A stretch of DNA of 64,000 bases, taken from an uncultured Pelagibius sp. GTDB lineage: Bacteria > Pseudomonadota > Alphaproteobacteria > Kiloniellales > Kiloniellaceae. Position 1 is the stretch's first letter; each line of letters starts with the position of its first letter. The notes below the pieces were generated by a model. That model had not been told where the DNA came from. It was given only the letters and a program-made list of their open reading frames with translations, and ran no database searches. The stretch is taken from NCBI GenBank assembly GCA_964472095.1, contig CAYYIV010000022.1:4314-68313 (forward strand), read 5' to 3'. The translations under genes were made by a program, and so were the position numbers. This document shows, in pieces, positions 1 to 64,000 of the stretch.

Positions 1-594
1 GAAGAGCTCGGCGTAGGGGATGGCCAGGGCCGAGGGATCCTTCACCACCGAGGTCATGGCGATGAGACCGGTGGCGCCGTTAGGATGCGTGCACCACTGC
101 GGGCGCCACACCAGTTCCGGCGTCAGGTGCTGGCAGATGAAGGCGGAGGTGCCGGGAGTCGCCTCCGGCGGCATATGCAGCAGCTTGAAGCGCGGCCAGA
201 CCTCGCCGTCGGGATCCTCCAGGATGCGCTTCAGGTCTCGCATCTCGCCCGGCGTAATGCCGGCGCGCCGCAAGGCGCGCTCGGCGAGGGCGACGTCGTC
301 GCTGGCGAAGGCGAGGCCGAGCAGCCCTTCGCGGGTCTCCAGGAAGCGGTTGAGGTTGTTGGTGAACTGCGCCGGATCGAGGATGCCGAGCAGTTCGATG
401 TAGTCGTCACGGAACATGACACAGTAGTTGGCGGTGCCCCAGCCGATGTGGCGGCCGCGCGGTGAGACGGTGAAGCCGAGCCGTTCGTACGTCTCGCGCG
501 CCGCCTCCAGGTCGCGCACGCCGACCAGCACATGGTCGATGCCGCGGATCGGCCGCGCCGCCTCCACCCCCTTTTCAGTCACCACCAGCTTCAT
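1..594 (-). CDS. VOC (glyoxalase/dioxygenase fold) family protein, 3' end cut by the window edge
   Basis: It is absent from the ORF track because there is no stop codon in the window. A reverse-strand ATG at 592-594 opens MKLVVTEKGVEAARPIRGIDHVLVGVRDLEAARETYERLGFTVSPRGRHIGWGTANYCVMF..., a typical VOC N-terminal beta-alpha-beta pattern. The frame stays open to position 1. Confidence 0.55.
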   Translation of the reverse strand, partial: MKLVVTEKGVEAARPIRGIDHVLVGVRDLEAARETYERLGFTVSPRGRHIGWGTANYCVMFRDDYIELLGILDPAQFTNNLNRFLETREGLLGLAFASDDVALAERALRRAGITPGEMRDLKRILEDPDGEVWPRFKLLHMPPEATPGTSAFICQHLTPELVWRPQWCTHPNGATGLIAMTSVVKDPSALAIPYAELF

Positions 595-662
595 GTCGTC
601 AGCCTCCCCGGCCATGGCTTTCCCCGTCCGCTGCACCTGTACCGGCCGCGCCGGCCGCCGCC

Positions 663-1550
<888 letters not shown>

Positions 1551-1620
1551 GCGCTGATCCCCTCTTTCGACCCTGGTCCAGGGATTCCCTTTACTCGACG
1601 GAGCCGGGCTTGCCAAGCCA

Positions 1621-1654
1621 GGGTAAAGAAAAGGCCGCGCGAAGGCGGCCTTTT
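1621..1654 (-). terminator. Rho-independent terminator downstream of petC
   Basis: On the minus strand, 24 nt after the petC stop: AAAAGGCCGC-CTTCGC-GCGGCCTTTT followed by CTTTACCC. This is a 10-bp arm (GC core GGCCGC/GCGGCC) with a T-rich tail. Confidence 0.75.
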
Positions 1655-1678
1655 CCGGTCATGTCGTGGGATTGCGGC

Positions 1679-2452
1679 CTAGTGCACGTCCTTCCAGACC
1701 TTGCGCTTCGCCGCGTAGAGAACGCCGGTGAAGACCACCAGGAAGATCAGCACCTTGATCCCGGCGCCCTTGCGGTCCTCCAGCTTCGGCTCGGCTGCCC
1801 ACATGAGAAAATTGGCGACGTCGTAGGACATCTGGTCGATCGTGGCCGGCGTCCCGTCGGCGTAGGCGACGCTGTCTTCGTAGAGCGGCTGGGCCATGGC
1901 GATCTGGTGGCCTGGGAAATAGGCGTTGTAGTTGGTCCCCGACGCCAGGTCGAAGTCAGCCGGCGGCTCCTCGTAACCGACCAGCAGGGCGTGGATGAAG
2001 TTCGGTCCGTCAGCGCGCGCCTTGGCCATCAGCGAAAGGTCCGGCGGTGCCGCACCGCCATTGGCAGCTGCCGCGGCCTTGTCGTTCGGGAAGGGCGAGG
2101 GGAAATAGTCCGAGGGCGCGCCCGGCCGCTCGAACATATCACCTTCATCGTTCGGCCCGTCGGTAATGGTGTATTCGGCAGCGATCGCCTTCACCTCGTC
2201 CTCGTTGTAGCCGAGGGCCGCGAGATTGCGGAAAGCCACGTACTTCAGGCCGTGACAGACCGAGCAGACTTCGCGGTAGACCTGCAGGCCGCGCTGCAGG
2301 GCACGGCGTTCATAGGTGCCGAAGGGCCCGTCGAAGCTCCACTCCAACTGCGGCAGCTCGATGGCCTCCCCCGCCGCCTTGGCGGGGCCGGCAACCGGCA
2401 GCGACGCGATCGCGGCAAGGGCCGCCAGGCCGAACAACAGTCCCTTGCGCAT
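1679..2452 (-). CDS. petC: Cytochrome c1 (bc1 complex)
   Basis: It has a signal peptide, the heme motif CSVCHG, PPDLSLMAKAR, and a C-terminal TM anchor. Its start codon overlaps the petB stop (TCAT at 2450-2454). Confidence 0.93.
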   Translation of the reverse strand: MRKGLLFGLAALAAIASLPVAGPAKAAGEAIELPQLEWSFDGPFGTYERRALQRGLQVYREVCSVCHGLKYVAFRNLAALGYNEDEVKAIAAEYTITDGPNDEGDMFERPGAPSDYFPSPFPNDKAAAAANGGAAPPDLSLMAKARADGPNFIHALLVGYEEPPADFDLASGTNYNAYFPGHQIAMAQPLYEDSVAYADGTPATIDQMSYDVANFLMWAAEPKLEDRKGAGIKVLIFLVVFTGVLYAAKRKVWKDVH

Positions 2453-3720
2453 CAGGCTTTCTCCATCGGCTTGGCAGTGGCCCCGGCCATGGCGCCGCCG
2501 CCCTTCAACACCGGCTCACTGATCGAGGTCGGCAGTGGCTTGGGCCGCTCGAAGACGCCGAGCAACGGCAGGATCACGAGGAAATGCAGGAAGTACCAGA
2601 AGGTCGAGATCTGGCCGGTGATCAGCCAGGCGCCCTCCGGCGGATTGGCGCCGACGAAGCCCAGCACCACCACGTCGATCGCCAGCAGCACGAAGAAGAT
2701 GCGGAAGATCGGGCGGAACTTGCCGCTCTTGACCGGCGAGCGGTCGAGCCAGGGCAGGATGAACAGCACGGCGATGGAGCCGAACATGGCAATCACGCCG
2801 AGCAGCTTGTCGGGAATCGATCGCAGGATCGCGTAGAACGGCAGGAAGTACCACTCCGGCACGATGTGTGCCGGCGTCGCCAGCGGATCCGCAGGGATGT
2901 AGTTGTCCGGATGGCCCATGTAGTTGGGGATGTAGAACACCACCGCCGCGAAGAGGATCAGGAAAACGCCCAGCCCGAAGGCATCCTTGATCGTGTAGTA
3001 AGGATGGAAGGGGATCTTGTCCTGCGGCCCCTTGGGATCGATGCCCAGCGGGTTGTTGGAGCCGAACTGGTGCAGCGCCCAGATGTGCAGCACCACTACG
3101 GCCACGATCACGAAGGGCATCAGGTAGTGCAGCGCGTAGAAGCGGTTGAGCGTCGGGTTGTCGACGGTGAAGCCGCCCCACAGCCAGGTGACGATGCCCT
3201 CGCCGAAGATCGGCACGGCGGAGAACAGGCTGGTGATCACCTTGGCGCCCCAGAAGCTCATCTGGCCCCAGGGCAGCACGTAGCCCATGAAGGCGGTCGC
3301 CATCATCAGCAGCAGGATGACCACGCCGAGCATCCACAAGAGCTCGCGCGGCGTCTTGTAGGAGCCGTAGTAGAGCCCGCGGAACATGTGGATATAGACG
3401 ACGATGAAGAAGAAGGAGGCGCCGTTCATGTGGATGTAGCGCAGCAGCCAGCCGAAGTTCACGTCGCGCATGATGCGCTCGACGGAATCGAAGGCGTAGT
3501 CGACGTGCGCTGTGTACTGCATCGCCAGCAGAATGCCGGTGACGATCATAATCACCAGCGTGATGCCCGCCAGCGAGCCGAAATTCCACATGTAGCTGAG
3601 GTTCTTCGGCGCCGGATAGCCGGAGCCGACGGCGTGATCCAGGAAGGAGAACACCGGCATCCGGTGCTCGATCCACTTGATCACCCGGCTGTTGGTCTGA
3701 AAGCCGCTCATGCCCTTCAA
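2452..3720 (-). CDS. petB: Cytochrome b (bc1 complex)
   Basis: [60 protein letters not shown] and [16 protein letters not shown] are canonical cytochrome b motifs. The start could alternatively be the MSGFQ Met 9 nt downstream. Confidence 0.95.
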
Positions 3721-3728
3721 ATCTCCCC

Positions 3729-4277
3729 TTACCCGATCACGATGGTGCTGTCGCCGGTGAACTCATACGGCGGCACAGGCAGGTTGAGCGGGGCGGGACC
3801 TTTGCGGATGCGCCCGGAGGTGTCGTAGTGCGAACCGTGGCACGGGCAGAACCAGCCACCGAACTCGCCGCGGCTCTGGCCTGTCTTCTGACCCAGCGGC
3901 ACGCAACCCAGGTGGGTGCAAACACCGATCACGATCAGCCACTCCGGCTTCTCGACGCGATCGGCGTCGGGCTGCGGATCGGGCAGGGCCGCGATGTCGA
4001 CCGCCTCGGCCTCCTGGATCTGCGCCTGCGTGCGGTGGTCGATGAAGACCGGATTGCCGCGCCAAGTGACGGTGATCCGCTGACCCTCGGCAATCGGCCC
4101 CAGGTCGACCTCGGTCGACGCCAGAGCCAGCACCTCGGCCGAAGGGTTCATCGTGTCGACCAGCGGCCAGACCACACAGGCGGCGCCGACGGCACCCATG
4201 CCGGCTGCGGCCAGGTACAAGAAGTCGCGCCGCGTTTCGCCGGATCCGGCCTGCGCGGGAGTGGCTGTATCTGCCAT
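3729..4277 (-). CDS. petA: Ubiquinol-cytochrome c reductase Rieske iron-sulfur subunit
   Basis: It has a twin-arginine-like N-terminus (ETRRDFLY) and the Rieske boxes CTHLGC and CPCHGSHY. Confidence 0.95.
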
Positions 4278-4552
4278 GCGTCCTTTTCCCCTACGATCCC
4301 TCAGTTGGAGCCTTGGTGGAACAAGGCCCCGATGATCCTCCGGCGGGGCCTGCGGCTTCCGGGAGGACCTAAACCTTATCGCGCGACAGCGCGCCGAGGA
4401 TGCGGCATGCTGCCGCGCCCGGCGCCCGAACGCCCCTTTGTGGGGCTCGATATAGAGGAATTTTCCGGGGAACGCAAAGCCCGTTCGCAGCGCGTGAAAC
4501 GATAAGATTCACCTATCCATAGAACCGATTAGCGGCAAAGTTCTACTCGAGC

Positions 4553-5080
4553 ATGCGCCTTGCCCTCTATCAGCCGGACATTCCCCAGAACTGCGGCGCC
4601 CTGATTCGCCTGGCGGCCTGCCTGGGTGTCGGTTTGGACATCATCGAGCCTTGCGGCTTCCTGCTGGACGACCGCCGACTGAAGCGCGCCGGGCTCGACT
4701 ATCATGCCCTCGCCGCGGTGCGCAGGCACCCCAGCTGGCGTGACTTCCGGACCGCTTTGCAGGCCACTTGCCGCGAGACGGCAGTGGAGGGGCCGCGCCC
4801 TCGGCTGCTGCTGTTGACCACCGGGGGAGATCGGTCCTACACCGACTTCGTCTATGCGGCGGCGGACATTCTGCTGCTGGGGCGCGAGTCGGCGGGGGTG
4901 CCCGAAGAGGTTCACGCGGCGGCGGAGGCCCGCCTGGTGATCCCGTTGCGGGCGGACTGCCGCTCGCTGAACGTGGCCCAGGCCGGCGCCATGGTGCTGG
5001 GGGAGGCTCTGCGCCAGACTGCCGGTTTCCCGGCCGTCAGGCCGCCGGGACGGGCGGCCGGAGTGAGGAAGTGCGAGTGA
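4553..5080 (+). CDS. trmL: tRNA (cytidine/uridine-2'-O-)-methyltransferase TrmL (SpoU family)
   Basis: [36 protein letters not shown]...[12 protein letters not shown] and [14 protein letters not shown]...IP...[19 protein letters not shown] match the SPOUT knot motifs and the TrmL size. Confidence 0.85.
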
Positions 5081-5087
5081 GCGAGCG

Positions 5088-5966
5088 ATGACCGAAGCCA
5101 TCGGCGACGAAACCACCGAGGCGCGCAAGACCCGGGCCAAGGCGTGGTTCGAATCCCTGCGCGACGCCATATGCGCCGCCTTCGAGGCGCTGGAGGATGA
5201 ACTGATCGGCGGCAACGCCGAACGTTTCGCCGAGGTGCCGCCCGGCCGCTTTTCGCACAAGGCCTGGGAGCGGCCCGACGGCGGCGGCGGCGTCATGGCG
5301 CTGATGCACGGCCGGGTCTTCGAGAAGGTCGGCGTCAATGTCTCCACGGTGCACGGCAGCTTCTCGCCGGACTTCGCCAAGCAGATCCCCGGCGCCGAGA
5401 CGGACCCCCGCTTCTGGGCCAGCGGAATCTCCCTGGTCGCCCACCTGCGCTCGCCCCTGGTGCCGGCGGTTCATATGAATACCCGCCACATCGTCACCAG
5501 CAAGGCCTGGTTCGGCGGCGGCGGCGACCTCAACCCGATGTTTCCCGACGACCACGACACCGCCGACTTCCATGCCGCCTTCAAGGCGGCCTGCGACCGC
5601 CACGACCCCGCGTACTACCCGCGCTTCAAGCAGTGGTGCGACGAATACTTCTTCATTCCCCACCGGGGCGAGGCACGCGGCGTCGGCGGCATCTTCTACG
5701 ACTACCTCGACAGTGGCGACTGGGAGGCCGACTTCGCCTTCACCCAGGATGTCGGGCGCGCCTTCCTGGAGATCTATCCACAGCTGGTGCGCCGTCACAT
5801 GGCCGAGCCCTGGAACGACGAACAGCGCCGCCACCAGCTGTTCCGCCGCGGCCGCTACGCCGAATTCAACCTGCTGTACGATCGCGGCACCAAGTTCGGC
5901 CTGCAGACCGGCGGCAACGTCGAGGCCATACTGATGAGCCTGCCGCCGGAAGCCGCCTGGCCATAG
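5088..5966 (+). CDS. hemF: Oxygen-dependent coproporphyrinogen III oxidase
   Basis: [68 protein letters not shown] and [11 protein letters not shown] are HemF signatures. Confidence 0.93.
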
Positions 5967-5969
5967 GGC

Positions 5970-7319
5970 TCAGGTCCCCGGCGCTCTGGGGAGATCGGGC
6001 GAGATGCGCTCGGAAAGCTGGCGCAGACGGGCCAGACAGGCCGCGCGGTCGGGGACGAAGTCCTCAGCGATCCACCAGTCCTCCACCGCCCGCAGCAGAC
6101 TGCCGACGTCGGGGCCACTACTGTAGCCGAGCCGCAGCACGTCGGCGCCGCCCAGCGGGAAGCGGCGCTCCTGCCAGTCGACGGCGATGCCCAGTGCCTT
6201 TTGCAGGCCCGCCAGCGCCGTTTCCCGCTGCGCCGGTTCGGCGGCCAGCAGCCGCGCGCAGCCGATCGCCAGAGCGGTGCGCAGCTGTGCTGCGCCGGCG
6301 CGGTAGAGCGCGATGGAAAGCGCATGGCGCACGGCGGGATCGCCGCTGCCGCGGGTCAGCGCGGCGGCGGCCTCGCCCAGCACAGCCTCCGGTTCGCCCA
6401 GCATGACCAGCTCCGCCGTTTCGGCATTCGACAGGCGCAGGCGCTCGGCCACGTCACGCGCCACCTCGGCGCCCGGCGGCAGCAGCGCGCCGAGGCGCAG
6501 CACGGGGTCCGCCGCCTCCGGCAGGTCGAGTTGCAGCAGGCAGCGCAGCACGGCGGTTTCGCTGATCTGCGGCAGGATCGCAGCCAGCAGGCCGTCACCG
6601 ATCATGAGGTCGAGCACCGGCAGAGGGTCGGGGGCGTCCAGCAGGCGGAGAATCTCGCCGCGGATTCGCTCGCCCGAAAGGCCGCCCAGCCGGGGCGCCA
6701 ACTCGCGTGCCACCGCCAGGATTTGCGGATCGGGCGGAACCCGCCCGTAGTGCGCCTGGAAGCGGAAGAACCGCAGCAGGCGCAGATAGTCCTCCCGGAT
6801 GCGGTCGCGCGGGTCGCCGACGAAGCGCACGCGGCCCGCTGAGAGATCGGCCTGGCCGCCAAAGGGATCGAAGAGGCGGCCATCCGGACGGCACGACATG
6901 GCATTGAAGGTGAGGTCGCGGCGCGCGGCATCGGCCTGCCAGTCGTCGGTGAAGGCGACCTTGGCGCGGCGGCCGTCGGTTTCGACGTCGACGCGCAGGG
7001 TGGTGATCTCGAAGGGACGGTGACCGGAGACCGCCGTCACGGTGCCGTGGTCGAGACCGGTCGGCACCGCCTTCAGGCCGGCGGCCTGCAGCAACGCCGT
7101 GACCATCTCCGGCCGGTCGGGTGTCGCCAGGTCGACGTCCTTGACCGGCCGCCCGGCCAGCGCGTCGCGCACGCAGCCGCCGACGAAGCGGACCTCGGCC
7201 CCCTCCGCGGAGAGGGCCGCGATCACCGCGCGGGTCTCCGGCGCGGTCATCCAGGCCTGCGGTTCTATGCGTCCGGGCGCGCTGGCGGCGGTCATCGCTT
7301 CCTGAGCCTGCTGTGGCAT
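5970..7319 (-). CDS. cca: CCA tRNA nucleotidyltransferase / poly(A) polymerase family protein
   Basis: RFVGGCVRDALAGRPVKDVDLAT...GLDHGTVTAV...EITTLRVDVETDGR is the class II nucleotidyltransferase head domain. Confidence 0.85.
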   Translation of the reverse strand: MPQQAQEAMTAASAPGRIEPQAWMTAPETRAVIAALSAEGAEVRFVGGCVRDALAGRPVKDVDLATPDRPEMVTALLQAAGLKAVPTGLDHGTVTAVSGHRPFEITTLRVDVETDGRRAKVAFTDDWQADAARRDLTFNAMSCRPDGRLFDPFGGQADLSAGRVRFVGDPRDRIREDYLRLLRFFRFQAHYGRVPPDPQILAVARELAPRLGGLSGERIRGEILRLLDAPDPLPVLDLMIGDGLLAAILPQISETAVLRCLLQLDLPEAADPVLRLGALLPPGAEVARDVAERLRLSNAETAELVMLGEPEAVLGEAAAALTRGSGDPAVRHALSIALYRAGAAQLRTALAIGCARLLAAEPAQRETALAGLQKALGIAVDWQERRFPLGGADVLRLGYSSGPDVGSLLRAVEDWWIAEDFVPDRAACLARLRQLSERISPDLPRAPGT

Positions 7320-7377
7320 CTCGTCCGCAGCCTGCCGACATGGAAGGCCGCTGGCAACCCGGGGTCCGCTGCCGGCG

Positions 7378-7653
7378 TCACTCTACCGGATGGCTCGGCA
7401 CCACGACGCCGTCGACCAGCGCCGGCGGCACCAGTTTGGTGTCCGGCGAATGGCCGGTCGAGACGTAGAGGTAGAGCAGCCCGACGAGGGCCGAACAGAG
7501 GCCCAGCGCCAGCAGCCAGGGCAAGGGGGCCTCCCGCCAGTCCAGCGCGATGACGCCGCCGGCCGTCTTGCGGCGCACCAGCCAGACCCAGCCCAGATAG
7601 ATCAGGAAGGGCGCCACAAGCGGCAGCAGAACGGTCAGCAGTACACGCAGCAT
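7378..7653 (-). CDS. Small two-TM membrane protein (DUF6111-like; family name from memory)
   Basis: An internal ATG at 7651-7653 gives MLRVLLTVLLPLVAPFLIYLGWVWLVRRKTAGG...LPWLLALGLCSALVGLLYLYV. It sits between the Nudix gene and cca in the same orientation. The upstream part of ORF 7378..7887 looks off-frame (R/S/C-rich). Confidence 0.5.
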   Translation of the reverse strand: MLRVLLTVLLPLVAPFLIYLGWVWLVRRKTAGGVIALDWREAPLPWLLALGLCSALVGLLYLYVSTGHSPDTKLVPPALVDGVVVPSHPVE

Positions 7654-7663
7654 GTCCGTTCTC

Positions 7664-8335
7664 CTATGACTGCAAGAGATCCGACGCGCGCAAGACGTCG
7701 CAGAGATTGGAGAGGATGCCGGCAGTCGCCCCCCAGATGTAATAGTCGCCGAAGGGATAGGCATAGAAGAACCGCTCGGCGCCGCGGAACGTCCGGCTGT
7801 GCAGCGCGCGGTTGGCGGGGTCGAGGAAGAAAGCCAGCGGCACCTCGAAGATCTCGTCGACCTCTCCGGCCTCGGCGCGCAGCACAAAGGGCGGGCGCAG
7901 CAGGCCGACCACCGGCACCACGCTGAAGCCGGTGCGTACGAGATAAGTGTCGAGGCGCCCGATCACCGTCACGTGGTGCCGTGCCAACCCGACCTCCTCC
8001 TCCGTCTCGCGGAGGGCGGCGGCCTCTGCATCGACGTCGCCGGGATCGATGCAGCCTCCGGGAAAGCTGATCTGGCCGGCATGGTCCGGCAGGTGCGGGC
8101 TGCGCCGGGTGAGCAGTACCGTGAGCTCCTGCGGCCGCTCGATGATGGGCACCAGCACCGCCGCATCGCGCAACGGGCGGGTCGGGTCGTAGAGGCCGGG
8201 ATCGAGATCCGGGTTGAGATCGTGGTCTCCTCGCCGCCCGGTCGCGACCATCTCGGGCCCGGTCGGCGCGACGCGTGTGCCCGGCGCCGGCAGCCCGGCA
8301 AGCCGCGACAGCAGGTCGTCACCCCGCCACTTCAT
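7664..8335 (-). CDS. CoA pyrophosphatase-type Nudix hydrolase
   Basis: It has the Nudix box GGCIDPGDVDAEAAALRETEEEVGL preceded by AAVLVPI...LLTRRS, as in NudL/CoA pyrophosphatases. The start is set at MKWRGDD (8333-8335) to avoid overlapping the DUF1285 gene; 8386 is also possible. Confidence 0.8.
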   Translation of the reverse strand: MKWRGDDLLSRLAGLPAPGTRVAPTGPEMVATGRRGDHDLNPDLDPGLYDPTRPLRDAAVLVPIIERPQELTVLLTRRSPHLPDHAGQISFPGGCIDPGDVDAEAAALRETEEEVGLARHHVTVIGRLDTYLVRTGFSVVPVVGLLRPPFVLRAEAGEVDEIFEVPLAFFLDPANRALHSRTFRGAERFFYAYPFGDYYIWGATAGILSNLCDVLRASDLLQS

Positions 8336-8351
8336 GCCCGGCCGTCCCGCA

Positions 8352-8897
8352 TCACCGGGCAGATCCCAAGGGGAAGTACACACCATGGCTCCATACCCCG
8401 AGACAATCCTTCGGCGCCGCCAAATCCTGCGGCGGCGGCACCGCCAGCTCGGCGAGTTCGTAGTATACCGGGCGCAGAATCAACGCCTCCAAACGGTCGC
8501 GCACCACGATATAGGGGCTGATCTCGCCCTTTTCAGGGTCTTCAACCACCCGTAGCGGGTGCACCGCGTCGGCTTCCACCCAATCGTCGAGATTAGTGCG
8601 GAAGGCGAGTATCTGGCCAGACCTCTCAACTCTTACGGAAAGTTCAACGGCGGTAAAGGGCGCATCTTCCACCGCGATGCGGCCCTGCTCGACCGGCGTG
8701 CGCAGCCAGTAATCGCCGCCATCGTCTCGCCACAATACCGAGGCAAAGAGCTTGACCAGGGGCTTGCGGCCGATCGGGGCGCCCTCATGGAACCAAGTGC
8801 CGTCGCGGGCGATGCGGATATCGTAGGCATCGCCGGGACCTGCGGCGCCTTTGGCCCGGGATCTCTCGGTCTGTCCTGGCGACTGGTCAGCGGGCAT
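8352..8897 (-). CDS. DUF1285 domain-containing protein
   Basis: Only the last 181 codons of track ORF 8352..10130 look real: MPADQSPG...YDIRIARDGTWFHEGAPIGRKPLVKLFASVLWRDDGGDYWLRTPVEQGRIAVEDAPF. The ATG is at 8895-8897. Placement upstream of the Nudix gene is the conserved alphaproteobacterial arrangement. Confidence 0.8.
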   Translation of the reverse strand: MPADQSPGQTERSRAKGAAGPGDAYDIRIARDGTWFHEGAPIGRKPLVKLFASVLWRDDGGDYWLRTPVEQGRIAVEDAPFTAVELSVRVERSGQILAFRTNLDDWVEADAVHPLRVVEDPEKGEISPYIVVRDRLEALILRPVYYELAELAVPPPQDLAAPKDCLGVWSHGVYFPLGSAR

Positions 8898-8996
8898 GGA
8901 AAGACCTATCTTTGTAGTCAAGATCGTGCGGTTGGTTGCGACCCGCCAGCGGGTGATGGCCCACCGGCCCTTCAAACAGCTGGGAGATGCTGTCCC

Positions 8997-10013
8997 GTGA
9001 CGACGACACCCACCCTCTCTGCCGATGACGCCGCCGATGCCAAGCTCGCCGAACAGATCGATGAACTCGGTCACAAGCTCGGCCTCGTCCGCCAGTCTAT
9101 CGGCCGTGTCATTTTCGGCCAACAGGGGGTCGTCGATCAAACCCTGATCACGCTGCTGGCTGGCGGCCACGGCCTGCTGATCGGCGTCCCTGGCCTCGCC
9201 AAGACCCGCCTGGTGGAGACCCTCGGCACCGTATTCGGCCTGGACGACAAACGGGTGCAGTGCACGCCAGACCTCATGCCGGCGGACATCCTGGGCTCCG
9301 AAGTGCTGGAGGAGAGCGAGACCGGCCGGCGCTCCTTTCGCTTCATTCCCGGCCCGGTGTTCTGCCAGCTGCTGATGGCGGATGAAATCAATCGCGCCAG
9401 CCCGCGCACCCAGTCGGCCCTGCTGCAGGCGATGCAGGAACGCCGCGTCACCGTGTCCGGCCACCCCCACGACCTGCCGACGCCCTTCCACGTGCTGGCG
9501 ACGCAGAATCCGCTGGAGCAGGAAGGCACCTATCCCCTGCCCGAGGCGCAGCTCGACCGCTTTCTTATGGAGATCGATGTCGGCTACCCGGACATCGGGG
9601 CCGAGCGGCAGATGCTGATCGAGACCACCGGCGTGCAGCAGGCCGAGGCCAGGGCAGTGATGACCGCCGATGAACTGATGCAGGTGCAGCGCCTGGTGCG
9701 CCGCGTGCCGGTCGGCGAGAGCGTGGTGGAAACAATCCTCGCCATCGTGCGCAACGGCCGCCCGGAATCGAGCGAACTGGAAGAGGTGCGCAGCCAGGTG
9801 GCCTGGGGGCCAGGTCCGCGCGCCAGCCAGGCACTGATGCTGGCGGTGCGGGCCCGTGCGCTGATGGACGGCCGCTTCGCCCCCTCGGTCGACGACGTGA
9901 TGGCCCTGGCCCACCCGGTCCTGAAGCACCGCATGGCGCTGAGCTTCGCCGCGCGCGCCGATGGCGTGACGCTCGACCACATCATCGCCCACCTTACCGC
10001 GCCCTATCAGTGA
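8997..10013 (+). CDS. MoxR-family AAA+ ATPase
   Basis: It has Walker A LLIGVPGLAKT, Walker B LLMADEINRASPRTQSALLQAMQERRVTV, and ATQNPLEQEGTYPLPEAQLDRFL. There is no in-frame ATG, so a GTG at 8997 preceded by GGGAGA (8982-8987) is proposed, giving 338 aa. Confidence 0.88.
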   Translation: MTTTPTLSADDAADAKLAEQIDELGHKLGLVRQSIGRVIFGQQGVVDQTLITLLAGGHGLLIGVPGLAKTRLVETLGTVFGLDDKRVQCTPDLMPADILGSEVLEESETGRRSFRFIPGPVFCQLLMADEINRASPRTQSALLQAMQERRVTVSGHPHDLPTPFHVLATQNPLEQEGTYPLPEAQLDRFLMEIDVGYPDIGAERQMLIETTGVQQAEARAVMTADELMQVQRLVRRVPVGESVVETILAIVRNGRPESSELEEVRSQVAWGPGPRASQALMLAVRARALMDGRFAPSVDDVMALAHPVLKHRMALSFAARADGVTLDHIIAHLTAPYQ

Positions 10014-10023
10014 CAGCTTCGGA

Positions 10024-10917
10024 GTGTCCGACCGGCCAATGACGAAGCCCCTCCCGCTGCGGCATCGCGCCGAGCAACTGGCCGCCACCCTGCCGCCGCT
10101 GCTGGTGGCCGCCGAGCGGGTCGCGGCCACCGTGGCGCAGGGCGTGCACGGGCGGCGTCGGGTTGGGCAGGGCGAAACTTTCTGGCAGTACCGCCACTAC
10201 GACATGGGCGATCAGCCGCAGTCCATCGACTGGAGGCAGTCGGCCAAGTCGGACATGGTCTTCGTGCGCCAGATGGAATGGGAGGCCGCGCAGTCGGTGT
10301 GGCTCTGGCGCGACACCTCCGCCTCTATGGGCTGGACCTCCGACCGCAATCACCAGAGCAAGCGCGAGCGGGCCGACCTTCTGACCCTGGCGCTGTCGGT
10401 GCTGCTGATGCGCGGCGGCGAGCACGTCGCCCTGCTCGGCTCCGGACTCAGGCCCGCGGCGAGCCGCGCCACCCTGACCAAGATCGCCACCCTGGTACAG
10501 AACGGCCAGCCGGTCGTCGACAACCTGCCGCCGGCCCTGCCGCTGCCGCGCAGCGCCCAGCTGGTCTTCATCAGCGACTTCCTGGCGCCGCTGGAGGACA
10601 TCAACCACGCCCTGCGCTACTACGGCGAAGGCGGCCAGCGCGGCGCCCTGCTGCAGGTCCTCGACCCGGCGGAAGAAAGCCTGCCCTATGACGGGCGGGT
10701 CCGCTTCGACGGGTTGGAGCAGGAGCCTTCCTGGCTGGTCTCCCGCGTCGAGGCGGTGCGCGGCGACTATGCCCGCCGGCTGCAGGCCCAGCGCGACGGC
10801 CTGCGCGACATCTGCCGGGCGCTCAGCTGGACCTGCGACTTCCACCGTTCGGACCAGCCGCCACAGGCCGCGCTGCTGCGCCTCTACACCACCCTGTCCC
10901 AGGCGGTGGCATGCTGA
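10024..10917 (+). CDS. DUF58 domain-containing protein
   Basis: GQGETFWQYRHYDMGDQPQSIDWRQSAKSDMVFVRQMEWEAAQSVWLW is the DUF58 core. It begins 10 nt after the moxR stop. Confidence 0.85.
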   Translation: MSDRPMTKPLPLRHRAEQLAATLPPLLVAAERVAATVAQGVHGRRRVGQGETFWQYRHYDMGDQPQSIDWRQSAKSDMVFVRQMEWEAAQSVWLWRDTSASMGWTSDRNHQSKRERADLLTLALSVLLMRGGEHVALLGSGLRPAASRATLTKIATLVQNGQPVVDNLPPALPLPRSAQLVFISDFLAPLEDINHALRYYGEGGQRGALLQVLDPAEESLPYDGRVRFDGLEQEPSWLVSRVEAVRGDYARRLQAQRDGLRDICRALSWTCDFHRSDQPPQAALLRLYTTLSQAVAC

Positions 10918-13664
10918 ACCTCGGCCTGCTCGCCTTCGCGCAGCCCTGGCTGCTGCTCGCCCTGGCCGGGCTGCCGGTGCTCTGGCTGCTGCTGCGCCTG
11001 ACGCCGCCGGCGCCGCGGCGCATGGTGTTTCCCGCTATCCGCCTGCTGGCCGGCCTCAAGGCGCCGGAGGAGACCCCGGCACGCACGCCCTGGTGGCTGC
11101 TGCTGCTGCGCCTGCTCATCGTCACGCTGATCATCCTGGCGCTGGCACAGCCGCTGCTCAATCCCACCGCGCGCCTGGCCGGCAGCGGCCCGCTCGTGCT
11201 GGTGGTCGACGACGGCTGGTCGGCTGCCCGCTTCTGGCCGACCCGTCAGGCCGCTGCCGCCGACCTGCTGGCCCAGGCCGAGCGCGAGGATCGCCCGGTG
11301 ATGGTGCTGACCACGGCCGCCAGCGAGCAGGACTCGCCGCCCGAGGCCAGCGGCCTGCTGTCCGCCGCCGAGGCGCGCCGCCTGCTGCAGGGCCTGAAGC
11401 CGAAGCCCTGGCCCGCCGACCGCAGCGCCGCACTGGCCGCCGTGCGGGATCTCGACCTGCCGGGCGCCGCCAATGTGGTCTGGCTCTCCGATGGCCTCGC
11501 CAGCCCGGAGAGCGACGCCCTGGCCGCTGCGTTGCAGCGTCTCGGCAGCCTCCACGTGCTGCGTGACGAAGGTGAGGGCCTCGCCCGCCTCGCCCTGGCG
11601 CCGGCGACCGAAGGCGTCGACCTCGTCGCCCGTGCCCTGCGCGCCGATCCGGCCGGTGCAAGCGAAGGCGCCGTGCTGGCCATCGCCGGCGACGGGCGGA
11701 TCGTCACCAAGGCGCCGCTGATCTTCGAGCCCGGCGAACGCGAGGCCCGCACTCTGCTCGACCTGCCGACGGAGATGCGCAACCGCATCGCGCTGCTCAC
11801 CATCGAGGGCGAGACCACGGCCGGCGCCACGGTGCTGCTGGACGAGCGCTGGCGCCGCCGCCCCGTCGGACTGGTGCTCGCCGGCACCCAACAGGAGGCG
11901 CAACCCCTGCTCAGCGAAAGCTACTACCTGGACAGCGCGCTGCAGCCCTTCACCGAGCTGCGCAAGGGCAACGTCGAGGATCTGCTGCAGCGCCAGCTCG
12001 CCGTGCTGGCGGTATCCGACAGCGTCGTGCTGAGCGAGGACGAGCGCAGCCGCGTCGCCGCCTGGGTCAACGAGGGCGGCCTGCTGCTGCGCTTCGCTGG
12101 GCCGCACAGCGCGATCCGGACCCCCGCCGACCAGCGCGCCGACGACCTGCTGCCGGTGCGCCTGCGTGGCGGCGACCGTGTGCTCGGCGGTGCCCTCACC
12201 TGGGACACCCCGGCGCGCCTTGCACCCTTCGCTGCCGACAGCCCCTTCGCCGACCTGGCGCTGCCCGACGACGTGGTGATTCGGCGTCAGGTGCTCGCCG
12301 AACCTTCGCTGGACCTCGGCGAGAAGACCTGGGCGCGGCTGACCGACGGCACGCCGCTGGTTACCGCCGACCGGCTCGGCGACGGCTGGCTGGTGCTGTT
12401 CCACATCACCGCCAACACCGACTGGTCGAATCTGCCGATCTCCGGCCTCTTCGTGGAGATGCTGCGCCGGGTGATGGCAGTCAGCCAGGGCGTCGCCGGT
12501 GGCGGCGGCAGCCAGGCCCTGCCGCCGCTGGAGACCATGGACGGCTTCGGCATCCTCGGCACGCCGCCGGCCACGGTGCTGGCACTGGAAACCGGCGCGG
12601 CGTCCGCCAGCGCCATCGGGCCGCGCCATCCGCCGGGCTATTACGGCAACGACAGCCTGCGCCAGGCGCACAATCTCAGCAACTTCCTGCCGCAGCTGGA
12701 GCCGCTCGGCCGCCTGCCCGGCGGCGCCACCGCGAGCCTCTACCAGGAAAGCCCCGAACGGGACCTGAAGCCCTGGCTGATCGCCGCCGCACTGCTGCTC
12801 GCCCTCACCGACCTGCTGATTTCGCTGGCGCTGCGCGGCCTGCTGCGGCCGGCCGGTGCCACCGTGGTGCCGACGCTCTGCCTCGGTCTGGTGCTCGCCG
12901 GCCTCGCTTTGGCGCCACCGGCCCGGGCGCAGCAGAGTGACGACGCGCGGACCCTGGAAGCGACCCTGATGACCCGCCTCGCCTACGTGGTGACCGGCGA
13001 CGACGCGGTCGACGAGATCAGCCGCGCCGGCCTGCTCGGCCTGACCCGCGTGCTGGAGCGCCGCACCTCGGTGGAGGCCGGCACGCCGCTCGGCATCCGC
13101 CTGGGCCGCGACGACATGGCCTTTTACCCGCTGGTCTACTGGCCGGTCACCGCGACGCAGCCGGCGCTCAGCCGCGACGCGATCGACCAAGTGAACTACT
13201 TCCTGGCGCACGGCGGCACCATCCTCTTCGACCTGCGCGAAGCCAGCGGCGGCGCCCAGATCTTCGGCGGCGGCAGCCGCGGCACGCAGGACCTGCAGCG
13301 CCTCACCCAAGGCATCGCCATCCCGCCGCTGGAACCGGTGCCGGCCGACCACGTGCTGCGCAAGTCGTTCTACCTGATGGAGGACTTCCCCGGCCGCTTC
13401 GTCGGCGGCTCGCTGTGGCTCGAGGCGCTGGGCGAGAACATCAACGACGGCGTCACTTCGATTCTCGTCGGCAGCAATGACTGGGCCGGCGCCTGGGCGG
13501 TCAACGACCTTGGCCGCCCGCTGAATGCCGTGGTGCCGGGTGGGCCGCGCCAGCGCGAGATGGCCTATCGCTTCGGCATTAACCTCGTGATGTATGCGCT
13601 GACCGGCAACTACAAGGCCGATCAGGTGCACATCCCCTTCATCCTGGAGCGGCTCGGCCAATGA
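10911..13664 (+). CDS. Large membrane protein: BatA-type N-terminal double-TM region plus a DUF4159-like C-terminus
   Basis: The N-terminus is FAQPWLLLALAGLPVLWLLLRLTPPAPRRMVFPAIRLL. A degenerate vWA-like strand follows, LVLVVDDGWSA. The C-terminal end is FGINLVMYALTGNYKADQVHIPFILERLGQ. Its ATG overlaps the DUF58 stop (ATGCTGA at 10911-10917). Confidence 0.8.
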   Translation: MLNLGLLAFAQPWLLLALAGLPVLWLLLRLTPPAPRRMVFPAIRLLAGLKAPEETPARTPWWLLLLRLLIVTLIILALAQPLLNPTARLAGSGPLVLVVDDGWSAARFWPTRQAAAADLLAQAEREDRPVMVLTTAASEQDSPPEASGLLSAAEARRLLQGLKPKPWPADRSAALAAVRDLDLPGAANVVWLSDGLASPESDALAAALQRLGSLHVLRDEGEGLARLALAPATEGVDLVARALRADPAGASEGAVLAIAGDGRIVTKAPLIFEPGEREARTLLDLPTEMRNRIALLTIEGETTAGATVLLDERWRRRPVGLVLAGTQQEAQPLLSESYYLDSALQPFTELRKGNVEDLLQRQLAVLAVSDSVVLSEDERSRVAAWVNEGGLLLRFAGPHSAIRTPADQRADDLLPVRLRGGDRVLGGALTWDTPARLAPFAADSPFADLALPDDVVIRRQVLAEPSLDLGEKTWARLTDGTPLVTADRLGDGWLVLFHITANTDWSNLPISGLFVEMLRRVMAVSQGVAGGGGSQALPPLETMDGFGILGTPPATVLALETGAASASAIGPRHPPGYYGNDSLRQAHNLSNFLPQLEPLGRLPGGATASLYQESPERDLKPWLIAAALLLALTDLLISLALRGLLRPAGATVVPTLCLGLVLAGLALAPPARAQQSDDARTLEATLMTRLAYVVTGDDAVDEISRAGLLGLTRVLERRTSVEAGTPLGIRLGRDDMAFYPLVYWPVTATQPALSRDAIDQVNYFLAHGGTILFDLREASGGAQIFGGGSRGTQDLQRLTQGIAIPPLEPVPADHVLRKSFYLMEDFPGRFVGGSLWLEALGENINDGVTSILVGSNDWAGAWAVNDLGRPLNAVVPGGPRQREMAYRFGINLVMYALTGNYKADQVHIPFILERLGQ

Positions 13665-15739
13665 ATGCCCTGACCCTGCAGTGGGCACCGCTGCTGCCGC
13701 TCTACCTTGTGGCGTGGCTGGCTGCCCTCTCCGTGGTCCTGCTCGCCGTTGCGCTGTGGCGCCGCGCCTCCGGCGTGTGGTGGCGCGCTGGTGCTTTCGC
13801 GGTGCTGCTGCTGGCACTGGCCAACCCCTCGATCGTCGAGGAACAGCGCGACCCCCTGAGCGACGTGGTCTTCGTGGTCGCCGACGAGAGCGCCAGCCAG
13901 GAGATCGAGGAGCGTGGCAGCCAGACCGAGCAGGCGGTTGCCCACCTGCTGGCGCAGATCGGTGCCCTGGAGGCAACCGAGGTGCGCCTGATCCGCGCCG
14001 GCGACGCAGAGGGCGCACTCGACATCGAAGGCACCCGCCTCTTCGAACCGCTGCGCCAGGCCCTGGCCAAGGTGCCGCGCCAACGCGTCTCCGCCGTCAT
14101 CCTGGTCAGCGACGGCCAGGTCCACGACATGCCGGAGTCGCTGGAGAGCCTGGGCATCGATGCGCCCGTCCACCTGCTGCTGACCGGCCGGCCCGACGAG
14201 GGCGACCGCCGCCTGACCGTCATCAAGGCCCCCTCCTTCGGCATCGTCGGCGATCGGCTGACCCTCACCCTCAGGGTCGACGACCTGCCGGCCGGCCCCG
14301 CCGGCGGTAGTGCGCGTGTGGTGCTGCGCCAGGACGGCGTCGCCACCCAGGGCATCGATGCGCGCATCGGCGTCGATGAAGAGATGACCTTCGGGATAGA
14401 CCGCCGCGGCCCCAGCGTGCTGGAGATCGAGGTCCAGCCGGGACCGCAGGAACTGACGCTGTCCAACAACCGGGCCGCCGTGGTGGTGAACGGCGTGCGC
14501 GACCGCCTGCGCGTGCTGCTGGTTTCCGGCGAACCCCATGCCGGAGAGCGAGCCTGGCGCAACATCCTGAAGTCCGATCCCTCGGTCGATCTGGTGCACT
14601 TCACCATTCTCAGACCGCCGGAGAAACAGGACGGCACGCCGATCCGCGAGCTGTCGCTGATCGCTTTTCCGACCCGCGAGCTCTTCGAGGTGAAGCTCGA
14701 CGAATTCGACCTCATCATCTTCGACCGCTATCGCCGGCGCGGCGTGCTGCCGAGTATCTACCTGGAAAACGTCGCCAACTACGTGGAAAAGGGCGGCGCC
14801 CTGCTGGAGGCCGGCGGCCCGAGCTTCTCGACGCCGCTGTCGCTCTACCGCACGCCGCTCGGCCGCGTGCTGCCGGCCGAGCCGACTGGCCAGGTTTTCG
14901 AGACCGGCTTTTATCCGCAGATCACCGACCTGGGCAGCCGCCATCCGGTGACCGCCGGCCTCGACGGCAGCGGCAGCGTGGACGAGGCGCCGACCTGGGG
15001 CCGCTGGTTTCGGCAGATCGAGGGCGACATCAACCGCGGCAACATCCTGATGCAGGGTGTCGGCCAGAGTCCGCTGCTGATCCTTGACCGCTTCGGCGAG
15101 GGCCGCGTGGCACAGATCATGAGCGACCACATGTGGCTGTGGTCGCGCGGCTTCGAGGGCGGCGGCCCGCAGGCCGAGCTGCTGCGCCGCATCTCCCACT
15201 GGCTGATGAAGGAGCCGGATCTGGAGGAGGAGGACCTGCGCGCCCAGGTGCGCGGCGGCCTGTTGCAGGTCAACCGGCGTTCGCTCGCAGTCGAGGAGCC
15301 GGAGGTCACCGTGACCCTGCCCTCGGGCGAGAACCAGACGCTGCGCCTCTCCCCCGCCGGGGCAGGGCTCTCCACCGGCACCCTGGCGGCCGGAGAGAAC
15401 GGGCTCTACCGCATCACAGACGGCACGCTGACCACGCTGGCCGCTGTCGGCCCGCTGAACCCCCTGGAGCTGCGTGATCCGCGCTCCACCGGCGCCGTAG
15501 CCGCACCCCTGGTGGAGGAGAGCGGTGGTACGGTCCGGCGCATCGCCGAGGCAGAACTACCCGGCCTGCGCAAGGTCGCCGCCGACCGCGACCGTTTCGG
15601 CCGCGACTGGATCGGCCTCAAGCGCGGCGACGGCTATGTGGTGACCGGCGTGCTGCAGATCCCTGTGCTGCCTGCGCTGCTGGTGCTTTGCCTCAGCCTC
15701 GCGGCTGCGGTATTAGCATGGCAGCGCGAGGGACACTGA
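13661..15739 (+). CDS. Membrane-anchored vWA-like / amidotransferase-like protein, fourth gene of the MoxR operon
   Basis: N-terminal TM helices are followed by DVVFVVADESASQ (an intact DxSxS MIDAS-like motif). There is a central block LRVLLVSGEPHAGERAWRNILKSDPSVDLVHFTILRPP and a C-terminal TM. It has an ATGA start/stop overlap with the previous gene (13661-13664). Confidence 0.7.
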   Translation: MNALTLQWAPLLPLYLVAWLAALSVVLLAVALWRRASGVWWRAGAFAVLLLALANPSIVEEQRDPLSDVVFVVADESASQEIEERGSQTEQAVAHLLAQIGALEATEVRLIRAGDAEGALDIEGTRLFEPLRQALAKVPRQRVSAVILVSDGQVHDMPESLESLGIDAPVHLLLTGRPDEGDRRLTVIKAPSFGIVGDRLTLTLRVDDLPAGPAGGSARVVLRQDGVATQGIDARIGVDEEMTFGIDRRGPSVLEIEVQPGPQELTLSNNRAAVVVNGVRDRLRVLLVSGEPHAGERAWRNILKSDPSVDLVHFTILRPPEKQDGTPIRELSLIAFPTRELFEVKLDEFDLIIFDRYRRRGVLPSIYLENVANYVEKGGALLEAGGPSFSTPLSLYRTPLGRVLPAEPTGQVFETGFYPQITDLGSRHPVTAGLDGSGSVDEAPTWGRWFRQIEGDINRGNILMQGVGQSPLLILDRFGEGRVAQIMSDHMWLWSRGFEGGGPQAELLRRISHWLMKEPDLEEEDLRAQVRGGLLQVNRRSLAVEEPEVTVTLPSGENQTLRLSPAGAGLSTGTLAAGENGLYRITDGTLTTLAAVGPLNPLELRDPRSTGAVAAPLVEESGGTVRRIAEAELPGLRKVAADRDRFGRDWIGLKRGDGYVVTGVLQIPVLPALLVLCLSLAAAVLAWQREGH

Positions 15740-15756
15740 CCGAGACAGCCTTCATC

Positions 15757-16254
15757 ATGTACCACCCGAGGTCCAAGGCTTCGCTGACGAGCCCGATCAT
15801 GCTGCTCGTCTTCGTGATCATATGCCTGGCCGCCGGGAGGCTCGGCGCGGCTTTCACCGAGCCAGCCCTCGAAAGCTGGTACCGCGGCCTTGCGAAGCCG
15901 GACTGGACGCCGCCCGACCTGGTCTTTCCGGTCGCCTGGTCGCTGATCTTCGTCATGATCGGCATCGCCGCCTGGCTGGTGTGGAAGACCGCGGAGCGCG
16001 GCCAGGCCCGCCTGCCGCTCACCCTGTTCTTCGGCCAGCTGGCGATCAACGTGCTGTGGTCGTTCTCCTTCTTCGGCCAGCGCGACCCCTTGCTGGGGCT
16101 GGTCTGCCTCGGCACCCTGGTCCTGGCGGTCATCCTCACCACCATCGCCTTCTCGCGGGTTTCCAAGGCGGCGGGGTGGCTGTTCCTGCCCTACATGCTG
16201 TGGCTCGGCTATGCCGGCGCCCTCAACTTCGCGATCTGGCGGCTGAACGCCTGA
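15757..16254 (+). CDS. tspO: TspO/MBR tryptophan-rich sensory protein
   Basis: WYRGLAKPDWTPPDLVFPVAWSLIFVMIGIAAWLVW, LWSFSFFG and LPYMLWLGYAGALNFAIWRLN are present. The ATG at 15757 lies 17 nt after the previous stop. Confidence 0.88.
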   Translation: MYHPRSKASLTSPIMLLVFVIICLAAGRLGAAFTEPALESWYRGLAKPDWTPPDLVFPVAWSLIFVMIGIAAWLVWKTAERGQARLPLTLFFGQLAINVLWSFSFFGQRDPLLGLVCLGTLVLAVILTTIAFSRVSKAAGWLFLPYMLWLGYAGALNFAIWRLNA

Positions 16255-16280
16255 GGCTCTTCAGGCCGGCTTAGCGCCGT

Positions 16281-16841
16281 TCAGGCGACCGAGCGTCGAA
16301 CCCGCCTCCGGCGCGCCGACTTGGCTTCAGCCGACCGCAGAGCGCCCGGCTGGCCCCGCCCAATGACGCCGTGGACGCCGGCCAGCGCCCCGGCAACCAG
16401 CTCCGTCACCTGGAAGCGCTCCGGCTCGACCGGCCCGGGCAGGGAGAGCCCATGGGCAGATGCCGGGATGAAGCCGAAGGGCCGGTAGTAGTTCGGATCG
16501 CCGACCACCACGCAGATGGCATGGCCGGCGTCCTGCGCGGCCTTGAGGCTGTGGCGAACCAGCGCCTTGCCGATGCCGCGCCCCTGCAACGCCGGCTCCA
16601 CCGCCAGCGGCCCCAAGAGGATGGCTGGCGTGCCGGCGATGGCGATCGGCCAATAGCGGATCGAGGCGAGGAAGCTGCCGTCGTCATCGATCGCCGAGAA
16701 GCACAGCTCGGGCAGCGGGTCGAGGTTCTCGCGCAGCCGGTAGACGGTCTTGCGGTTGCGATCGAAGCCAAAGGTGCGGTCGAGCAGGGGGGTGATCAGC
16801 GCGGCGTCTTGCGGCCGCTCGGGCGCGATGGTGAAGCTCAT
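16281..16841 (-). CDS. GNAT family N-acetyltransferase
   Basis: LGPLAVEPALQGRGIGKALVRHSL is the acetyl-CoA binding motif A (Q/RxxGxG/A). GHAICVVVGDPNYYRPFGF is also present. Confidence 0.8.
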   Translation of the reverse strand: MSFTIAPERPQDAALITPLLDRTFGFDRNRKTVYRLRENLDPLPELCFSAIDDDGSFLASIRYWPIAIAGTPAILLGPLAVEPALQGRGIGKALVRHSLKAAQDAGHAICVVVGDPNYYRPFGFIPASAHGLSLPGPVEPERFQVTELVAGALAGVHGVIGRGQPGALRSAEAKSARRRRVRRSVA

Positions 16842-17067
16842 GATCTTTGTTCCAGGCGGGCCGCCGCAGGTGTCGTAGCAGTACGGTGCGGCCGAGGTTG
16901 ACTGCAGGCTGAAAGCCGCGCGGAAAAAGCGCGGATCAGCGTCGTCGTCGCAGTCGTTCCTGGGTGATCATGGAGTCTGTCTATCAGCCGGATCATTAAA
17001 GACGGGTGAATAACACAGATCGACGCTGGTGAGATAGCCTCCAATGCGGGGGGCCGCGATTTCCACT

Positions 17068-18015
17068 TCAGCCGCCCTTCACCCCCAGGAGCGGCGGGGC
17101 GAGCGCGTCGAGGCCGGCGTCCCAGTAGGGCTGCTGGCCGAAGCGTTGGGCCAGGAAATCGACGAAGACCCGCACCTTCACCGAGAGATTGCGGCTGTGC
17201 GGATAGACCGCGTGGATACCCTGGTCGGGCAGCGGAAAGCCGGGCAGCACCACCTCCAAGCGGCCGTCGCGCAGGTGCGGGCCGACGATGAAGGTGGGCA
17301 GCCGGGTGATCCCCATGCCGCCGAGGGCGGCGCCGCAGAGGACGTCGCCGTTGTTGGCGATCAGCGGCCCCTCGACGGCGACGCTCTGGCGGCCGCCCGG
17401 CCCGGTCACCGTCCACTCGCGCGGATTGTCGGTGTTGGCATAGAGCAGGCAGTCGTGGCTGGCGAGGTCCTCCGGCCGCTCGGGCCGGCCGCGGCGCTCA
17501 AGATAGTCAGGACTGGCGCAGAGCGCGGCGCGGCAGGGGGCGAGGCGGCGCGCAATGAGGCTGGAGTCCCGCAGGTCGCCGATGCGCAGGGCGATGTCGT
17601 AGCCCTCCTCGATAAGGTCGACGAAGCGGTCGTTCATCGCCGCCTCGACGGTAATCTGCGGGTAACGGGCGTGAAAGGCCGGAATGGCGCTGCTCAGGTG
17701 CAGGAACCCGAAAGACATCGGCGCGTTCAGCTTCAAGAGGCCGCGCGGCGCCGCCGCGAGATCGCTGACCGCCTGCTCCGCCGTCTCTGCCTCGTCCAGC
17801 ACGCGCCGGCAGGCGGCATAGAAGGTGTTCCCCGCCTCGGTAAGGGAGAGGCGCCGCGTGGTGCGGTTCAGCAGGCGCACACCGAGACGGTCCTCCAGGC
17901 GGCCAATCTGCTTGGACACCGCCGACTTGCTGACGCCGAGACGGCGGGCCGCCGCAGAGAAGCCGTCGGACTCGACCACCTCGGCGAAAACCTCCATCTC
18001 ATCCAGACGGGCCAT
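17068..18015 (-). CDS. LysR family transcriptional regulator
   Basis: [62 protein letters not shown] is a LysR HTH. The ATG is at 18013-18015 with GAGGAA upstream. It is divergent from wrbA. Confidence 0.88.
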
Positions 18016-18020
18016 GGCAG

Positions 18021-18047
18021 TTGTTTCCTCAGAGAAACAATATTGTT
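18021..18047. promoter_or_regulatory. Overlapping palindromes in the LysR/wrbA divergent region (candidate LysR operator)
   Basis: TTGTTTC-N6-GAAACAA lies at 18021-18040 and overlaps a 12-bp perfect palindrome AACAATATTGTT at 18036-18047. Both are immediately upstream of the LysR start and inside the AT-rich part of the intergenic region. Confidence 0.35.
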
Positions 18048-18162
18048 CCAAGTTAGGTTATTAATATCAAACGGAGAACGACTTAACTATTGCGCATCAC
18101 CGCCGCCGGCGGCCCGGAAAACGACAGCAAGCCAACCCAAGCCATCGAGGGGAATTCCAGCC

Positions 18163-18765
18163 ATGACCAAGATTCTCGTCCTCTACTACAGCAGCTACGG
18201 CCACGTCGAAACCATGGCCGGTGCCGTCGCCGAGGGCGCCAAGGGCGTCACCGGTACCGAGGTCACCGTAAAGCGGGTGCCGGAGCTGATGCCGGACGAG
18301 GTTGCCAAGAAGGCAGGCGTGAAGCTCGACCAGGCGGCGCCGATCGCCAAGCCCGAGGAACTGGCCGACTACGATGCCGTCATCTTCGGGACACCGACCC
18401 GCTTCGGCAACATGGCGGCGCAGATGCGCAACTTCCTCGACCAGACCGGCAGCCTGTGGATGAAGGGATCGCTGATCGGCAAAGTCGGCAGCGTCTTCGC
18501 CTCCACCGCCACCCAGCACGGCGGACAGGAGACCACCATCACCTCCTTCCACACCACCCTGCTGCACCAGGGCATGGTCATCGTCGGCCTGCCCTACAGC
18601 TGCCAGGAGCAGATGACGCTGGACGAGATCGCTGGCGGCTCGCCCTACGGCGCCACCACCATCGCCGGTGGCGACGGCAGCCGCCAGCCGAGTGAGAAGG
18701 AACTGACCATGGCGCGCTTCCAGGGCCGTCATGTCGCCGAGATAGCCGCCAAGCTGGCGGCCTGA
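18163..18765 (+). CDS. wrbA: NAD(P)H:quinone oxidoreductase WrbA (flavodoxin-like)
   Basis: [26 protein letters not shown]..., [25 protein letters not shown] and [14 protein letters not shown] are present. It is only the last third of track ORF 17044..18765. Confidence 0.92.
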
Positions 18766-18804
18766 CGCAGGGCGCCAGCTTGGCGTCGCCATAGGAGCAC
18801 GACG

Positions 18805-19503
18805 ATGATCGAGATCAAGTCCTTCGACCGGCTGGGGCGCTTCGACAACGACTGGCTGTCGGCGCGCTACCACTTCAGCTTCGCCAACTACCACGATCCG
18901 CACCGCATGGGTGTCGGCCCCTTACGGGTTTGGAACGACGACACCATCCAGCCGGGCACCGGCTTCGACCTGCACGGCCACCGCGACATGGAGATCATCA
19001 CCTACGTGCGCCGCGGCGCCATCACCCACAAGGACCACCTGGGCAACGTCGGCCGCACCGAGGCCGGCGACGTCCAGGTGATGTCGGCGGGCAGCGGCAT
19101 CATGCATGCCGAGTTCAACCAGGAAGACGAGACGACGCAGATCTTCCAGATCTGGATCGAGCCGGCGGTGCACGGCGTGGCGCCGCGCTGGGAGACCCGC
19201 AGCTTCCCCAAGGCAGGCCGCGAGGGCCAGCTGGTGACGCTCGCCTCCGGCCGCAAGGACGACGACGGCGCCCTGCCGATCTACCAGGACGCCGCCATCC
19301 TCGGTGCCACGCTGAAGGCCGGCCAGTCGGTCACCCACCGCCTGGCGCCGGGCCGCAAGGTCTACCTGGTGCCGGCGACCGGCCGCGTCACCGTGAACGG
19401 CAAGGCCGCCGGCGCGCGCGACGGCGTGGTGCTGGAAGACATCGAGGAGGTGACGATCGCCGCCGAGGAGGATGCGGAGATCCTGCTCGCCGACGTCGCC
19501 TGA
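18805..19503 (+). CDS. Pirin family protein
   Basis: ARYHFSFANYHDPHRMGVGPLRVWNDDTIQPGTGFDLHGHRDMEIITYVRRGAITHKDHLGN...MSAGSGIMHAEFN carries the pirin metal-binding His/Glu pattern. AGGAG lies upstream. Confidence 0.9.
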   Translation: MIEIKSFDRLGRFDNDWLSARYHFSFANYHDPHRMGVGPLRVWNDDTIQPGTGFDLHGHRDMEIITYVRRGAITHKDHLGNVGRTEAGDVQVMSAGSGIMHAEFNQEDETTQIFQIWIEPAVHGVAPRWETRSFPKAGREGQLVTLASGRKDDDGALPIYQDAAILGATLKAGQSVTHRLAPGRKVYLVPATGRVTVNGKAAGARDGVVLEDIEEVTIAAEEDAEILLADVA

Positions 19504-19531
19504 ACCGCGAAACAGGCAAAAGGAGAATGAG

Positions 19532-20518
19532 ATGGGACTGCTGATCGACGGTGTCTGGCACGACAAGTGGTACGACACCAAGAAGTCCGGCGGCCGCTTC
19601 GAGCGGCAGGAGAGCGTCTTCCGCAACTGGGTCACCGTCGACGGCAGCGCCGGCCCCGGCGGCGAGGCCGGCTTCAAGGCGGAAGTCGGACGCTATCATC
19701 TCTACGTCTCCCTGGCCTGCCCTTGGGCGCACCGCACGCTGATCTTCCGCAAGCTGAAGGGCCTGGACGAAATCATCCCGATCTCGGTGGTGCACTGGCA
19801 CATGGGCGCCGAGGGCTGGACCTTCGAGCCGGGCCCCGGCACGCTTCCCGACAGCGTCAACAGCGCCGCCAAGCTGCACCAGGTCTATACCAAGGCACTG
19901 GCGGACTACACAGGCCGCGTGACTGTGCCGGTGCTGTGGGACAAGCAGCGCGAGACCATCGTCAGCAACGAGTCGGCAGAAATCATCCGCATGTTCAACA
20001 GCGCCTTCGACGGCATCACCGGATCGACGCCGGACTTCTATCCGCAGCACCTGAGGAAGGAGATCGACACGGTCAACGACGCCGTCTACCACAAGGTCAA
20101 CAACGGTGTTTACAAGTGCGGCTTCGCCACCGAGCAGAAGCCCTACGAAGAAGCTTTCGATGCACTCTTCGCGACGCTCGACGACCTCGAGCAGCGGCTA
20201 TCGCGCCAGCGCTACCTGCTGGGTGACCGCCTCACCGAGGCGGACTGGCGCCTGTTCACCACGCTGGTGCGCTTCGATCCGGTCTATCACGGCCACTTCA
20301 AATGCAACCTCAAGCGCCTCGCCGACTATCCCAACCTGTGGAACTACACCCGCGAGCTCTACCAGGTGCCGGGCGTCGCCGAGACCGTGAACCTGCACCA
20401 CATCAAGCACCACTACTACGAGAGCCATCCGACGGTGAACCCCAGCGGCATTGTCCCGAAGGGCCCGGCCATCGACTTCGCCGCCCCGCACAATCGCGAG
20501 TCACTTAAAGCAGCGTAG
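19532..20518 (+). CDS. yqjG: Glutathionyl-hydroquinone reductase (Xi-class GST, YqjG-like)
   Basis: GRFERQESVFRNWVT...GRYHLYVSLACPWAHRTLIFRKLKGL contains the CPWA active site. The ATG at 19532 is preceded by AGGAGA. Confidence 0.88.
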   Translation: MGLLIDGVWHDKWYDTKKSGGRFERQESVFRNWVTVDGSAGPGGEAGFKAEVGRYHLYVSLACPWAHRTLIFRKLKGLDEIIPISVVHWHMGAEGWTFEPGPGTLPDSVNSAAKLHQVYTKALADYTGRVTVPVLWDKQRETIVSNESAEIIRMFNSAFDGITGSTPDFYPQHLRKEIDTVNDAVYHKVNNGVYKCGFATEQKPYEEAFDALFATLDDLEQRLSRQRYLLGDRLTEADWRLFTTLVRFDPVYHGHFKCNLKRLADYPNLWNYTRELYQVPGVAETVNLHHIKHHYYESHPTVNPSGIVPKGPAIDFAAPHNRESLKAA

Positions 20519-20542
20519 CTCAGCTCGAGGGCGGATGGCTCC

Positions 20543-21508
20543 TCACAGGTCGAAGTCGGCGATCAGGGGGGCGTGGTTGGAGCGCGGGTCGTCTTCGGCC
20601 ATCTCGGTCTCATCGGCCAGGTCGTCATTGTCGGCCTCGACTCCGCGACAGCACGCAGCGAGCTGCTGCGAGCAGAGGATGTGGTCGAGCATGCGCCGGT
20701 GTCCGCCGTGCAACACCGTGAAGCGGCGCGGCTCCGGCAGCCGGCCCTCCAGCGCCTCCAGCGCGCGGTCGGCCAGTGCCGGGTTGCCGCTGTCCTCCAC
20801 CCGCGCCTGCAGGATGCGCGAGGGCGTCTCCTCCTCGCCGGCGTTGAGGTCGCCGCAGACGGCGACCAGCGCCTCGGGCTCCGCATCGAAAAGCCGCTCG
20901 ACCAGCAGCCGCGCCTCCAGCGCCTGGCCGCTGCGCTTCAGCGTCGCGGTGAAGTAACCCTCGGCCCAGCCGGCGAGCGAGCCCCAGGTATCGGCGTTCA
21001 GCTTCTGTCCGGGGATCGGCGAGGCCAGCGGACTGCGCAGGTGCAGGTTGACGACGTGCAACGGCCCGACCGAGGGCAGGTCGAAGACAGCGTGCAGCAA
21101 CGGCCGGTCCCACGCGAGGGTGAGGTCGCGCGCCGTGGCCGGCTCCGCAGTCAGCGAGCGATAGGGCAGTGGCGGAACCAGGTGGTGGCGCAGCACCTCG
21201 ATCTCGCGCGCCGGCCAGCGGCTGAGGATCACCAGGTTTTGGACGTCGGCCACGCCCTTGCCGCCCTTCCCGGCGCCGGCGGCGAGATGGAAATCGCGGT
21301 AGCCGGTGCCATCGAGCAGGCGCGTCAGCGCCGTGAGCTCGCGCCCCGTGCCGCCGGCGACGTGCTGGCCGTTGACCTCCTGCAGGCAGAGAACATCGGC
21401 CTGCAAGCGATCGAGCTGCGGCCCCAGCACCGCCGCGCGGCGCGCGAAGACGGCCTCGCCGCCCGGGGTGAGGTCAAGGCTTTCCAGGTTGAAGGTGGCA
21501 ATGCGCAT
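20543..21508 (-). CDS. Endonuclease/exonuclease/phosphatase (EEP) family protein
   Basis: MRIATFNLESL...ADVLCLQEV and a C-terminal SNHAPLIADFDL are EEP catalytic motifs. The start is set at the internal ATG 21506-21508. Confidence 0.8.
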   Translation of the reverse strand: MRIATFNLESLDLTPGGEAVFARRAAVLGPQLDRLQADVLCLQEVNGQHVAGGTGRELTALTRLLDGTGYRDFHLAAGAGKGGKGVADVQNLVILSRWPAREIEVLRHHLVPPLPYRSLTAEPATARDLTLAWDRPLLHAVFDLPSVGPLHVVNLHLRSPLASPIPGQKLNADTWGSLAGWAEGYFTATLKRSGQALEARLLVERLFDAEPEALVAVCGDLNAGEEETPSRILQARVEDSGNPALADRALEALEGRLPEPRRFTVLHGGHRRMLDHILCSQQLAACCRGVEADNDDLADETEMAEDDPRSNHAPLIADFDL

Positions 21509-21679
21509 GATCGCTCCCGGCGGTCCTTCGGCGTCGAGTGCCTGTTCGCCCTTCGCTTGTGCCCGAACGAGCGTGCACAAGTCCAGCCCCCGAAGCGCTC
21601 GCGGACGCGAAAGCATTGGCGCAGGCGCCCCCTGGCTCTAGACTGGACGGCAATAAGAGCCTGAAACGGGGAAACGTCC

Positions 21680-22315
21680 TTGGTTGGAACGAAACTGGAT
21701 ATCTGGCACTCCGAAGACGAGCCGCGCCTCGGCGCGGTGCTCGCCGAGTGCTGGCATCTGCTCGCCGACGGCGTTGCCGACCCGCAGCACGACTTTCACC
21801 TCACGTCGCTGGCGACCGCGCACGCCGGTCTCGGCTGCACCCTGCGCACGGTGGTGCTGCGCAAGGTCGACCCCGCTGCGCGCGAGCTGTGGTTCTACAC
21901 CGACCTGCGCAGCCGCAAGATCGGCGAGATCCAGAACGACCCGCGCGTCGCCCTGCTGTTCCACTCCCTGAGCGACGACACCCAGTTGCGCGTGCAGGCC
22001 GAAGCGACGATCCATCATCGCGACACCCTCGCCGAGGCAGCCTGGCGCGAGCTGACGCCACGCCGGCGCCGCGACTATCTGGTCTCCGGCCCGCGTGGCC
22101 TGCCTTGGGCCTGGGCGACCTCCGGCCTGCCCGCCGAGTTGGAGAGCCGCGACCCCAACGAAGCGGAGAGCGAGGCCGGGCGGCTGAACTTCGCCGTGGT
22201 GGCCTGCCACATCAGGCAGCTGGACTGGCTTTTCCTCACCCCCTACGGCCACCGCCGCGCCAACTTCGCCTGGAACGGCGACGGGCAACTGCAGACCAGC
22301 TGGCTGGTGCCGTGA
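21680..22315 (+). CDS. Pyridoxamine 5'-phosphate oxidase-like FMN-binding family protein
   Basis: LRTVVLRKVDPAARELWFYTDLRSRKIGEIQNDPRVALLFH...QLRVQAEA shows the PNPOx split-barrel pattern. The TTG start is uncertain. Confidence 0.65.
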   Translation: MVGTKLDIWHSEDEPRLGAVLAECWHLLADGVADPQHDFHLTSLATAHAGLGCTLRTVVLRKVDPAARELWFYTDLRSRKIGEIQNDPRVALLFHSLSDDTQLRVQAEATIHHRDTLAEAAWRELTPRRRRDYLVSGPRGLPWAWATSGLPAELESRDPNEAESEAGRLNFAVVACHIRQLDWLFLTPYGHRRANFAWNGDGQLQTSWLVP

Positions 22316-22713
22316 ACCGAATATGGAGCGGGCAGGCATTCAGCGTGTCCCACGCCGACGGCGGCAAGTTCGAGGGCACCGGGCTGAGGGCCTTCTTCGA
22401 GTATCGCGATCTCGGCATCGCGGGGGCGAGCGGCGGCAGGTTCGGCGCCCACGTCATCCGCGCTGTGCCCGGCAGGGAAAGCCCCGGCGCCTGGCACAGG
22501 CACGACCTGGAGTTCCAGATGGTCTACGTGACCAAGGGCTGGGTCGTCTTCGAATACGAAGGCAGCGGCGAGCAGGTGCTCCGCGAAGGCTCCTGCGTCC
22601 TGCAGCCGCCGGGCATCCGCCACCGCGAAGTACGCCATTCCGACGACATGGAACTGATCGAAATCACCGCGCCCGCCGATTTCGCTACCCACGAGTCTGA
22701 CTCGCCGGCGTAA
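22312..22713 (+). CDS. Cupin domain-containing protein
   Basis: This is the C-terminal part of track ORF 21538..22713: AWHRHDLEFQMVYVTKGWVVFEYEGSGEQVLREGSCVLQPPGIRHREV (cupin motifs 1 and 2). A GTG at 22312 overlaps the upstream stop (GTGA). Confidence 0.7.
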   Translation: MNRIWSGQAFSVSHADGGKFEGTGLRAFFEYRDLGIAGASGGRFGAHVIRAVPGRESPGAWHRHDLEFQMVYVTKGWVVFEYEGSGEQVLREGSCVLQPPGIRHREVRHSDDMELIEITAPADFATHESDSPA

Positions 22714-22718
22714 GCCGT

Positions 22719-23264
22719 TCAGAACGACGAGTTCGGCTGGGTGAGGAATTCCAACTCCTCCTCCGTGCTTTCGCGGCCGAGGATGGCGTTGCGGTGGGGG
22801 AAGCGGCCGAAGCGGGCGATGACGTCGCGGTGGCGCTCGGCGTAGGAGAGGAACTCGCCGGCGTTCGCCAGCACCGCCATGAGCGCGACGCAGTCCTGCT
22901 GGTCCTTGAGGTCCTCGCTGTGTTCCAGTGGCATGTAGAGGAACACCCGTTCGACATCGTCGAGCGCCTTGTCGAAACCCTGCTTGAGGGTATGGCGCGT
23001 GACCTCGCGGGCGGCCGCGTCGCTGGCAAAGGCGCGCGGCGTGCCGCGGAAGACATTGCGCGGCACCTGGTCGAACAGCAGGCAGAGCGCGAGGCAGCCG
23101 CGCGGCTCGCGCCGCCAGTCGGCGTACTTGCCGAGGCGCGCCGCCTCGAAGTGCGACAGCAGTGCGCGGCGCACTTCGCCGTCGAAGGCGTCGCTGGCCT
23201 CGAACCACTGTGCCTGGCGGCCCGCGGCAAACCAGAAGCCGAGCACGTCGTCGAGCGCGCTCAT
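22719..23264 (-). CDS. DUF924 family protein
   Basis: VLGFWF...WF..., CLLFDQVPRNVFRGTPRAFASD, FLYMPLEHSED and RFGRFPHRNAILGRESTEEE are present. Its ATG overlaps the stop of the upstream dehydrogenase gene (TCAT at 23261-23264). Confidence 0.8.
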   Translation of the reverse strand: MSALDDVLGFWFAAGRQAQWFEASDAFDGEVRRALLSHFEAARLGKYADWRREPRGCLALCLLFDQVPRNVFRGTPRAFASDAAAREVTRHTLKQGFDKALDDVERVFLYMPLEHSEDLKDQQDCVALMAVLANAGEFLSYAERHRDVIARFGRFPHRNAILGRESTEEELEFLTQPNSSF

Positions 23265-24349
23265 GCCGCGGCCTGCAGGTTTTCGAGCACCCGCCGCGTC
23301 ACCTCGGCCGTGCCGTCGGGGCCACCGAACTCGCAAGGACGCAGGCTGCCGCCGGCATAGGCGCGGTCGACCGCCCGGGTGATGAGCCGCGCCGCCTGCT
23401 CGGCCTTGGGCTCGTCGTGCCGCTCGGCCAGCCAGTCGAGCATCATGGCGGCGGAGAGGAAGGTCGCCGTCGGATTCGCCTGGCCCTTGCCCGCGATGTC
23501 CGGCGCGCTGCCGTGGCAGGGCTGGAACACCGCGCGGTGGTGGCCGATATCGGCGGAGGGAGCCATGCCGAGCCCGCCCATGAGTCCGGCCGCCAGGTCG
23601 GAGAGGATGTCGCCATACATGTTCTCGGTCACCATTACGTCGAAGGTCCAGGGATGCTTGATGAGGTCGAGCGCCATGGCGTCGACATAGCGATGGCGCG
23701 CCGCGACGTCGGGAAAATATTTTGCGCGCTCGTCGAAGATGCGGCGGAAGAACACCATGCTGCCGAGCACGTTGGCCTTGTCGACGCAGGTCAGCACGCC
23801 GGCATGGCCCTTGGCCTTGCGCCGCTCGGCCAGCCTGAAGCAGAAGTCGAAAAGCCGCTCGGAGGCCGCACGGGTGATGACCTGCACGTCGCGTGCCTCG
23901 TCTTCGGTATGCTCGGTCCTGCCGCGCGCGGCGAAGAGGCCCTCGGTCTGCTCGCGCACCAGGACGAAGTCGACCCCTGTTGCGCGCGAATCGGCCAGCG
24001 GCAGGGGCGCGCCGGGAATGGCGCGCACCGGGTGCACGCCAGCAAAGAGGCTCCAGCGCTCGCGCAGATCCAGCTGCGGCGCGATCTCGCGGCCGTCGGG
24101 GTAGCGCACCTCCGGCAGGCCCATGGCGCCGAGCAGGATGGCGTCGGCCGCTGCCGCCGCCTCGACGGTCTCCTCGGCGATGGCGACTCCCCGCTCCCGG
24201 TAGACCAGCGCGCCGGCCTCCAGCGTCGTGAAGTGCAGCTTCAGGTCACCGACGACGCGGCAGGCTGCCGCCAGCAGGTCGAGGCTCGGCACGATGACCT
24301 CCGGGCCGATGCCGTCGCCCGGCAGCACAGCGATGTGAAACTCCACCAT
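23261..24349 (-). CDS. Isocitrate/isopropylmalate (tartrate/D-malate) dehydrogenase family protein
   Basis: IAVLPGDGIGPEV, VDFVLVREQTEGLF, NMYGDILSDLAAGLMGGLGMAPSADIG and FQPCHGSAPDIAGKGQANP are present. Confidence 0.85.
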   Translation of the reverse strand: MVEFHIAVLPGDGIGPEVIVPSLDLLAAACRVVGDLKLHFTTLEAGALVYRERGVAIAEETVEAAAAADAILLGAMGLPEVRYPDGREIAPQLDLRERWSLFAGVHPVRAIPGAPLPLADSRATGVDFVLVREQTEGLFAARGRTEHTEDEARDVQVITRAASERLFDFCFRLAERRKAKGHAGVLTCVDKANVLGSMVFFRRIFDERAKYFPDVAARHRYVDAMALDLIKHPWTFDVMVTENMYGDILSDLAAGLMGGLGMAPSADIGHHRAVFQPCHGSAPDIAGKGQANPTATFLSAAMMLDWLAERHDEPKAEQAARLITRAVDRAYAGGSLRPCEFGGPDGTAEVTRRVLENLQAAA

Positions 24350-24486
24350 CGGCGTCAGCGTCCCTTTCCGCCACAGGCGCAGGTACGAGAGGGCCGCGCA
24401 TTGCCTGATCGGCCCTTACCTGAGAGGGGCGACTATAGTAGCTTCCAGGCGCCCTTTGCCAGGATGAAGCCCCAAGGAGGCTGTCG

Positions 24487-25464
24487 TTGTCCCCTGCCGA
24501 ACCCTTGCTGCCGCTCTCCGAAGTGAACTTCCTGGGCGCCGGGCTCGACAGGCCGGAATGCCTGCTCTGCACCTCCAACGGCGACATCTACAGCGCCGAC
24601 GGGCGTGGCGGCGTGGCGCGCAGCCGCGCCTTCGGTCCGCAGGCGCTCTACCAGGCCGCCGGCGGCGCCGAGGCGCTCCGGCCGAACGGGATCGCCCTGC
24701 AGCGCGACGGTTCCTTCCTGGTCACCAATCTGAACGACGCCGGCGGCCTCTTCCGCCTCGATCGCGACGGACGCCTCAACGAGGTGCTGCGCGAGGTCGA
24801 CGGCATCGAGCTGCCGGCCACCAGCTTCGTGCTGATCGACGACCGGGGTCGCGTCTGGGTCACCGTCTCGACGCGCCAGAGTCCGCGCGCCCTCGGCTAC
24901 CGCCGCGACGTGGCCGATGGATTCGTCGTGCTGATCGACGGCAAGGGCGCGCGCATCGTCGCCGACGGCCTCGGCTACGCCAGCGAACTGCAGCTCGACC
25001 GCCACGGCGAGCACCTCTTCGTGGCCGAGACCTTCGGGCGCCGCCTGACCCGCTTCCGTATCGGCCGCTTCGGCACCCTCAGGGAACCCACGGTGATCGC
25101 CGGGTTCGGCGCCGGCACTTTCCCCGACGGCCTCGCCATGGACATTGAGGACCACCTCTGGGTCACCTCACCGGTCTCCAACCGGGTCATCCGCGTGGCG
25201 CCCGACGGCGCCCAGACCCTGATGCTGGAGGACAGCGACCCCGGCCACCTGGCCGCGGTGGAAGCCGCCTACGAGTCCGGCAGCCTGGGCCGCGCGCACC
25301 TCGACCGGGCGCGGAGCCAGAAGCTGCACAACCTCTCCAGCCTCGCCTTCGGCGGGCGCAACCTGCGTACCGCCTTCCTCGGCAGCCTGCTCGGCGAGCG
25401 CATCGCCTTCTTCCGCGCACCGGTCATGGGCCGCCCGCCGGTACACTGGCATTACAATTTTTAG
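24487..25464 (+). CDS. SMP-30/gluconolactonase/LRE family protein
   Basis: PECLLCTSNGDIY, PNGIALQRDGSFLVTN, LFVAETFGRRLTRF, PDGLAMDIEDHLWV and LAFGGRNLRTAFLGS show the beta-propeller lactonase pattern. The TTG start is preceded by AAGGAGG. Confidence 0.8.
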   Translation: MSPAEPLLPLSEVNFLGAGLDRPECLLCTSNGDIYSADGRGGVARSRAFGPQALYQAAGGAEALRPNGIALQRDGSFLVTNLNDAGGLFRLDRDGRLNEVLREVDGIELPATSFVLIDDRGRVWVTVSTRQSPRALGYRRDVADGFVVLIDGKGARIVADGLGYASELQLDRHGEHLFVAETFGRRLTRFRIGRFGTLREPTVIAGFGAGTFPDGLAMDIEDHLWVTSPVSNRVIRVAPDGAQTLMLEDSDPGHLAAVEAAYESGSLGRAHLDRARSQKLHNLSSLAFGGRNLRTAFLGSLLGERIAFFRAPVMGRPPVHWHYNF

Positions 25465-25481
25465 AGATCGGAGCCCCCGGC

Positions 25482-26288
25482 ATGTCTCTCAGCAAGGACA
25501 ACATCGTCGCCGCCAACCGCGGTGCCTGGAACGAAGCGGCCGACCATCACCGCGCCCACGCGCAGTACGCCGCGCTGCTGGCCGGCTTCGCCACGCCCGG
25601 CTTCTCGGTGCTCGACGAGACGCTGACCGGGCGGCTCCTGGCGCTCGGCCTCGAAGGCAAGGCGGTGGTGCAGCTCTGCTGCAACAACGCCCGCGAGCTG
25701 CTCTCCGTGAAGAACCTCGGCGCGGCCAGCGTGACCGGCTTCGACTTCGCCGCCGCCTTCCTCGACCAGGCGCGCGAGCTGGCCGCCGCCGGCGGCATCG
25801 AGGCAGAGTTCGTGCAGACCGAGGTCGCGAAGATCCCCGCCGACTACGACGGCCGCTTCGACCTCGCCCTCGTCACCATCGGCGTGCTCGGCTGGATGCC
25901 GGACCTGAAGGAATTCTTCGGCACCGCGCGGCGCCTGCTGAAGCCCGGCGGCCATCTGGTGATCTATGAGGACCACCCGATCCTCAACATGTACGACGAC
26001 CGCGACCACGGCGGCCCGCCGCAGCCCGACGAGTCCTACTTTCGGGCCGAGCCCTACCGCCATGACAGCGGCCTCGACTACTGGTCCAACCAGGACTATC
26101 AGGCGCAGCCCTGCTACTGGAACTTCCACAAGATGAGCGACGTCCTCATGGCGCTGGTCCGCGCCGGCTTCGCCCTCGAGGATTTCGAGGAATTCCCCCA
26201 CAACATCGGCACCCGCGCCCACATGGAGAACCAGCCCCAGCAGCTGCCGCTGAGCTACATCCTGGTGGGGCGGCGCGCACACCGCTAA
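25482..26288 (+). CDS. Class I SAM-dependent methyltransferase
   Basis: GKAVVQLCCNNARELL...VTGFDF (motif I variant) and LLKPGGHLVIYEDHP (post-II/III) are present. Confidence 0.75.
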   Translation: MSLSKDNIVAANRGAWNEAADHHRAHAQYAALLAGFATPGFSVLDETLTGRLLALGLEGKAVVQLCCNNARELLSVKNLGAASVTGFDFAAAFLDQARELAAAGGIEAEFVQTEVAKIPADYDGRFDLALVTIGVLGWMPDLKEFFGTARRLLKPGGHLVIYEDHPILNMYDDRDHGGPPQPDESYFRAEPYRHDSGLDYWSNQDYQAQPCYWNFHKMSDVLMALVRAGFALEDFEEFPHNIGTRAHMENQPQQLPLSYILVGRRAHR

Positions 26289-26316
26289 GCCTGCCCTGGC
26301 AAAATAGGAGGAAGCT

Positions 26317-26733
26317 ATGCAGATAGAGCCTTACCTGTTCTTCGACGGCCGCGCCGAAGAGGCGGCCGAATTCTACAAAGAAGCACTCGGCGCCGAGGTG
26401 GAAATGCTCATGCGCTTCAAGGACAGCCCTGAGCCCCGCGAAGGCATGGTCCCGCCGGGTTCCGAGGACAAAGTGATGCACATGTCCCTCAAGATCGGTG
26501 GGTCGAGGGTGATGGGCTCCGACGGCCACTGCCAGGGAGCACCCAAGTTCGCCGGTATCTCGCTGTCGCTCACCGTGGCCGACGAGACCGAGGCGGAAAA
26601 GACCTTCGCCGCGCTTGCCGACGGCGGCGAGGTGCAGATGCCGCTCGCCAAAACCTTCTTCAGCCCACGCTTCGGCATGGTCGCCGACCGCTTCGGCGTC
26701 TCCTGGATGGTGATCGTGGAGGCAAAGGCGTGA
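26317..26733 (+). CDS. VOC family protein, PhnB/YjdN-like
   Basis: MQIEPYLFFDGRAEEAAEFYKEALGAEV...VMHMSLKIGGSRVMGSD...FFSPRFGMVADRFGVSWMV matches this family. Confidence 0.8.
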   Translation: MQIEPYLFFDGRAEEAAEFYKEALGAEVEMLMRFKDSPEPREGMVPPGSEDKVMHMSLKIGGSRVMGSDGHCQGAPKFAGISLSLTVADETEAEKTFAALADGGEVQMPLAKTFFSPRFGMVADRFGVSWMVIVEAKA

Positions 26734-26754
26734 GGTATTTGAGCCCCGACAGGA

Positions 26755-27156
26755 TCAAGCGGTTGCCGGCCCCTTCAGTTCGATGGTGTTGCCGTCGGGG
26801 TCGTTGATGTAGACGGAGGGGCCGTCGCCCTCGGCGCCGTAGCGCTGCACGACCTCGCCGGGGTCGATGCCGTGGCTTGCCAGATGGCTGCGCAGGGCCG
26901 GCGGGTCGAAGGGATCGATGCGGATCGCGAAGTGGTCCATGTTGCGGGTCGTTACGACCAGCTCGGACTCCTCCGGCCCGGGGTTGACGCGCTGCAGGTC
27001 GATCATCGAGGCGCCGGCGCGCATCTGGATGAGGCCGATGCGCTCGACCCGGCGCTCCTCGCGGCAGCCCAGCACCTCGGTATAGAACTTCAGCGCGCGG
27101 TCGAGGTCGCTGACGCAGACCACCACGTGGTCGATGTTCCTGATGGCGAAGGCCAT
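26755..27156 (-). CDS. VOC family protein (glyoxalase/bleomycin-resistance/dioxygenase fold)
   Basis: MAFAIRNIDHVVVCVSDLDRALKFYTEVLGCREE...HFAIRID...SVYINDPDGNTIEL is present. The start is set at the internal ATG 27154-27156. Confidence 0.8.
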   Translation of the reverse strand: MAFAIRNIDHVVVCVSDLDRALKFYTEVLGCREERRVERIGLIQMRAGASMIDLQRVNPGPEESELVVTTRNMDHFAIRIDPFDPPALRSHLASHGIDPGEVVQRYGAEGDGPSVYINDPDGNTIELKGPATA

Positions 27157-27231
27157 GGCGTGTTCTCTCCAATCTCCGATTTCTTGCAGAGCTCTACATA
27201 TAGGAAGTTTCCGCAAGCAGGAAATGCCGCG

Positions 27232-28080
27232 CTAACGCCCCGCCCCCGTCCTTTTCAGATAGCGTCCCGGGGTGTCGCCGAGGCTGCGGCGGAACATGGC
27301 GATGAAGGCGCTGGGGCTCTGGTAGCCGAGGTCGTAGGCGACGGATGTCACGGGCTCGCCCTCGGCAAGGCGCGCCACCGCCGTGGTGAGGCGCAGGCGC
27401 TCGCGCCAGGCGCCGAAGGTCATGCCGGTCTGCTTCACGAAGAGCCGCGCCAGGGTGCGCTCGCTGGCGCCCGCGCCCTTCGCCCAGTCGGCCAGGGCGC
27501 GGCCGTCGGCAGGATCGGCCAGCAAGGCCTCGGCGATCTTCTTCAGGCGCGGGTCGCGCGGGTGCGGCAGGTGCAGGGGCTCCGGCTTCAGCGCGCGCAG
27601 CTCGTCGAAGATCACCGCCATGACCCGGGCGCCGGCACTCCCGGGCGCATAGTCGAGGCCGACCTCCATGGCGCGCAGGATGAGCTGGCGTAGCAGCGCC
27701 GGGATCGCGACCACGCAGCACTCGCTTGGTAGCTCGCGCGCCACGGCCGCGTCGACGTAGAGCGTGCGCATGGCGATCCCCGCCCGGTGGCCGACCTGGT
27801 GCTCGACGCCCGGCGGCACCCAGACCGCCTGTGCAGGCGCGACCACCCAGGTGCCGGCCGCGGTGCTCACCTGCATGACGCCCTGGTCGGCATAGAGCAG
27901 CTGGCCGCGCCGGTGGTGGTGCCAGGGGCGGAGCGAGGCGCCGCTGTAGTCGATGGCAAGCGGCGCGACGGGCCGCCTGGGGTCGTCCAGGTTGCCGGGA
28001 TGGTCCGGTAGCGGGTCGCTGTGGACATGGTCCGGCCCGCGTCGCAGGATCCTGCTGTTGCTTTGTCCGTTTCGCGTCAT
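27232..28080 (-). CDS. AraC family transcriptional regulator (cupin sensor plus HTH)
   Basis: An N-terminal cupin (WHHHRRGQLLYADQGVMQVST...WVPPGVEHQ) is followed by a C-terminal AraC HTH (SERTLARLFVKQTGMTFGAWRERLRL...VTSVAYDLGYQSPSAFIAMFRRSLG). Confidence 0.85.
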   Translation of the reverse strand: MTRNGQSNSRILRRGPDHVHSDPLPDHPGNLDDPRRPVAPLAIDYSGASLRPWHHHRRGQLLYADQGVMQVSTAAGTWVVAPAQAVWVPPGVEHQVGHRAGIAMRTLYVDAAVARELPSECCVVAIPALLRQLILRAMEVGLDYAPGSAGARVMAVIFDELRALKPEPLHLPHPRDPRLKKIAEALLADPADGRALADWAKGAGASERTLARLFVKQTGMTFGAWRERLRLTTAVARLAEGEPVTSVAYDLGYQSPSAFIAMFRRSLGDTPGRYLKRTGAGR

Positions 28081-28133
28081 TCATTGGCATTCTACAGCAA
28101 GACGGGCAGATCGGGGAGCGGTATATCGGTTCG

Positions 28134-29369
28134 ATGCAAACGACCGAGACCCCTTCGCCCGACCGTGCCGCCCCGCTCGCCCGCTGGCAGCGGCCGGAGG
28201 TGCTGCTGCTGCTGATGGCGGCGGCCGTGCCGCTGTCCTTCGCCACCTGGCAGGCCCTGATCAATAACTTCGCCTACGAGCGCGCCGCCTTCGGCGGGGT
28301 CGAGATCGGCATCATGCAGTCGCTGCGCGAGGTGCCCGGATTCCTCGCCTTCGGCGTGGTCTTCCTGCTGCTGCTGATCCGCGAGCAGCGCCTGGCGCTC
28401 CTCGCGCTGCTGCTGCTCGGCCTCGGCACCGCGGCGACCGGCTTCTTCCCCACGGTGCTCGGCATCTACATCACCACCATCGTGATGTCGCTCGGCTATC
28501 ACTACTATGAGACGCTGCAGACCTCACTCTCGCTGCAATGGATCGACAAGCTCCGCGCGCCGGAGACCCTCGGCCGTCTCATCGCCATCGGCTCCTTCGC
28601 CTCGATCATCGTCTACGGCCTGGTGTGGTTCACCAGCGACCTGCTGGCGATGGACTACCTGTGGATCTACATGATCGGCGGCGGCGTCACGGCGGTGATC
28701 GCGCTGGTCGCCTGGCTCGGCTTTCCGCAGTTCAAGCAGCCGGTGGAGCAGCACAAGCACATGGTGCTGCGCAAACGCTACTGGCTCTACTACGCGCTGG
28801 TCTTCATGTCCGGCGCGCGGCGGCAGATCTTCATCGTCTTTGCCGGCTTCCTCATGGTGGAGAAATTCCACTACGACGTCGGCGCCATCGCCCTGCTGTT
28901 CCTCGTCAACGCCGCGATCAACGTGTGGGCGGCGCCGAAGATCGGCCGCCTCATCGCCCGCATCGGCGAGCGCAAGGCCCTCATATTCGAGTACCTTGGC
29001 CTGATCGGCGTGTTCACCGCCTATGCCTTCGTCGAGAACGCCACGGTGGCGGCCGGGCTCTACGTGGTCGACCACCTGTTCTTCGCGCTGGCCATCGCCA
29101 TCAAGACCTACTTCCAAAAGATCGCCGACCCGGCCGACATCGCCTCCACCGCCGGCGTCAGCTTCACCATCAACCACATCGCCGCGGTCTTCATCCCGGT
29201 CGCCTTCGGCTTCCTCTGGCTGGTCTCCCCGGCAGCCGTCTTCCTGGCCGGCAGCGCCATGGCCTGCTGCTCGCTCATCCTCGCCTTGAACGTGCCGCGC
29301 CACCCGCGGCCCGGCGAGGAAGTCCTCGTCGGCCGCGTTGTGGTGCCGGCCGCCGCAGCGGCGGAATAG
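28134..29369 (+). CDS. MFS-like multi-pass membrane transporter
   Basis: About 12 hydrophobic segments are visible, and it is divergent from the AraC regulator. I recognise no specific subfamily motif. Confidence 0.65.
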   Translation: MQTTETPSPDRAAPLARWQRPEVLLLLMAAAVPLSFATWQALINNFAYERAAFGGVEIGIMQSLREVPGFLAFGVVFLLLLIREQRLALLALLLLGLGTAATGFFPTVLGIYITTIVMSLGYHYYETLQTSLSLQWIDKLRAPETLGRLIAIGSFASIIVYGLVWFTSDLLAMDYLWIYMIGGGVTAVIALVAWLGFPQFKQPVEQHKHMVLRKRYWLYYALVFMSGARRQIFIVFAGFLMVEKFHYDVGAIALLFLVNAAINVWAAPKIGRLIARIGERKALIFEYLGLIGVFTAYAFVENATVAAGLYVVDHLFFALAIAIKTYFQKIADPADIASTAGVSFTINHIAAVFIPVAFGFLWLVSPAAVFLAGSAMACCSLILALNVPRHPRPGEEVLVGRVVVPAAAAAE

Positions 29370-29538
29370 GGCGGCTCGGGTCGCCGCCTGGACACCGATG
29401 ACGATGGTTGCGGCGGCGGTGTGTCGTAACAGACTGACCGAGCAAGAGCTTTACGGCCGTGGCCCCGCCCGCTATTGATCGGATCAGACCGGCCGCCCGG
29501 GCGGCCCGATCCAAGAAGCCTCATCAGGGAGAAGCCCC

Positions 29539-30510
29539 ATGTCGCGCAACAGCCTAACCGCCGTGCTGGCGGCCGCTGCGGTGATTTCCGCCTTCGCCTC
29601 CACTGTCGCCGGGAGCGCCGCGGCGGAGACCCGCGTCACCTACAAGTCGGCCAAGTCCGGCACCTCCTACTACCAGATGGCGGTGCAGATCGCCGAGGCC
29701 ACGAAGGCCGGCTCCGACGGTGAGATCATCGTCACCGTGGAGGAGAGCCAGGGCTCGGTGCAGAACGTGAAGGAGGCCGCCAACCGCTCCGGCAACTACG
29801 TCTTCACCACGCCGCCCGCGCTGACCCAGGCCGCCATCGCCGGCAAGGGCCAGTTCGAGCCCAAGGACCCGGCTTTCGAGAAGCTGCGCAGCCTCTTCCC
29901 GATCCCCTTCCTCACCATGCACTATGTCGTGCGCGAGGATTCCGGCGTCACCGACTTCGCCGGCCTCGCCGGCAAGAGCTTCATCATCGGCAAGGGCAGC
30001 TTCGGCGCCAGCGAGGCGGAGAAGAACTTCGAGACCTTCGGCGTCGCCGGCAAGGTGAATCTTGTGGATGTGGAGCTGAACTCCGCCGTGCCGGCGCTGA
30101 AGAACGGCCAGGTCGACGGCTTCGCCACCGCCGGCTCCTACCCCGCGCCCAACGTCATCGAGGCCGCCGCCGGCACCGGGGTCCGCCTGCTCTCCATGAC
30201 CGATGAACAGGTCGCCGCCACCGGGCGCACGAAGCTGGTGATCCCCGCCGGCACCTATCCCGGCATCGACACGGACGTGGTCACCACCTCGCTGCCGGTC
30301 GGCACCTACACCACCAGCGACATGGACGAGGCGACCGCCTACCAGCTCACCAAGACCTTCTGGGAGCGCAAAGACGACATGGCCAAGGCCAATCCCTGGT
30401 GGGACGGCGTGACACCGGTCCTGCTGGAGACCCTGGGTGCACCGCTGCACCCCGGCGCCCTCAAGTACTACAAGGAAGCCGGCATCGAGGTGCCCGGCGG
30501 CCTGATGTAG
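29539..30510 (+). CDS. TAXI-family TRAP transporter solute-binding protein
   Basis: It has a signal peptide, then SAKSGTSYYQMAVQIAE..., ESQGSVQNV..., and a C-terminal HPGALKYYKEAGI. Confidence 0.85.
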   Translation: MSRNSLTAVLAAAAVISAFASTVAGSAAAETRVTYKSAKSGTSYYQMAVQIAEATKAGSDGEIIVTVEESQGSVQNVKEAANRSGNYVFTTPPALTQAAIAGKGQFEPKDPAFEKLRSLFPIPFLTMHYVVREDSGVTDFAGLAGKSFIIGKGSFGASEAEKNFETFGVAGKVNLVDVELNSAVPALKNGQVDGFATAGSYPAPNVIEAAAGTGVRLLSMTDEQVAATGRTKLVIPAGTYPGIDTDVVTTSLPVGTYTTSDMDEATAYQLTKTFWERKDDMAKANPWWDGVTPVLLETLGAPLHPGALKYYKEAGIEVPGGLM

Positions 30511-30548
30511 GGCGAACGGCAAGCAGGCTATCCGAAGAGGTGATCGGG

Positions 30549-32354
30549 GTGCAGGGCCCGGCCGCAGAGCGCCGGGGCGTGACGCCCTGGCGCGCGGCTT
30601 TCACCCTGCTCGCGCTCGCCTCGGTCGGCTTCCATCTCTGGCTCATCTTCGCCGGGCTGATCCCCAACCTGGTGAGCCGCCCGCTCCACCTGATGCTCGC
30701 CCTGCCCTGGGTCTTCATCGCCGCACGCGAAGAGAACGCGCTCGCCCGCTGGGCCGGCTGGCTGCTCTGCCTCGCCGGGCTCGCCGGCTGCCTCTACATC
30801 ATCGTGAACCTGCACGCGCTCGACGACCAGTACGGCAGCCTCAAGGGGCCGCTGCAATATGCGCTGGCCGCCGTCCTCATCGTCACCGTGCTGGAGATGG
30901 CGCGGCGCGCCATCAAGCTGGCCCTCCCCATCGTCGCCCTCATCGCCCTCGCCTACGGGCTCCTCGGGCAGTACCTGCCGGGCCAGTTCGGCCACCCTGG
31001 CATCCCGGTGAACTCCTTCCTCGGCACCCTGACGATCGCCGAGGGCGGCATCTGGGGCGAGCTCACCGGCGTCTCGGTGAACGTGGTCGCCGTCTTCGTC
31101 ATCCTCGGCGGCTTCGTCGGCGCCGGCGAGGGCGGGGCCGGCTTCATGGCGCTGGCGACGAGTCTCGCCGGGCGATTCCGCGCCGGCGCGGCCAAGGTCG
31201 CCGTGCTGTCCTCGGCCTTCTTCGGCTCGATCTCCGGCTCCGCCTCGGCCAACGTCGCCTCCACCGGCGCCATCACCCTGCCGGCTATGAAGCGACTCGG
31301 CTATCCCCCCTCCTTCGCCGCCGCTGTCGAGGCGGTCGCCTCCTCGGGCGGCCAGATCATGCCGCCGCTGATGGGCGCCGGCGCCTTCATCATGGTGGAG
31401 CTGCTGCGCCTGCCCTACACGGCGATCATGGCGGCGGCGATCCTGCCGGCGATCCTGTTCTTCTGGGCGGCCTGGTGCGGCGTTGACCGCTTCGCCCGGC
31501 GCTACGGCCTCAAGGGCCTCTCGCGCGAAGAGCTGCCCGACCGCGCCACCCTGATCGGCACGGTGCCCTTCTTCCTGGTGCCCTTCGGCCTGCTGCTCGC
31601 CGTGCTGTTCCTGACCGGCTACACGCCGCAGTACGCCGCCGGCCTCGCCATCTTCGCCGCCGCCGCGCTGCTCGTCGCCGACCGCCGCGGCCGGATCTCG
31701 CTGCGTGACGGCCTGCGGCGCTTCGAGGGCGCCTGCAACGACGCGGCGCGGCAGATCGCCGCCATCGCCGCCATCATCCTCTGCGCCGGCATCGTCATCG
31801 GCGTGCTGAACCTCACCGGCCTCGGCGTCAAGGTCACCTCGGTCATCATCGCGCTTTCCGGCGGCGAGCTCTGGGGCGCGCTGCTGCTGACCGCGCTCGC
31901 CTGCCTCATCCTCGGCATGGAGGTGCCGACCACGGCGGCCTATGTGATCTGCATCTCGGTCGCCGGGCCGGCGCTGCAGGAACTCGGCCTGCCGCCCCTG
32001 CAGGCGCACCTCTTCGTGTTCTGGTACGCGCTCTTGTCGACCATCACGCCGCCGGTCTGCGGCACGGTCTTCATCGCCGCCGGCATGGCGCAGACGCCCT
32101 GGGTGCCGGTGGCCGGCCAGGCCATGCGCCTCGGCCTCGGGCTCTACCTGGTGCCGCTCGCCTTCGTCGCCAACCCGGCGCTCATAGCGCCCGACACGGC
32201 GCCGCTATTGGCCCTGCTCGCCCTGGCCAAGATCGGCCTGGGATTGTGGCTGCTCAGCCGCGGTCTCATCGGCGCCGGCGATCCGCTGTGGCAGCGCGCC
32301 GCCGCGCTCGCCGCCGGCGGCGCCGCGATCTTCGCCTTTGGGGTGGCTGCGTAG
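30549..32354 (+). CDS. TRAP transporter fused (DctQ-DctM type) permease
   Basis: It is a long polytopic protein directly after the TAXI gene, with SSAFFGSISGSASANVASTGAITLP and PPLMGAGAFIM. The start is uncertain: a GTG at 30549 lies 8 nt after GAAGAGG, and the track ORF extends to 30399 inside the TAXI gene. Confidence 0.82.
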   Translation: MQGPAAERRGVTPWRAAFTLLALASVGFHLWLIFAGLIPNLVSRPLHLMLALPWVFIAAREENALARWAGWLLCLAGLAGCLYIIVNLHALDDQYGSLKGPLQYALAAVLIVTVLEMARRAIKLALPIVALIALAYGLLGQYLPGQFGHPGIPVNSFLGTLTIAEGGIWGELTGVSVNVVAVFVILGGFVGAGEGGAGFMALATSLAGRFRAGAAKVAVLSSAFFGSISGSASANVASTGAITLPAMKRLGYPPSFAAAVEAVASSGGQIMPPLMGAGAFIMVELLRLPYTAIMAAAILPAILFFWAAWCGVDRFARRYGLKGLSREELPDRATLIGTVPFFLVPFGLLLAVLFLTGYTPQYAAGLAIFAAAALLVADRRGRISLRDGLRRFEGACNDAARQIAAIAAIILCAGIVIGVLNLTGLGVKVTSVIIALSGGELWGALLLTALACLILGMEVPTTAAYVICISVAGPALQELGLPPLQAHLFVFWYALLSTITPPVCGTVFIAAGMAQTPWVPVAGQAMRLGLGLYLVPLAFVANPALIAPDTAPLLALLALAKIGLGLWLLSRGLIGAGDPLWQRAAALAAGGAAIFAFGVAA

Positions 32355-32357
32355 CCG

Positions 32358-32365
32358 GTTGCGCC
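32358..32365. repeat. Left copy of the 8-bp target-site duplication GTTGCGCC
   Basis: It is identical to 33917-33924 and immediately flanks the GTAAGC terminus. Confidence 0.8.
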
Positions 32366-32423
32366 GTAAGCATCCGAAGGAGGCCGCCTTGCCAAGTGAG
32401 GCGCGGTGTTGAGAACCGTCCTT

Positions 32424-32549
32424 ATGGACAGTCATACGCGCAGTGCCCAGGTCGAGCGGCTGGACGTGGTGGAGACGGGTCGGCGGCGACGCTGGTCCGA
32501 GGATGAGAAGCTCAAGATCGTGCTGGAGAGCCTGCAGGCGCCCCGGCAA
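32424..32549 (+). pseudogene. IS66 TnpA (orf1) N-terminal fragment
   Basis: MDSHTRSAQVERLDVVETGRRRRWSEDEKLKIVLESLQAPRQ matches the conserved (I/V)E(V)xTGxxRRRRWSxEEKxRIVxES start of IS66 TnpA. Similarity stops abruptly at about 32549. Confidence 0.7.
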
Positions 32550-32722
32550 GCGCGCCCTTGCCCGGCAGCCGGCGCAGCTGGTCCTCCAGCCAGGTCTTGA
32601 AGGTTGTGAGCCGCGGCCCGCCCCCGTCGGCGTTCGTCGGGCGGGCGTCCGCGAATGCGGGCCTCGATGTCGTAGAGTTCGCCGATCCGTTTGAGGGCTT
32701 CCCCGGCCAGCAGCCGCAGCGT
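32540..32722 (-). pseudogene. IS66 transposase (TnpC) internal fragment, inverted relative to the tnpA fragment and frameshifted
   Basis: Minus-strand reading gives LLAGEALKRIGELYDIEARIRGRPPDERRR, then after a frame change TFKTWLEDQLRRLPGKGALAGA. This matches the conserved TnpC segment (..EAL.RI..LY.IE..IRG..P..R...R......L..F..WL...L..L..KS.LA.AIRY). A stop codon lies just upstream, and the fragment is truncated at both ends. Confidence 0.65.
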
Positions 32723-32906
32723 CTACAAGAGCGCCCCGAGTTGCGTGAGCATTGGCGGGGGACAGTTGCCGATGAGCTGCTAAGGCTCACCATAACGAAT
32801 TTACAATGAACGCAAATGGAAGCTCAAGTGCTTGATAACTAGGCCCATGTCTAAGATAAACAGTTCTCACATCAAGTGGTTCAGGCGAACCGGAGGGTAG
32901 TCCACG

Positions 32907-33800
32907 GTGAGAGCCAACGCGCGAAATTTCGACGTCACCGGCTTCGAGGCCCGAAAAATGTGGGATGAGATTGCCCGGTCAGGTGAGGATACGGTCGCCG
33001 TCGCACGGGCGAGCTACGGGGCCGGCGGAAATGCCCGCCACCGTTTCCATGCCGTCGCCTGGCTAACGTTCGATGCTCGGTTCTCGGCCGAGGCCCGCGA
33101 GTTTGCAGCCGAGCTTCTTGACGACCGCTCGAGCAAGGTGGTGGAGGTAGCGTCACGCGCGCTTGCCTGGGGCTGGGACGTCACCCTGCTTTCCCGGATG
33201 CGGAAAGCAGCCGAGCGAACGAACGGGGCGAAGCGTGCCGACATTGAGGCCGCGATTGCCGCGACTGAAGTTGGGAATCCGGACCTGTTCCTCGATCGCA
33301 CGGGCGGTGGAAACCTTCACATGTTTGTCGCAGACCATGACTGGCGGGAATTGCGGGGCGGTCTGATCCGAGTTGCTCAACCTCGACACGTCCCCGCGCT
33401 TTTGGACATTGCGCCGGAAGGCTCACCGTATCGCGTTCCGCTGGTCGGCTGCGAACCTCCTCTGAACGAACAGGATTTGCGCGCACTGATCGATGCGAAG
33501 ACATGCTGGATAGTCGGGGCGCCGATCACCGGCAACCTCGTCGCGCAGATGAGGGGCAGTGACTGGTCGGTCGAGAGCATTGCCGTGACCGAGCGAGAGC
33601 AGGACAGTGCACTCTGGTGGCAACTCGTGGGATTCGCCGAGCAAGAGGGCCGGCGGCGTGGCCTCGAACAGATCGTCCTAAATACGCGAGCGCGGGCGTG
33701 GCCTGACCATGAGGCATTCGGCCGCCACGGTTACCGCGAGGCCGACCGGTCGGGCGACGAGAACGGACTCGAAGCGGTGTTTTACGAGAAGGCACTTTGA
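32907..33800 (+). CDS. Hypothetical protein with a GNAT-like C-terminal region, passenger gene of the IS66 derivative
   Basis: This is a 297-codon ORF with a GTG start; an internal Met at codon 17 is possible. Third-codon positions are visibly less G/C-biased than in neighbouring genes, and an AT-rich spacer precedes it (32780-32906). The C-terminus WWQLVGFAEQEGRRRGLEQIVLNTRARAWPDHEAFGRHGYRE...AVFYEKAL resembles an acetyltransferase fold. The N-terminal half is helical-repeat-like. Confidence 0.55.
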   Translation: MRANARNFDVTGFEARKMWDEIARSGEDTVAVARASYGAGGNARHRFHAVAWLTFDARFSAEAREFAAELLDDRSSKVVEVASRALAWGWDVTLLSRMRKAAERTNGAKRADIEAAIAATEVGNPDLFLDRTGGGNLHMFVADHDWRELRGGLIRVAQPRHVPALLDIAPEGSPYRVPLVGCEPPLNEQDLRALIDAKTCWIVGAPITGNLVAQMRGSDWSVESIAVTEREQDSALWWQLVGFAEQEGRRRGLEQIVLNTRARAWPDHEAFGRHGYREADRSGDENGLEAVFYEKAL

Positions 33801-33916
33801 CCGCGCTTGAACGGCATAACCACGAGCCTAACGTTCGCGGCCTTCCTCCGGCCATCATAGGCCATCCGTCCTCACGTGCGCACGCGACAACCACGCGGCC
33901 TTTGTCGGATGCTTAC

Positions 33917-33924
33917 GTTGCGCC
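33917..33924. repeat. Right copy of the 8-bp target-site duplication GTTGCGCC
   Basis: It is identical to 32358-32365 and directly follows the ...GGATGCTTAC terminus. Confidence 0.8.
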
Positions 33925-34015
33925 TGCCTCCAACGAATGTTCCGAGTTGGCGCTAGGCGCAGAAGATTGCTCCTCTACCCTGGCAGTCCCTTTTAATGGC
34001 GGGAGGAGTCCTGTT

Positions 34016-34297
34016 ATGGCAATGGCGGCTGGCACGGTTCAGGAAGACAACGAGCGCACCCGCGTGACGCTGTGGCGCTTTCCGCCGCGAGGCGAGACCG
34101 GTTTCCACCGCCATGAGCTCGACTACGTCATCGTGCCGCTCACCACGGGGCCGCTGACGGTCGTCGACAAGGACGGCAAGGAGACAACAGCCGCGCTGAC
34201 CGCCGGCGTCTCCTACTTTCGCGCAGCCGGCGTCGAGCACAACGTCATCAACGCCTCGGACGCCGACTTCGCCTTCGTCGAAGTGGAGTTCAAGTAA
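34016..34297 (+). CDS. Small cupin domain-containing protein
   Basis: The ATG at 34016 is preceded by GGGAGGAG. FHRHELDYVIVPL...YFRAAGVEHNVIN shows the cupin motifs. Codon bias looks native. The upstream part of track ORF 33797..34297 is not coding-like. Confidence 0.7.
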   Translation: MAMAAGTVQEDNERTRVTLWRFPPRGETGFHRHELDYVIVPLTTGPLTVVDKDGKETTAALTAGVSYFRAAGVEHNVINASDADFAFVEVEFK

Positions 34298-34303
34298 GGA
34301 AAC

Positions 34304-34378
34304 TGGCTGGGGCGGCAGGATTCGAACCTGCGAATGCCGGTACCAAAAACCGGTGCCTTACCACTTGGCGACGCCCCA
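34304..34378 (-). tRNA. tRNA-Gln (anticodon UUG)
   Basis: The reverse complement reads TGGGGCG TC GCCAAGTGGTAAGGC A CCGGT TTTTGGT ACCGG CATTC GCAGG TTCGAAT CCTGC CGCCCCA G CCA. It is a 75-nt cloverleaf with an encoded CCA and close to the E. coli tRNA-Gln layout. Confidence 0.93.
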
Positions 34379-34400
34379 GCAGGGCCCGGCGGCCGGCGCC

Positions 34401-34430
34401 ATCATAGGGCCGCGGCCGGGCGGGCAGCAA
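34401..34430 (-). promoter_or_regulatory. Candidate sigma-70 type promoter of tRNA-Gln
   Basis: The minus strand reads TTGCTG-N18-TATGAT. The -10 element ends about 22 nt upstream of the mature tRNA 5' end. Confidence 0.4.
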
Positions 34431-34476
34431 CCTAGCGCCGCCGCCCCCTGGCTGCAACGGCCTTCGGCCGCCCCGG

Positions 34477-37152
34477 TCAGTCCCGCGGCAGGCGGCCGGC
34501 CAGCGCCAGCAGGGCCGGCAGGAAGGCCAGCACACAGACCAGGGTCAGCAGAATGGCAATGGTGAGCAGCTGGCCCATGGAGGCGGTGCCCGGGTGCTGC
34601 GAGATCGACAGCGCCCCGAAGGAGGCCAGCGTGGTCAGCGCCGAGAGCAGGATCGCCCTTGGCGTCGAGTTGGAGGGGCTGACCGCCGCGCCGCCGGCCG
34701 CTTCGCGGGCGCGGATCACATAGTGGATGCCGCTGTCGACACCCAGCCCGAGCAGCAGCGGCAGCACGATCACATTGGCGAAGTTGAACGGCAGGCCGAA
34801 GACCACGCCGACCGCCACGGTCAGCAGCGCCGCCAGCACCAGCGGCGCCAGCACCAGCAGCGTATCCAGCGGCGAGCGCAGCACGACGAGCAGCAGCAGG
34901 GCGATGGCGACGAGCGCCAGCACCATGGCCTGGAAAAAGGCGTTCACCACCGCGCGCCCGGCCTCGACGATGGTGACCGGCGCGCCGGAGACGCCGGGCA
35001 CCAGCGCCTGCAGCGCATCGACGAAGCGCTCGCGGGCCGCCTGGTCGCGCAGGTCCTCGGCCGGGATCACCTCGATCAGCACCTTGCCTGCGTCAGGGCC
35101 GTCGGCGGCGAGGTAGCGCGCGGCGAGCTCCGGCGGCAGGCTGTCGAGGGCGACGTCTGCCGCCTCCAGGCCATCGAGCAGGCGCTCCAGCGCCGCCTCG
35201 AAGCCGCCCAGCCAGGCCGCCTCCAGCTGTGCCGGCGCGACGGCGCCGAGATCTTCGAGCGCGCGCAGCAGCCGCCCGGCCGCCGGCTGCAGGCCGTCCG
35301 GCGCCGCGGCCAGGGACGCCTTCAGCCGCTCCAGCGCGGCGGCCCGCTCGGCGGCGTCGTGCGCGGCGGCCGGCGGCGGCGCGGTGAACAGCGGCGAGAG
35401 GAACAGCGCCAGCTGGTCGAGCACCGCGAGCTTGGCCTCCTGGTCCTGCGGCACGAAGTCGCCCAAGCTGACGGCGGCCTCGACCGTCGGCAGGGCGGCC
35501 AGGCGCGGCGCCAGCGCCTGCGCCGCCGCCAGGTCTGCGGCCAGCACCTGGGCGCTGTAGGGCGTTACCCGCGGATCGGCCATCAGCTCCAGCAACGCCG
35601 CCACCGAGGGCGAGTCGGGATCCCGCAGATTCAGCGGATCGTCGTCGAAGCGCGCGCCCGGCAGGGCCAGCGCCGCCGCCACCCCCAGCAGCAGTCCGAG
35701 CGTGGCAAGGGAGCGCGCCCAGCGGGCGGCGCGGCGCTGCAGCGCGGCCCCGGCGCGGGCCACCGGACCGAGATGGGCGGCGCCGGCCGACGCCGGCATG
35801 AGACGCATCAGCGCCGGCAGCAGAGTGAGGTTCAGGAACAGCGCGATGAACATGCCCGCCCCGGCGATGAGACCAAGCTCCGACAGGCCGCGGTAGGCGG
35901 TCGGGAAGAAGGCGAAGAAGGCCAGCGCCGAGGAGAGGGCGCAGAGCAGCAGCGGGCGGCCGAGCAGCGCCGCCGCCGCCGGCAGCGCCGCCGCCTGGGG
36001 GCTGCCCTCCGCCTGGCTCTCCTGCACGCGCAGGGCAAAGTGGATGCCGAAGTCGACGCTGAGGCCGATGAAGAGCACGGCGAAAGCGACGGAGATGAGG
36101 TTCAGCTCGCCGATCGCAAGGGCGGCGAATCCGGCAGTCCAGGCCAAGCCGGCAAAGAGGGTGACCAGGATCGGCACCGCCAAGCGCCAAGACCTGAGGC
36201 CGGCGAAAAGCACCACCGCCACCAGCAGGGCCGAGATCACGCCGACCAGGCCGATGCCGGAGCGCACGGAGACCAGCTCGTCCTGCAACATGAGTTCCTG
36301 GCCTGTGAGGCGCAGGCGATAGCCCTCTGCCTCGGTCAGGCCCAACTGACCGGCCGCCGCCTCGACTGCGGCGACGGTGTCGGCCATGGGTGCCAGGCTG
36401 GCGAAGTCGACCACCGGCTTCACGACGATGAAGCGCCGGCGGTCCTCGGCGGTCTCCTCGGCGTCGGAGAACAATGCCGACCAGGAGAACCGGGCGGCGG
36501 GGTCGCCTGGCAGCGCTTCGGCCACTGCCGCCAGGCGATCAAGCAGAACCGCCAGCTCGTCACCGCCCGCGGCGTCCTCCGTCAACGCCTGCTCCAGCAA
36601 GTCGGCGAGGCCGCGCAGGCTGGGGTCGGCCTGCAGCGCCGAGAGCAGCGGTTGCGCCCCGGCGAGCCGGTCGCCGAGCGCCTGCAGGTCGTCGAGCGAC
36701 AGGTAGAGCAGGCCGTTCTGCCGGAAGAAGGCGCCGCCGCGCGGCAGGAACACCGAGCGGATCACCGAGGGCTGGCCGCCGAGTGCCTCCGCCAGGCCTT
36801 CGGCAGCGACCTCGGCGGCGAGGGCGTCGGGCGCCTCGACAGCGATGGTCAGGGTATCGATCAGCTGGGGAAAGGCCCGCTCGAGGGCGTCCTCGTTCTG
36901 CCGGAACGGCAGCTCCGCGGAGAGCATGTCGTTGGTCGAGGTATTGATGGTGAGGGTCGCGATGGCCAGCCAGAGCAGGCCGGCGGCAGCGGACAGGCAG
37001 AGGAACACGACGAGAACGGGCCGGCGGCAGGCCCGGTCTACCCAGGTGCCGAAAAAGCCGGAGAGGCGGTCGTGAAGGTCGATATTTCTTTCCAAGGGCG
37101 AGCGATCCCGGGCCGAGGCCGCCATATAGCCCGGGATTCGCGCCGCTGACAA
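34477..37152 (-). CDS. MMPL/RND superfamily transporter, HpnN-like (hopanoid-associated type)
   Basis: It has two 6-TM bundles with large periplasmic loops. The N-terminal loop pattern PRGGAFFRQNGLLYLSLDDL...AQPLLSALQADPSLRGL resembles HpnN as I remember it. No other hopanoid genes are in the window. Confidence 0.7.
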   Translation of the reverse strand: MSAARIPGYMAASARDRSPLERNIDLHDRLSGFFGTWVDRACRRPVLVVFLCLSAAAGLLWLAIATLTINTSTNDMLSAELPFRQNEDALERAFPQLIDTLTIAVEAPDALAAEVAAEGLAEALGGQPSVIRSVFLPRGGAFFRQNGLLYLSLDDLQALGDRLAGAQPLLSALQADPSLRGLADLLEQALTEDAAGGDELAVLLDRLAAVAEALPGDPAARFSWSALFSDAEETAEDRRRFIVVKPVVDFASLAPMADTVAAVEAAAGQLGLTEAEGYRLRLTGQELMLQDELVSVRSGIGLVGVISALLVAVVLFAGLRSWRLAVPILVTLFAGLAWTAGFAALAIGELNLISVAFAVLFIGLSVDFGIHFALRVQESQAEGSPQAAALPAAAALLGRPLLLCALSSALAFFAFFPTAYRGLSELGLIAGAGMFIALFLNLTLLPALMRLMPASAGAAHLGPVARAGAALQRRAARWARSLATLGLLLGVAAALALPGARFDDDPLNLRDPDSPSVAALLELMADPRVTPYSAQVLAADLAAAQALAPRLAALPTVEAAVSLGDFVPQDQEAKLAVLDQLALFLSPLFTAPPPAAAHDAAERAAALERLKASLAAAPDGLQPAAGRLLRALEDLGAVAPAQLEAAWLGGFEAALERLLDGLEAADVALDSLPPELAARYLAADGPDAGKVLIEVIPAEDLRDQAARERFVDALQALVPGVSGAPVTIVEAGRAVVNAFFQAMVLALVAIALLLLVVLRSPLDTLLVLAPLVLAALLTVAVGVVFGLPFNFANVIVLPLLLGLGVDSGIHYVIRAREAAGGAAVSPSNSTPRAILLSALTTLASFGALSISQHPGTASMGQLLTIAILLTLVCVLAFLPALLALAGRLPRD

Positions 37153-37217
37153 CGCTCCGGCGACCTGCCCGGGGTCCGGCCGATCGCTAAAAAGTTATGT
37201 TTTTGAAAGGCTTCGAA

Positions 37218-37233
37218 TTAGGGCTCCGTTAAC
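37218..37233. promoter_or_regulatory. Near-consensus CtrA-type box TTAG-N7-TTAAC
   Basis: TTAGGGCTCCGTTAAC lies in the divergent region between the HpnN-like gene and the peptidoglycan-binding protein gene. It has one mismatch to TTAA-N7-TTAAC. Confidence 0.3.
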
Positions 37234-37351
37234 CACGGCTGCCGCATAACGGTCTATTGGAGCCTTCGGCGCGGACCCGCAAAGCCCGCTGCCTGCGCCA
37301 GGGCCCGCAATGAGTTGCACGTTTTCAGGTCCGGTACGGTCCGCCGAAGAG

Positions 37352-38476
37352 ATGACAGAGAACACGGACAAGTCGCCGCAGAAATCCGGCAAGACCCCGC
37401 CCAGCAAGCGGGCCGGCAAGACGCGCTCGCCCGAAGGCAAGCGCGCCAAAGCGCCTGGAGACAAGGCGCCGGCGGCAAGCGAGACCGAGGTTCCCAAGCC
37501 CGGCGTTTCCAGGGCGCCGGATGCCAAGGCCCAAGAGTCCGCGGCCGACCCTGCGACGCCCGGCGCGAAGTCCCTGGCCCCCGATCCGGCGACCATCACC
37601 TTCGGCAGCAACCGTCCCATCGTGGCGACGCCCCCGAAACTGCCTGAAAGCAGCGGCCTGCAATTTGCCGGCCCCTCGGCCGGCATGCTGAAGGCGAGCG
37701 GCCCGCAGCCGACCTCGGCGAAGGCCAGCGGTCTCACCTTCACCTCGGGCAAGCCGGTGACCCCTTCGGCCAAGCCGGCCGGCGGCGGCACCAGGCCCCT
37801 CCCAGCCAAAGCCCTGGCCGCCAAGCCCCTTCCCGCCAAACCTGCATCCAAGGACGGCGACGCGGCAGCCAAGGATGCGGCGAAGCAATCCACCGAGGCC
37901 GCCAAGCCGGCCGACGCCAAGCAGTCTGTCGGGACGGCACCCGAGGCAAAGAAAGCGGCTGGCACCAAGCCGGCCATCGCGCCGCAGGCAAGCAGTCGCC
38001 ACTTCGATAAGGAGCGTTCGACCGGCGGGTTCGTGGTGATGATGCTGGCGCTCATTGTCGTGGGCGGCGGCATGGCCTTCTGGATGAACTTCGACAACGA
38101 GGCCGCCACGCCGCAACAGGCGCCTGCCGTGCAGCAGGCCGAAGTCGAGACGGTTCCAGAGATCGTTCCCGATGCAGGGCGCGAAACCGATGCCGTGGTC
38201 ATCCTGGGTCCTTCGGTGCGCGCACCGGAAAGCCCTGGCCCGCTGGTGGCCGGACCTGACGCCGAGGCGGGCCTCGACGTCGCGCAGATCGGTGAGATCC
38301 AGCAACTGCTCGACCGCCTCGGCTTGAACCCCGGCACCCAGAGCGGCGTGCTGACGGCGGGGACCACCGCCGCCATCCGCAGCTATCAGGAAATGGCGGG
38401 CCTGACTGCCGACGGTGAAGTCAACGAGGCGTTGCTGGAAGAGCTGCGCTCGGTGGTCGAACTCTACGGCAGCTGA
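37352..38476 (+). CDS. Peptidoglycan-binding domain protein with a long Ala/Pro/Lys-rich low-complexity N-terminus and one TM
   Basis: The C-terminal LDVAQIGEIQQLLDRLGLNPGTQSGVLTAGTTAAIRSYQEMAGLTADGEVNEALL is a PG_binding_1-type repeat. The TM is GGFVVMMLALIVVGGGMAFWM. The start is set at MTENTDK (37352); 37310 is possible. Confidence 0.7.
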   Translation: MTENTDKSPQKSGKTPPSKRAGKTRSPEGKRAKAPGDKAPAASETEVPKPGVSRAPDAKAQESAADPATPGAKSLAPDPATITFGSNRPIVATPPKLPESSGLQFAGPSAGMLKASGPQPTSAKASGLTFTSGKPVTPSAKPAGGGTRPLPAKALAAKPLPAKPASKDGDAAAKDAAKQSTEAAKPADAKQSVGTAPEAKKAAGTKPAIAPQASSRHFDKERSTGGFVVMMLALIVVGGGMAFWMNFDNEAATPQQAPAVQQAEVETVPEIVPDAGRETDAVVILGPSVRAPESPGPLVAGPDAEAGLDVAQIGEIQQLLDRLGLNPGTQSGVLTAGTTAAIRSYQEMAGLTADGEVNEALLEELRSVVELYGS

Positions 38477-38559
38477 CACTCCCAAAAACCGCAAATGCTA
38501 GATCGGATTCACGCGGTCGATGGATCACCGAAGGCGATTCCATACGACCGTGATCTGCG

Positions 38560-39486
38560 CTAGGCGCGCAACAGCGCCGGCACCACCCACCAGTCCCGAT
38601 GTTGGAGCGCCACCGCGGCCGCCGCGGCGTGCGCAGCCGACTCGTTTTCGAAGAGCCCGAAGCAGGTCGCTCCGCTGCCGGACATCCGAGCCAAGAGGCA
38701 GTCGGGCATCGCATTCAAGTCCGCCAGAACCGCCGCCACCGCCGGCGCGAGCCGGCAAGCCGGGGGCTCCAGGTCGTTGCCACGGACGGTCAGCCAGTCG
38801 ATGAAGGCCGCGAGACCGAGCGGCGGCAGGCGCGGCTCGGCAACCTGCGAGAAGGCGCCTTGGCGTTCCGCAAAGACCGCCGGCGTCGAGACCGCCACGC
38901 CGGGGTTCACCAGCAGCAGCCAGAGCGGCGGCAAGGCGGGCACCGGTTGCAGCACTTCGCCGATGCCCGACATCACCGCGGCTCCTCCCCGCAGGCAGAC
39001 CGGCACGTCGGCGCCGAGGGAAAGGGCCAGTGCTTCCAGCTCCGCCGGCGGCAGATCGAGCCGCCACAGGCGCGCAAGGCCGCGCAGCGTCGCCGCGGCG
39101 TCGGCTGAACCGCCGCCGATGCCGGAGGCGACGGGCAGGTTCTTGGTGAGAGTCAGGACAGCACCGGCCGGAGCGCCGGTGTGCGCCGCCAGCACCTGCG
39201 CCGCGCGCAGTACCAGGTTGTCGCCGGCACCGTCGAGAGCGGTAGCGAAGGGCCCCTCCACCGTCAAGGTCAGCGCGCCGGATTTCTCCAGCTGCAGCCG
39301 ATCGCCGACGTCGGCGAAGGCCACCAGGCTTTCGAGCTCATGATAGCCGTTTGCCCGGCGTCCGGTGACCTGCAGGGTGAGATTGATCTTGGCCCAGGCC
39401 TGCTCGCTGCAGGGCACGGCAATATCGATGGCATTGCTATCTGACACGGCCGACCGCTGCGCAGAGTGAGAAGGAGACGGCGCCAC
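38560..39486 (-). CDS. ispE: 4-(cytidine 5'-diphospho)-2-C-methyl-D-erythritol kinase
   Basis: [25 protein letters not shown] and [23 protein letters not shown] are the GHMP kinase motifs. Confidence 0.9.
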
Positions 39487-39508
39487 TTCAAGGGTACCGC
39501 TGGCTTAC

Positions 39509-41368
39509 CTAGATGTCCTCTGGCGGCACCGACATACCCTGCTTGATCTTCTTCTCGATGTCCGGCACGACATCTTCTTCCGGATCGAGGCTGAGGGCCC
39601 GGTGCCACTGGAAGCGCGCCTCGTTCTTGCGGCCGACCTGCCAGAGCGCATCACCGAGATGATCGTTGATGGTCGGATCCTGCGGCCGCAACTCGACGGC
39701 ACGCTCGAGCTGCACCACCGCCTCGTCATAGCGGCCGAGGCGATAGTAGACCCAGCCCAGGCTGTCGACGATGTAGCCGTCGCGCGGACGCAGCTTCACC
39801 GCACGCTCCAGCATGGCCTCCGCCTCTTCGAGGTTCTGCTTCTTCTCGACCCAGGAATAGGCGAGGTAGTTCATCACATAGGGCTGTTCCGGCTGCAGGC
39901 CGAGAGCGTGCTTGAAGTCCGCCTCTGCGCGCTCCCACTGATCGGAACGCTCCAGCGCGATGCCGCGGAAGTAGAGCAGCGACCAGTGGCGCGGCTCGAT
40001 CTCGCCCTGCTGTTCCAGGCGCTCGACGGCGGCGTCGTAAGCTTCCACCGCCTCTGCGAAACGCTCCTCGATGCGCAGCAGGTTGCCCTTGCGCGACAGC
40101 GGCTCATAGGCATCCGGCCGCTCGGCGGCGAGGCGGTCGAGCTCGGCGAGCGCCCTGTCGGTCTCGCCCAGCTCCTGCAGTTCGTCGGCGATGCGCAGAC
40201 GCACGATCCAGCTGAAGGGCGAGCCTTCCGGCACCGCCCGGTAGGCGGCGATGGCCTCTTGGCTGCGCCCCAGCTTCTGCAGGATCTCGCCGAGCAGAAC
40301 CTGCGCCAGGATGAAGTCCGGCTTCAGCGCCAGCGCTTGCTGCAAGTGGACGAGGGCCGCGTCGTCGGCCTGCTCCTGGCTCAACAGACCGGCGAGATTG
40401 AACAGCACCTCGGCCATGCCATCGGTGGCGCTGGCAACCTCGGCAGGACTTTCGCCGCCCTGTTCCGCACGCTCCAGCATCGGTACCAGGATGTCGGATC
40501 CCGGCGCGCTGTCGACGTATTCGCGGTAGAGCGCGATCGCCCTGTCGCGCTGGCCATGCCGCTCGAAGAAGCTGCCCGCCAGCCAAGTGATGCGCAGCGT
40601 CGGCCGCGTGGTTTTCGTCAGCAGGTTCTCGTATTCCTGCCCCGCCAGGTCGCTGCGGCCGGCGACCTCGTTGATGAGGGCCGCGTGCAGGCCGTGCAGC
40701 ACGGCAGTACCGCCGTCGCCTTGCAGCAGCACCGAGAGCGCCTGGAGGCCGCCGTCAGCGTCGGCCTGCCCGGTCTTCAGCCAGGCATTCAGCATCGGCA
40801 ACAGCACCTGGTCGAAACCGCGCCCCGGCAGGACGGCAAGCCGCGCCTCAGCTCCCTTGAGGTCGCCCTGGCGGGCTGCCTCCACCGCCGTCACCAGGAC
40901 GGCCAGGCTGTGCTGCGGTTCCCGCTCGAGGACGCGCGCGGCCAGCGACACGGTCTCTTCGCGGCGGCCGGTGGCCGCTGCCAGGGTGAGGGCGGGATAG
41001 AGCAGTTCCGGATTATCCGGGTCGTAGCGCAGTGCCTGCAGCATGTACGCGGCGGCCGCATCGAGGTCACCGTCGCTTTGCGCCACCAGGCCGGCCAGAT
41101 AGGCCCCATAGGGCGAGGAGATCGGCGGTGCCGCCCCCTGTGGCTTCAACTGCCCCTCGGCGAGCTGCGCCAGGAGGCCGCCGCCACGCGCCGGGGGCTC
41201 CGCACTGCAGGCGCTGGGCATGAAACCTACTGCCAGGGCAAAGAACAGCGCCCTGGACCAGGCGGTCCGGCGCGAGAGCAACGCTGTGTTCGACAAATCA
41301 ATCTCCCAGCGGTTTCGCTGCGATGCGGCCGGCGGGGAGGCCGGCGCAGACCCACGGTGGATCCGCAC
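39509..41368 (-). CDS. Tetratricopeptide repeat (TPR) protein, exported
   Basis: It has multiple TPR units, e.g. YVMNYLAYSWVEKKQNLEEAEAMLERAVKLRPRDGYIVDSLGWVYYRLGRYDEAVVQLERAVEL. It sits directly upstream of ispE, as in many alphaproteobacteria. The start codon is uncertain. Confidence 0.8.
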   Translation of the reverse strand: MRIHRGSAPASPPAASQRNRWEIDLSNTALLSRRTAWSRALFFALAVGFMPSACSAEPPARGGGLLAQLAEGQLKPQGAAPPISSPYGAYLAGLVAQSDGDLDAAAAYMLQALRYDPDNPELLYPALTLAAATGRREETVSLAARVLEREPQHSLAVLVTAVEAARQGDLKGAEARLAVLPGRGFDQVLLPMLNAWLKTGQADADGGLQALSVLLQGDGGTAVLHGLHAALINEVAGRSDLAGQEYENLLTKTTRPTLRITWLAGSFFERHGQRDRAIALYREYVDSAPGSDILVPMLERAEQGGESPAEVASATDGMAEVLFNLAGLLSQEQADDAALVHLQQALALKPDFILAQVLLGEILQKLGRSQEAIAAYRAVPEGSPFSWIVRLRIADELQELGETDRALAELDRLAAERPDAYEPLSRKGNLLRIEERFAEAVEAYDAAVERLEQQGEIEPRHWSLLYFRGIALERSDQWERAEADFKHALGLQPEQPYVMNYLAYSWVEKKQNLEEAEAMLERAVKLRPRDGYIVDSLGWVYYRLGRYDEAVVQLERAVELRPQDPTINDHLGDALWQVGRKNEARFQWHRALSLDPEEDVVPDIEKKIKQGMSVPPEDI

Positions 41369-41533
41369 AGTGTAGCCGACCGCTCCAAGGCGTCACAATG
41401 ACCAGCTTGGCACCCGAGAGCCCTTCGGAGGTCAAGCTTTTGAGCCTTTCCGGCGGAGCGCCCCGGTGACGCTACCCGACTAACATGGCGCTGGCGGCCC
41501 GCCATGCAAGGCGCCGTGCCCCGGCCTGGCCGT

Positions 41534-43195
41534 TCACATGTTGGGGTAATTGGGGCCGCCGCCGCCTTCCGGCGTGACCCAGACGATATTCTGGGTCGGG
41601 TCCTTGATATCGCAGGTTTTGCAGTGGACGCAGTTTTGCGCGTTGATCTGCAGGCGCGGCTGATGGCCCGCCTCCTGCACGATCTCGTAGACGCCGGCCG
41701 GGCAGTAACGCTGCGCCGGCTCGTCGTAGAGCTTCAGATTGTGCGCCACCGGGATGGCGGGATCCTTCAGCGTCAGGTGGACCGGCTGGTCCTCCTCGTG
41801 GTTGGTGTTGGAGATAAACACCGAGGACAGCTTGTCGAAGGTGATGACGCCGTCGGGCTTCGGATAGTCGATCTTCGGCATCGCGGCGGCCGGCTTCAGG
41901 CACTCGTGATCGGCGTGCCTGTGATGCAGGGTCCAGGGCGCACGGCCACCGAGAACCTTGAGGTCGAAGCCGCCGTAGAGCATGGCGCCATACAGGCCCC
42001 ATTTGCTGAAGGCCGGGCGGAAGTTGCGCGCCTTGTGGAGTTCCTCGTAGACCCAGGAGGATTCGAACTTGCGCGGAAAGGCGGCCAGTTCGGCCGGTGC
42101 CTCGGTTCCTTGCCCGGCAGCGACGGTAATCGCCTCGAAGGCGGCCTCTGCGGCCAGCATGCCGGTCTTCATGGCGTTGTGGCTGCCTTTGATCTTCGGC
42201 ACGTTGAGGAAGCCGGCGGCGCAGCCGATCAGCGCACCGCCGGGAAACACCAGCTTCGGCAGCGATTGCAGGCCGCCCTCGTTCAGCGCGCGGGCACCGT
42301 AAGATATCCGCTTGCCGCCTTCCAGCATCGGGCGGATCGCCGGATGGGTCTTGAAGCGCTGCATTTCCTCGAAGGGCGCGAGGTGCGGGTTGTCGTAGTC
42401 GAGGCCGATCACGTAGCCGACATAAGCCTGGTTGTTCTCCAGGTGATAGATGAAGGAGCCGCCCCAGGTGGTGGTGTTCATCGGCCAGCCGGCGGTATGA
42501 ATCACGGTGCCGGGCTTGTGTTTTGCGGGATCGAGTTCCCAGAGCTCCTTGATGCCGATGCCGTAGGTCTGCGGGTCGGCGCCCTGGCGCAGACCGAAGC
42601 GGGATTCGATCTGCCGGGTCAGCGAGCCGCGGCAGCCCTCGCCGAGGAAGGTGTAGCGGCCATGCAGTTCCATGCCGGGCTGGTAGCTGTCCTTGTGGGA
42701 GCCGTCGCGCGCCACGCCCAGGTCGCCGGTGGCCACGCCCTTCACCCGGCCGTCCTCGTGATAGAGCACTTCGGCGGCGGCAAAGCCTGGATAGATCTCC
42801 GCGCCCAGCGCCTCGGCCTGCTCGGCCAGCCAACGGCAGACGTTGCCGAGCGAAACCACGTAGTTGCCGTGGTTGTGCATCTGCGGCGGCAGCATCCACA
42901 CCGGCACCGAGGTGCTGCCCTGCTCCGACAGCAGCAGGAACTTCTCCTCGTCGACGGCTGCGTGCAGGGGTGCCCCTCTGTCCTGCCAGTCCGGGATCAG
43001 CTCGTTGAGGGCGCGCGGCTCCAGCACCGCGCCTGAGAGAATGTGGGCGCCGACCTCCGAACCCTTCTCGAGAATGCAGACGCTGACCTCCTTGCCGCTT
43101 TCGACGGAGAGCTGGCGCAACCGGATGGCCGCCGCCAGGCCGGCGGGACCGGCACCGACGATGACCACGTCGTATTCCATGAATTCGCGTTCCAA
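41534..43195 (-). CDS. Electron-transfer flavoprotein:ubiquinone oxidoreductase
   Basis: YDVVIVGAGPAGLAAAIRL is the FAD motif. A C-terminal ferredoxin-like CPAGVYE...NCVHCKTCDIKDP and a final WVTPEGGGGPNYPNM are also present. Confidence 0.93.
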   Translation of the reverse strand: MEREFMEYDVVIVGAGPAGLAAAIRLRQLSVESGKEVSVCILEKGSEVGAHILSGAVLEPRALNELIPDWQDRGAPLHAAVDEEKFLLLSEQGSTSVPVWMLPPQMHNHGNYVVSLGNVCRWLAEQAEALGAEIYPGFAAAEVLYHEDGRVKGVATGDLGVARDGSHKDSYQPGMELHGRYTFLGEGCRGSLTRQIESRFGLRQGADPQTYGIGIKELWELDPAKHKPGTVIHTAGWPMNTTTWGGSFIYHLENNQAYVGYVIGLDYDNPHLAPFEEMQRFKTHPAIRPMLEGGKRISYGARALNEGGLQSLPKLVFPGGALIGCAAGFLNVPKIKGSHNAMKTGMLAAEAAFEAITVAAGQGTEAPAELAAFPRKFESSWVYEELHKARNFRPAFSKWGLYGAMLYGGFDLKVLGGRAPWTLHHRHADHECLKPAAAMPKIDYPKPDGVITFDKLSSVFISNTNHEEDQPVHLTLKDPAIPVAHNLKLYDEPAQRYCPAGVYEIVQEAGHQPRLQINAQNCVHCKTCDIKDPTQNIVWVTPEGGGGPNYPNM

Positions 43196-43376
43196 GATCC
43201 CTCTCTGCCTTTCTCAAGCCGGTGCTTTGTTGCCGGCGCCGCCGCGCCTGGGCACCGACCTACATAGTACAGCCGGCCCCCCGGGGCCAAGCCCAGCAGC
43301 CGCGCCGCCATTTCGTCTGGGACCGTCCTTTTTTACCCGGAACGGCTGGTAAATTACCCAAATTTTCACCTTTGCC

Positions 43377-43898
43377 ATGCAAGATAGCGGTGTAGGAGAC
43401 CGCAAACGCATGGTTGCACAGGAAGTCCAGGACTACGGCGACGAACCGGCCCGCGAGAACACCCCGAGCGAGCTGGACGAGCTGACGCATGCCGAGATGT
43501 GCATGCTCTACCGCGAGTCGGCCGATTCCATCCGCTTTGCCAAGGCACACCAGTGGAAGTCGCTCGGCGCGACGCTGCTGGTCTTCGCCGGCATGATGGC
43601 CCTGGGCCGGCTTGACGCCAGCAACGTCACGCTGACCAACCTGATCATCGCCTTCAGCTTCATGAGCAGCAGCGGCGTCATCTACATACTGGTGCTCTAT
43701 CAAGTGTGGCAGAACACCGAGCGTGAGAAGCTGCGCGACATCTCCAGCCACTTCTCCAGCTTCTCCCAGTTCACGCGGGCGATCAAATCCTCGCGCGAGG
43801 CCAACGTCCACCGCTACACGCTGCTGATCTTCATGATCATTGCGATCCTGATCGGCAATGTACTGCTGGTGATGACCGTCTCGCCGCTCTATCGCTGA
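43377..43898 (+). CDS. Hypothetical three-TM membrane protein
   Basis: An acidic N-terminus is followed by the TM segments LGATLLVFAGMMALG, LIIAFSFMSSSGVIYILVLY and LLIFMIIAILIGNVLLVMTV. I recognise no family. Third-codon positions are still G/C-rich, so it looks like a native gene. The start is uncertain, as several in-frame Met codons exist. Confidence 0.5.
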   Translation: MQDSGVGDRKRMVAQEVQDYGDEPARENTPSELDELTHAEMCMLYRESADSIRFAKAHQWKSLGATLLVFAGMMALGRLDASNVTLTNLIIAFSFMSSSGVIYILVLYQVWQNTEREKLRDISSHFSSFSQFTRAIKSSREANVHRYTLLIFMIIAILIGNVLLVMTVSPLYR

Positions 43899-43963
43899 GC
43901 CGCCGGCCGGCTTTCGGCCATCCCCGCTTTCTGAAGCCGCCACGCCGGTGATAAGCTGGCGCG

Positions 43964-44851
43964 ATGATCAGCGCTGAACATGACCGCGCGCTCCTCGAGG
44001 CCCTGCGCTGGCAGATCGAGGCCGGCGCCGACGAGGCCATCGGCACGCAGCCGCTGGACCGCACGGCCGTTCCGCCGACTGCACCGGCGCACGCCACCGG
44101 CGGCCTGGAGGAAGCACCGGCCAAAGCGCTGCCCGCCGCGGTACCGGCCAAGCCGGTGCCGGACGATCGGACGGTCGCGGCCCGTCCGCCGGCCAGCCTC
44201 GCCTCGGCCAGCGAGACCCAGGCCTCGGCCCAGCGCCTCGCCGCCGGCGCCAACAGCATCGCGGAAATCCGCCAGGCCCTGGAGGCCTTCGACGGCTGCC
44301 CCCTGAAGGCGACGGCAACCAACCTCTGCCTCTTCGACGGCAACCCCGGCGCCCGAATTATGATCGTCGGCGAGGCCCCGGGCGCCCAGGAAGACCGGCA
44401 GGGGAAGCCTTTCGTCGGCCCTGCCGGCCAGCTGCTCGATCGGATGCTGGCGGCCATCGGCCTCGACCGCGAGCAGGTCTACATCACCAACCTGCTGTAC
44501 TGGCGCCCGCCCGGGAACCGCAACCCGACGCCGGGGGAGATCGCGTCCTGTCTGCCCTTTCTGGAGCGCCAGATCGAGATCCTGCAGCCCAAGCTGCTGC
44601 TGCTGGTCGGCGGCATGTCGGCCAAGACCCTGTTGAACCGCAGCGAGGGCATCCTGAAGCTGCGCGGCCGCTGGGCCGATTACCACCACCCGCGCCTGCC
44701 ACATCCGATCCCCGCCCTGCCGACCCTGCACCCGGCCTACCTGCTGCGCCAGCCCGCCCAGAAGCGCGAAGCCTGGCGCGACCTGCTGGCCTTCGCCGAG
44801 GCCATGGAGCGGGAAGGCAGTGGTCGCACGGCGACCAAGCCGGCCGGCTGA
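43964..44851 (+). CDS. Uracil-DNA glycosylase, family 4
   Basis: [46 protein letters not shown] and HPAYLLR are present, with the N-terminal extension typical of alphaproteobacterial members. Confidence 0.88.
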
Positions 44852-44931
44852 AGCCTTATCCACAGGCCGGGCGCCGGCCGGTCGAGCAAATCCCCCTCAA
44901 GTGCCGCCAAATTGCCGCTCAAATGGCTTAT

Positions 44932-44947
44932 TTAACGCCGACTTAAC
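44932..44947. promoter_or_regulatory. Perfect CtrA box TTAA-N7-TTAAC
   Basis: TTAACGCCGACTTAAC lies 60 nt upstream of the transglycosylase ATG (45007). A GANTC site (GAGTC, 44950-44954) follows 3 nt later. Confidence 0.6.
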
Positions 44948-45006
44948 CCGAGTCATGGCCTTCTTGGGGCGATAGTTGCAGCGCCGAGAACACTTGGTTA
45001 GGGTCG

Positions 45007-46953
45007 ATGAACGAAGCGGGGGTCGCATTGCAATCCAGGAATTGCGCCCGGCAACGGGCCGTACGCCTTCAACGGAAGGCGCGGATAGCGCTTGTTGCGC
45101 TTGCCGCGGGCTTTGGCGCCATCGTCATCGGCAGCGCCACGCCGCTGGCCCCGGCCGCCCGCGCCCAGGTGCTGCAGCCCCAGGATCTGCAGCCCAGCAG
45201 TAGCGTCCTGCAGAGCAACCTGCCCGACACTCCGCAGGCGATGCCGGCCGGACCGGACGGACTGCCCACCGTGCTGACCCCGCGCGACGCCGATCTTTAC
45301 CGCCGCATCTTCGCGGTGCAGGAAGAGGGCCACTGGCAGGAGGCCGACCGCCTCATCGCCGGGCTCTCCGACAAGCGCCTGCTGGGCCACGTGCTGGCGC
45401 AGCGCTATCTGCATCCCACGGCCTACCGTTCCAAGTACGTCGAGCTGAAGGAGTGGATGGACAGCTACGCCGACCATCCCGAGGCGAAGCGCATCTACAA
45501 TCTCGCCGTGAAGCGCCGCCCGGCCAACTATCGCCGGCCGCAGCCGCCGGTCACCGCCGGCAGCGCCGCCTGGGCTGGCCAGCGGGCAAGCTATGACTAC
45601 GCGTCGCCGCGGCAGCGCTCCAAGGCAACACGCAGCAAGGTCACCCGCCTGCTGCGCCAGGTGCGCCTCAACGTGATGCGCCAGCGTTTCTCGACGACCG
45701 AGAACCTGCTCGCCCAGCGCTCCGTACAGGAGCTGCTCGACCCGGTCGAGCTCGACGAGGCCCGCGCCCTTGTCGCCGCCGGCTGGTTTTACTACGGCGA
45801 GCCGGCGCGCGCCTACGCGCTGGCGGCACCCGCTGCGCAGCGTTCCGGGCGCGAAGCACCCATGATCAACTGGATCGCCGGCCTGGCCGCCTGGCGCCTC
45901 GGCGCACTCGACGAGGCCGCGGTCTACTTCGAGACCCTTGCCTATGCCGACAACGTGGCCGGTTGGAATGCCGCCGCCGGTGCCTTCTGGGCCGCGCGGG
46001 CGCACCTGAAGCAGCAGCGGCCGGATCGCAGCAGCCCCTTGCTGCGCCGCGCCGCCGACTATCCGCGTACCTTCTACGGCCTGCTGGCGCGGCGCAGCCT
46101 CGGCATGCCCTTCGACTTCGATTTCGGCGGCCAGCACCTGGCGCCGCGGACCGTCGCGCAACTGAACAACAGTCCGGCGGGTGCCCGCGCGCTGGCCCTG
46201 CTGCAGGTCGGCGACCGCGAGCGGGCCGAAGAAGAGCTGGTCGGCGCCGGCGACTGGAGCAACCCGGAAATCAGCGAGGCCCTGCTGGCGCTGGCGCAGC
46301 ACGCCAGGATGCCGGCCCTGGCCTACCGCATGGGCAGCCAGCTGACGCGCGCCGGCAGTGAAAGCGACGCCATCGGTGGCACCGTCGATGCGGCGCTCTA
46401 CCCGATCCCGCCGTGGCAGCCGGAGAGCGGCTTCACCGTCGACCGCGCCCTGATCTACGCACTGATGCGCCAGGAGTCCGGTTTCAACACCCGGGCCATG
46501 AGCCCGGACGGCGCCCGCGGCCTGATGCAGCTGATGCCCCGCACGGCCAGCTATATCGGCGACCGCCGCTACCACGGCAGGGGCGAACACGAACTCTTCG
46601 AACCGGGCCTCAACATGGAGCTGGGCCAGCGTTACATCGCCTATCTCCTGGTCCATCAGCGCGTCCAGGGCGACCTCTTCCGCCTGACCACCGCCTACAA
46701 CGGCGGCCCGGGCAACCTCGGCAAGTGGGAGCGCACCATCAACGCCGAGGACGATCCCTTGCTCTTCATCGCGGCCCTGCCCTCGAAGGAGACACGCCTC
46801 TTCATCGAGCGCGTGCTGACCAACCTGTGGATCTACCGCCAGCGCCTCGGCCAGCCGATACCGTCGCTCGAACATCTTGCAGGCGGCGACTGGCCGCGCT
46901 ACGAAGCCTTGGACGGAACCCGTTCCGAGGTCGCGCTCAATGGCTCGAATTGA
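45007..46953 (+). CDS. Lytic transglycosylase domain protein (Slt70-like)
   Basis: It has a signal peptide, a superhelical N-terminal region, and the SLT catalytic block ALMRQESGFNTRAMSPDGARGLMQLMP...AYNGGPGN. Confidence 0.88.
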   Translation: MNEAGVALQSRNCARQRAVRLQRKARIALVALAAGFGAIVIGSATPLAPAARAQVLQPQDLQPSSSVLQSNLPDTPQAMPAGPDGLPTVLTPRDADLYRRIFAVQEEGHWQEADRLIAGLSDKRLLGHVLAQRYLHPTAYRSKYVELKEWMDSYADHPEAKRIYNLAVKRRPANYRRPQPPVTAGSAAWAGQRASYDYASPRQRSKATRSKVTRLLRQVRLNVMRQRFSTTENLLAQRSVQELLDPVELDEARALVAAGWFYYGEPARAYALAAPAAQRSGREAPMINWIAGLAAWRLGALDEAAVYFETLAYADNVAGWNAAAGAFWAARAHLKQQRPDRSSPLLRRAADYPRTFYGLLARRSLGMPFDFDFGGQHLAPRTVAQLNNSPAGARALALLQVGDRERAEEELVGAGDWSNPEISEALLALAQHARMPALAYRMGSQLTRAGSESDAIGGTVDAALYPIPPWQPESGFTVDRALIYALMRQESGFNTRAMSPDGARGLMQLMPRTASYIGDRRYHGRGEHELFEPGLNMELGQRYIAYLLVHQRVQGDLFRLTTAYNGGPGNLGKWERTINAEDDPLLFIAALPSKETRLFIERVLTNLWIYRQRLGQPIPSLEHLAGGDWPRYEALDGTRSEVALNGSN

Positions 46954-47485
46954 CGAGAAACTTCCCTTTCTGCCCGTCAACATCGCTGTTCTGACCATCT
47001 CCGACACCCGGACTCTCGCCGACGACAAGTCCGGCGACCGCCTGGTGGAGATGATCACCGCCGACGGCCACAAGGTGATCCACCGCGCGATCGTGACCGA
47101 CGACCGTGACGACATCGTCTCCGCGCTGAAGAACCACATCGCCAATCCCGAGGTCGACTGCATCATCACCACCGGCGGCACCGGCGTGACCGGGCGCGAC
47201 GTCACGCCGGAGGCCTTCAGGCTGGTGATGGAAAAGGAGATCGAGGGCTTCGGCGAGCTGTTTCGCATGCTGAGCTACCAGAAGGTCGGCACCTCCACCA
47301 TGCAGAGCCGCGCCATCGGCGGTGTCGCCGACGGCACCTACCTCTTCGCACTGCCCGGTTCCCCCTCCGCCTGCAAGGACGGCTGGGAGGACATCCTGAA
47401 ATACCAGCTCGACTCGCGCCACCGCCCCTGCAACCTGGTCGAGCTGATGCCGCGCCTCAAAGAGCATTTGAAGGCGGCGAGCTGA
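46940..47485 (+). CDS. moaB: Molybdenum cofactor biosynthesis protein B
   Basis: VLTISDTR...DKSGD...IITTGGTGVTGRDVTPEA...LPGSPSACKDGW is the MoaB/MogA fold. The ATG at 46940 overlaps the upstream gene by 14 nt. Confidence 0.88.
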   Translation: MARIDEKLPFLPVNIAVLTISDTRTLADDKSGDRLVEMITADGHKVIHRAIVTDDRDDIVSALKNHIANPEVDCIITTGGTGVTGRDVTPEAFRLVMEKEIEGFGELFRMLSYQKVGTSTMQSRAIGGVADGTYLFALPGSPSACKDGWEDILKYQLDSRHRPCNLVELMPRLKEHLKAAS

Positions 47486-47629
47486 CCGGCAGCACTTGAA
47501 GTCGGAACCCAACCGCCACACGAAAAGTTCATCGGCCAATTCACTTTTCCCCTTTGAAAGGGAGGACGTGATTCCGATCTACTGCGGAACGCAAGGTCCT
47601 TCCCGTACGCCGGCTGCGAGGAGTCAACG

Positions 47630-48325
47630 ATGAGCGAAGCCCGCATCACCGTGCCAGACTACGAGGCTATTCCGCTGCCCGACCGGCGCCACTTCGGCGA
47701 TGCCGAGATGCGCGAGCGGGCCGAGCACTTCCTGGCCGAGATGAAGACGCGGCACACGGTGCGCGACTTCGCGCCCACGCCCGTGGCGCGCGAAGTGATC
47801 GAGACCTGCCTGACAGCGGCCGGTCTGGCGCCGAGCGGCGCCAACCACCAGCCCTGGCACTTCGTCGCGGTCGGCGATCCCGCCGTGAAGCGGCGCATCC
47901 GCTTGGCAGCGGAGGCCGAGGAGAAGGCTTTCTATGCCGGCAAGGCCGGCGAAGAGTGGCTGAGCGACCTGACACCGCTGGGTACCGACGCCGACAAACC
48001 CTTCCTCGAAATCGCGCCCTGGCTGATCGTCATCTTCGCCGAGCGCTACCGCATCGAGGCGAATCGCAAGATCGGCAAGAACTACTACATCGGCGAATCG
48101 GTTGGCATCGCGACGGGCATGCTGATCACCGCGCTGCACTGCGCCGGGCTCGCCACGCTCACCCACACGCCGAACCCGATGCGCTTTCTCAACGAGATCT
48201 GCGGCCGGCCGGAAAACGAGAAGCCCTACATGATCCTGGTGGCCGGCCACGCGGCCGAGGGCGCCACAGTGCCCCGCCACGCCAAGGTAAAGAAGCCGCT
48301 GGGAGCGATCGCGACCTTCCTCTGA
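47630..48325 (+). CDS. Nitroreductase family protein (iodotyrosine-deiodinase-like subgroup)
   Basis: [12 protein letters not shown]...[15 protein letters not shown]...[10 protein letters not shown] is present, with GAGGAG upstream. Confidence 0.8.
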
Positions 48326-48331
48326 CCGGCA

Positions 48332-48631
48332 CTAGCGCGCCGCCAGCACGGCATCCAAGAGGCCGGGGAACAGCCGGTCGAGCTCTTCGCGGCGCAGCTC
48401 GTTCATGTGGGCTGCGCCGTCGGTGCGCGTACGGACCACGCCGGCATCGCGCAACACCCGAAAGTGATGCGACATGCTGGACTTGGGCCGGCCGCAGTCC
48501 AGCGCCGTGCAGGTCGCCTCGCCCTCGCGCTCGAGCTGGCGCACCACGTCCAGGCGCACCGGATCGCTGAGCGCGTGCAGCACCCGCGTCAGCTCGATCT
48601 CCCCGGCTTTCGGATGGCGCAGCGCCCGCAT
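48332..48631 (-). CDS. ArsR/SmtB family transcriptional regulator
   Basis: LHALSDPVRLDVVRQL...SSMSHHFRVLRDAGVV is a winged HTH. I prefer the ATG at 48629-48631 over the TTG at 48649. Confidence 0.85.
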   Translation of the reverse strand: MRALRHPKAGEIELTRVLHALSDPVRLDVVRQLEREGEATCTALDCGRPKSSMSHHFRVLRDAGVVRTRTDGAAHMNELRREELDRLFPGLLDAVLAAR

Positions 48632-48668
48632 CCCTTGAACTCCCGTCAAGTCGCTCCATATTTCGAAT

Positions 48669-48686
48669 GTTCGATATTTATCGAAC
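48669..48686. promoter_or_regulatory. Candidate ArsR-type operator, 8-2-8 perfect inverted repeat
   Basis: GTTCGATA-TT-TATCGAAC is flanked by further TTCGAA / TACGAA half-site-like copies (48662-48695). It lies in the AT-rich divergent region between the ArsR regulator and the OYE gene. Confidence 0.5.
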
Positions 48687-48770
48687 TTACGAATTTACCT
48701 GGCCTAGATATAGGTGAACCGCCGATTTCCGCAAGGCTTCTGTGGAAATCCGCCAAGCTAAGGGACCCTC

Positions 48771-49883
48771 ATGTCGTCGCTCTTCGCTCCCTTCTCCCTC
48801 AAGGACGTCACCCTCAGGAACCGCATCGCCGTCTCGCCGATGTGCCAGTATTCCGCCACCGAAGGGCTGACGAATGACTGGCACCACGCCCATCTCGCCG
48901 GCCTGGCGCGCGGCGGCGCCGGCCTGGTGATCGCCGAAGCCACCGCCGTCTCGCCGGAAGGCCGCATCACGCCGGGCTGCACCGGCCTGTGGGACGACCG
49001 CCAGGCCGAGGCCTTCGCACCTGCCGTCGCCGCGATCAAGGCCGCCGGCGCGGTGCCCGGCATACAGATCGCCCACGCCGGCCGTAAGGCCAGCGCCAAC
49101 CGCCCCTGGGAGGGCGACGACCACATTCCCGAAGGCGACCCGCGCGGCTGGCAAACGATCGCCCCTTCCGCTATTCCCTTCGGTGCCCATCTGCCGCGCC
49201 GCCCGCGGGCGATGACCAGGGACGATATCCACCGCGTGCAGCAGGACTACGCGGACGCCGCCGTACGCGCCCGCCGGGCCGGCTTCGAGTGGCTGGAGCT
49301 GCATTTCGCCCACGGCTACCTCGCCCAGTCCTTCCTCTCGCCGCACTCCAACCGGCGCGACGACGAGTACGGCGGTTCCCTCGAGAACCGCAGCCGCTTC
49401 CTGGTCGAAACCTTCGAGGCGGTGCGTGCGGTCTGGCCGGAGAGCCTGCCGCTGACCCTCCGCCTCGGCGTCATCGAGTTCGACGGTCGCGAGGAGACCT
49501 TCGAGGAGTCCATCGAGCTGGCGCGACGTTTCGCCGACAAGGGCCTCGACCTGCTGGACGTCAGCATCGGGTTCAACATCCCCGGTGCCGCCATTCCCTG
49601 GGGGCCGGCCTTCATGGCGCCGCTCGCCGAGCGCATCCGCAAGGAAGTCGGGATCCCGACGGCCACCAGCTGGTTCATCAACGACCCGCAGCAGGCCGAC
49701 ACCCTGGTCCGCGAGGGCAAGGTGGATCTCGTCATGCTCGGCCGTGTGCTGCTGGAGAACCCGCACTGGCCCTACGAGGCCGCCCGTGCCCTCGGCATCG
49801 ACAAGCCCTCCTGGGTGCTACCGGCGCCCTACGCCCACTGGCTGGAGCGCTACCGCCCGCAGCGTGACGAGGCCGCCGCGTAG
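48771..49883 (+). CDS. NADH:flavin oxidoreductase / Old Yellow Enzyme family (YqjM/NamA type)
   Basis: LKDVTLRNRIAVSPMCQYS...DWHHAHLAGLARGGAGLVIAEATAV, LHFAHGYLAQSFLSPHSNRRDDEYGGSLENR and GRVLLENPHW are present. Confidence 0.9.
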   Translation: MSSLFAPFSLKDVTLRNRIAVSPMCQYSATEGLTNDWHHAHLAGLARGGAGLVIAEATAVSPEGRITPGCTGLWDDRQAEAFAPAVAAIKAAGAVPGIQIAHAGRKASANRPWEGDDHIPEGDPRGWQTIAPSAIPFGAHLPRRPRAMTRDDIHRVQQDYADAAVRARRAGFEWLELHFAHGYLAQSFLSPHSNRRDDEYGGSLENRSRFLVETFEAVRAVWPESLPLTLRLGVIEFDGREETFEESIELARRFADKGLDLLDVSIGFNIPGAAIPWGPAFMAPLAERIRKEVGIPTATSWFINDPQQADTLVREGKVDLVMLGRVLLENPHWPYEAARALGIDKPSWVLPAPYAHWLERYRPQRDEAAA

Positions 49884-50470
49884 AGCCGCCGGAAGTCGAC
49901 GCCGCTGTCGACGTCGCCGAGACGATCCACGAAAGCGACCTTGCCGTCGGGCAGATTGGCGAGGGTGTCGGTGAGGGCGTCGGGCGTCGACCAGCGCACG
50001 CCGACGAACGGCAGGCGGAGCACCGGGCGGCGGCGGGCCCCGATCAGCCAGTAGCCGCCGTCCTCGGCGGAGCCGAACACCCAGTCGTGGACACCGAGCG
50101 CCCGGAAGGCGCGCCACACCCGCTGGCGGGTGATGCCGGGAATGTCGCTGCCGACGATGAGCGCCGGCCCGGGCGGCAGGATCGCCAGGATATGGCCCAT
50201 GCGCCGGCCGAGATCGCCTCTGCCCTGCGCCAGCACCGGCCCGTCGAAGCGCCAGAGGCCGCGGCGCTCGCGCGCCGCCGCATCGGGCGTGACCGCCAGC
50301 CAGGTGGTCCAGCGCCGGTCGCCGGCCAACGCGCCGAGCAGCGCGGCGGTGTGGCCGCGGTAGAAGCGCAGCGCTTCGAGGTCACCGATGTCGCGGGCGA
50401 GCCGTCGCTTCACCGTGCCGAGGCGCGGCGCCCGCGCCATGACCACGAGGTGGCGCCGCAGTTCAGCCAT
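49850..50470 (-). CDS. DUF2064 / TIGR04282-like glycosyltransferase
   Basis: VVMARAPRLGTVKRRLA, QGRGDLGRRM, LIVGSDIPG and GSAEDGGYWLIG are present. Its start overlaps the stop of the upstream GT2 gene by 8 nt. Confidence 0.75.
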   Translation of the reverse strand: MAELRRHLVVMARAPRLGTVKRRLARDIGDLEALRFYRGHTAALLGALAGDRRWTTWLAVTPDAAARERRGLWRFDGPVLAQGRGDLGRRMGHILAILPPGPALIVGSDIPGITRQRVWRAFRALGVHDWVFGSAEDGGYWLIGARRRPVLRLPFVGVRWSTPDALTDTLANLPDGKVAFVDRLGDVDSGVDFRRLYAAASSRCGR

Positions 50471-51164
50471 AGAGCCGGGCGATCCAGGCGGGCGGCAGGC
50501 CGAGATACCACAGGGTCAGCAGCATGAGGTTGCGCGCGGGCCTGAACCACCAGCCGTCGCGCCGGTAGCGCGCCGCCGAGGTGACCGCGGCGCTCTGCAG
50601 CAGGCGGAGGCGGTGGCCCCCAAGGCGAACGAGGCGGCGCACCAGGTCGACGTCCTCCATCAAGGGCAAGGGCCGGTAGCCGCCGACGCGGTCGTAGAGC
50701 CGCCGCGAGATCAGGAGACCCTGGTCGCCGTACGGCAGCGCCAGCCGCCGGCTGCGCCAGTTGGCCAGACGCTCGATGCGGCGGGCCTCGGGCGCCGCGT
50801 CGTCGAGGCGCAGGCGGAAGGCCGCCGCCATCTCCGCCGCGCTTTCGCCGGCGATGAAAGCCTTCACCTCGCGCGACCAGCCGTTCTCCAGGCGAGTGTC
50901 GGCATGAAGGAACAGCAGCCAGTCGCCCGAGCTGCGCGCCGCCCCGGCGATGAGCTGCGGGCCGCGGCCTGGTAGCGCCGCGAAGACTGAGGCACCGAAG
51001 CCGTGCGCGATCTCCACCGTCTCAGCGCAGCCGCCGGCATCGGCGATGACGATCTCTCGCAGCAGGCCGGCGTGACGCGCCTCGCCCAGCGCGCTGAGGC
51101 AGCCCGGCAGCAGGCTGGCCGCGTCCAGGGTGGGGATGACGATAGAAAGGACTCCGTCCGACAT
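50463..51164 (-). CDS. Family 2 glycosyltransferase, TIGR04283-like
   Basis: LSIVIPTLDAASLLPGCLSAL...EIVIADAGGCAETVEIA...GRGPQLIAGA...DWLLFLHADTRL and PLMEDVDLVRRL are present. The start is set at MSDGVLSIVIP (51162-51164). Confidence 0.78.
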   Translation of the reverse strand: MSDGVLSIVIPTLDAASLLPGCLSALGEARHAGLLREIVIADAGGCAETVEIAHGFGASVFAALPGRGPQLIAGAARSSGDWLLFLHADTRLENGWSREVKAFIAGESAAEMAAAFRLRLDDAAPEARRIERLANWRSRRLALPYGDQGLLISRRLYDRVGGYRPLPLMEDVDLVRRLVRLGGHRLRLLQSAAVTSAARYRRDGWWFRPARNLMLLTLWYLGLPPAWIARLYG

Positions 51165-51299
51165 GATGGTCCTTTCATAGCACGACCGGCGTTGGCACGA
51201 GGCCGCCACGCGCTGCCGTCACAAGCTCATGTGATTTGGCCAAGGGCGACGGCCCGTGCTAGCGCAGAGGGCCGCCGCCCGCCCAGCCGAGGAGCGCCC

Positions 51300-52400
51300 T
51301 TGCCACCCGGACCCGATCTCCCCGCCCTGCAGCGCGCCCTCGCGGCGCTGCCGGCCTTCGCCACGGTGGCACCTGCGAATCTGCGGGTGCTGCCGACCAA
51401 GGGCCTGGCGCACGACCATGTAGAGCTGGTGGGACGAGATGTGCTGTTGCGGGTGCCCAGGCAGAGCCAGTGGGCCCTGCCCGCCGGCGAGAATCTCGCC
51501 TACCAGGCAGCCTGCTTCGAGCGGGTCAGCGCCAGCGGCCATGGTCCGCGGCTCTTCGGCATCCTGCCGCCGTCGCCGGCGATCCCACTCGGTGCCCTCG
51601 CCGTTGAGCGCATCGCGGGGCGCCCGCCGCAGCTGCCGGCGGACCTGCCGGCCCTCGCCGAGGCCATGGCGCGGGTGCATGCCCTGCCGCTGCCGCCGCC
51701 GGGTGAGCGCCCGCCGCTGGCCGATCACCGCGACCCGGTCGCCGGGGCGCTCGCCGAGATCGAGGGACAAGCCACCTTCCTGGATGCCGCCCGGCTCGCC
51801 GCCGACAGCCGCCGGGCCATCGACGCGGAACTGGCCTGGGCGCGTGGCTTCGCCGTCCGCACCGCCGCCGGGGGCCCCCATCAGCCGCGCAGCCTGGTGC
51901 TGACCGATACCCATCCCGGCAACTTCCTGGTCACGCCGGACGGCAGGGCGGTCATCGTCGACCTGGAGAAAGCGCTCTACGGCGCGCCGGGCATCGACCT
52001 CGCTCACGCCACGATCTACTCCTCGACCACCTGGGACGTGGAAACCCACGCTGTCTTGAGCCGCGAGGCGGTCGCCGGCTTCTACCGCTGCTATCTGGAC
52101 ATCCTCGGCGAGGCCGCCGGCCCGCAGCGCCGCGCCGCCCTCGCCCCCTGGCTGCTGCCGCTGCGCCGGCTGCTCTTCCTGCGCGCCACCACCTGGTGCG
52201 CCAAGTGGCGGGTGCAGCAAGCAAAACCGGCCGCCCGCGGCACCGAGAACTGGTCAGCAGCCAACAGCGATCCCGGCCTGGTCGCCCATGTGGCTGAGCG
52301 GGTTGCCGACTACCTCTCGCCAGCAACCTTGGCGCGAATGCAGGCCGACTGGAGGGCCGACAGCCCCCTGCAGAAGTCGCTTCCCGAGTCGCACCAGTGA
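51300..52400 (+). CDS. Aminoglycoside/choline-kinase-like phosphotransferase (APH fold)
   Basis: LVLTDTHPGNFLVTPDGRAVIVDLEKALYGAPGIDLAH is a Brenner/catalytic-loop-like motif (HxxN...D). No ATG lies near the 5' end. A TTG at 51300 follows GAGGAG (51289-51294), and a GTG at 51231 is an alternative. Confidence 0.7.
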   Translation: MPPGPDLPALQRALAALPAFATVAPANLRVLPTKGLAHDHVELVGRDVLLRVPRQSQWALPAGENLAYQAACFERVSASGHGPRLFGILPPSPAIPLGALAVERIAGRPPQLPADLPALAEAMARVHALPLPPPGERPPLADHRDPVAGALAEIEGQATFLDAARLAADSRRAIDAELAWARGFAVRTAAGGPHQPRSLVLTDTHPGNFLVTPDGRAVIVDLEKALYGAPGIDLAHATIYSSTTWDVETHAVLSREAVAGFYRCYLDILGEAAGPQRRAALAPWLLPLRRLLFLRATTWCAKWRVQQAKPAARGTENWSAANSDPGLVAHVAERVADYLSPATLARMQADWRADSPLQKSLPESHQ

Positions 52401-52423
52401 ATCCCTGGAGTCAAGCATTCTTT

Positions 52424-52438
52424 GTTCTTGATTTGTTC
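52424..52438. promoter_or_regulatory. Alphaproteobacterial-type LexA (SOS) box GTTC-N7-GTTC
   Basis: GTTCTTGATTTGTTC sits in a T-rich context and ends 26 nt upstream of the radical SAM gene ATG (52464). Confidence 0.55.
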
Positions 52439-52463
52439 TGTTTTTGTCCGTAGCGTTCCAGCC

Positions 52464-53567
52464 ATGGTTGATCTGATCCCCCAGCGACCAAAGAAGGGCC
52501 GTGGCGCCGTCAGCAATGCCAGCGGGCGCTACGAGCCCTTCACCCGGGTCGCCGTCGACGACGGCTGGAACGAGCGCCTCGGCGATCCCGGCCCCGACGG
52601 CTTCGGCGAGCCGCCCGGCCCGCCGACCGAGGTGACCTGGGATGCAACCCGCAGCATCATCACCCGCAACACCTCGCCGGACGTTCCCTTCGACCGCTCC
52701 ATCAACCCCTACCGGGGCTGCGAGCACGGCTGCATCTACTGCTTCGCAAGGCCGAGCCATGCCTGGCTCGGCTACTCGCCGGGCCTCGACTTCGAGACCA
52801 AGATCCTCGCCAAGCCCGAAGCCGCGGCGCTACTGAGGAAAGAGCTGGCGCGCAAGGCCTATAAACCGGAACCGATCGCGCTGGGCACCAACACCGACCC
52901 CTACCAGCCGCTCGAGCGCCGCCTGAAGATCACCCGCAGCATCCTGGAGGTGCTGAAGGAAACCCGGCACCCCTTCACCATCGTCACCAAGTCCAACCTG
53001 GTGCTGCGCGACCTCGACATCCTGGCGCCGATGGCGCGCGAGAACCTGGTGCGGGTGATGCTCTCGCTGACCACCCTCGACCGTGGCCTCGCCCGGGTGA
53101 TGGAGCCGCGCGCGCCGATCCCCGAGCGCCGCCTTGAGGCGATCCGCACCCTCAACGCCGCCGGCGTCCCGGCGGGCGTGCTGACCGCCCCCGTCATCCC
53201 GGCGATCAACGATGCCGAACTGGAGGCCCTGCTGGAGGCGGCGGCGCGCGCCGGCGCCAGGCATGCGGGCTACGTGCTGCTGCGCCTGCCGCTGGAGATC
53301 AAGGCGCTCTTCGCCGAGTGGCTGGAGACCCACTTCCCCGACCGCAAGAGCAAGGTCCTCAATCTGGTGCGCGACACCCGCGAGGGCGGGCTCTACCAGG
53401 CGGAGTTCGGTTTGCGCCAGCGCGGCAGCGGCGTCTACGCCGACCTCATCGCCACGCGCTTCAAGCAGGCCGCCCGCCGCCTCGACCTCAACCGCGGTGC
53501 CGCGCCGCTCGACGTCACCCGGTTCCAGCCGCCTAAGCCGGACAACCGCCAGCTCTCGCTGCTGTAG
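52464..53567 (+). CDS. PA0069-family radical SAM protein (COG1533, SplB-like 'DNA repair photolyase' group)
   Basis: KGRGAVSNASGRYE, INPYRGCEHGCIYCFARPSH (CxxxCxxC cluster) and LGTNTDPYQPLE are present. Confidence 0.88.
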   Translation: MVDLIPQRPKKGRGAVSNASGRYEPFTRVAVDDGWNERLGDPGPDGFGEPPGPPTEVTWDATRSIITRNTSPDVPFDRSINPYRGCEHGCIYCFARPSHAWLGYSPGLDFETKILAKPEAAALLRKELARKAYKPEPIALGTNTDPYQPLERRLKITRSILEVLKETRHPFTIVTKSNLVLRDLDILAPMARENLVRVMLSLTTLDRGLARVMEPRAPIPERRLEAIRTLNAAGVPAGVLTAPVIPAINDAELEALLEAAARAGARHAGYVLLRLPLEIKALFAEWLETHFPDRKSKVLNLVRDTREGGLYQAEFGLRQRGSGVYADLIATRFKQAARRLDLNRGAAPLDVTRFQPPKPDNRQLSLL

Positions 53568-53630
53568 AGCCCCCCTTGGGGAACACGCCGCGTTAATCAC
53601 TTAAACGCTTCCATGTGTTAGAGAACCCGC

Positions 53631-54941
53631 ATGGAAGGGCATGCAAGCAGCATCACCGGATTCGCCATCGTTGTTGTCGGCGCGCTCGGTTGCGGCCTGC
53701 TGATGCGCCACTTCCGCCAGCCGATCCTGCTCGGCTACATCCTGGCCGGCGCGGCGCTCGGCCCCTCCGGTTTCGGCTTCGTCGAAAATCGCGAGCAGAT
53801 CCAGGTGCTCGCCGAACTCGGCGTGCTCATGCTGCTGTTCTTCATCGGCATGGAGCTGAACCTGCGCGACTTCCGCACCGTGTGGAAGGTTGCGGTGCTG
53901 ACGACCGCCTTCCAGATCGCGGCCGCCTTCCTCGGCATGTACCTGCTCGGCCTGCTGCTCGACTGGCCGCTGGCGCTCACCGCCGTGGTCGGGTTCGTGG
54001 TGGCGCTCTCCTCCACCGCCGTCGCCATCAAGATGCTGGAGGAGATCGGCGAGAAGCGCACCCGGGTCGGCTACGTCACCATCGGCATCCTGATCGCCCA
54101 GGATCTCGCGGTGATCCCGATGATCCTCATCATCGGCGCCTTCCGCGGCGAGGGCGGCATCGGCACCCTGGCGATCCTCAAGATCGGCATCTCCATCGTC
54201 TTTCTCGGCCTGATGATCGCCTATCTCAGCCAGCGCAAGCGGGTGCGCCTGCCCTTTACCAAGGACATCGGCCGCGCCAACGACCTGACGCCGCTGGCCG
54301 GGCTGGCCTTCTGCTTCGGCGCCGCAGCGCTTTCCGGGCTGCTCGGCCTTTCGGCCTCCTACGGCGCCTTCCTGGCCGGCCTGGTGATCGGCAATTCGAC
54401 CATACGCCGCGCCATGATCCACTACACCGAGCCGATCCAGACGGTGCTGCTGATGGTGTTCTTCCTGACGATCGGCCTGCTCATCGACGTCCAGTACATC
54501 TGGGCCAACCTCGGCATCGTGGTAATGCTGGTGTTCTTCGTCGCCATCCTCAAGACGGCACTGAACATCGTCCTCATCCGCGCCCTCGGCGAGACCTGGC
54601 CGCGCGCCTTCCTCTCCGCCGTGCTGCTGGCCCAGCTCGGCGAGTTCTCCTTCATCCTCGCCGCGCAGGGGCTTGCGGTCGCCGCCATCGACTGGGAAAG
54701 TCACCGCCTGCTGGTCGCCGTCACCGTGCTGTCACTGATGGTCAGCCCGGTATGGCTGGAGGCCGCACGCCGCCTGCACCGCATCGCGCTGCTCGGCATC
54801 ACCTCGGGCCGCGAGACGCTGCGCCTCACCGTCGGGCCGGAGGCGCTCGCGCTGGACCGCTCGCGCGGGCTCGTGGCGGCCTGGCTGGCGCGACAAAGCC
54901 GACCCGGCACCAAGGCTGGCGGTCAGGCCGCGTCAGACTAG
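53631..54941 (+). CDS. Cation:proton antiporter (CPA2 / Kef-type membrane domain)
   Basis: QPILLGYILAGAALGPSGFGFV...LAELGVLMLLFFIGMELNL is present, with about 12 TM segments and no obvious C-terminal RCK domain. Confidence 0.85.
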   Translation: MEGHASSITGFAIVVVGALGCGLLMRHFRQPILLGYILAGAALGPSGFGFVENREQIQVLAELGVLMLLFFIGMELNLRDFRTVWKVAVLTTAFQIAAAFLGMYLLGLLLDWPLALTAVVGFVVALSSTAVAIKMLEEIGEKRTRVGYVTIGILIAQDLAVIPMILIIGAFRGEGGIGTLAILKIGISIVFLGLMIAYLSQRKRVRLPFTKDIGRANDLTPLAGLAFCFGAAALSGLLGLSASYGAFLAGLVIGNSTIRRAMIHYTEPIQTVLLMVFFLTIGLLIDVQYIWANLGIVVMLVFFVAILKTALNIVLIRALGETWPRAFLSAVLLAQLGEFSFILAAQGLAVAAIDWESHRLLVAVTVLSLMVSPVWLEAARRLHRIALLGITSGRETLRLTVGPEALALDRSRGLVAAWLARQSRPGTKAGGQAASD

Positions 54942-54978
54942 GCAGTTACTTTGGGGCAACGCAGGGGGAAGACGAAGG

Positions 54979-55639
54979 GTGCCGGATTTCGTGCTGGAAG
55001 TGGAGTTGGGCCAGAGCAGCGGCAGGACCGTCATCGGCATCGACGAGGCCGGTCGCGGGCCCTGGGCCGGGCCGGTCGTGGCCGCTGCCGTGTGGCTCGA
55101 TCCCGCAAGGCTCGACCCGGCGCTGGCTTGCCGCCTGGACGATTCCAAGAAACTCTCGCCGGCCCTGCGCGACACCCTGTTCCTAGCGCTGACCGATCCC
55201 GCGGCCGGCTGCGCGCTGCTCGGCCTCGGCGAAGCCAGCGTCGCGGAGATCGACCAGTTGAACATCCTGCAGGCCTCCCTCCTCGCCATGCAGCGCGCCG
55301 CCGCTGCCCTCGCCGTTGCGCTCGACACGGCGCAGCCGGGCCGACATCCCGAAGCCGCCCTGGTCGACGGCAACAAGCTGCCGAAGCTCGCCTGCGACGC
55401 CCGTGCCGTGGTGCAGGGCGACGGCCGCTGCCTCAGCATCGCCGCCGCTTCGGTCGTCGCCAAAGTGACCCGCGACCGCGCCATGGCCGGCCACGCCCGC
55501 GACTTTCCCGGCTACGGCTGGGAGCGCAACCAGGGCTACGGCACGTCCGAGCACCGCTCCGGCATCGCCCGGCTGGGGGTCACGCCGCTGCACCGCCGCT
55601 CGTTTCGTCCAGTGCGTGAGGCACTTTTGCTAAAGGCTT

Positions 55640-55641
<2 letters not shown>
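54979..55641 (+). CDS. rnhB: Ribonuclease HII
   Basis: VIGIDEAGRGPWAGPVVAAAV, DSKKLS, IAAASVVAKVTRD and GYGT..H are present. It has a GTG start. Confidence 0.92.
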
Positions 55642-56813
<1,172 letters not shown>

Positions 56814-56842
56814 GGCGGACGGCACGCCCTCGGGATCTCTCC

Positions 56843-58180
56843 CTACCCGGCCGGCGCCGGCGCGAAGACTCGCACCGGCTGCGCGCGCCCCTTGACGGAG
56901 ATCACGCCGACCTCCCGCAGCGCCGCCTCCGCGGCGCCGGCGCAGGTATGCTCGCAGGCCAGGAGGCGCGTGCCGAGTTCCTTGTTCTTGGCCTCCAGGC
57001 GTTGAGCCAGGTTCACGGTGTCGCCGTAGACCGTATAGCTCTGTCGGCCACCGCCGCCGACGCTGCCGGCCGCCACCGGCCCGGTCGCGAGACCGATGCG
57101 CACGGCGAGCGTCATTCCCTCGAAGCGCTGTCCGGCCACCAGGTCGAGCAGCGCGCGCCCCGCCGCCAGCGCGCGCGACTCGGCCGCCGGCAGCGCCACC
57201 GGCAGGTTGAAGGTGGCGATCACCCCGTCGCCGACAAAGCCGATGACCACGCCGCCGTGGCGCGAGACCACCTCGGCAACGCCGTCAAAGAAGGCGTTGA
57301 GTATGGCGATGACCTCGACCGGGCTGCGCTGCTCCGACAGCGCCGTGAAGCCCTCGATGTCGAGGAACATGACGGTCGCCGTGTCGGTCTTGGCGCCGAG
57401 TGCCGCCGTATCAGCGAGGATGGCCGCCGCCACCTGCTCGGGCACATAACGGCCGAACACCCGCTGCACCTGTGCACGCTGGCGCTCGGCGGCGGCGCGG
57501 TCGCGCACCAGATTGCGGGCGCGCCGCACGGCGACCGCCAGGATGACCGCCGTCAGACCGATGAAGAGGCTGTCGCCGAAGCGGCTGCCGGTGCCGATGA
57601 AGTCGGGATCGAGGAAGACGGCAAGATACGCCTCCCTCGTCGGGCCCGGCGGCAGGTCGCCCCAAGTCACCGTGCGCGCCATGCCCTGGACGATCCACAG
57701 AAAGACCGCCCACATGACAGCGATGCAGGCGGCGCCGGCCCAAAGCACCAGACCGGGCGACAGCGAGAGCGCGGCCACCGCCAGAATGAGGAAGAGGGGA
57801 GTCGTTCCGTAAGCGCGGAAGGTGATGATCTGCGGCACCGCGTCGCCGACGCTGAGCGGCATAAAGATGGCGGCGACGCCCAGCACGGCCACATCGACGG
57901 TGAGGAAGAAATAGCGCTGCCAGCGCCGCTCGCGCCCGCTCGACAGCAGCCAGTGGTGCAGCAGGCCCCAGGCCAGGAAGAAGCCGATCAGCAGCAGCCC
58001 GTAGAGATTGCCGGGGAAGTTGCCGGCCAGGCCGAGCCAGAGGCCAACCGGCAGCAGGGCGACGGTGCGCCCTTTGATCGCCAGCTTGAGGCCGGCGCGC
58101 TCCGCCTCGGCAAGGTCTGCCTCCACCGAGGCGGCTTCAACGGGGTCGTGTCGCGGATCCGCAGCCATGCCGGAAACCAT
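56843..58180 (-). CDS. Membrane-anchored class III adenylate/guanylate cyclase
   Basis: About 6 N-terminal TM helices are followed by VMFLDIEGFTALSE...GDGVIATFN...RIGLATGPVAAGSVGGGGRQSYTVYGDTVNLAQRLE. Confidence 0.88.
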   Translation of the reverse strand: MVSGMAADPRHDPVEAASVEADLAEAERAGLKLAIKGRTVALLPVGLWLGLAGNFPGNLYGLLLIGFFLAWGLLHHWLLSSGRERRWQRYFFLTVDVAVLGVAAIFMPLSVGDAVPQIITFRAYGTTPLFLILAVAALSLSPGLVLWAGAACIAVMWAVFLWIVQGMARTVTWGDLPPGPTREAYLAVFLDPDFIGTGSRFGDSLFIGLTAVILAVAVRRARNLVRDRAAAERQRAQVQRVFGRYVPEQVAAAILADTAALGAKTDTATVMFLDIEGFTALSEQRSPVEVIAILNAFFDGVAEVVSRHGGVVIGFVGDGVIATFNLPVALPAAESRALAAGRALLDLVAGQRFEGMTLAVRIGLATGPVAAGSVGGGGRQSYTVYGDTVNLAQRLEAKNKELGTRLLACEHTCAGAAEAALREVGVISVKGRAQPVRVFAPAPAG

Positions 58181-58281
58181 AGCCGAGGCCGCGGGCGCGC
58201 TTCAGGGGAAATCGTGTGAACCTTTCGGGCGCCCGCTGCGACCCATGAGGCAGACAACGAAACTCCCAGGAGGAGCCCGTC

Positions 58282-58953
58282 ATGGCAAAGCATTTTTCCC
58301 TCGGTCTCTTGGCCGCGGCCGGCCTGACCGCCGCGCTCTCGACAGTCGCCGGCACCGCCGCCGCGCAGCCAAACCTCGTGCCGGTGCTCAGCAACCCGAT
58401 GAACGCCAGCGTCGGCGTGCAGAACCTCGGCGCCACGGCCGCCGGCCCGAGCCACCTGACCATCAACTGCACCAGGTTCGGCGAGGCCGACGGCGGCTGC
58501 CCGGACATCCCCGGCCTCGCCGCCTATGCCGACCCGGCCTTCCCAAACCGCGTGGTGGTCGACGTGCCGGCGCTGGAGCCGGGCGAGAGCTTCAATCATA
58601 ACCTCGCCTTCTGGGCCGCCATTCCCTGGACCCCGGGCACCTACGTCTTCGATGCCGTCGCCGATGCCGGCAATGCGGTTGCCGAGTCCAACGAGGCCGA
58701 CAACACCAGCCAGAGCAGCTACACCCAGCTGCCGGCCGTCGGCGTCGCGCCGCAGGCGCCGCTGCCCCTGGCGGCGCAGCCGGTAAAGCCGCAGCCGCCG
58801 AAGCCGGCGGGCAACGCCTTCGTTCTCAAGCAGGGCCGAAGCGCCACGGCAGCGCCGCAGCAGCCGGCCGGCCCGCAGCGCCTCGCCCCGACGCAACCGA
58901 GCGAGCCCAAGCGCCTAATGCTACGCACGCCGGATACTCGTCCGGCCAACTGA
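58282..58953 (+). CDS. Secreted CARDB-like domain protein with a Pro/Gln-rich tail
   Basis: It has a signal peptide (AGTAAAQ). The domain block runs from NLVPVL...VQNLGATAAGPSHLTI to VPALEPGESFNHNL...PGTYVFDAVADAGNAVAESNEADN, and this CARDB-like pattern ends in ExNExxN. Confidence 0.65.
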   Translation: MAKHFSLGLLAAAGLTAALSTVAGTAAAQPNLVPVLSNPMNASVGVQNLGATAAGPSHLTINCTRFGEADGGCPDIPGLAAYADPAFPNRVVVDVPALEPGESFNHNLAFWAAIPWTPGTYVFDAVADAGNAVAESNEADNTSQSSYTQLPAVGVAPQAPLPLAAQPVKPQPPKPAGNAFVLKQGRSATAAPQQPAGPQRLAPTQPSEPKRLMLRTPDTRPAN

Positions 58954-58977
58954 AGTTTCCTCCCGAAGCTCCTCCCA

Positions 58978-59010
58978 GGGCGGTCATCTCGGTGGCCGCC
59001 CCTTCTTTTT
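58978..59010 (+). terminator. Candidate rho-independent terminator after the CARDB-like gene
   Basis: GGGCGG-(12 nt)-CCGCCC is followed by CTTCTTTTT. The loop is rather large. Confidence 0.45.
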
Positions 59011-59071
59011 GTCCTCTCCGCCGGGGCCTGATCTATGCTGCCGCCCGACCCGCACAGCCGACAGGACGACC

Positions 59072-60211
59072 ATGCCTCAACCCCACCTCGACGAGGATCT
59101 GCTGAACCGCCCGGGCGGCCGACTGGAACTCGCCACCCCCACCCTGGTGCTCGACCTCGACGCGCTGGAAGCCAACATCGCAGCCATGGCGGCCTGGGCA
59201 ACGCGCGAGGGCGTCGGCCTCCGGCCCCACGCCAAGACCCACAAATCAGCCGCCATCGGCCGGCTGCAGATGGCCGCCGGGGCGCTCGGCCTCTGCTGCG
59301 CCAAGCTGTCGGAGGCTGAGGCTCTGGCAGCGGCCGGGCTCGACCGCTTCCTGCTCACCGCGCCAGTCGTCGGCGCGCGCCGGATCGACCGCCTGCTGAA
59401 GCTGGCACGCACGGCCGAGGTCATGGTGGTCGCCGATGATGCCGACAACGTCGCCGCTCTGGGCGCCGCGGCAGTGGCGGCGGGCCGCGATCTCGGCGTC
59501 CTGATCGACGTCGACATCGGCCAGGACCGCACCGGCGTGCTCGATGCGGCAGGTGCCCTGGCGCTCGCCGAGGCCATCGCCGCGGAGCCACGGCTCGCCT
59601 TCAAGGGACTACAAGGCTATGCCGGCCACGTGCAGCACATCGCCGACCTCGACGAGCGCCGACGGGCTTCCCACACATGCCTCGCGAAGCTGGCTACCGT
59701 ACGCGACCGGCTGGAGGCGGCGGGCCACGCCTGCCCCATCGTAACCGGCAGCGGCACCGGCAGCCACGCCCTCGACCCCGCCGCCGGCGTGCTGACGGAA
59801 CTGCAGGTCGGCTCCTACATCGTCTCCGACGTGGAATACGACGCGGTCGACCTCAGTATCGACGGCCGGCGCCCCCTCCGCTCCGCCCTTTTCGTCTACA
59901 GCCGCGTGGTGAGCGCCTGCCATGCGGGCTTCGTCACCATCGATGCCGGCTCCAAGAGCCTGGCGATGGACGGGCCGCCCCCGGAAGTCGCCTTCGGGGC
60001 GCCCCAGGGCACCAGCTATACCTGCGTCGGCGACGAGTTCGGGCGCCTCACCCTGCCGCCGGGCAGCACATCGCCCAGGCCGGGCGACCTGGTTGGGCTG
60101 GTGGCGCCGCACTGCGACCCCACCATCAACTGCTTCGACTGGTATCACGGCGTGCGCGGCGACGACCTGGTCGAGATCTGGCCAATCGAGGCCAGAGGCT
60201 GTTCAGCCTAG
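59072..60211 (+). CDS. DSD1-family PLP enzyme (D-threonine aldolase / D-serine dehydratase-like, alanine racemase N-terminal fold)
   Basis: TPTLVLDLDALEANIAAMAAWA...LRPHAKTHKS (PLP-binding Lys), LCCAKLSEAE and HCDPTIN are present. The start is set at MPQPHLDED (59072). Confidence 0.82.
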   Translation: MPQPHLDEDLLNRPGGRLELATPTLVLDLDALEANIAAMAAWATREGVGLRPHAKTHKSAAIGRLQMAAGALGLCCAKLSEAEALAAAGLDRFLLTAPVVGARRIDRLLKLARTAEVMVVADDADNVAALGAAAVAAGRDLGVLIDVDIGQDRTGVLDAAGALALAEAIAAEPRLAFKGLQGYAGHVQHIADLDERRRASHTCLAKLATVRDRLEAAGHACPIVTGSGTGSHALDPAAGVLTELQVGSYIVSDVEYDAVDLSIDGRRPLRSALFVYSRVVSACHAGFVTIDAGSKSLAMDGPPPEVAFGAPQGTSYTCVGDEFGRLTLPPGSTSPRPGDLVGLVAPHCDPTINCFDWYHGVRGDDLVEIWPIEARGCSA

Positions 60212-60242
60212 CTTCTCACCGCACCGTCATCCGGCAGGACCC

Positions 60243-60320
60243 TTAATGTACCGGCATGCGCCGGGGCCCGTTAGTGTACCGGCATGCGCCGGGGCCCTTT
60301 AGTGTACCGGCATGCGCCGG
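60243..60320. repeat. 28-bp tandem repeat, about 2.8 copies
   Basis: The copies are TTAATGTACCGGCATGCGCCGGGGCCCG (60243-60270), TTAGTGTACCGGCATGCGCCGGGGCCCT (60271-60298) and TTAGTGTACCGGCATGCGCCGG (60299-60320). Each contains the hairpin CCGGC-ATGC-GCCGG. Confidence 0.9.
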
Positions 60321-61201
60321 CCAAGGGCGACGCTCGCCACGACGAAGACCGCGAAGCCCAGCGTCAGCGCGTCGATGGATTCGCCGAGCAACAGGGCCGA
60401 GGCCCCGATGGTCATGAAGGTCTGCAGCAGCTGCACCTGGCTGACCCGCGCCACGCCGCCCAGCAACAGGCCGCGATACCAGGCGAAGAAGCCGAACAGC
60501 TGGCTGAACAGGGCGACGTAGGTGAAGGCGACCCAGCTCGCGGGCGAACCGGGCAGGCCGTGCGCCAGGACCGCCGGCACCACCGGCACCAGCAGCAGCG
60601 GGAAAGCGATCACCAGCGCCCAGCAGATCACCTGCCAGCCGCCGAGGCTGCGGCTGAGGCGGGCACCTTCCGCGTAGCCCACGGCCGCACAGACCACCGA
60701 GCCGAGCAGCGCCAAGTGGCCGAGGCTCAAGGTCCCGCCACCTTTCAACAGCGAGAAGGCGACCACCGCGGCGCCACCGACCAGCGAGACCAACCAAAAG
60801 GCCCCCGACGGGCGCTCGCGCAGCAGCACGGCACCCGCCATCGCCGTGGCCAGCGGCAGGATGCCGAGCACCACGCCTCCGTGGGCCGCCGGCACCCGCT
60901 GCATGCCCCAGGCGGAGAGCAGCGGGAAGCCGAAGATCACCCCGGCGGCCACCACGGCGAGCGCGCGCCATTCTTTGCCGAGCGGGCGGCGCTGGCGGGT
61001 CGCCAGCAGGATGGCGGCGGCGACAGCAGCTGCCACCAGCGAGCGCCCGAGGCCGAAGACCACCGGGTCGCTGTCGACCATGGCGAGGCGCGTCGCCGGC
61101 AGGGTGAGGCTGAACACGGCGACGCCGATGAAGCCGAGCGCCAGGCCCTTGCTTTCGGCGAGCGGGTCGCGGTCCCGGGCGACGAGGGCGGCCTCAGGCA
61201 T
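60299..61201 (-). CDS. DMT superfamily (EamA-type) transporter
   Basis: It has 10 TM helices and two EamA-like halves (LGFIGVAVFSLTLPATRLA...; ...LFSQLFGFFAWYRGL). Its last 7 codons plus stop lie in repeat copy 3. Confidence 0.82.
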   Translation of the reverse strand: MPEAALVARDRDPLAESKGLALGFIGVAVFSLTLPATRLAMVDSDPVVFGLGRSLVAAAVAAAILLATRQRRPLGKEWRALAVVAAGVIFGFPLLSAWGMQRVPAAHGGVVLGILPLATAMAGAVLLRERPSGAFWLVSLVGGAAVVAFSLLKGGGTLSLGHLALLGSVVCAAVGYAEGARLSRSLGGWQVICWALVIAFPLLLVPVVPAVLAHGLPGSPASWVAFTYVALFSQLFGFFAWYRGLLLGGVARVSQVQLLQTFMTIGASALLLGESIDALTLGFAVFVVASVALGRRMPVH

Positions 61202-62315
61202 CGCGCCCGCAGACGGCGGTCTGGGTCAGGCCGTGCTCGATGATTTTGCGCATCACTGTTGGGAGCGCCTCGTCGGCGAGGGCGTCGAGCGCCACCCAGC
61301 GCCCGGTCCCGACCTGCGGCGACGCGGCCCGCGCGGCCCAGACCGTCACCTCGAAGTGGAAATGGGTGAAGGTGTGGCGCACCAGGCCGGGCAATTCGCG
61401 CCACTCGGCCGCCAGGGGAACCAGCTCGCGCGCTTCCGCCGCCGGCCAGGGCGCCTCGCGCCAGGGCGTCGAGGGCACCTCCATCATGCCGCCGAGCAGA
61501 CCCTTCTCCGGCCGCCGGCGCAGCAGCAGCCCGCCGTCCGGTCCCAGCAGCCAGAACGCGACAGCGCGGCGGGTCGGCCTGACAGCCTTGGGCTGGCGCC
61601 GCGGCAGTTCCTGTTCGATGCCCGCCGCCTTGGCCTGGCACGACGCTTCCAGGGGACAGAGCAGACATTTCGGCGCGCGCGGCAGGCAGACCGTGGCGCC
61701 GAGATCCATCATCGCCTGGGCGAAGTCGCCGGCGCGCTGTTGCGGCGTCAGGCTGTCGGCCAGGCGGTGCAGCTCAGCCTTGGCTGCCGGCAGCGGGGTT
61801 TCCATCTTGAACAGTCGGGCCACGACGCGCTCCACGTTGCCGTCGACCACCACGGCGCGGCGCCCGAAGGCGATGGCGGCGACCGCGGCGGCCGTATAGC
61901 GGCCGATGCCCGGCAGTTTCAGCAGTTCCGCCTCGCTGTCCGGGAAAGCCCCGCCGAGCTCGCCCGCCACCACCTGGGCGCAGCGGTGCAGGTTGCGAGC
62001 CCGGGCGTAGTAGCCGAGCCCGGCCCAGGCCGTCAGCACGTCGTCGAGCGGCGCGGCGGCAAGCGACTCCACAGCGGGCCAGCGGGTGAGGAAATCGGCG
62101 AAATAGGGCCCCACTGTCACCACGGTGGTCTGCTGCAGCATGACCTCGCTGAGCCACACGCGGTAGGGATCGGCCGGCGGGTCACCGGGACGCGCGCGCC
62201 ATGGCAGCGTTCGGGCATGGCGGTCGTACCAGGCGAGCAGCCGTTCCGCGTCACGGCAACCCTGCTGTGACCGGACTTTCGAAGCTGCGCCAATTGTGGG
62301 TGCGACTTGGACCAT
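61194..62315 (-). CDS. mutY: A/G-specific adenine DNA glycosylase
   Basis: LLAWYDRHARTLPWR, PYRVWLSEVMLQQTTV, GLGYYARARNL, LPGIGRYTAAAV, the Fe-S cluster CLPRAPKCLLCPLEASC, and a C-terminal Nudix-like domain are present. Confidence 0.92.
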   Translation of the reverse strand: MVQVAPTIGAASKVRSQQGCRDAERLLAWYDRHARTLPWRARPGDPPADPYRVWLSEVMLQQTTVVTVGPYFADFLTRWPAVESLAAAPLDDVLTAWAGLGYYARARNLHRCAQVVAGELGGAFPDSEAELLKLPGIGRYTAAAVAAIAFGRRAVVVDGNVERVVARLFKMETPLPAAKAELHRLADSLTPQQRAGDFAQAMMDLGATVCLPRAPKCLLCPLEASCQAKAAGIEQELPRRQPKAVRPTRRAVAFWLLGPDGGLLLRRRPEKGLLGGMMEVPSTPWREAPWPAAEARELVPLAAEWRELPGLVRHTFTHFHFEVTVWAARAASPQVGTGRWVALDALADEALPTVMRKIIEHGLTQTAVCGRDA

Positions 62316-62372
62316 GCCCTTCTCTATACTGAGCGGGCAATCACGGCAAAGCAGGCTTTTGTCACCGCGACA

Positions 62373-62903
62373 ATGTCAAATTCTTCTCCATCACGCGATC
62401 GGCGCCACGGCGGCCTCAGGGCGCTGGGTGGCAGCCTCGGCACAGTGACCAAGCGCGCCTTCGCGCGCCGCGGCCTCACCGGTGCCGACATCGCCCGCCA
62501 GTGGCCGGCCATCGTCGGCGCCGAACTGGCGGCCCACTGCCGCCCGCGGCAGCTGCGCTTTCCCAAACCTGGAGAGGCCGTCGACGGCCGCCTCACCCTG
62601 CGCGTAGAGTCGAGCTGGTCGCTCCAGGTACAGCACCTGGAGCCGCTGGTGCTGGAGCGCATCAACGGCTTCTTCGGCTACCGCGCGGTGGCCCGCCTGG
62701 TGCTGCAGCAGGGCCCGCTGCCGCCGCTGCGCGGCGGCCCGTCCGCCGGCAGCAAGAAGATCCCGGAGGGTCCGCCGGAGCCGCTCGAGCGGGAGCTATC
62801 GGCGAAACTATCCACAGTCGCCGACCCGGAGCTGCGGGCGGCCCTGGAAGGCCTCGGACGCTCGCTCCGCCAAAAGCGCGATGGCAGCGCCAAAAAGCCT
62901 TAA
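62373..62903 (+). CDS. DUF721 (DciA-like) domain protein
   Basis: ARQWPAIVGAELAAHCRPRQLRF...GRLTLRVESSWSLQVQHLEPLVLERINGFFG is present. It is divergent from mutY, a conserved alphaproteobacterial arrangement. Confidence 0.8.
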   Translation: MSNSSPSRDRRHGGLRALGGSLGTVTKRAFARRGLTGADIARQWPAIVGAELAAHCRPRQLRFPKPGEAVDGRLTLRVESSWSLQVQHLEPLVLERINGFFGYRAVARLVLQQGPLPPLRGGPSAGSKKIPEGPPEPLERELSAKLSTVADPELRAALEGLGRSLRQKRDGSAKKP

Positions 62904-62943
62904 ATTTCGCTGCTCAGAGGACTACATAGAGCGCGTCCGCCGG

Positions 62944-62964
62944 GGGGCGAAACCGCGCCCTTTT
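62944..62964 (+). terminator. Weak candidate intrinsic terminator after the DUF721 gene
   Basis: GGGCG-AAACCG-CGCCC is followed by TTTTC. The stem is short. Confidence 0.3.
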
Positions 62965-63033
62965 CGGCAGCATAGGGCGCTTGTGGAATCCGAAATGGCC
63001 CACTAGCATGCACAACATCTGGTAGGTTAAGCA

Positions 63034-63726
63034 ATGAACAGACGGAACATTCTGATCGGCCTGGGAGTCGTCGCAGCCGGTGCCGCCGCGGGCGGCGCCT
63101 ATTGGCTGAGCCGTGGGGGGACGGCCTCCATGTCATCCGGCCAGACGGCGGCAGCGCCGCAGGCCGCCGTTCAGTCGACTGCCGCCGGCAACATGCCGAT
63201 CTTCGATGATGACCGCATCCTCGGCGACCCCGCCGCGCCGGTCACCATTCTGGAATTCTCCTCCCTGACCTGCCCGCACTGCGCCGCCTTCCACCGCGAG
63301 ACGCTGCCGCAGGTGAAGTCCGAGTGGATCGACAGCGGCCGCGCCCGCCTGGTCTACCGCCACTATCCGCTCGACCAGGTGTCGCTGCGCGCCGCGGCAG
63401 TCACCGACTGCATTCCGGGCAACGGCTTCTTCGGCTTCCTCGAGGTGCTCTTCGCCAACCAGGACAAGTGGGCCCGCAGCCAGGATCCCATCGCGGCGAT
63501 CGGCCAGTACGCAGCGCTGGCGGGGCTCGACAAGACGACCTTCGAAGCCTGCCTGAACGACGAGGCGGCGATCGACCGCATCCTGGCAAGACAGAGCGAC
63601 GGCAGCGCCAAATACAGCATTGCCTCGACTCCGACGTTCGTGGTCAACGGCACGCCGGTGGTCGGCAACCGCACCTACGACGAGTTCAATAGCGCCTTGG
63701 AAGCAGCGGCAGCCAACGCCTCCTGA
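63034..63726 (+). CDS. DsbA-family thiol:disulfide oxidoreductase
   Basis: It has a signal/TM segment, then TILEFSSLTCPHCAAFH (CPHC active site) and STPTFVVNG. Confidence 0.88.
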   Translation: MNRRNILIGLGVVAAGAAAGGAYWLSRGGTASMSSGQTAAAPQAAVQSTAAGNMPIFDDDRILGDPAAPVTILEFSSLTCPHCAAFHRETLPQVKSEWIDSGRARLVYRHYPLDQVSLRAAAVTDCIPGNGFFGFLEVLFANQDKWARSQDPIAAIGQYAALAGLDKTTFEACLNDEAAIDRILARQSDGSAKYSIASTPTFVVNGTPVVGNRTYDEFNSALEAAAANAS

Positions 63727-63801
63727 GGCCAGGCCGCCCGCGTGAGCGCGCATCTAAGGATGGGATCTGTTTTGACGGTACGGGGGGAATAGCCAGGCGT
63801 G

Positions 63802-64000
63802 GTGCAGTTCACCAAGCTTCGCTTGAGCGGCTTCAAGTCCTTCGTCGATGCCACCGAGTTGGTGATCGAGCCCGGCGTGACAGGCGTCGTCGGCCCCAAC
63901 GGCTGCGGCAAGTCCAACCTCGTCGAGGCCCTGCGCTGGGCCATGGGCGAGACCTCGGCCAAGCGCATGCGAGGCAGCGAGATGGACGACGTCATCTTCG
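63802..64000 (+). CDS. smc: Chromosome segregation protein SMC, 5' end only (runs off window)
   Basis: A GTG start gives (M)[49 protein letters not shown], the SMC head Walker A region. An alternative GTG lies 3 nt upstream. Confidence 0.88.

Follow-up and report, generated by a model that had tools for sequence, protein, structure and literature searches.

A 1,551-bp unit (32366-33916) in the window, meaning the whole 64-kb stretch of DNA that was analysed, is very probably a transposed IS66-family derivative that carries cargo and is now non-autonomous. Our verdict is that this unit is a derivative similar to a mobile insertion cassette (MIC) of a cargo-carrying ('tIS66'-like) IS66 element, placed by IS66-type transposition (DDE, 8-bp staggered cut). 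With it, an unusual acetyltransferase gene entered the chromosome of an alphaproteobacterium of marine type.

Boundaries and insertion site

The unit lies between two copies of the 8-bp direct repeat GTTGCGCC, which form the left (32358-32365) and right (33917-33924) target-site duplications. The left copy begins 3 nt past the TAG stop codon (32352-32354) of a TRAP (DctM) permease gene, as an earlier note on this DNA had stated. Directly inside it, the left terminal inverted repeat (IRL) GTAAGCATCCGAAGGAGGCCGC (32366-32387, forward strand) matches the reverse complement of 33895-33916 at 19 of 22 positions, and the 22-nt tips begin GTAAGCATCCGA... The coordinates and matches that the earlier note gave for the duplication and the inverted tips were confirmed. 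This IS66-type tip resembles the left repeats of IS66 elements from Bradyrhizobium (GTAAGCCTCCGAGGAGAGCCGCCTTGCC) and Bosea. No further match to the inverted-repeat pair occurs in the window, and none arose in 100 shuffles. On the other side, an IS66-type right end (33816-33916, forward strand) comprises ~80 nt of subterminal sequence and the right repeat at 33895-33916 (...GCGGCCTTTGTCGGATGCTTAC), and similarity to the IS-free homolog L011 stops at 33815. This end of the unit may be either the right or the left repeat of its parent. The unit therefore presents both the ~20-30 bp GTAAGC-type imperfect inverted repeats and the 8-bp target duplication by which IS66 elements are recognized.

The GTTGCGCC 8-mer is common, with 8 copies seen in the 64-kb window and 6.4 expected. 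Its signal comes from the exact abutment of both copies on both repeat tips and not from the rarity of the 8-mer. By our own estimate, the chance of two copies exactly abutting the tips is ~5e-5 at the base composition of the window.

Two independent Logan assemblies (L002 and L003) carry the element at the same site with 100% identity in sequence and junctions, and the element is therefore not an assembly chimera. Its GC content (0.52-0.65) is below that of the flanks (0.70-0.74), which points to a foreign origin; the lowest stretch, at 32700-32999, has a value of 0.52 compared with about 0.70-0.74 in the flanks. The 169-kb contig was assembled straight through the element, unbroken. Assembly through the element suggests that a near-identical IS66 is now absent elsewhere in the genome, an absence that fits decay, and no helper element is evident. 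Likewise, no intact IS66 was found within the 64-kb window, and no Rfam family was detected besides the neighbouring tRNA.

Transposase gene remnants

The left part of the unit (32366-32549, forward strand) is the left end of an IS66 element, here called 'B', and consists of the left repeat, a leader and the beginning of tnpA, ~48 codons that start at GTG 32406 or ATG 32424 and run to ...ESLQAPRQ. This left end is 86-87% identical at the nucleotide level to an IS66 element on plasmid p195_1 of Bradyrhizobium sp. 195. The tnpA piece has 90% amino-acid identity to the TnpA of Bradyrhizobium sp. 195 and 80% identity to residues 4-33 of a Bosea IS66 TnpA. Its sequence (32406-32549) matches NCBIfam IS66_ISRel24_TnpA (NF047595) at positions 1-23 of 113 (E 4e-4), and this profile match confirms the tnpA start that had been proposed. 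An intact tnpA is absent, as the reading frame enters tnpC antisense sequence after ~48 codons.

The antisense sequence (about 32541-32722, reverse strand) is an internal, frameshifted tnpC fragment of a second IS66-family element, 'A', and corresponds to ~residues 355-420 of a 528-aa TnpC. Its frame is broken at about 32613-32621, where 14 nt have been deleted between CGGCCCGC repeats. When stitched into 62 aa, the piece matches NCBIfam transpos_IS66 at positions 246-305 of 387 (E 2e-8) and scores 27.6 bits with Pfam DDE_Tnp_IS66, above the cut-off of 23.1. These two profiles uphold the earlier identification of an inverted, frameshifted tnpC piece of ~60 codons, which is all that is left of a TnpC of about 500 aa. 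A tblastn search with Bosea TnpB over the element returned noise only (E>1), in agreement with the reported absence of tnpB. Together with the GTAAGC-type repeats and the 8-bp duplication, the tnpA and tnpC profile matches bear out the view that this is an IS66-family derivative lacking a working transposase.

The tnpC piece shares only 39% identity with the TnpC encoded by the Bradyrhizobium IS66 whose TnpA matches at 90%, and thus the two pieces come from two different IS66-family elements. The earlier note had described a rearranged IS66 interior. The tnpA and tnpC remnants are indeed present, but the interior is a chimera of two IS66-family elements and captured DNA rather than a single IS66. 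At the junction between tnpA' and inverted tnpC' (32538-32551), alignment of the window with the tnpA of L007 and the tnpC' of L019 places tnpA-type and reverse-complement tnpC-type sequence in an overlap, GCCCCGGCAAG, that constitutes a short microhomology. A complete insertion sequence lies on neither side of the cargo, and so the unit is not a composite (compound) transposon. Today the element encodes no transposase and could move only if IS66 TnpA, TnpB and TnpC proteins recognized its GTAAGCATCCGA ends in trans.

A possible third IS66 piece was also considered, on the basis of a weak tblastn match between residues 90-174 of Bosea TnpC and the antisense strand of the passenger gene described below (30% identity, E 0.004 with a 1.5-kb subject). 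This match was ruled out as an Arg/Pro-rich antisense artefact in which the zinc-finger cysteines are not conserved.

Captured cargo and the passenger protein

The leftmost captured cargo is the stub of a polyprenyl-synthase-like gene (MLTQLGALL*; 32723-32752, reverse strand), an ORF that L010 carries on for 77 aa. The polyprenyl-synthase homologs P0139, which is encoded on a 726-kb contig, and P0140 (PF00348) align through the stub junction. Next is an AT-rich region (about 52% GC; 32753-32906, forward strand) upstream of the passenger gene; conservation of the final ~55 nt of this region extends even to a chromosomal homolog. The passenger gene itself (32907-33800, forward strand) encodes 297 aa, of which the N-terminal part is a helical-repeat domain and the C-terminal part has a GNAT acetyltransferase fold. 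The AT-rich spacer and 297-codon ORF of the earlier note are thereby recovered, with the spacer falling in the 0.52 GC stretch noted above. The IS66 right end is joined ~15 nt past the passenger stop codon, and 116 nt separate the end of the ORF from the right tip.

An AlphaFold2 model of the passenger has a mean pLDDT of 76.7, and a Foldseek search of the PDB returned GNAT enzymes at probability 1.0. Target-normalised TM-scores for the model are 0.63-0.75 with 1yvo, 2fia, 9mto, 4jwp, BAR and others. With Pfam Acetyltransf_1, the window protein reaches 14.6 bits, the cut-off being 20.7, and the homologs P0006 (31.9 bits) and P0008 (26.9 bits) both pass. Residues R249, R250, R251 and G252 are invariant at the predicted CoA-binding loop, and dN/dS values of 0.17-0.20 were obtained between the passenger and distant homologs. 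The fold match and the dN/dS values substantiate the claim that the passenger ORF is a genuine gene, and the model makes its product a candidate GNAT acetyltransferase. The gene is intact and may be expressed; neither a sigma-70-like promoter nor an intrinsic terminator was found within the element.

The passenger family is rare, and its distant relatives are chromosomal and IS-free (L005, L011, L012 and L014). A scan of genome contigs with the passenger protein yielded one homolog only, at 56% and without IS66 context, in a metagenome-assembled genome of Rhodobacter, and a scan of metagenome contigs yielded a single short contig (L009). No homologs of the protein were found on plasmids. One cluster member of 280 aa (P0018) is located on a 72-kb NCBI contig.

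Related copies in metagenomes

In metagenomes, copies of the passenger gene with 96-99% identity are fused to the same right end beside four other flanks, which makes five flanks with that of the window. These copies end exactly at ...GGATGCTTAC and then continue into differing sequence: GAGCAACC within an IS630-like HTH gene (L004), CATCAGGC (L006/L018), GGTTCTCG (L010) and TCTCCACC within an IS66 tnpC (L019). The samples that contain them are JGI 3300065614 (L004), JGI 3300044698/3300037755 (L006/L018), ERZ27256841 (L010) and SRR10173838 (L019). The junction between gene and right end is conserved in every 96-99% copy whose right end is on the contig. Its occurrence beside five different flanks shows the right end to be a genuine mobile boundary, and the comparison of these sequences indicates that the cargo/right-end module has moved repeatedly, to at least five different places.

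The left sides differ in all four distinct copies for which the left is visible (window, L019, L010 and L006/L018). Only the window locus showed the left repeat and the tnpA'::tnpC' junction, L002 and L003 representing the same site. The earlier note had proposed a search for further copies of the cargo-carrying derivative; the cargo and right end were indeed recovered at other flanks, but no second copy with the tnpA'::tnpC' junction of the window was found among the related copies.

Contig L019 shares the tnpC'/cargo junction of the window and does not carry the 14-nt deletion. Its tnpC' runs 65 nt further in frame, up to an IS66 end. This arrangement looks like that of a precursor in which an IS66 end was inserted into the same tnpC piece, and one deletion of ~2.65 kb would turn it into the structure seen in the window. 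L019 is a 1.5-kb repeat-bounded contig whose start and end overlap. In L006/L018, an exact 8-bp repeat (CATCAGGC) surrounds a 1,038-bp unit that has the right repeat and no left repeat, a pattern consistent with a deletion that ran from the left duplication to an internal CATCAGGT. In L010, GCTTCTCG matches GGTTCTCG at 7 of 8 positions at the point of divergence from the window. The possibility that the left 373 nt of L010 are a host flank at a target duplication was rejected, since the alignment with polyprenyl-synthase homologs crosses the supposed junction without a break.

Searches for parent elements and an empty site

IS66 relatives with GTA[A/C]GC[A/C]TCCG... ends are present in Alphaproteobacteria. 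A copy on a Bosea vaviloviae plasmid (L015:3501-6285) is complete but distant, and four other relatives on plasmids (L007, L008, L016 and L017) have been truncated or interrupted. Identity to the plasmid relatives is at most 87% and is restricted to the left end. The nearest TnpA match on a long contig (P0026/L021) is a tnpA remnant beside an integrase. Intact IS66 elements with the same ends had been anticipated as possible helpers; relatives with similar tips exist, but the plasmid and contig searches recovered no full-length parent with these exact ends. A plasmid BLAST search with the right end gave nothing credible, and viral contigs scanned for right-end and left-repeat patterns gave 0 matches. 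All proteins returned by the TnpA search are 81 aa or shorter, which may stem from the way the search tool treats length or coverage.

The empty site predicted for relatives reads ...GCTGCGTAGCCGGTTGCGCCTGCCTCCAACG... with a single copy of GTTGCGCC. When the downstream cupin protein was looked up by exact match, the occupied site alone came back (source genome and two Logan contigs), and no relative with an empty site was found.

A proposed history of the unit

The following series of events could account for the unit. A GNAT gene from a lower-GC donor would have been fixed beside an IS66 right end, which is the passenger position of tIS66 elements. More IS66 insertions and illegitimate deletions would have left the tnpC_A fragment to the left of the GNAT gene, and insertion of a complete IS66 'B' into this fragment would have created the state seen in L019. 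B's left repeat would then have acted together with the distal right end, and the two would have formed the ends of a self-sufficient unit of ~4.2 kb. We infer this precursor from L019, a repeat-bounded contig of 1.5 kb that would represent only part of it. The ~4.2-kb unit would have transposed to its position 3 nt past the TRAP permease gene, with duplication of GTTGCGCC. A single microhomology deletion of ~2.65 kb, with one endpoint at codon ~48 of the tnpA of B and the other 65 nt inside tnpC'_A, would have gutted the element in place, and the 14-nt slippage deletion would have added to this damage.

Given a transposed IS66 cargo derivative, the proposition that gutting came after insertion is evenly balanced, and it is the version that we adopt. 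No second tnpA'::tnpC' copy was found and the left sides differ, and these observations make gutting after insertion at least as likely. Gutting in place is further supported by L006/L018, which lost the left end yet keeps its CATCAGGC repeat.

Alternatively, in line with the earlier note, the deletions might have come first, in a donor, and a transposase-less cassette of 1,551 bp might then have been mobilised in trans by an intact IS66, which would make the unit a true IS66-family mobile insertion cassette. We consider this order of events possible, though somewhat doubtful. Both tips are intact, the 8-bp duplication is perfect, and the cargo/right-end module is clearly present at multiple sites. 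In addition, cluster members are located on contigs of 1-2 kb, as expected of repeated DNA, and IS66 relatives with matching tips occur in Alphaproteobacteria. However, a cassette that moved in this short form is at odds with a tnpA'::tnpC' junction that has no second copy and with visible left sides that are all different, as well as with the lack of an intact IS66 in the window and the unbroken contig at the element.

A quite improbable explanation is one-ended movement, anchored by the right repeat, of a module that joins the GNAT gene to the IS66 right end, in which microhomology between donor DNA and the 8-nt target overhang decides where the unit ends on the left. It predicts units whose left ends vary but which keep flanking 8-bp repeats (L006/L018, perhaps L019 and L010), and the window copy would be a variant that chanced to capture a real left repeat. 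The proper left repeat of the window copy argues against such movement, and each of the three patterns that recommend it has another reading. The exact repeat around the 1,038-bp unit of L006/L018, which has a right repeat only, is more simply explained by the deletion ending at the internal CATCAGGT. The 7/8 match of L010 involves an 8-mer that is native polyprenyl-synthase coding sequence (LFEKH) and is probably due to chance. The start/end overlap of L019, which gives the impression of a circular or tandem form, is a product of repeat-bounded assembly. To our knowledge, one-ended transposition has not been described for IS66, and the IS66 transposition mechanism is still poorly understood. 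If true, one-ended movement would be a mode of transposition new to the IS66 family.

Finally, the reading that the unit is not mobile, with repeats that arose by chance or through a mis-join in a metagenome-assembled genome, has only the frequency of GTTGCGCC in the window in its favour and is effectively refuted by the 22-nt inverted repeat (0/100 shuffles), the exact abutment of the repeats on the tips, the significant IS66 TnpA and TnpC profile matches, the identical junctions in two other assemblies and the right boundary in four further contexts.

Relationship to known systems and implications

MIC231 is an IS231/IS4-family cassette of Bacillus cereus. The mobile insertion cassette concept (PMC3281130) applies to our preferred reading, a cargo-carrying IS66 derivative, in that IS terminal repeats bracket a passenger without a transposase, the target duplication is that of the family, and a transposase would be needed in trans. 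Unlike MICs, the unit belongs to another IS family, repeated movement is known only for its right end plus cargo, and it retains transposase-gene debris that gives it the look of a decay product rather than of a streamlined cassette.

The tIS66 elements ISPa75-fosZ, ISPsp18, ISPa120 and ISPa128 are IS66-family elements in which a passenger gene follows tnpC and precedes the right repeat (PMC12888890). The unit shares with them the GTAAGC-type tips, the 8-bp duplication, a passenger directly inside the right repeat and IS-free chromosomal homologs of the passenger elsewhere, and the placement between transposase module and right repeat matches that in ISPa75-fosZ. In contrast to these elements, the unit has no functional tnpA, tnpB or tnpC, but 48 tnpA codons and an inverted tnpC fragment from another IS66 lineage, and its cargo is an uncharacterised helical-repeat/GNAT protein and not a known resistance gene. 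The unit is thus at best a derivative of tIS66.

IS66 elements that have ~22-bp repeats and 8-bp duplications are known from Alphaproteobacteria (PMC3281130). Classical members (ISRel24-like elements, the Bosea vaviloviae L015 copy and ISPpa5a/ISPpa7) resemble the unit in their tips, ~22-nt repeats and 8-bp duplication, and their TnpA N-termini are 80-90% identical to the window piece. They differ from it in length (2.7-2.8 kb versus 1.55 kb), in the tnpB and intact tnpC that it lacks, and in the about 1.1 kb of unrelated DNA that it holds.

The unit is a fairly ordinary but well-documented decayed, cargo-carrying insertion sequence, and it leaves current understanding unchallenged. It offers a clean, datable case in which IS debris and a captured gene became a small, transposable-looking cassette, with pieces of two IS66 elements joined by microhomology deletions and the passenger locked to one IS66 end. 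The metagenome copies indicate that a rare helical-repeat/GNAT passenger was spread between genomes by IS66 ends, and that the copies then became stranded when they lost either the transposase or the left end. For annotation, the 'hypothetical protein' between the TRAP transporter gene and the cupin gene is horizontally acquired. The unit extends the recently recognised tIS66 group by an example from Alphaproteobacteria whose cargo is not a known resistance gene, and it is a candidate substrate for establishing which IS66 end sequences suffice for mobilisation.

Ends, target duplication and insertion site

An earlier note described the 1,551-bp element at 32366-33916 as a transposase-less, cargo-carrying insert derived from the IS66 family and flanked by a target duplication. 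This description is right in kind, and each of the described features was found where the note placed it. The direct repeat GTTGCGCC is present at both 32358-32365 and 33917-33924, and the inverted tips directly inside it, GTAAGCATCCGAAGGAGGCCGC (32366-32387) and the reverse complement of 33895-33916, agree at 19/22 positions. No further match to the 22-nt inverted repeat was found in the 64 kb or in 100 shuffles. The 8-mer GTTGCGCC is itself common in this GC-rich window (8 copies versus 6.4 expected), and the weight of the duplication lies in the exact abutment of both copies on the repeat tips, for which the chance is estimated at ~5e-5. Within the unit, GC content is 0.52-0.65, compared with 0.70-0.74 on either side. 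Two independent Logan assemblies (L002 and L003) are 100% identical to the window over the junctions, and the structure is therefore not a mis-assembly.

Alphaproteobacterial IS66 members have repeats of ~22 bp and generate 8-bp duplications (PMC3281130). A complete relative from Bosea vaviloviae (L015:3501-6285, 2,785 bp) has the tips GTACGCATCCGG.../GTAAGCATCCGG..., and a Bradyrhizobium IS66 copy has the tip GTAAGCCTCCGAGGAGAGCCGCCTTGCC.

The element lies between an upstream TAXI/TRAP transporter pair (NMT1_3 binding protein and DctM-type permease, with the permease stop codon at 32352-32354) and a downstream small cupin gene (34016-34297), all three genes being on the + strand. A tRNA-Gln gene (anticodon TTG; 34304-34378, - strand; Rfam 63.8 bits, ARAGORN) follows the cupin gene directly and is ~400 nt away from the element. 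The right-hand target duplication also contains the start of an imperfect hairpin, TGCGCCTGCCTCCAAC...GTTGGCGCTAGGCGCA (33918-33962; -23.4 kcal/mol, z = -2.2). Before the insertion, this hairpin would have followed the permease stop codon closely, so that the target was the base of a possible terminator- or REP-like stem. Searching for identical cupin proteins recovered no empty site.

The interior is a chimera of two IS66 elements

The interior had been read as that of a single IS66 element, gutted and rearranged. The remnants are genuine. A + strand ORF starting at 32406 (tnpA') reads MLRTVLMDSHTRSAQVERLDVVETGRRRRWSEDEKLKIVLESLQAPRQ before passing into unrelated sequence, and it matches positions 1-23 of NCBIfam IS66_ISRel24_TnpA (E 4e-4). 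An inverted tnpC piece (tnpC', ~32541-32722, - strand) encodes LLAGEALKRIGELYDIEARIRGRPPDERRR, continuing beyond a frameshift as PRLTTFKTWLEDQLRRLPGKGALAG. The stitched protein corresponds to positions 246-305 of 387 in NCBIfam transpos_IS66 (E 2e-8), exceeds the gathering threshold of Pfam DDE_Tnp_IS66 (27.6 bits), and corresponds to the 528-aa TnpC of Bosea from residue ~362 onwards (direct alignment: residues 362-389). The frameshift (32613-32621) arose by the loss of 14 nt between two CGGCCCGC repeats, typical of replication slippage. As previously noted, similarity to tnpB is absent from the element, and no other IS66 sequence was found elsewhere in the 64-kb window.

These fragments do not derive from one IS66 element. 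The tnpA' product shares 80% identity with TnpA from Bosea vaviloviae and 90% with TnpA from an IS66 element on Bradyrhizobium sp. 195 plasmid p195_1, to which the left-end DNA (element positions 16-189) is 87% identical. In contrast, the TnpC of this Bradyrhizobium element is only 39% identical to the tnpC piece of the window and L019, for which the best plasmid-borne TnpC reaches 59%. We infer that the fragments come from two different IS66-family elements, with B providing the left repeat and tnpA', and A providing tnpC'. Searches of plasmid, viral and metagenome contigs gave no intact parent that has the same ends. A search with the 46-aa TnpA query listed 117 TnpA-like matches, all of 30-81 aa and several with the same frameshifted tail (...DQMATIIPTGAARS); either metagenomes commonly contain truncated tnpA remnants of this lineage, or the search selects by length.

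The passenger gene

The passenger ORF (32907-33800, + strand) encodes 297 aa. A set of 5.8 billion clustered proteins holds just 10 relatives, and no homologs were found on plasmids. Distant homologs (54-74% identity; contigs L005, L011, L012 and L014) occupy ordinary chromosomal contexts without IS66 ends, and dN/dS values of 0.17-0.20 against them indicate that the passenger is a real gene. Modelling with AlphaFold2 on the alignment of 10 sequences (mean pLDDT 76.7) predicts a confident helical-repeat domain (~residues 12-150) and a C-terminal alpha/beta domain. In Foldseek searches, the modelled C-terminal domain matches a GNAT-type fold, with many GNAT acetyltransferases at probability 1.0 and target-normalised TM-scores to 0.75. 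With the Pfam GNAT domain, the window protein scores under the cut-off (14.6 bits), but some homologs pass.

Similarity to the IS-free, 74%-identical homolog L011 spans window 32853-33815. Its end places the right edge of the captured DNA at 33815, leaving ~100 nt (33816-33916) as IS66 right-end sequence. In L011, a 5S rRNA gene (1682-1797, - strand; Rfam 38.5 bits) lies ~150 nt downstream of the GNAT gene, which by eye appears to be flanked by a short direct repeat, TTTCTAGTCGTATC (399-413 and 1637-1651).

Placement of the passenger just inside the right repeat is the layout of tIS66 elements such as ISPa75-fosZ (PMC12888890). The Bosea IS66 copy carries a fourth small ORF (L015:6032-6256, 74 aa, annotated hypothetical) between tnpC and the right repeat, in the same slot.

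Other copies share the right end and differ on the left

Clustering at 90% identity places the passenger in a group of 11 members, nearly all on 1-2 kb metagenome contigs. Six cluster contigs were compared; L009 ends short of the right end, here meaning the side in the window, originally the right or left repeat of the parent. The other five are 96-99% identical to the window as far as ...CGGATGCTTAC, where similarity ends (+/- one chance-matching base). The right flanks are GAGCAACC in L004, within an IS630-like HTH_32 gene, CATCAGGC in L006 and L018 (one site in two samples), and GGTTCTCG in L010, and in L019 the sequence next to a copy of the end is TCTCCACC. These five distinct right junctions, including that of the window, argue that the right end is a genuine mobile boundary and that its fusion with the gene is older than these insertions.

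Wherever a copy's left side is visible, it is different. L010 extends leftward through 77 codons of a minus-strand ORF whose homologs, P0139 and P0140, are polyprenyl-synthase-like (PF00348). Because both align across the point of divergence from the window, L010 retains a longer, older version of the cargo, of which the window keeps only the stub MLTQLGALL* (32723-32752). Exactly at this point, GCTTCTCG (L010:366-373) matches the right flank (L010:1564-1571) at 7/8 bases, which is probably chance because the 8-mer on the left is part of the native polyprenyl-synthase reading frame.

L006 and L018 diverge at ~window 32862-32870 and lack a left repeat, yet CATCAGGC occurs directly left of the conserved part and directly past the right tip (L006:212-219/1258-1265; L018:189-196/1235-1242), bounding a 1,038-bp unit. 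Other copies carry the native CATCAGGT or CATCAAGT at this left junction. On the simplest reading of these sequences, the cargo was likely stranded by a deletion running from the left target duplication to an internal match of 7 nt, and the CATCAGGC repeat would be another 8-bp duplication in this family of elements. One-ended transposition is a much less probable source, consistent with an exact 8-bp repeat around a unit having the right repeat only.

In L019, the tnpC'/cargo junction is exactly that of the window. Its tnpC' lacks the 14-nt deletion, is in frame and extends 65 nt further (...GKGALAGAIRYALSRWAALTLYLEDGTVE) before being cut by an IS66 end, ...GGATGCTTAC. The contig's start and end share 27 nt of right-end sequence, as a repeat-bounded assembly would give.

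Order of events

An L019-type precursor, assuming a complete IS66 'B' in + orientation left of its IS66 end, would yield the window arrangement by one deletion of ~2.65 kb, beginning at tnpA codon ~48 and reaching 65 nt into the tnpC' of A. A short stretch common to tnpA-type and tnpC (reverse-complement)-type sequences, GCCCCGGCAAG, contains the window junction (32538-32551). In such a precursor, a ~4.2-kb unit encoding its own transposition proteins would lie between the B left repeat and the distal right end. The GTTGCGCC duplication could then stem from transposition of this unit, or of the 1,551-bp form if the deletion came first.

We lean, at roughly even confidence, towards gutting after insertion of the ~4.2-kb unit, since the retrieved copies include no second example of the short form and each copy seemingly decayed on its left independently. 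That the element was deleted first and then moved with help in trans is a less probable course, against which the same lack of a second short copy counts. The 169-kb contig with the window sequence (JBHJON010000013.1, from the Kiloniellaceae metagenome-assembled genome GCA_050329695.1) is unbroken at the element, which suggests that a near-identical IS66 is now absent from that genome.

Thus, the earlier reading stands as to IS66-derived kind, whereas the interior combines two IS66 elements with captured DNA, and the exact short form is only a candidate for the unit that moved. The element is tIS66-derived and mobile-insertion-cassette-like, of already known kinds. Two right-end insertions lie within other transposable elements, namely the IS630-like HTH_32 ORF at L004:1125-1394 (- strand) and an IS66 tnpC at L019:48-315 (- strand), an indication that insertion sequences form nested clusters in the donor communities.
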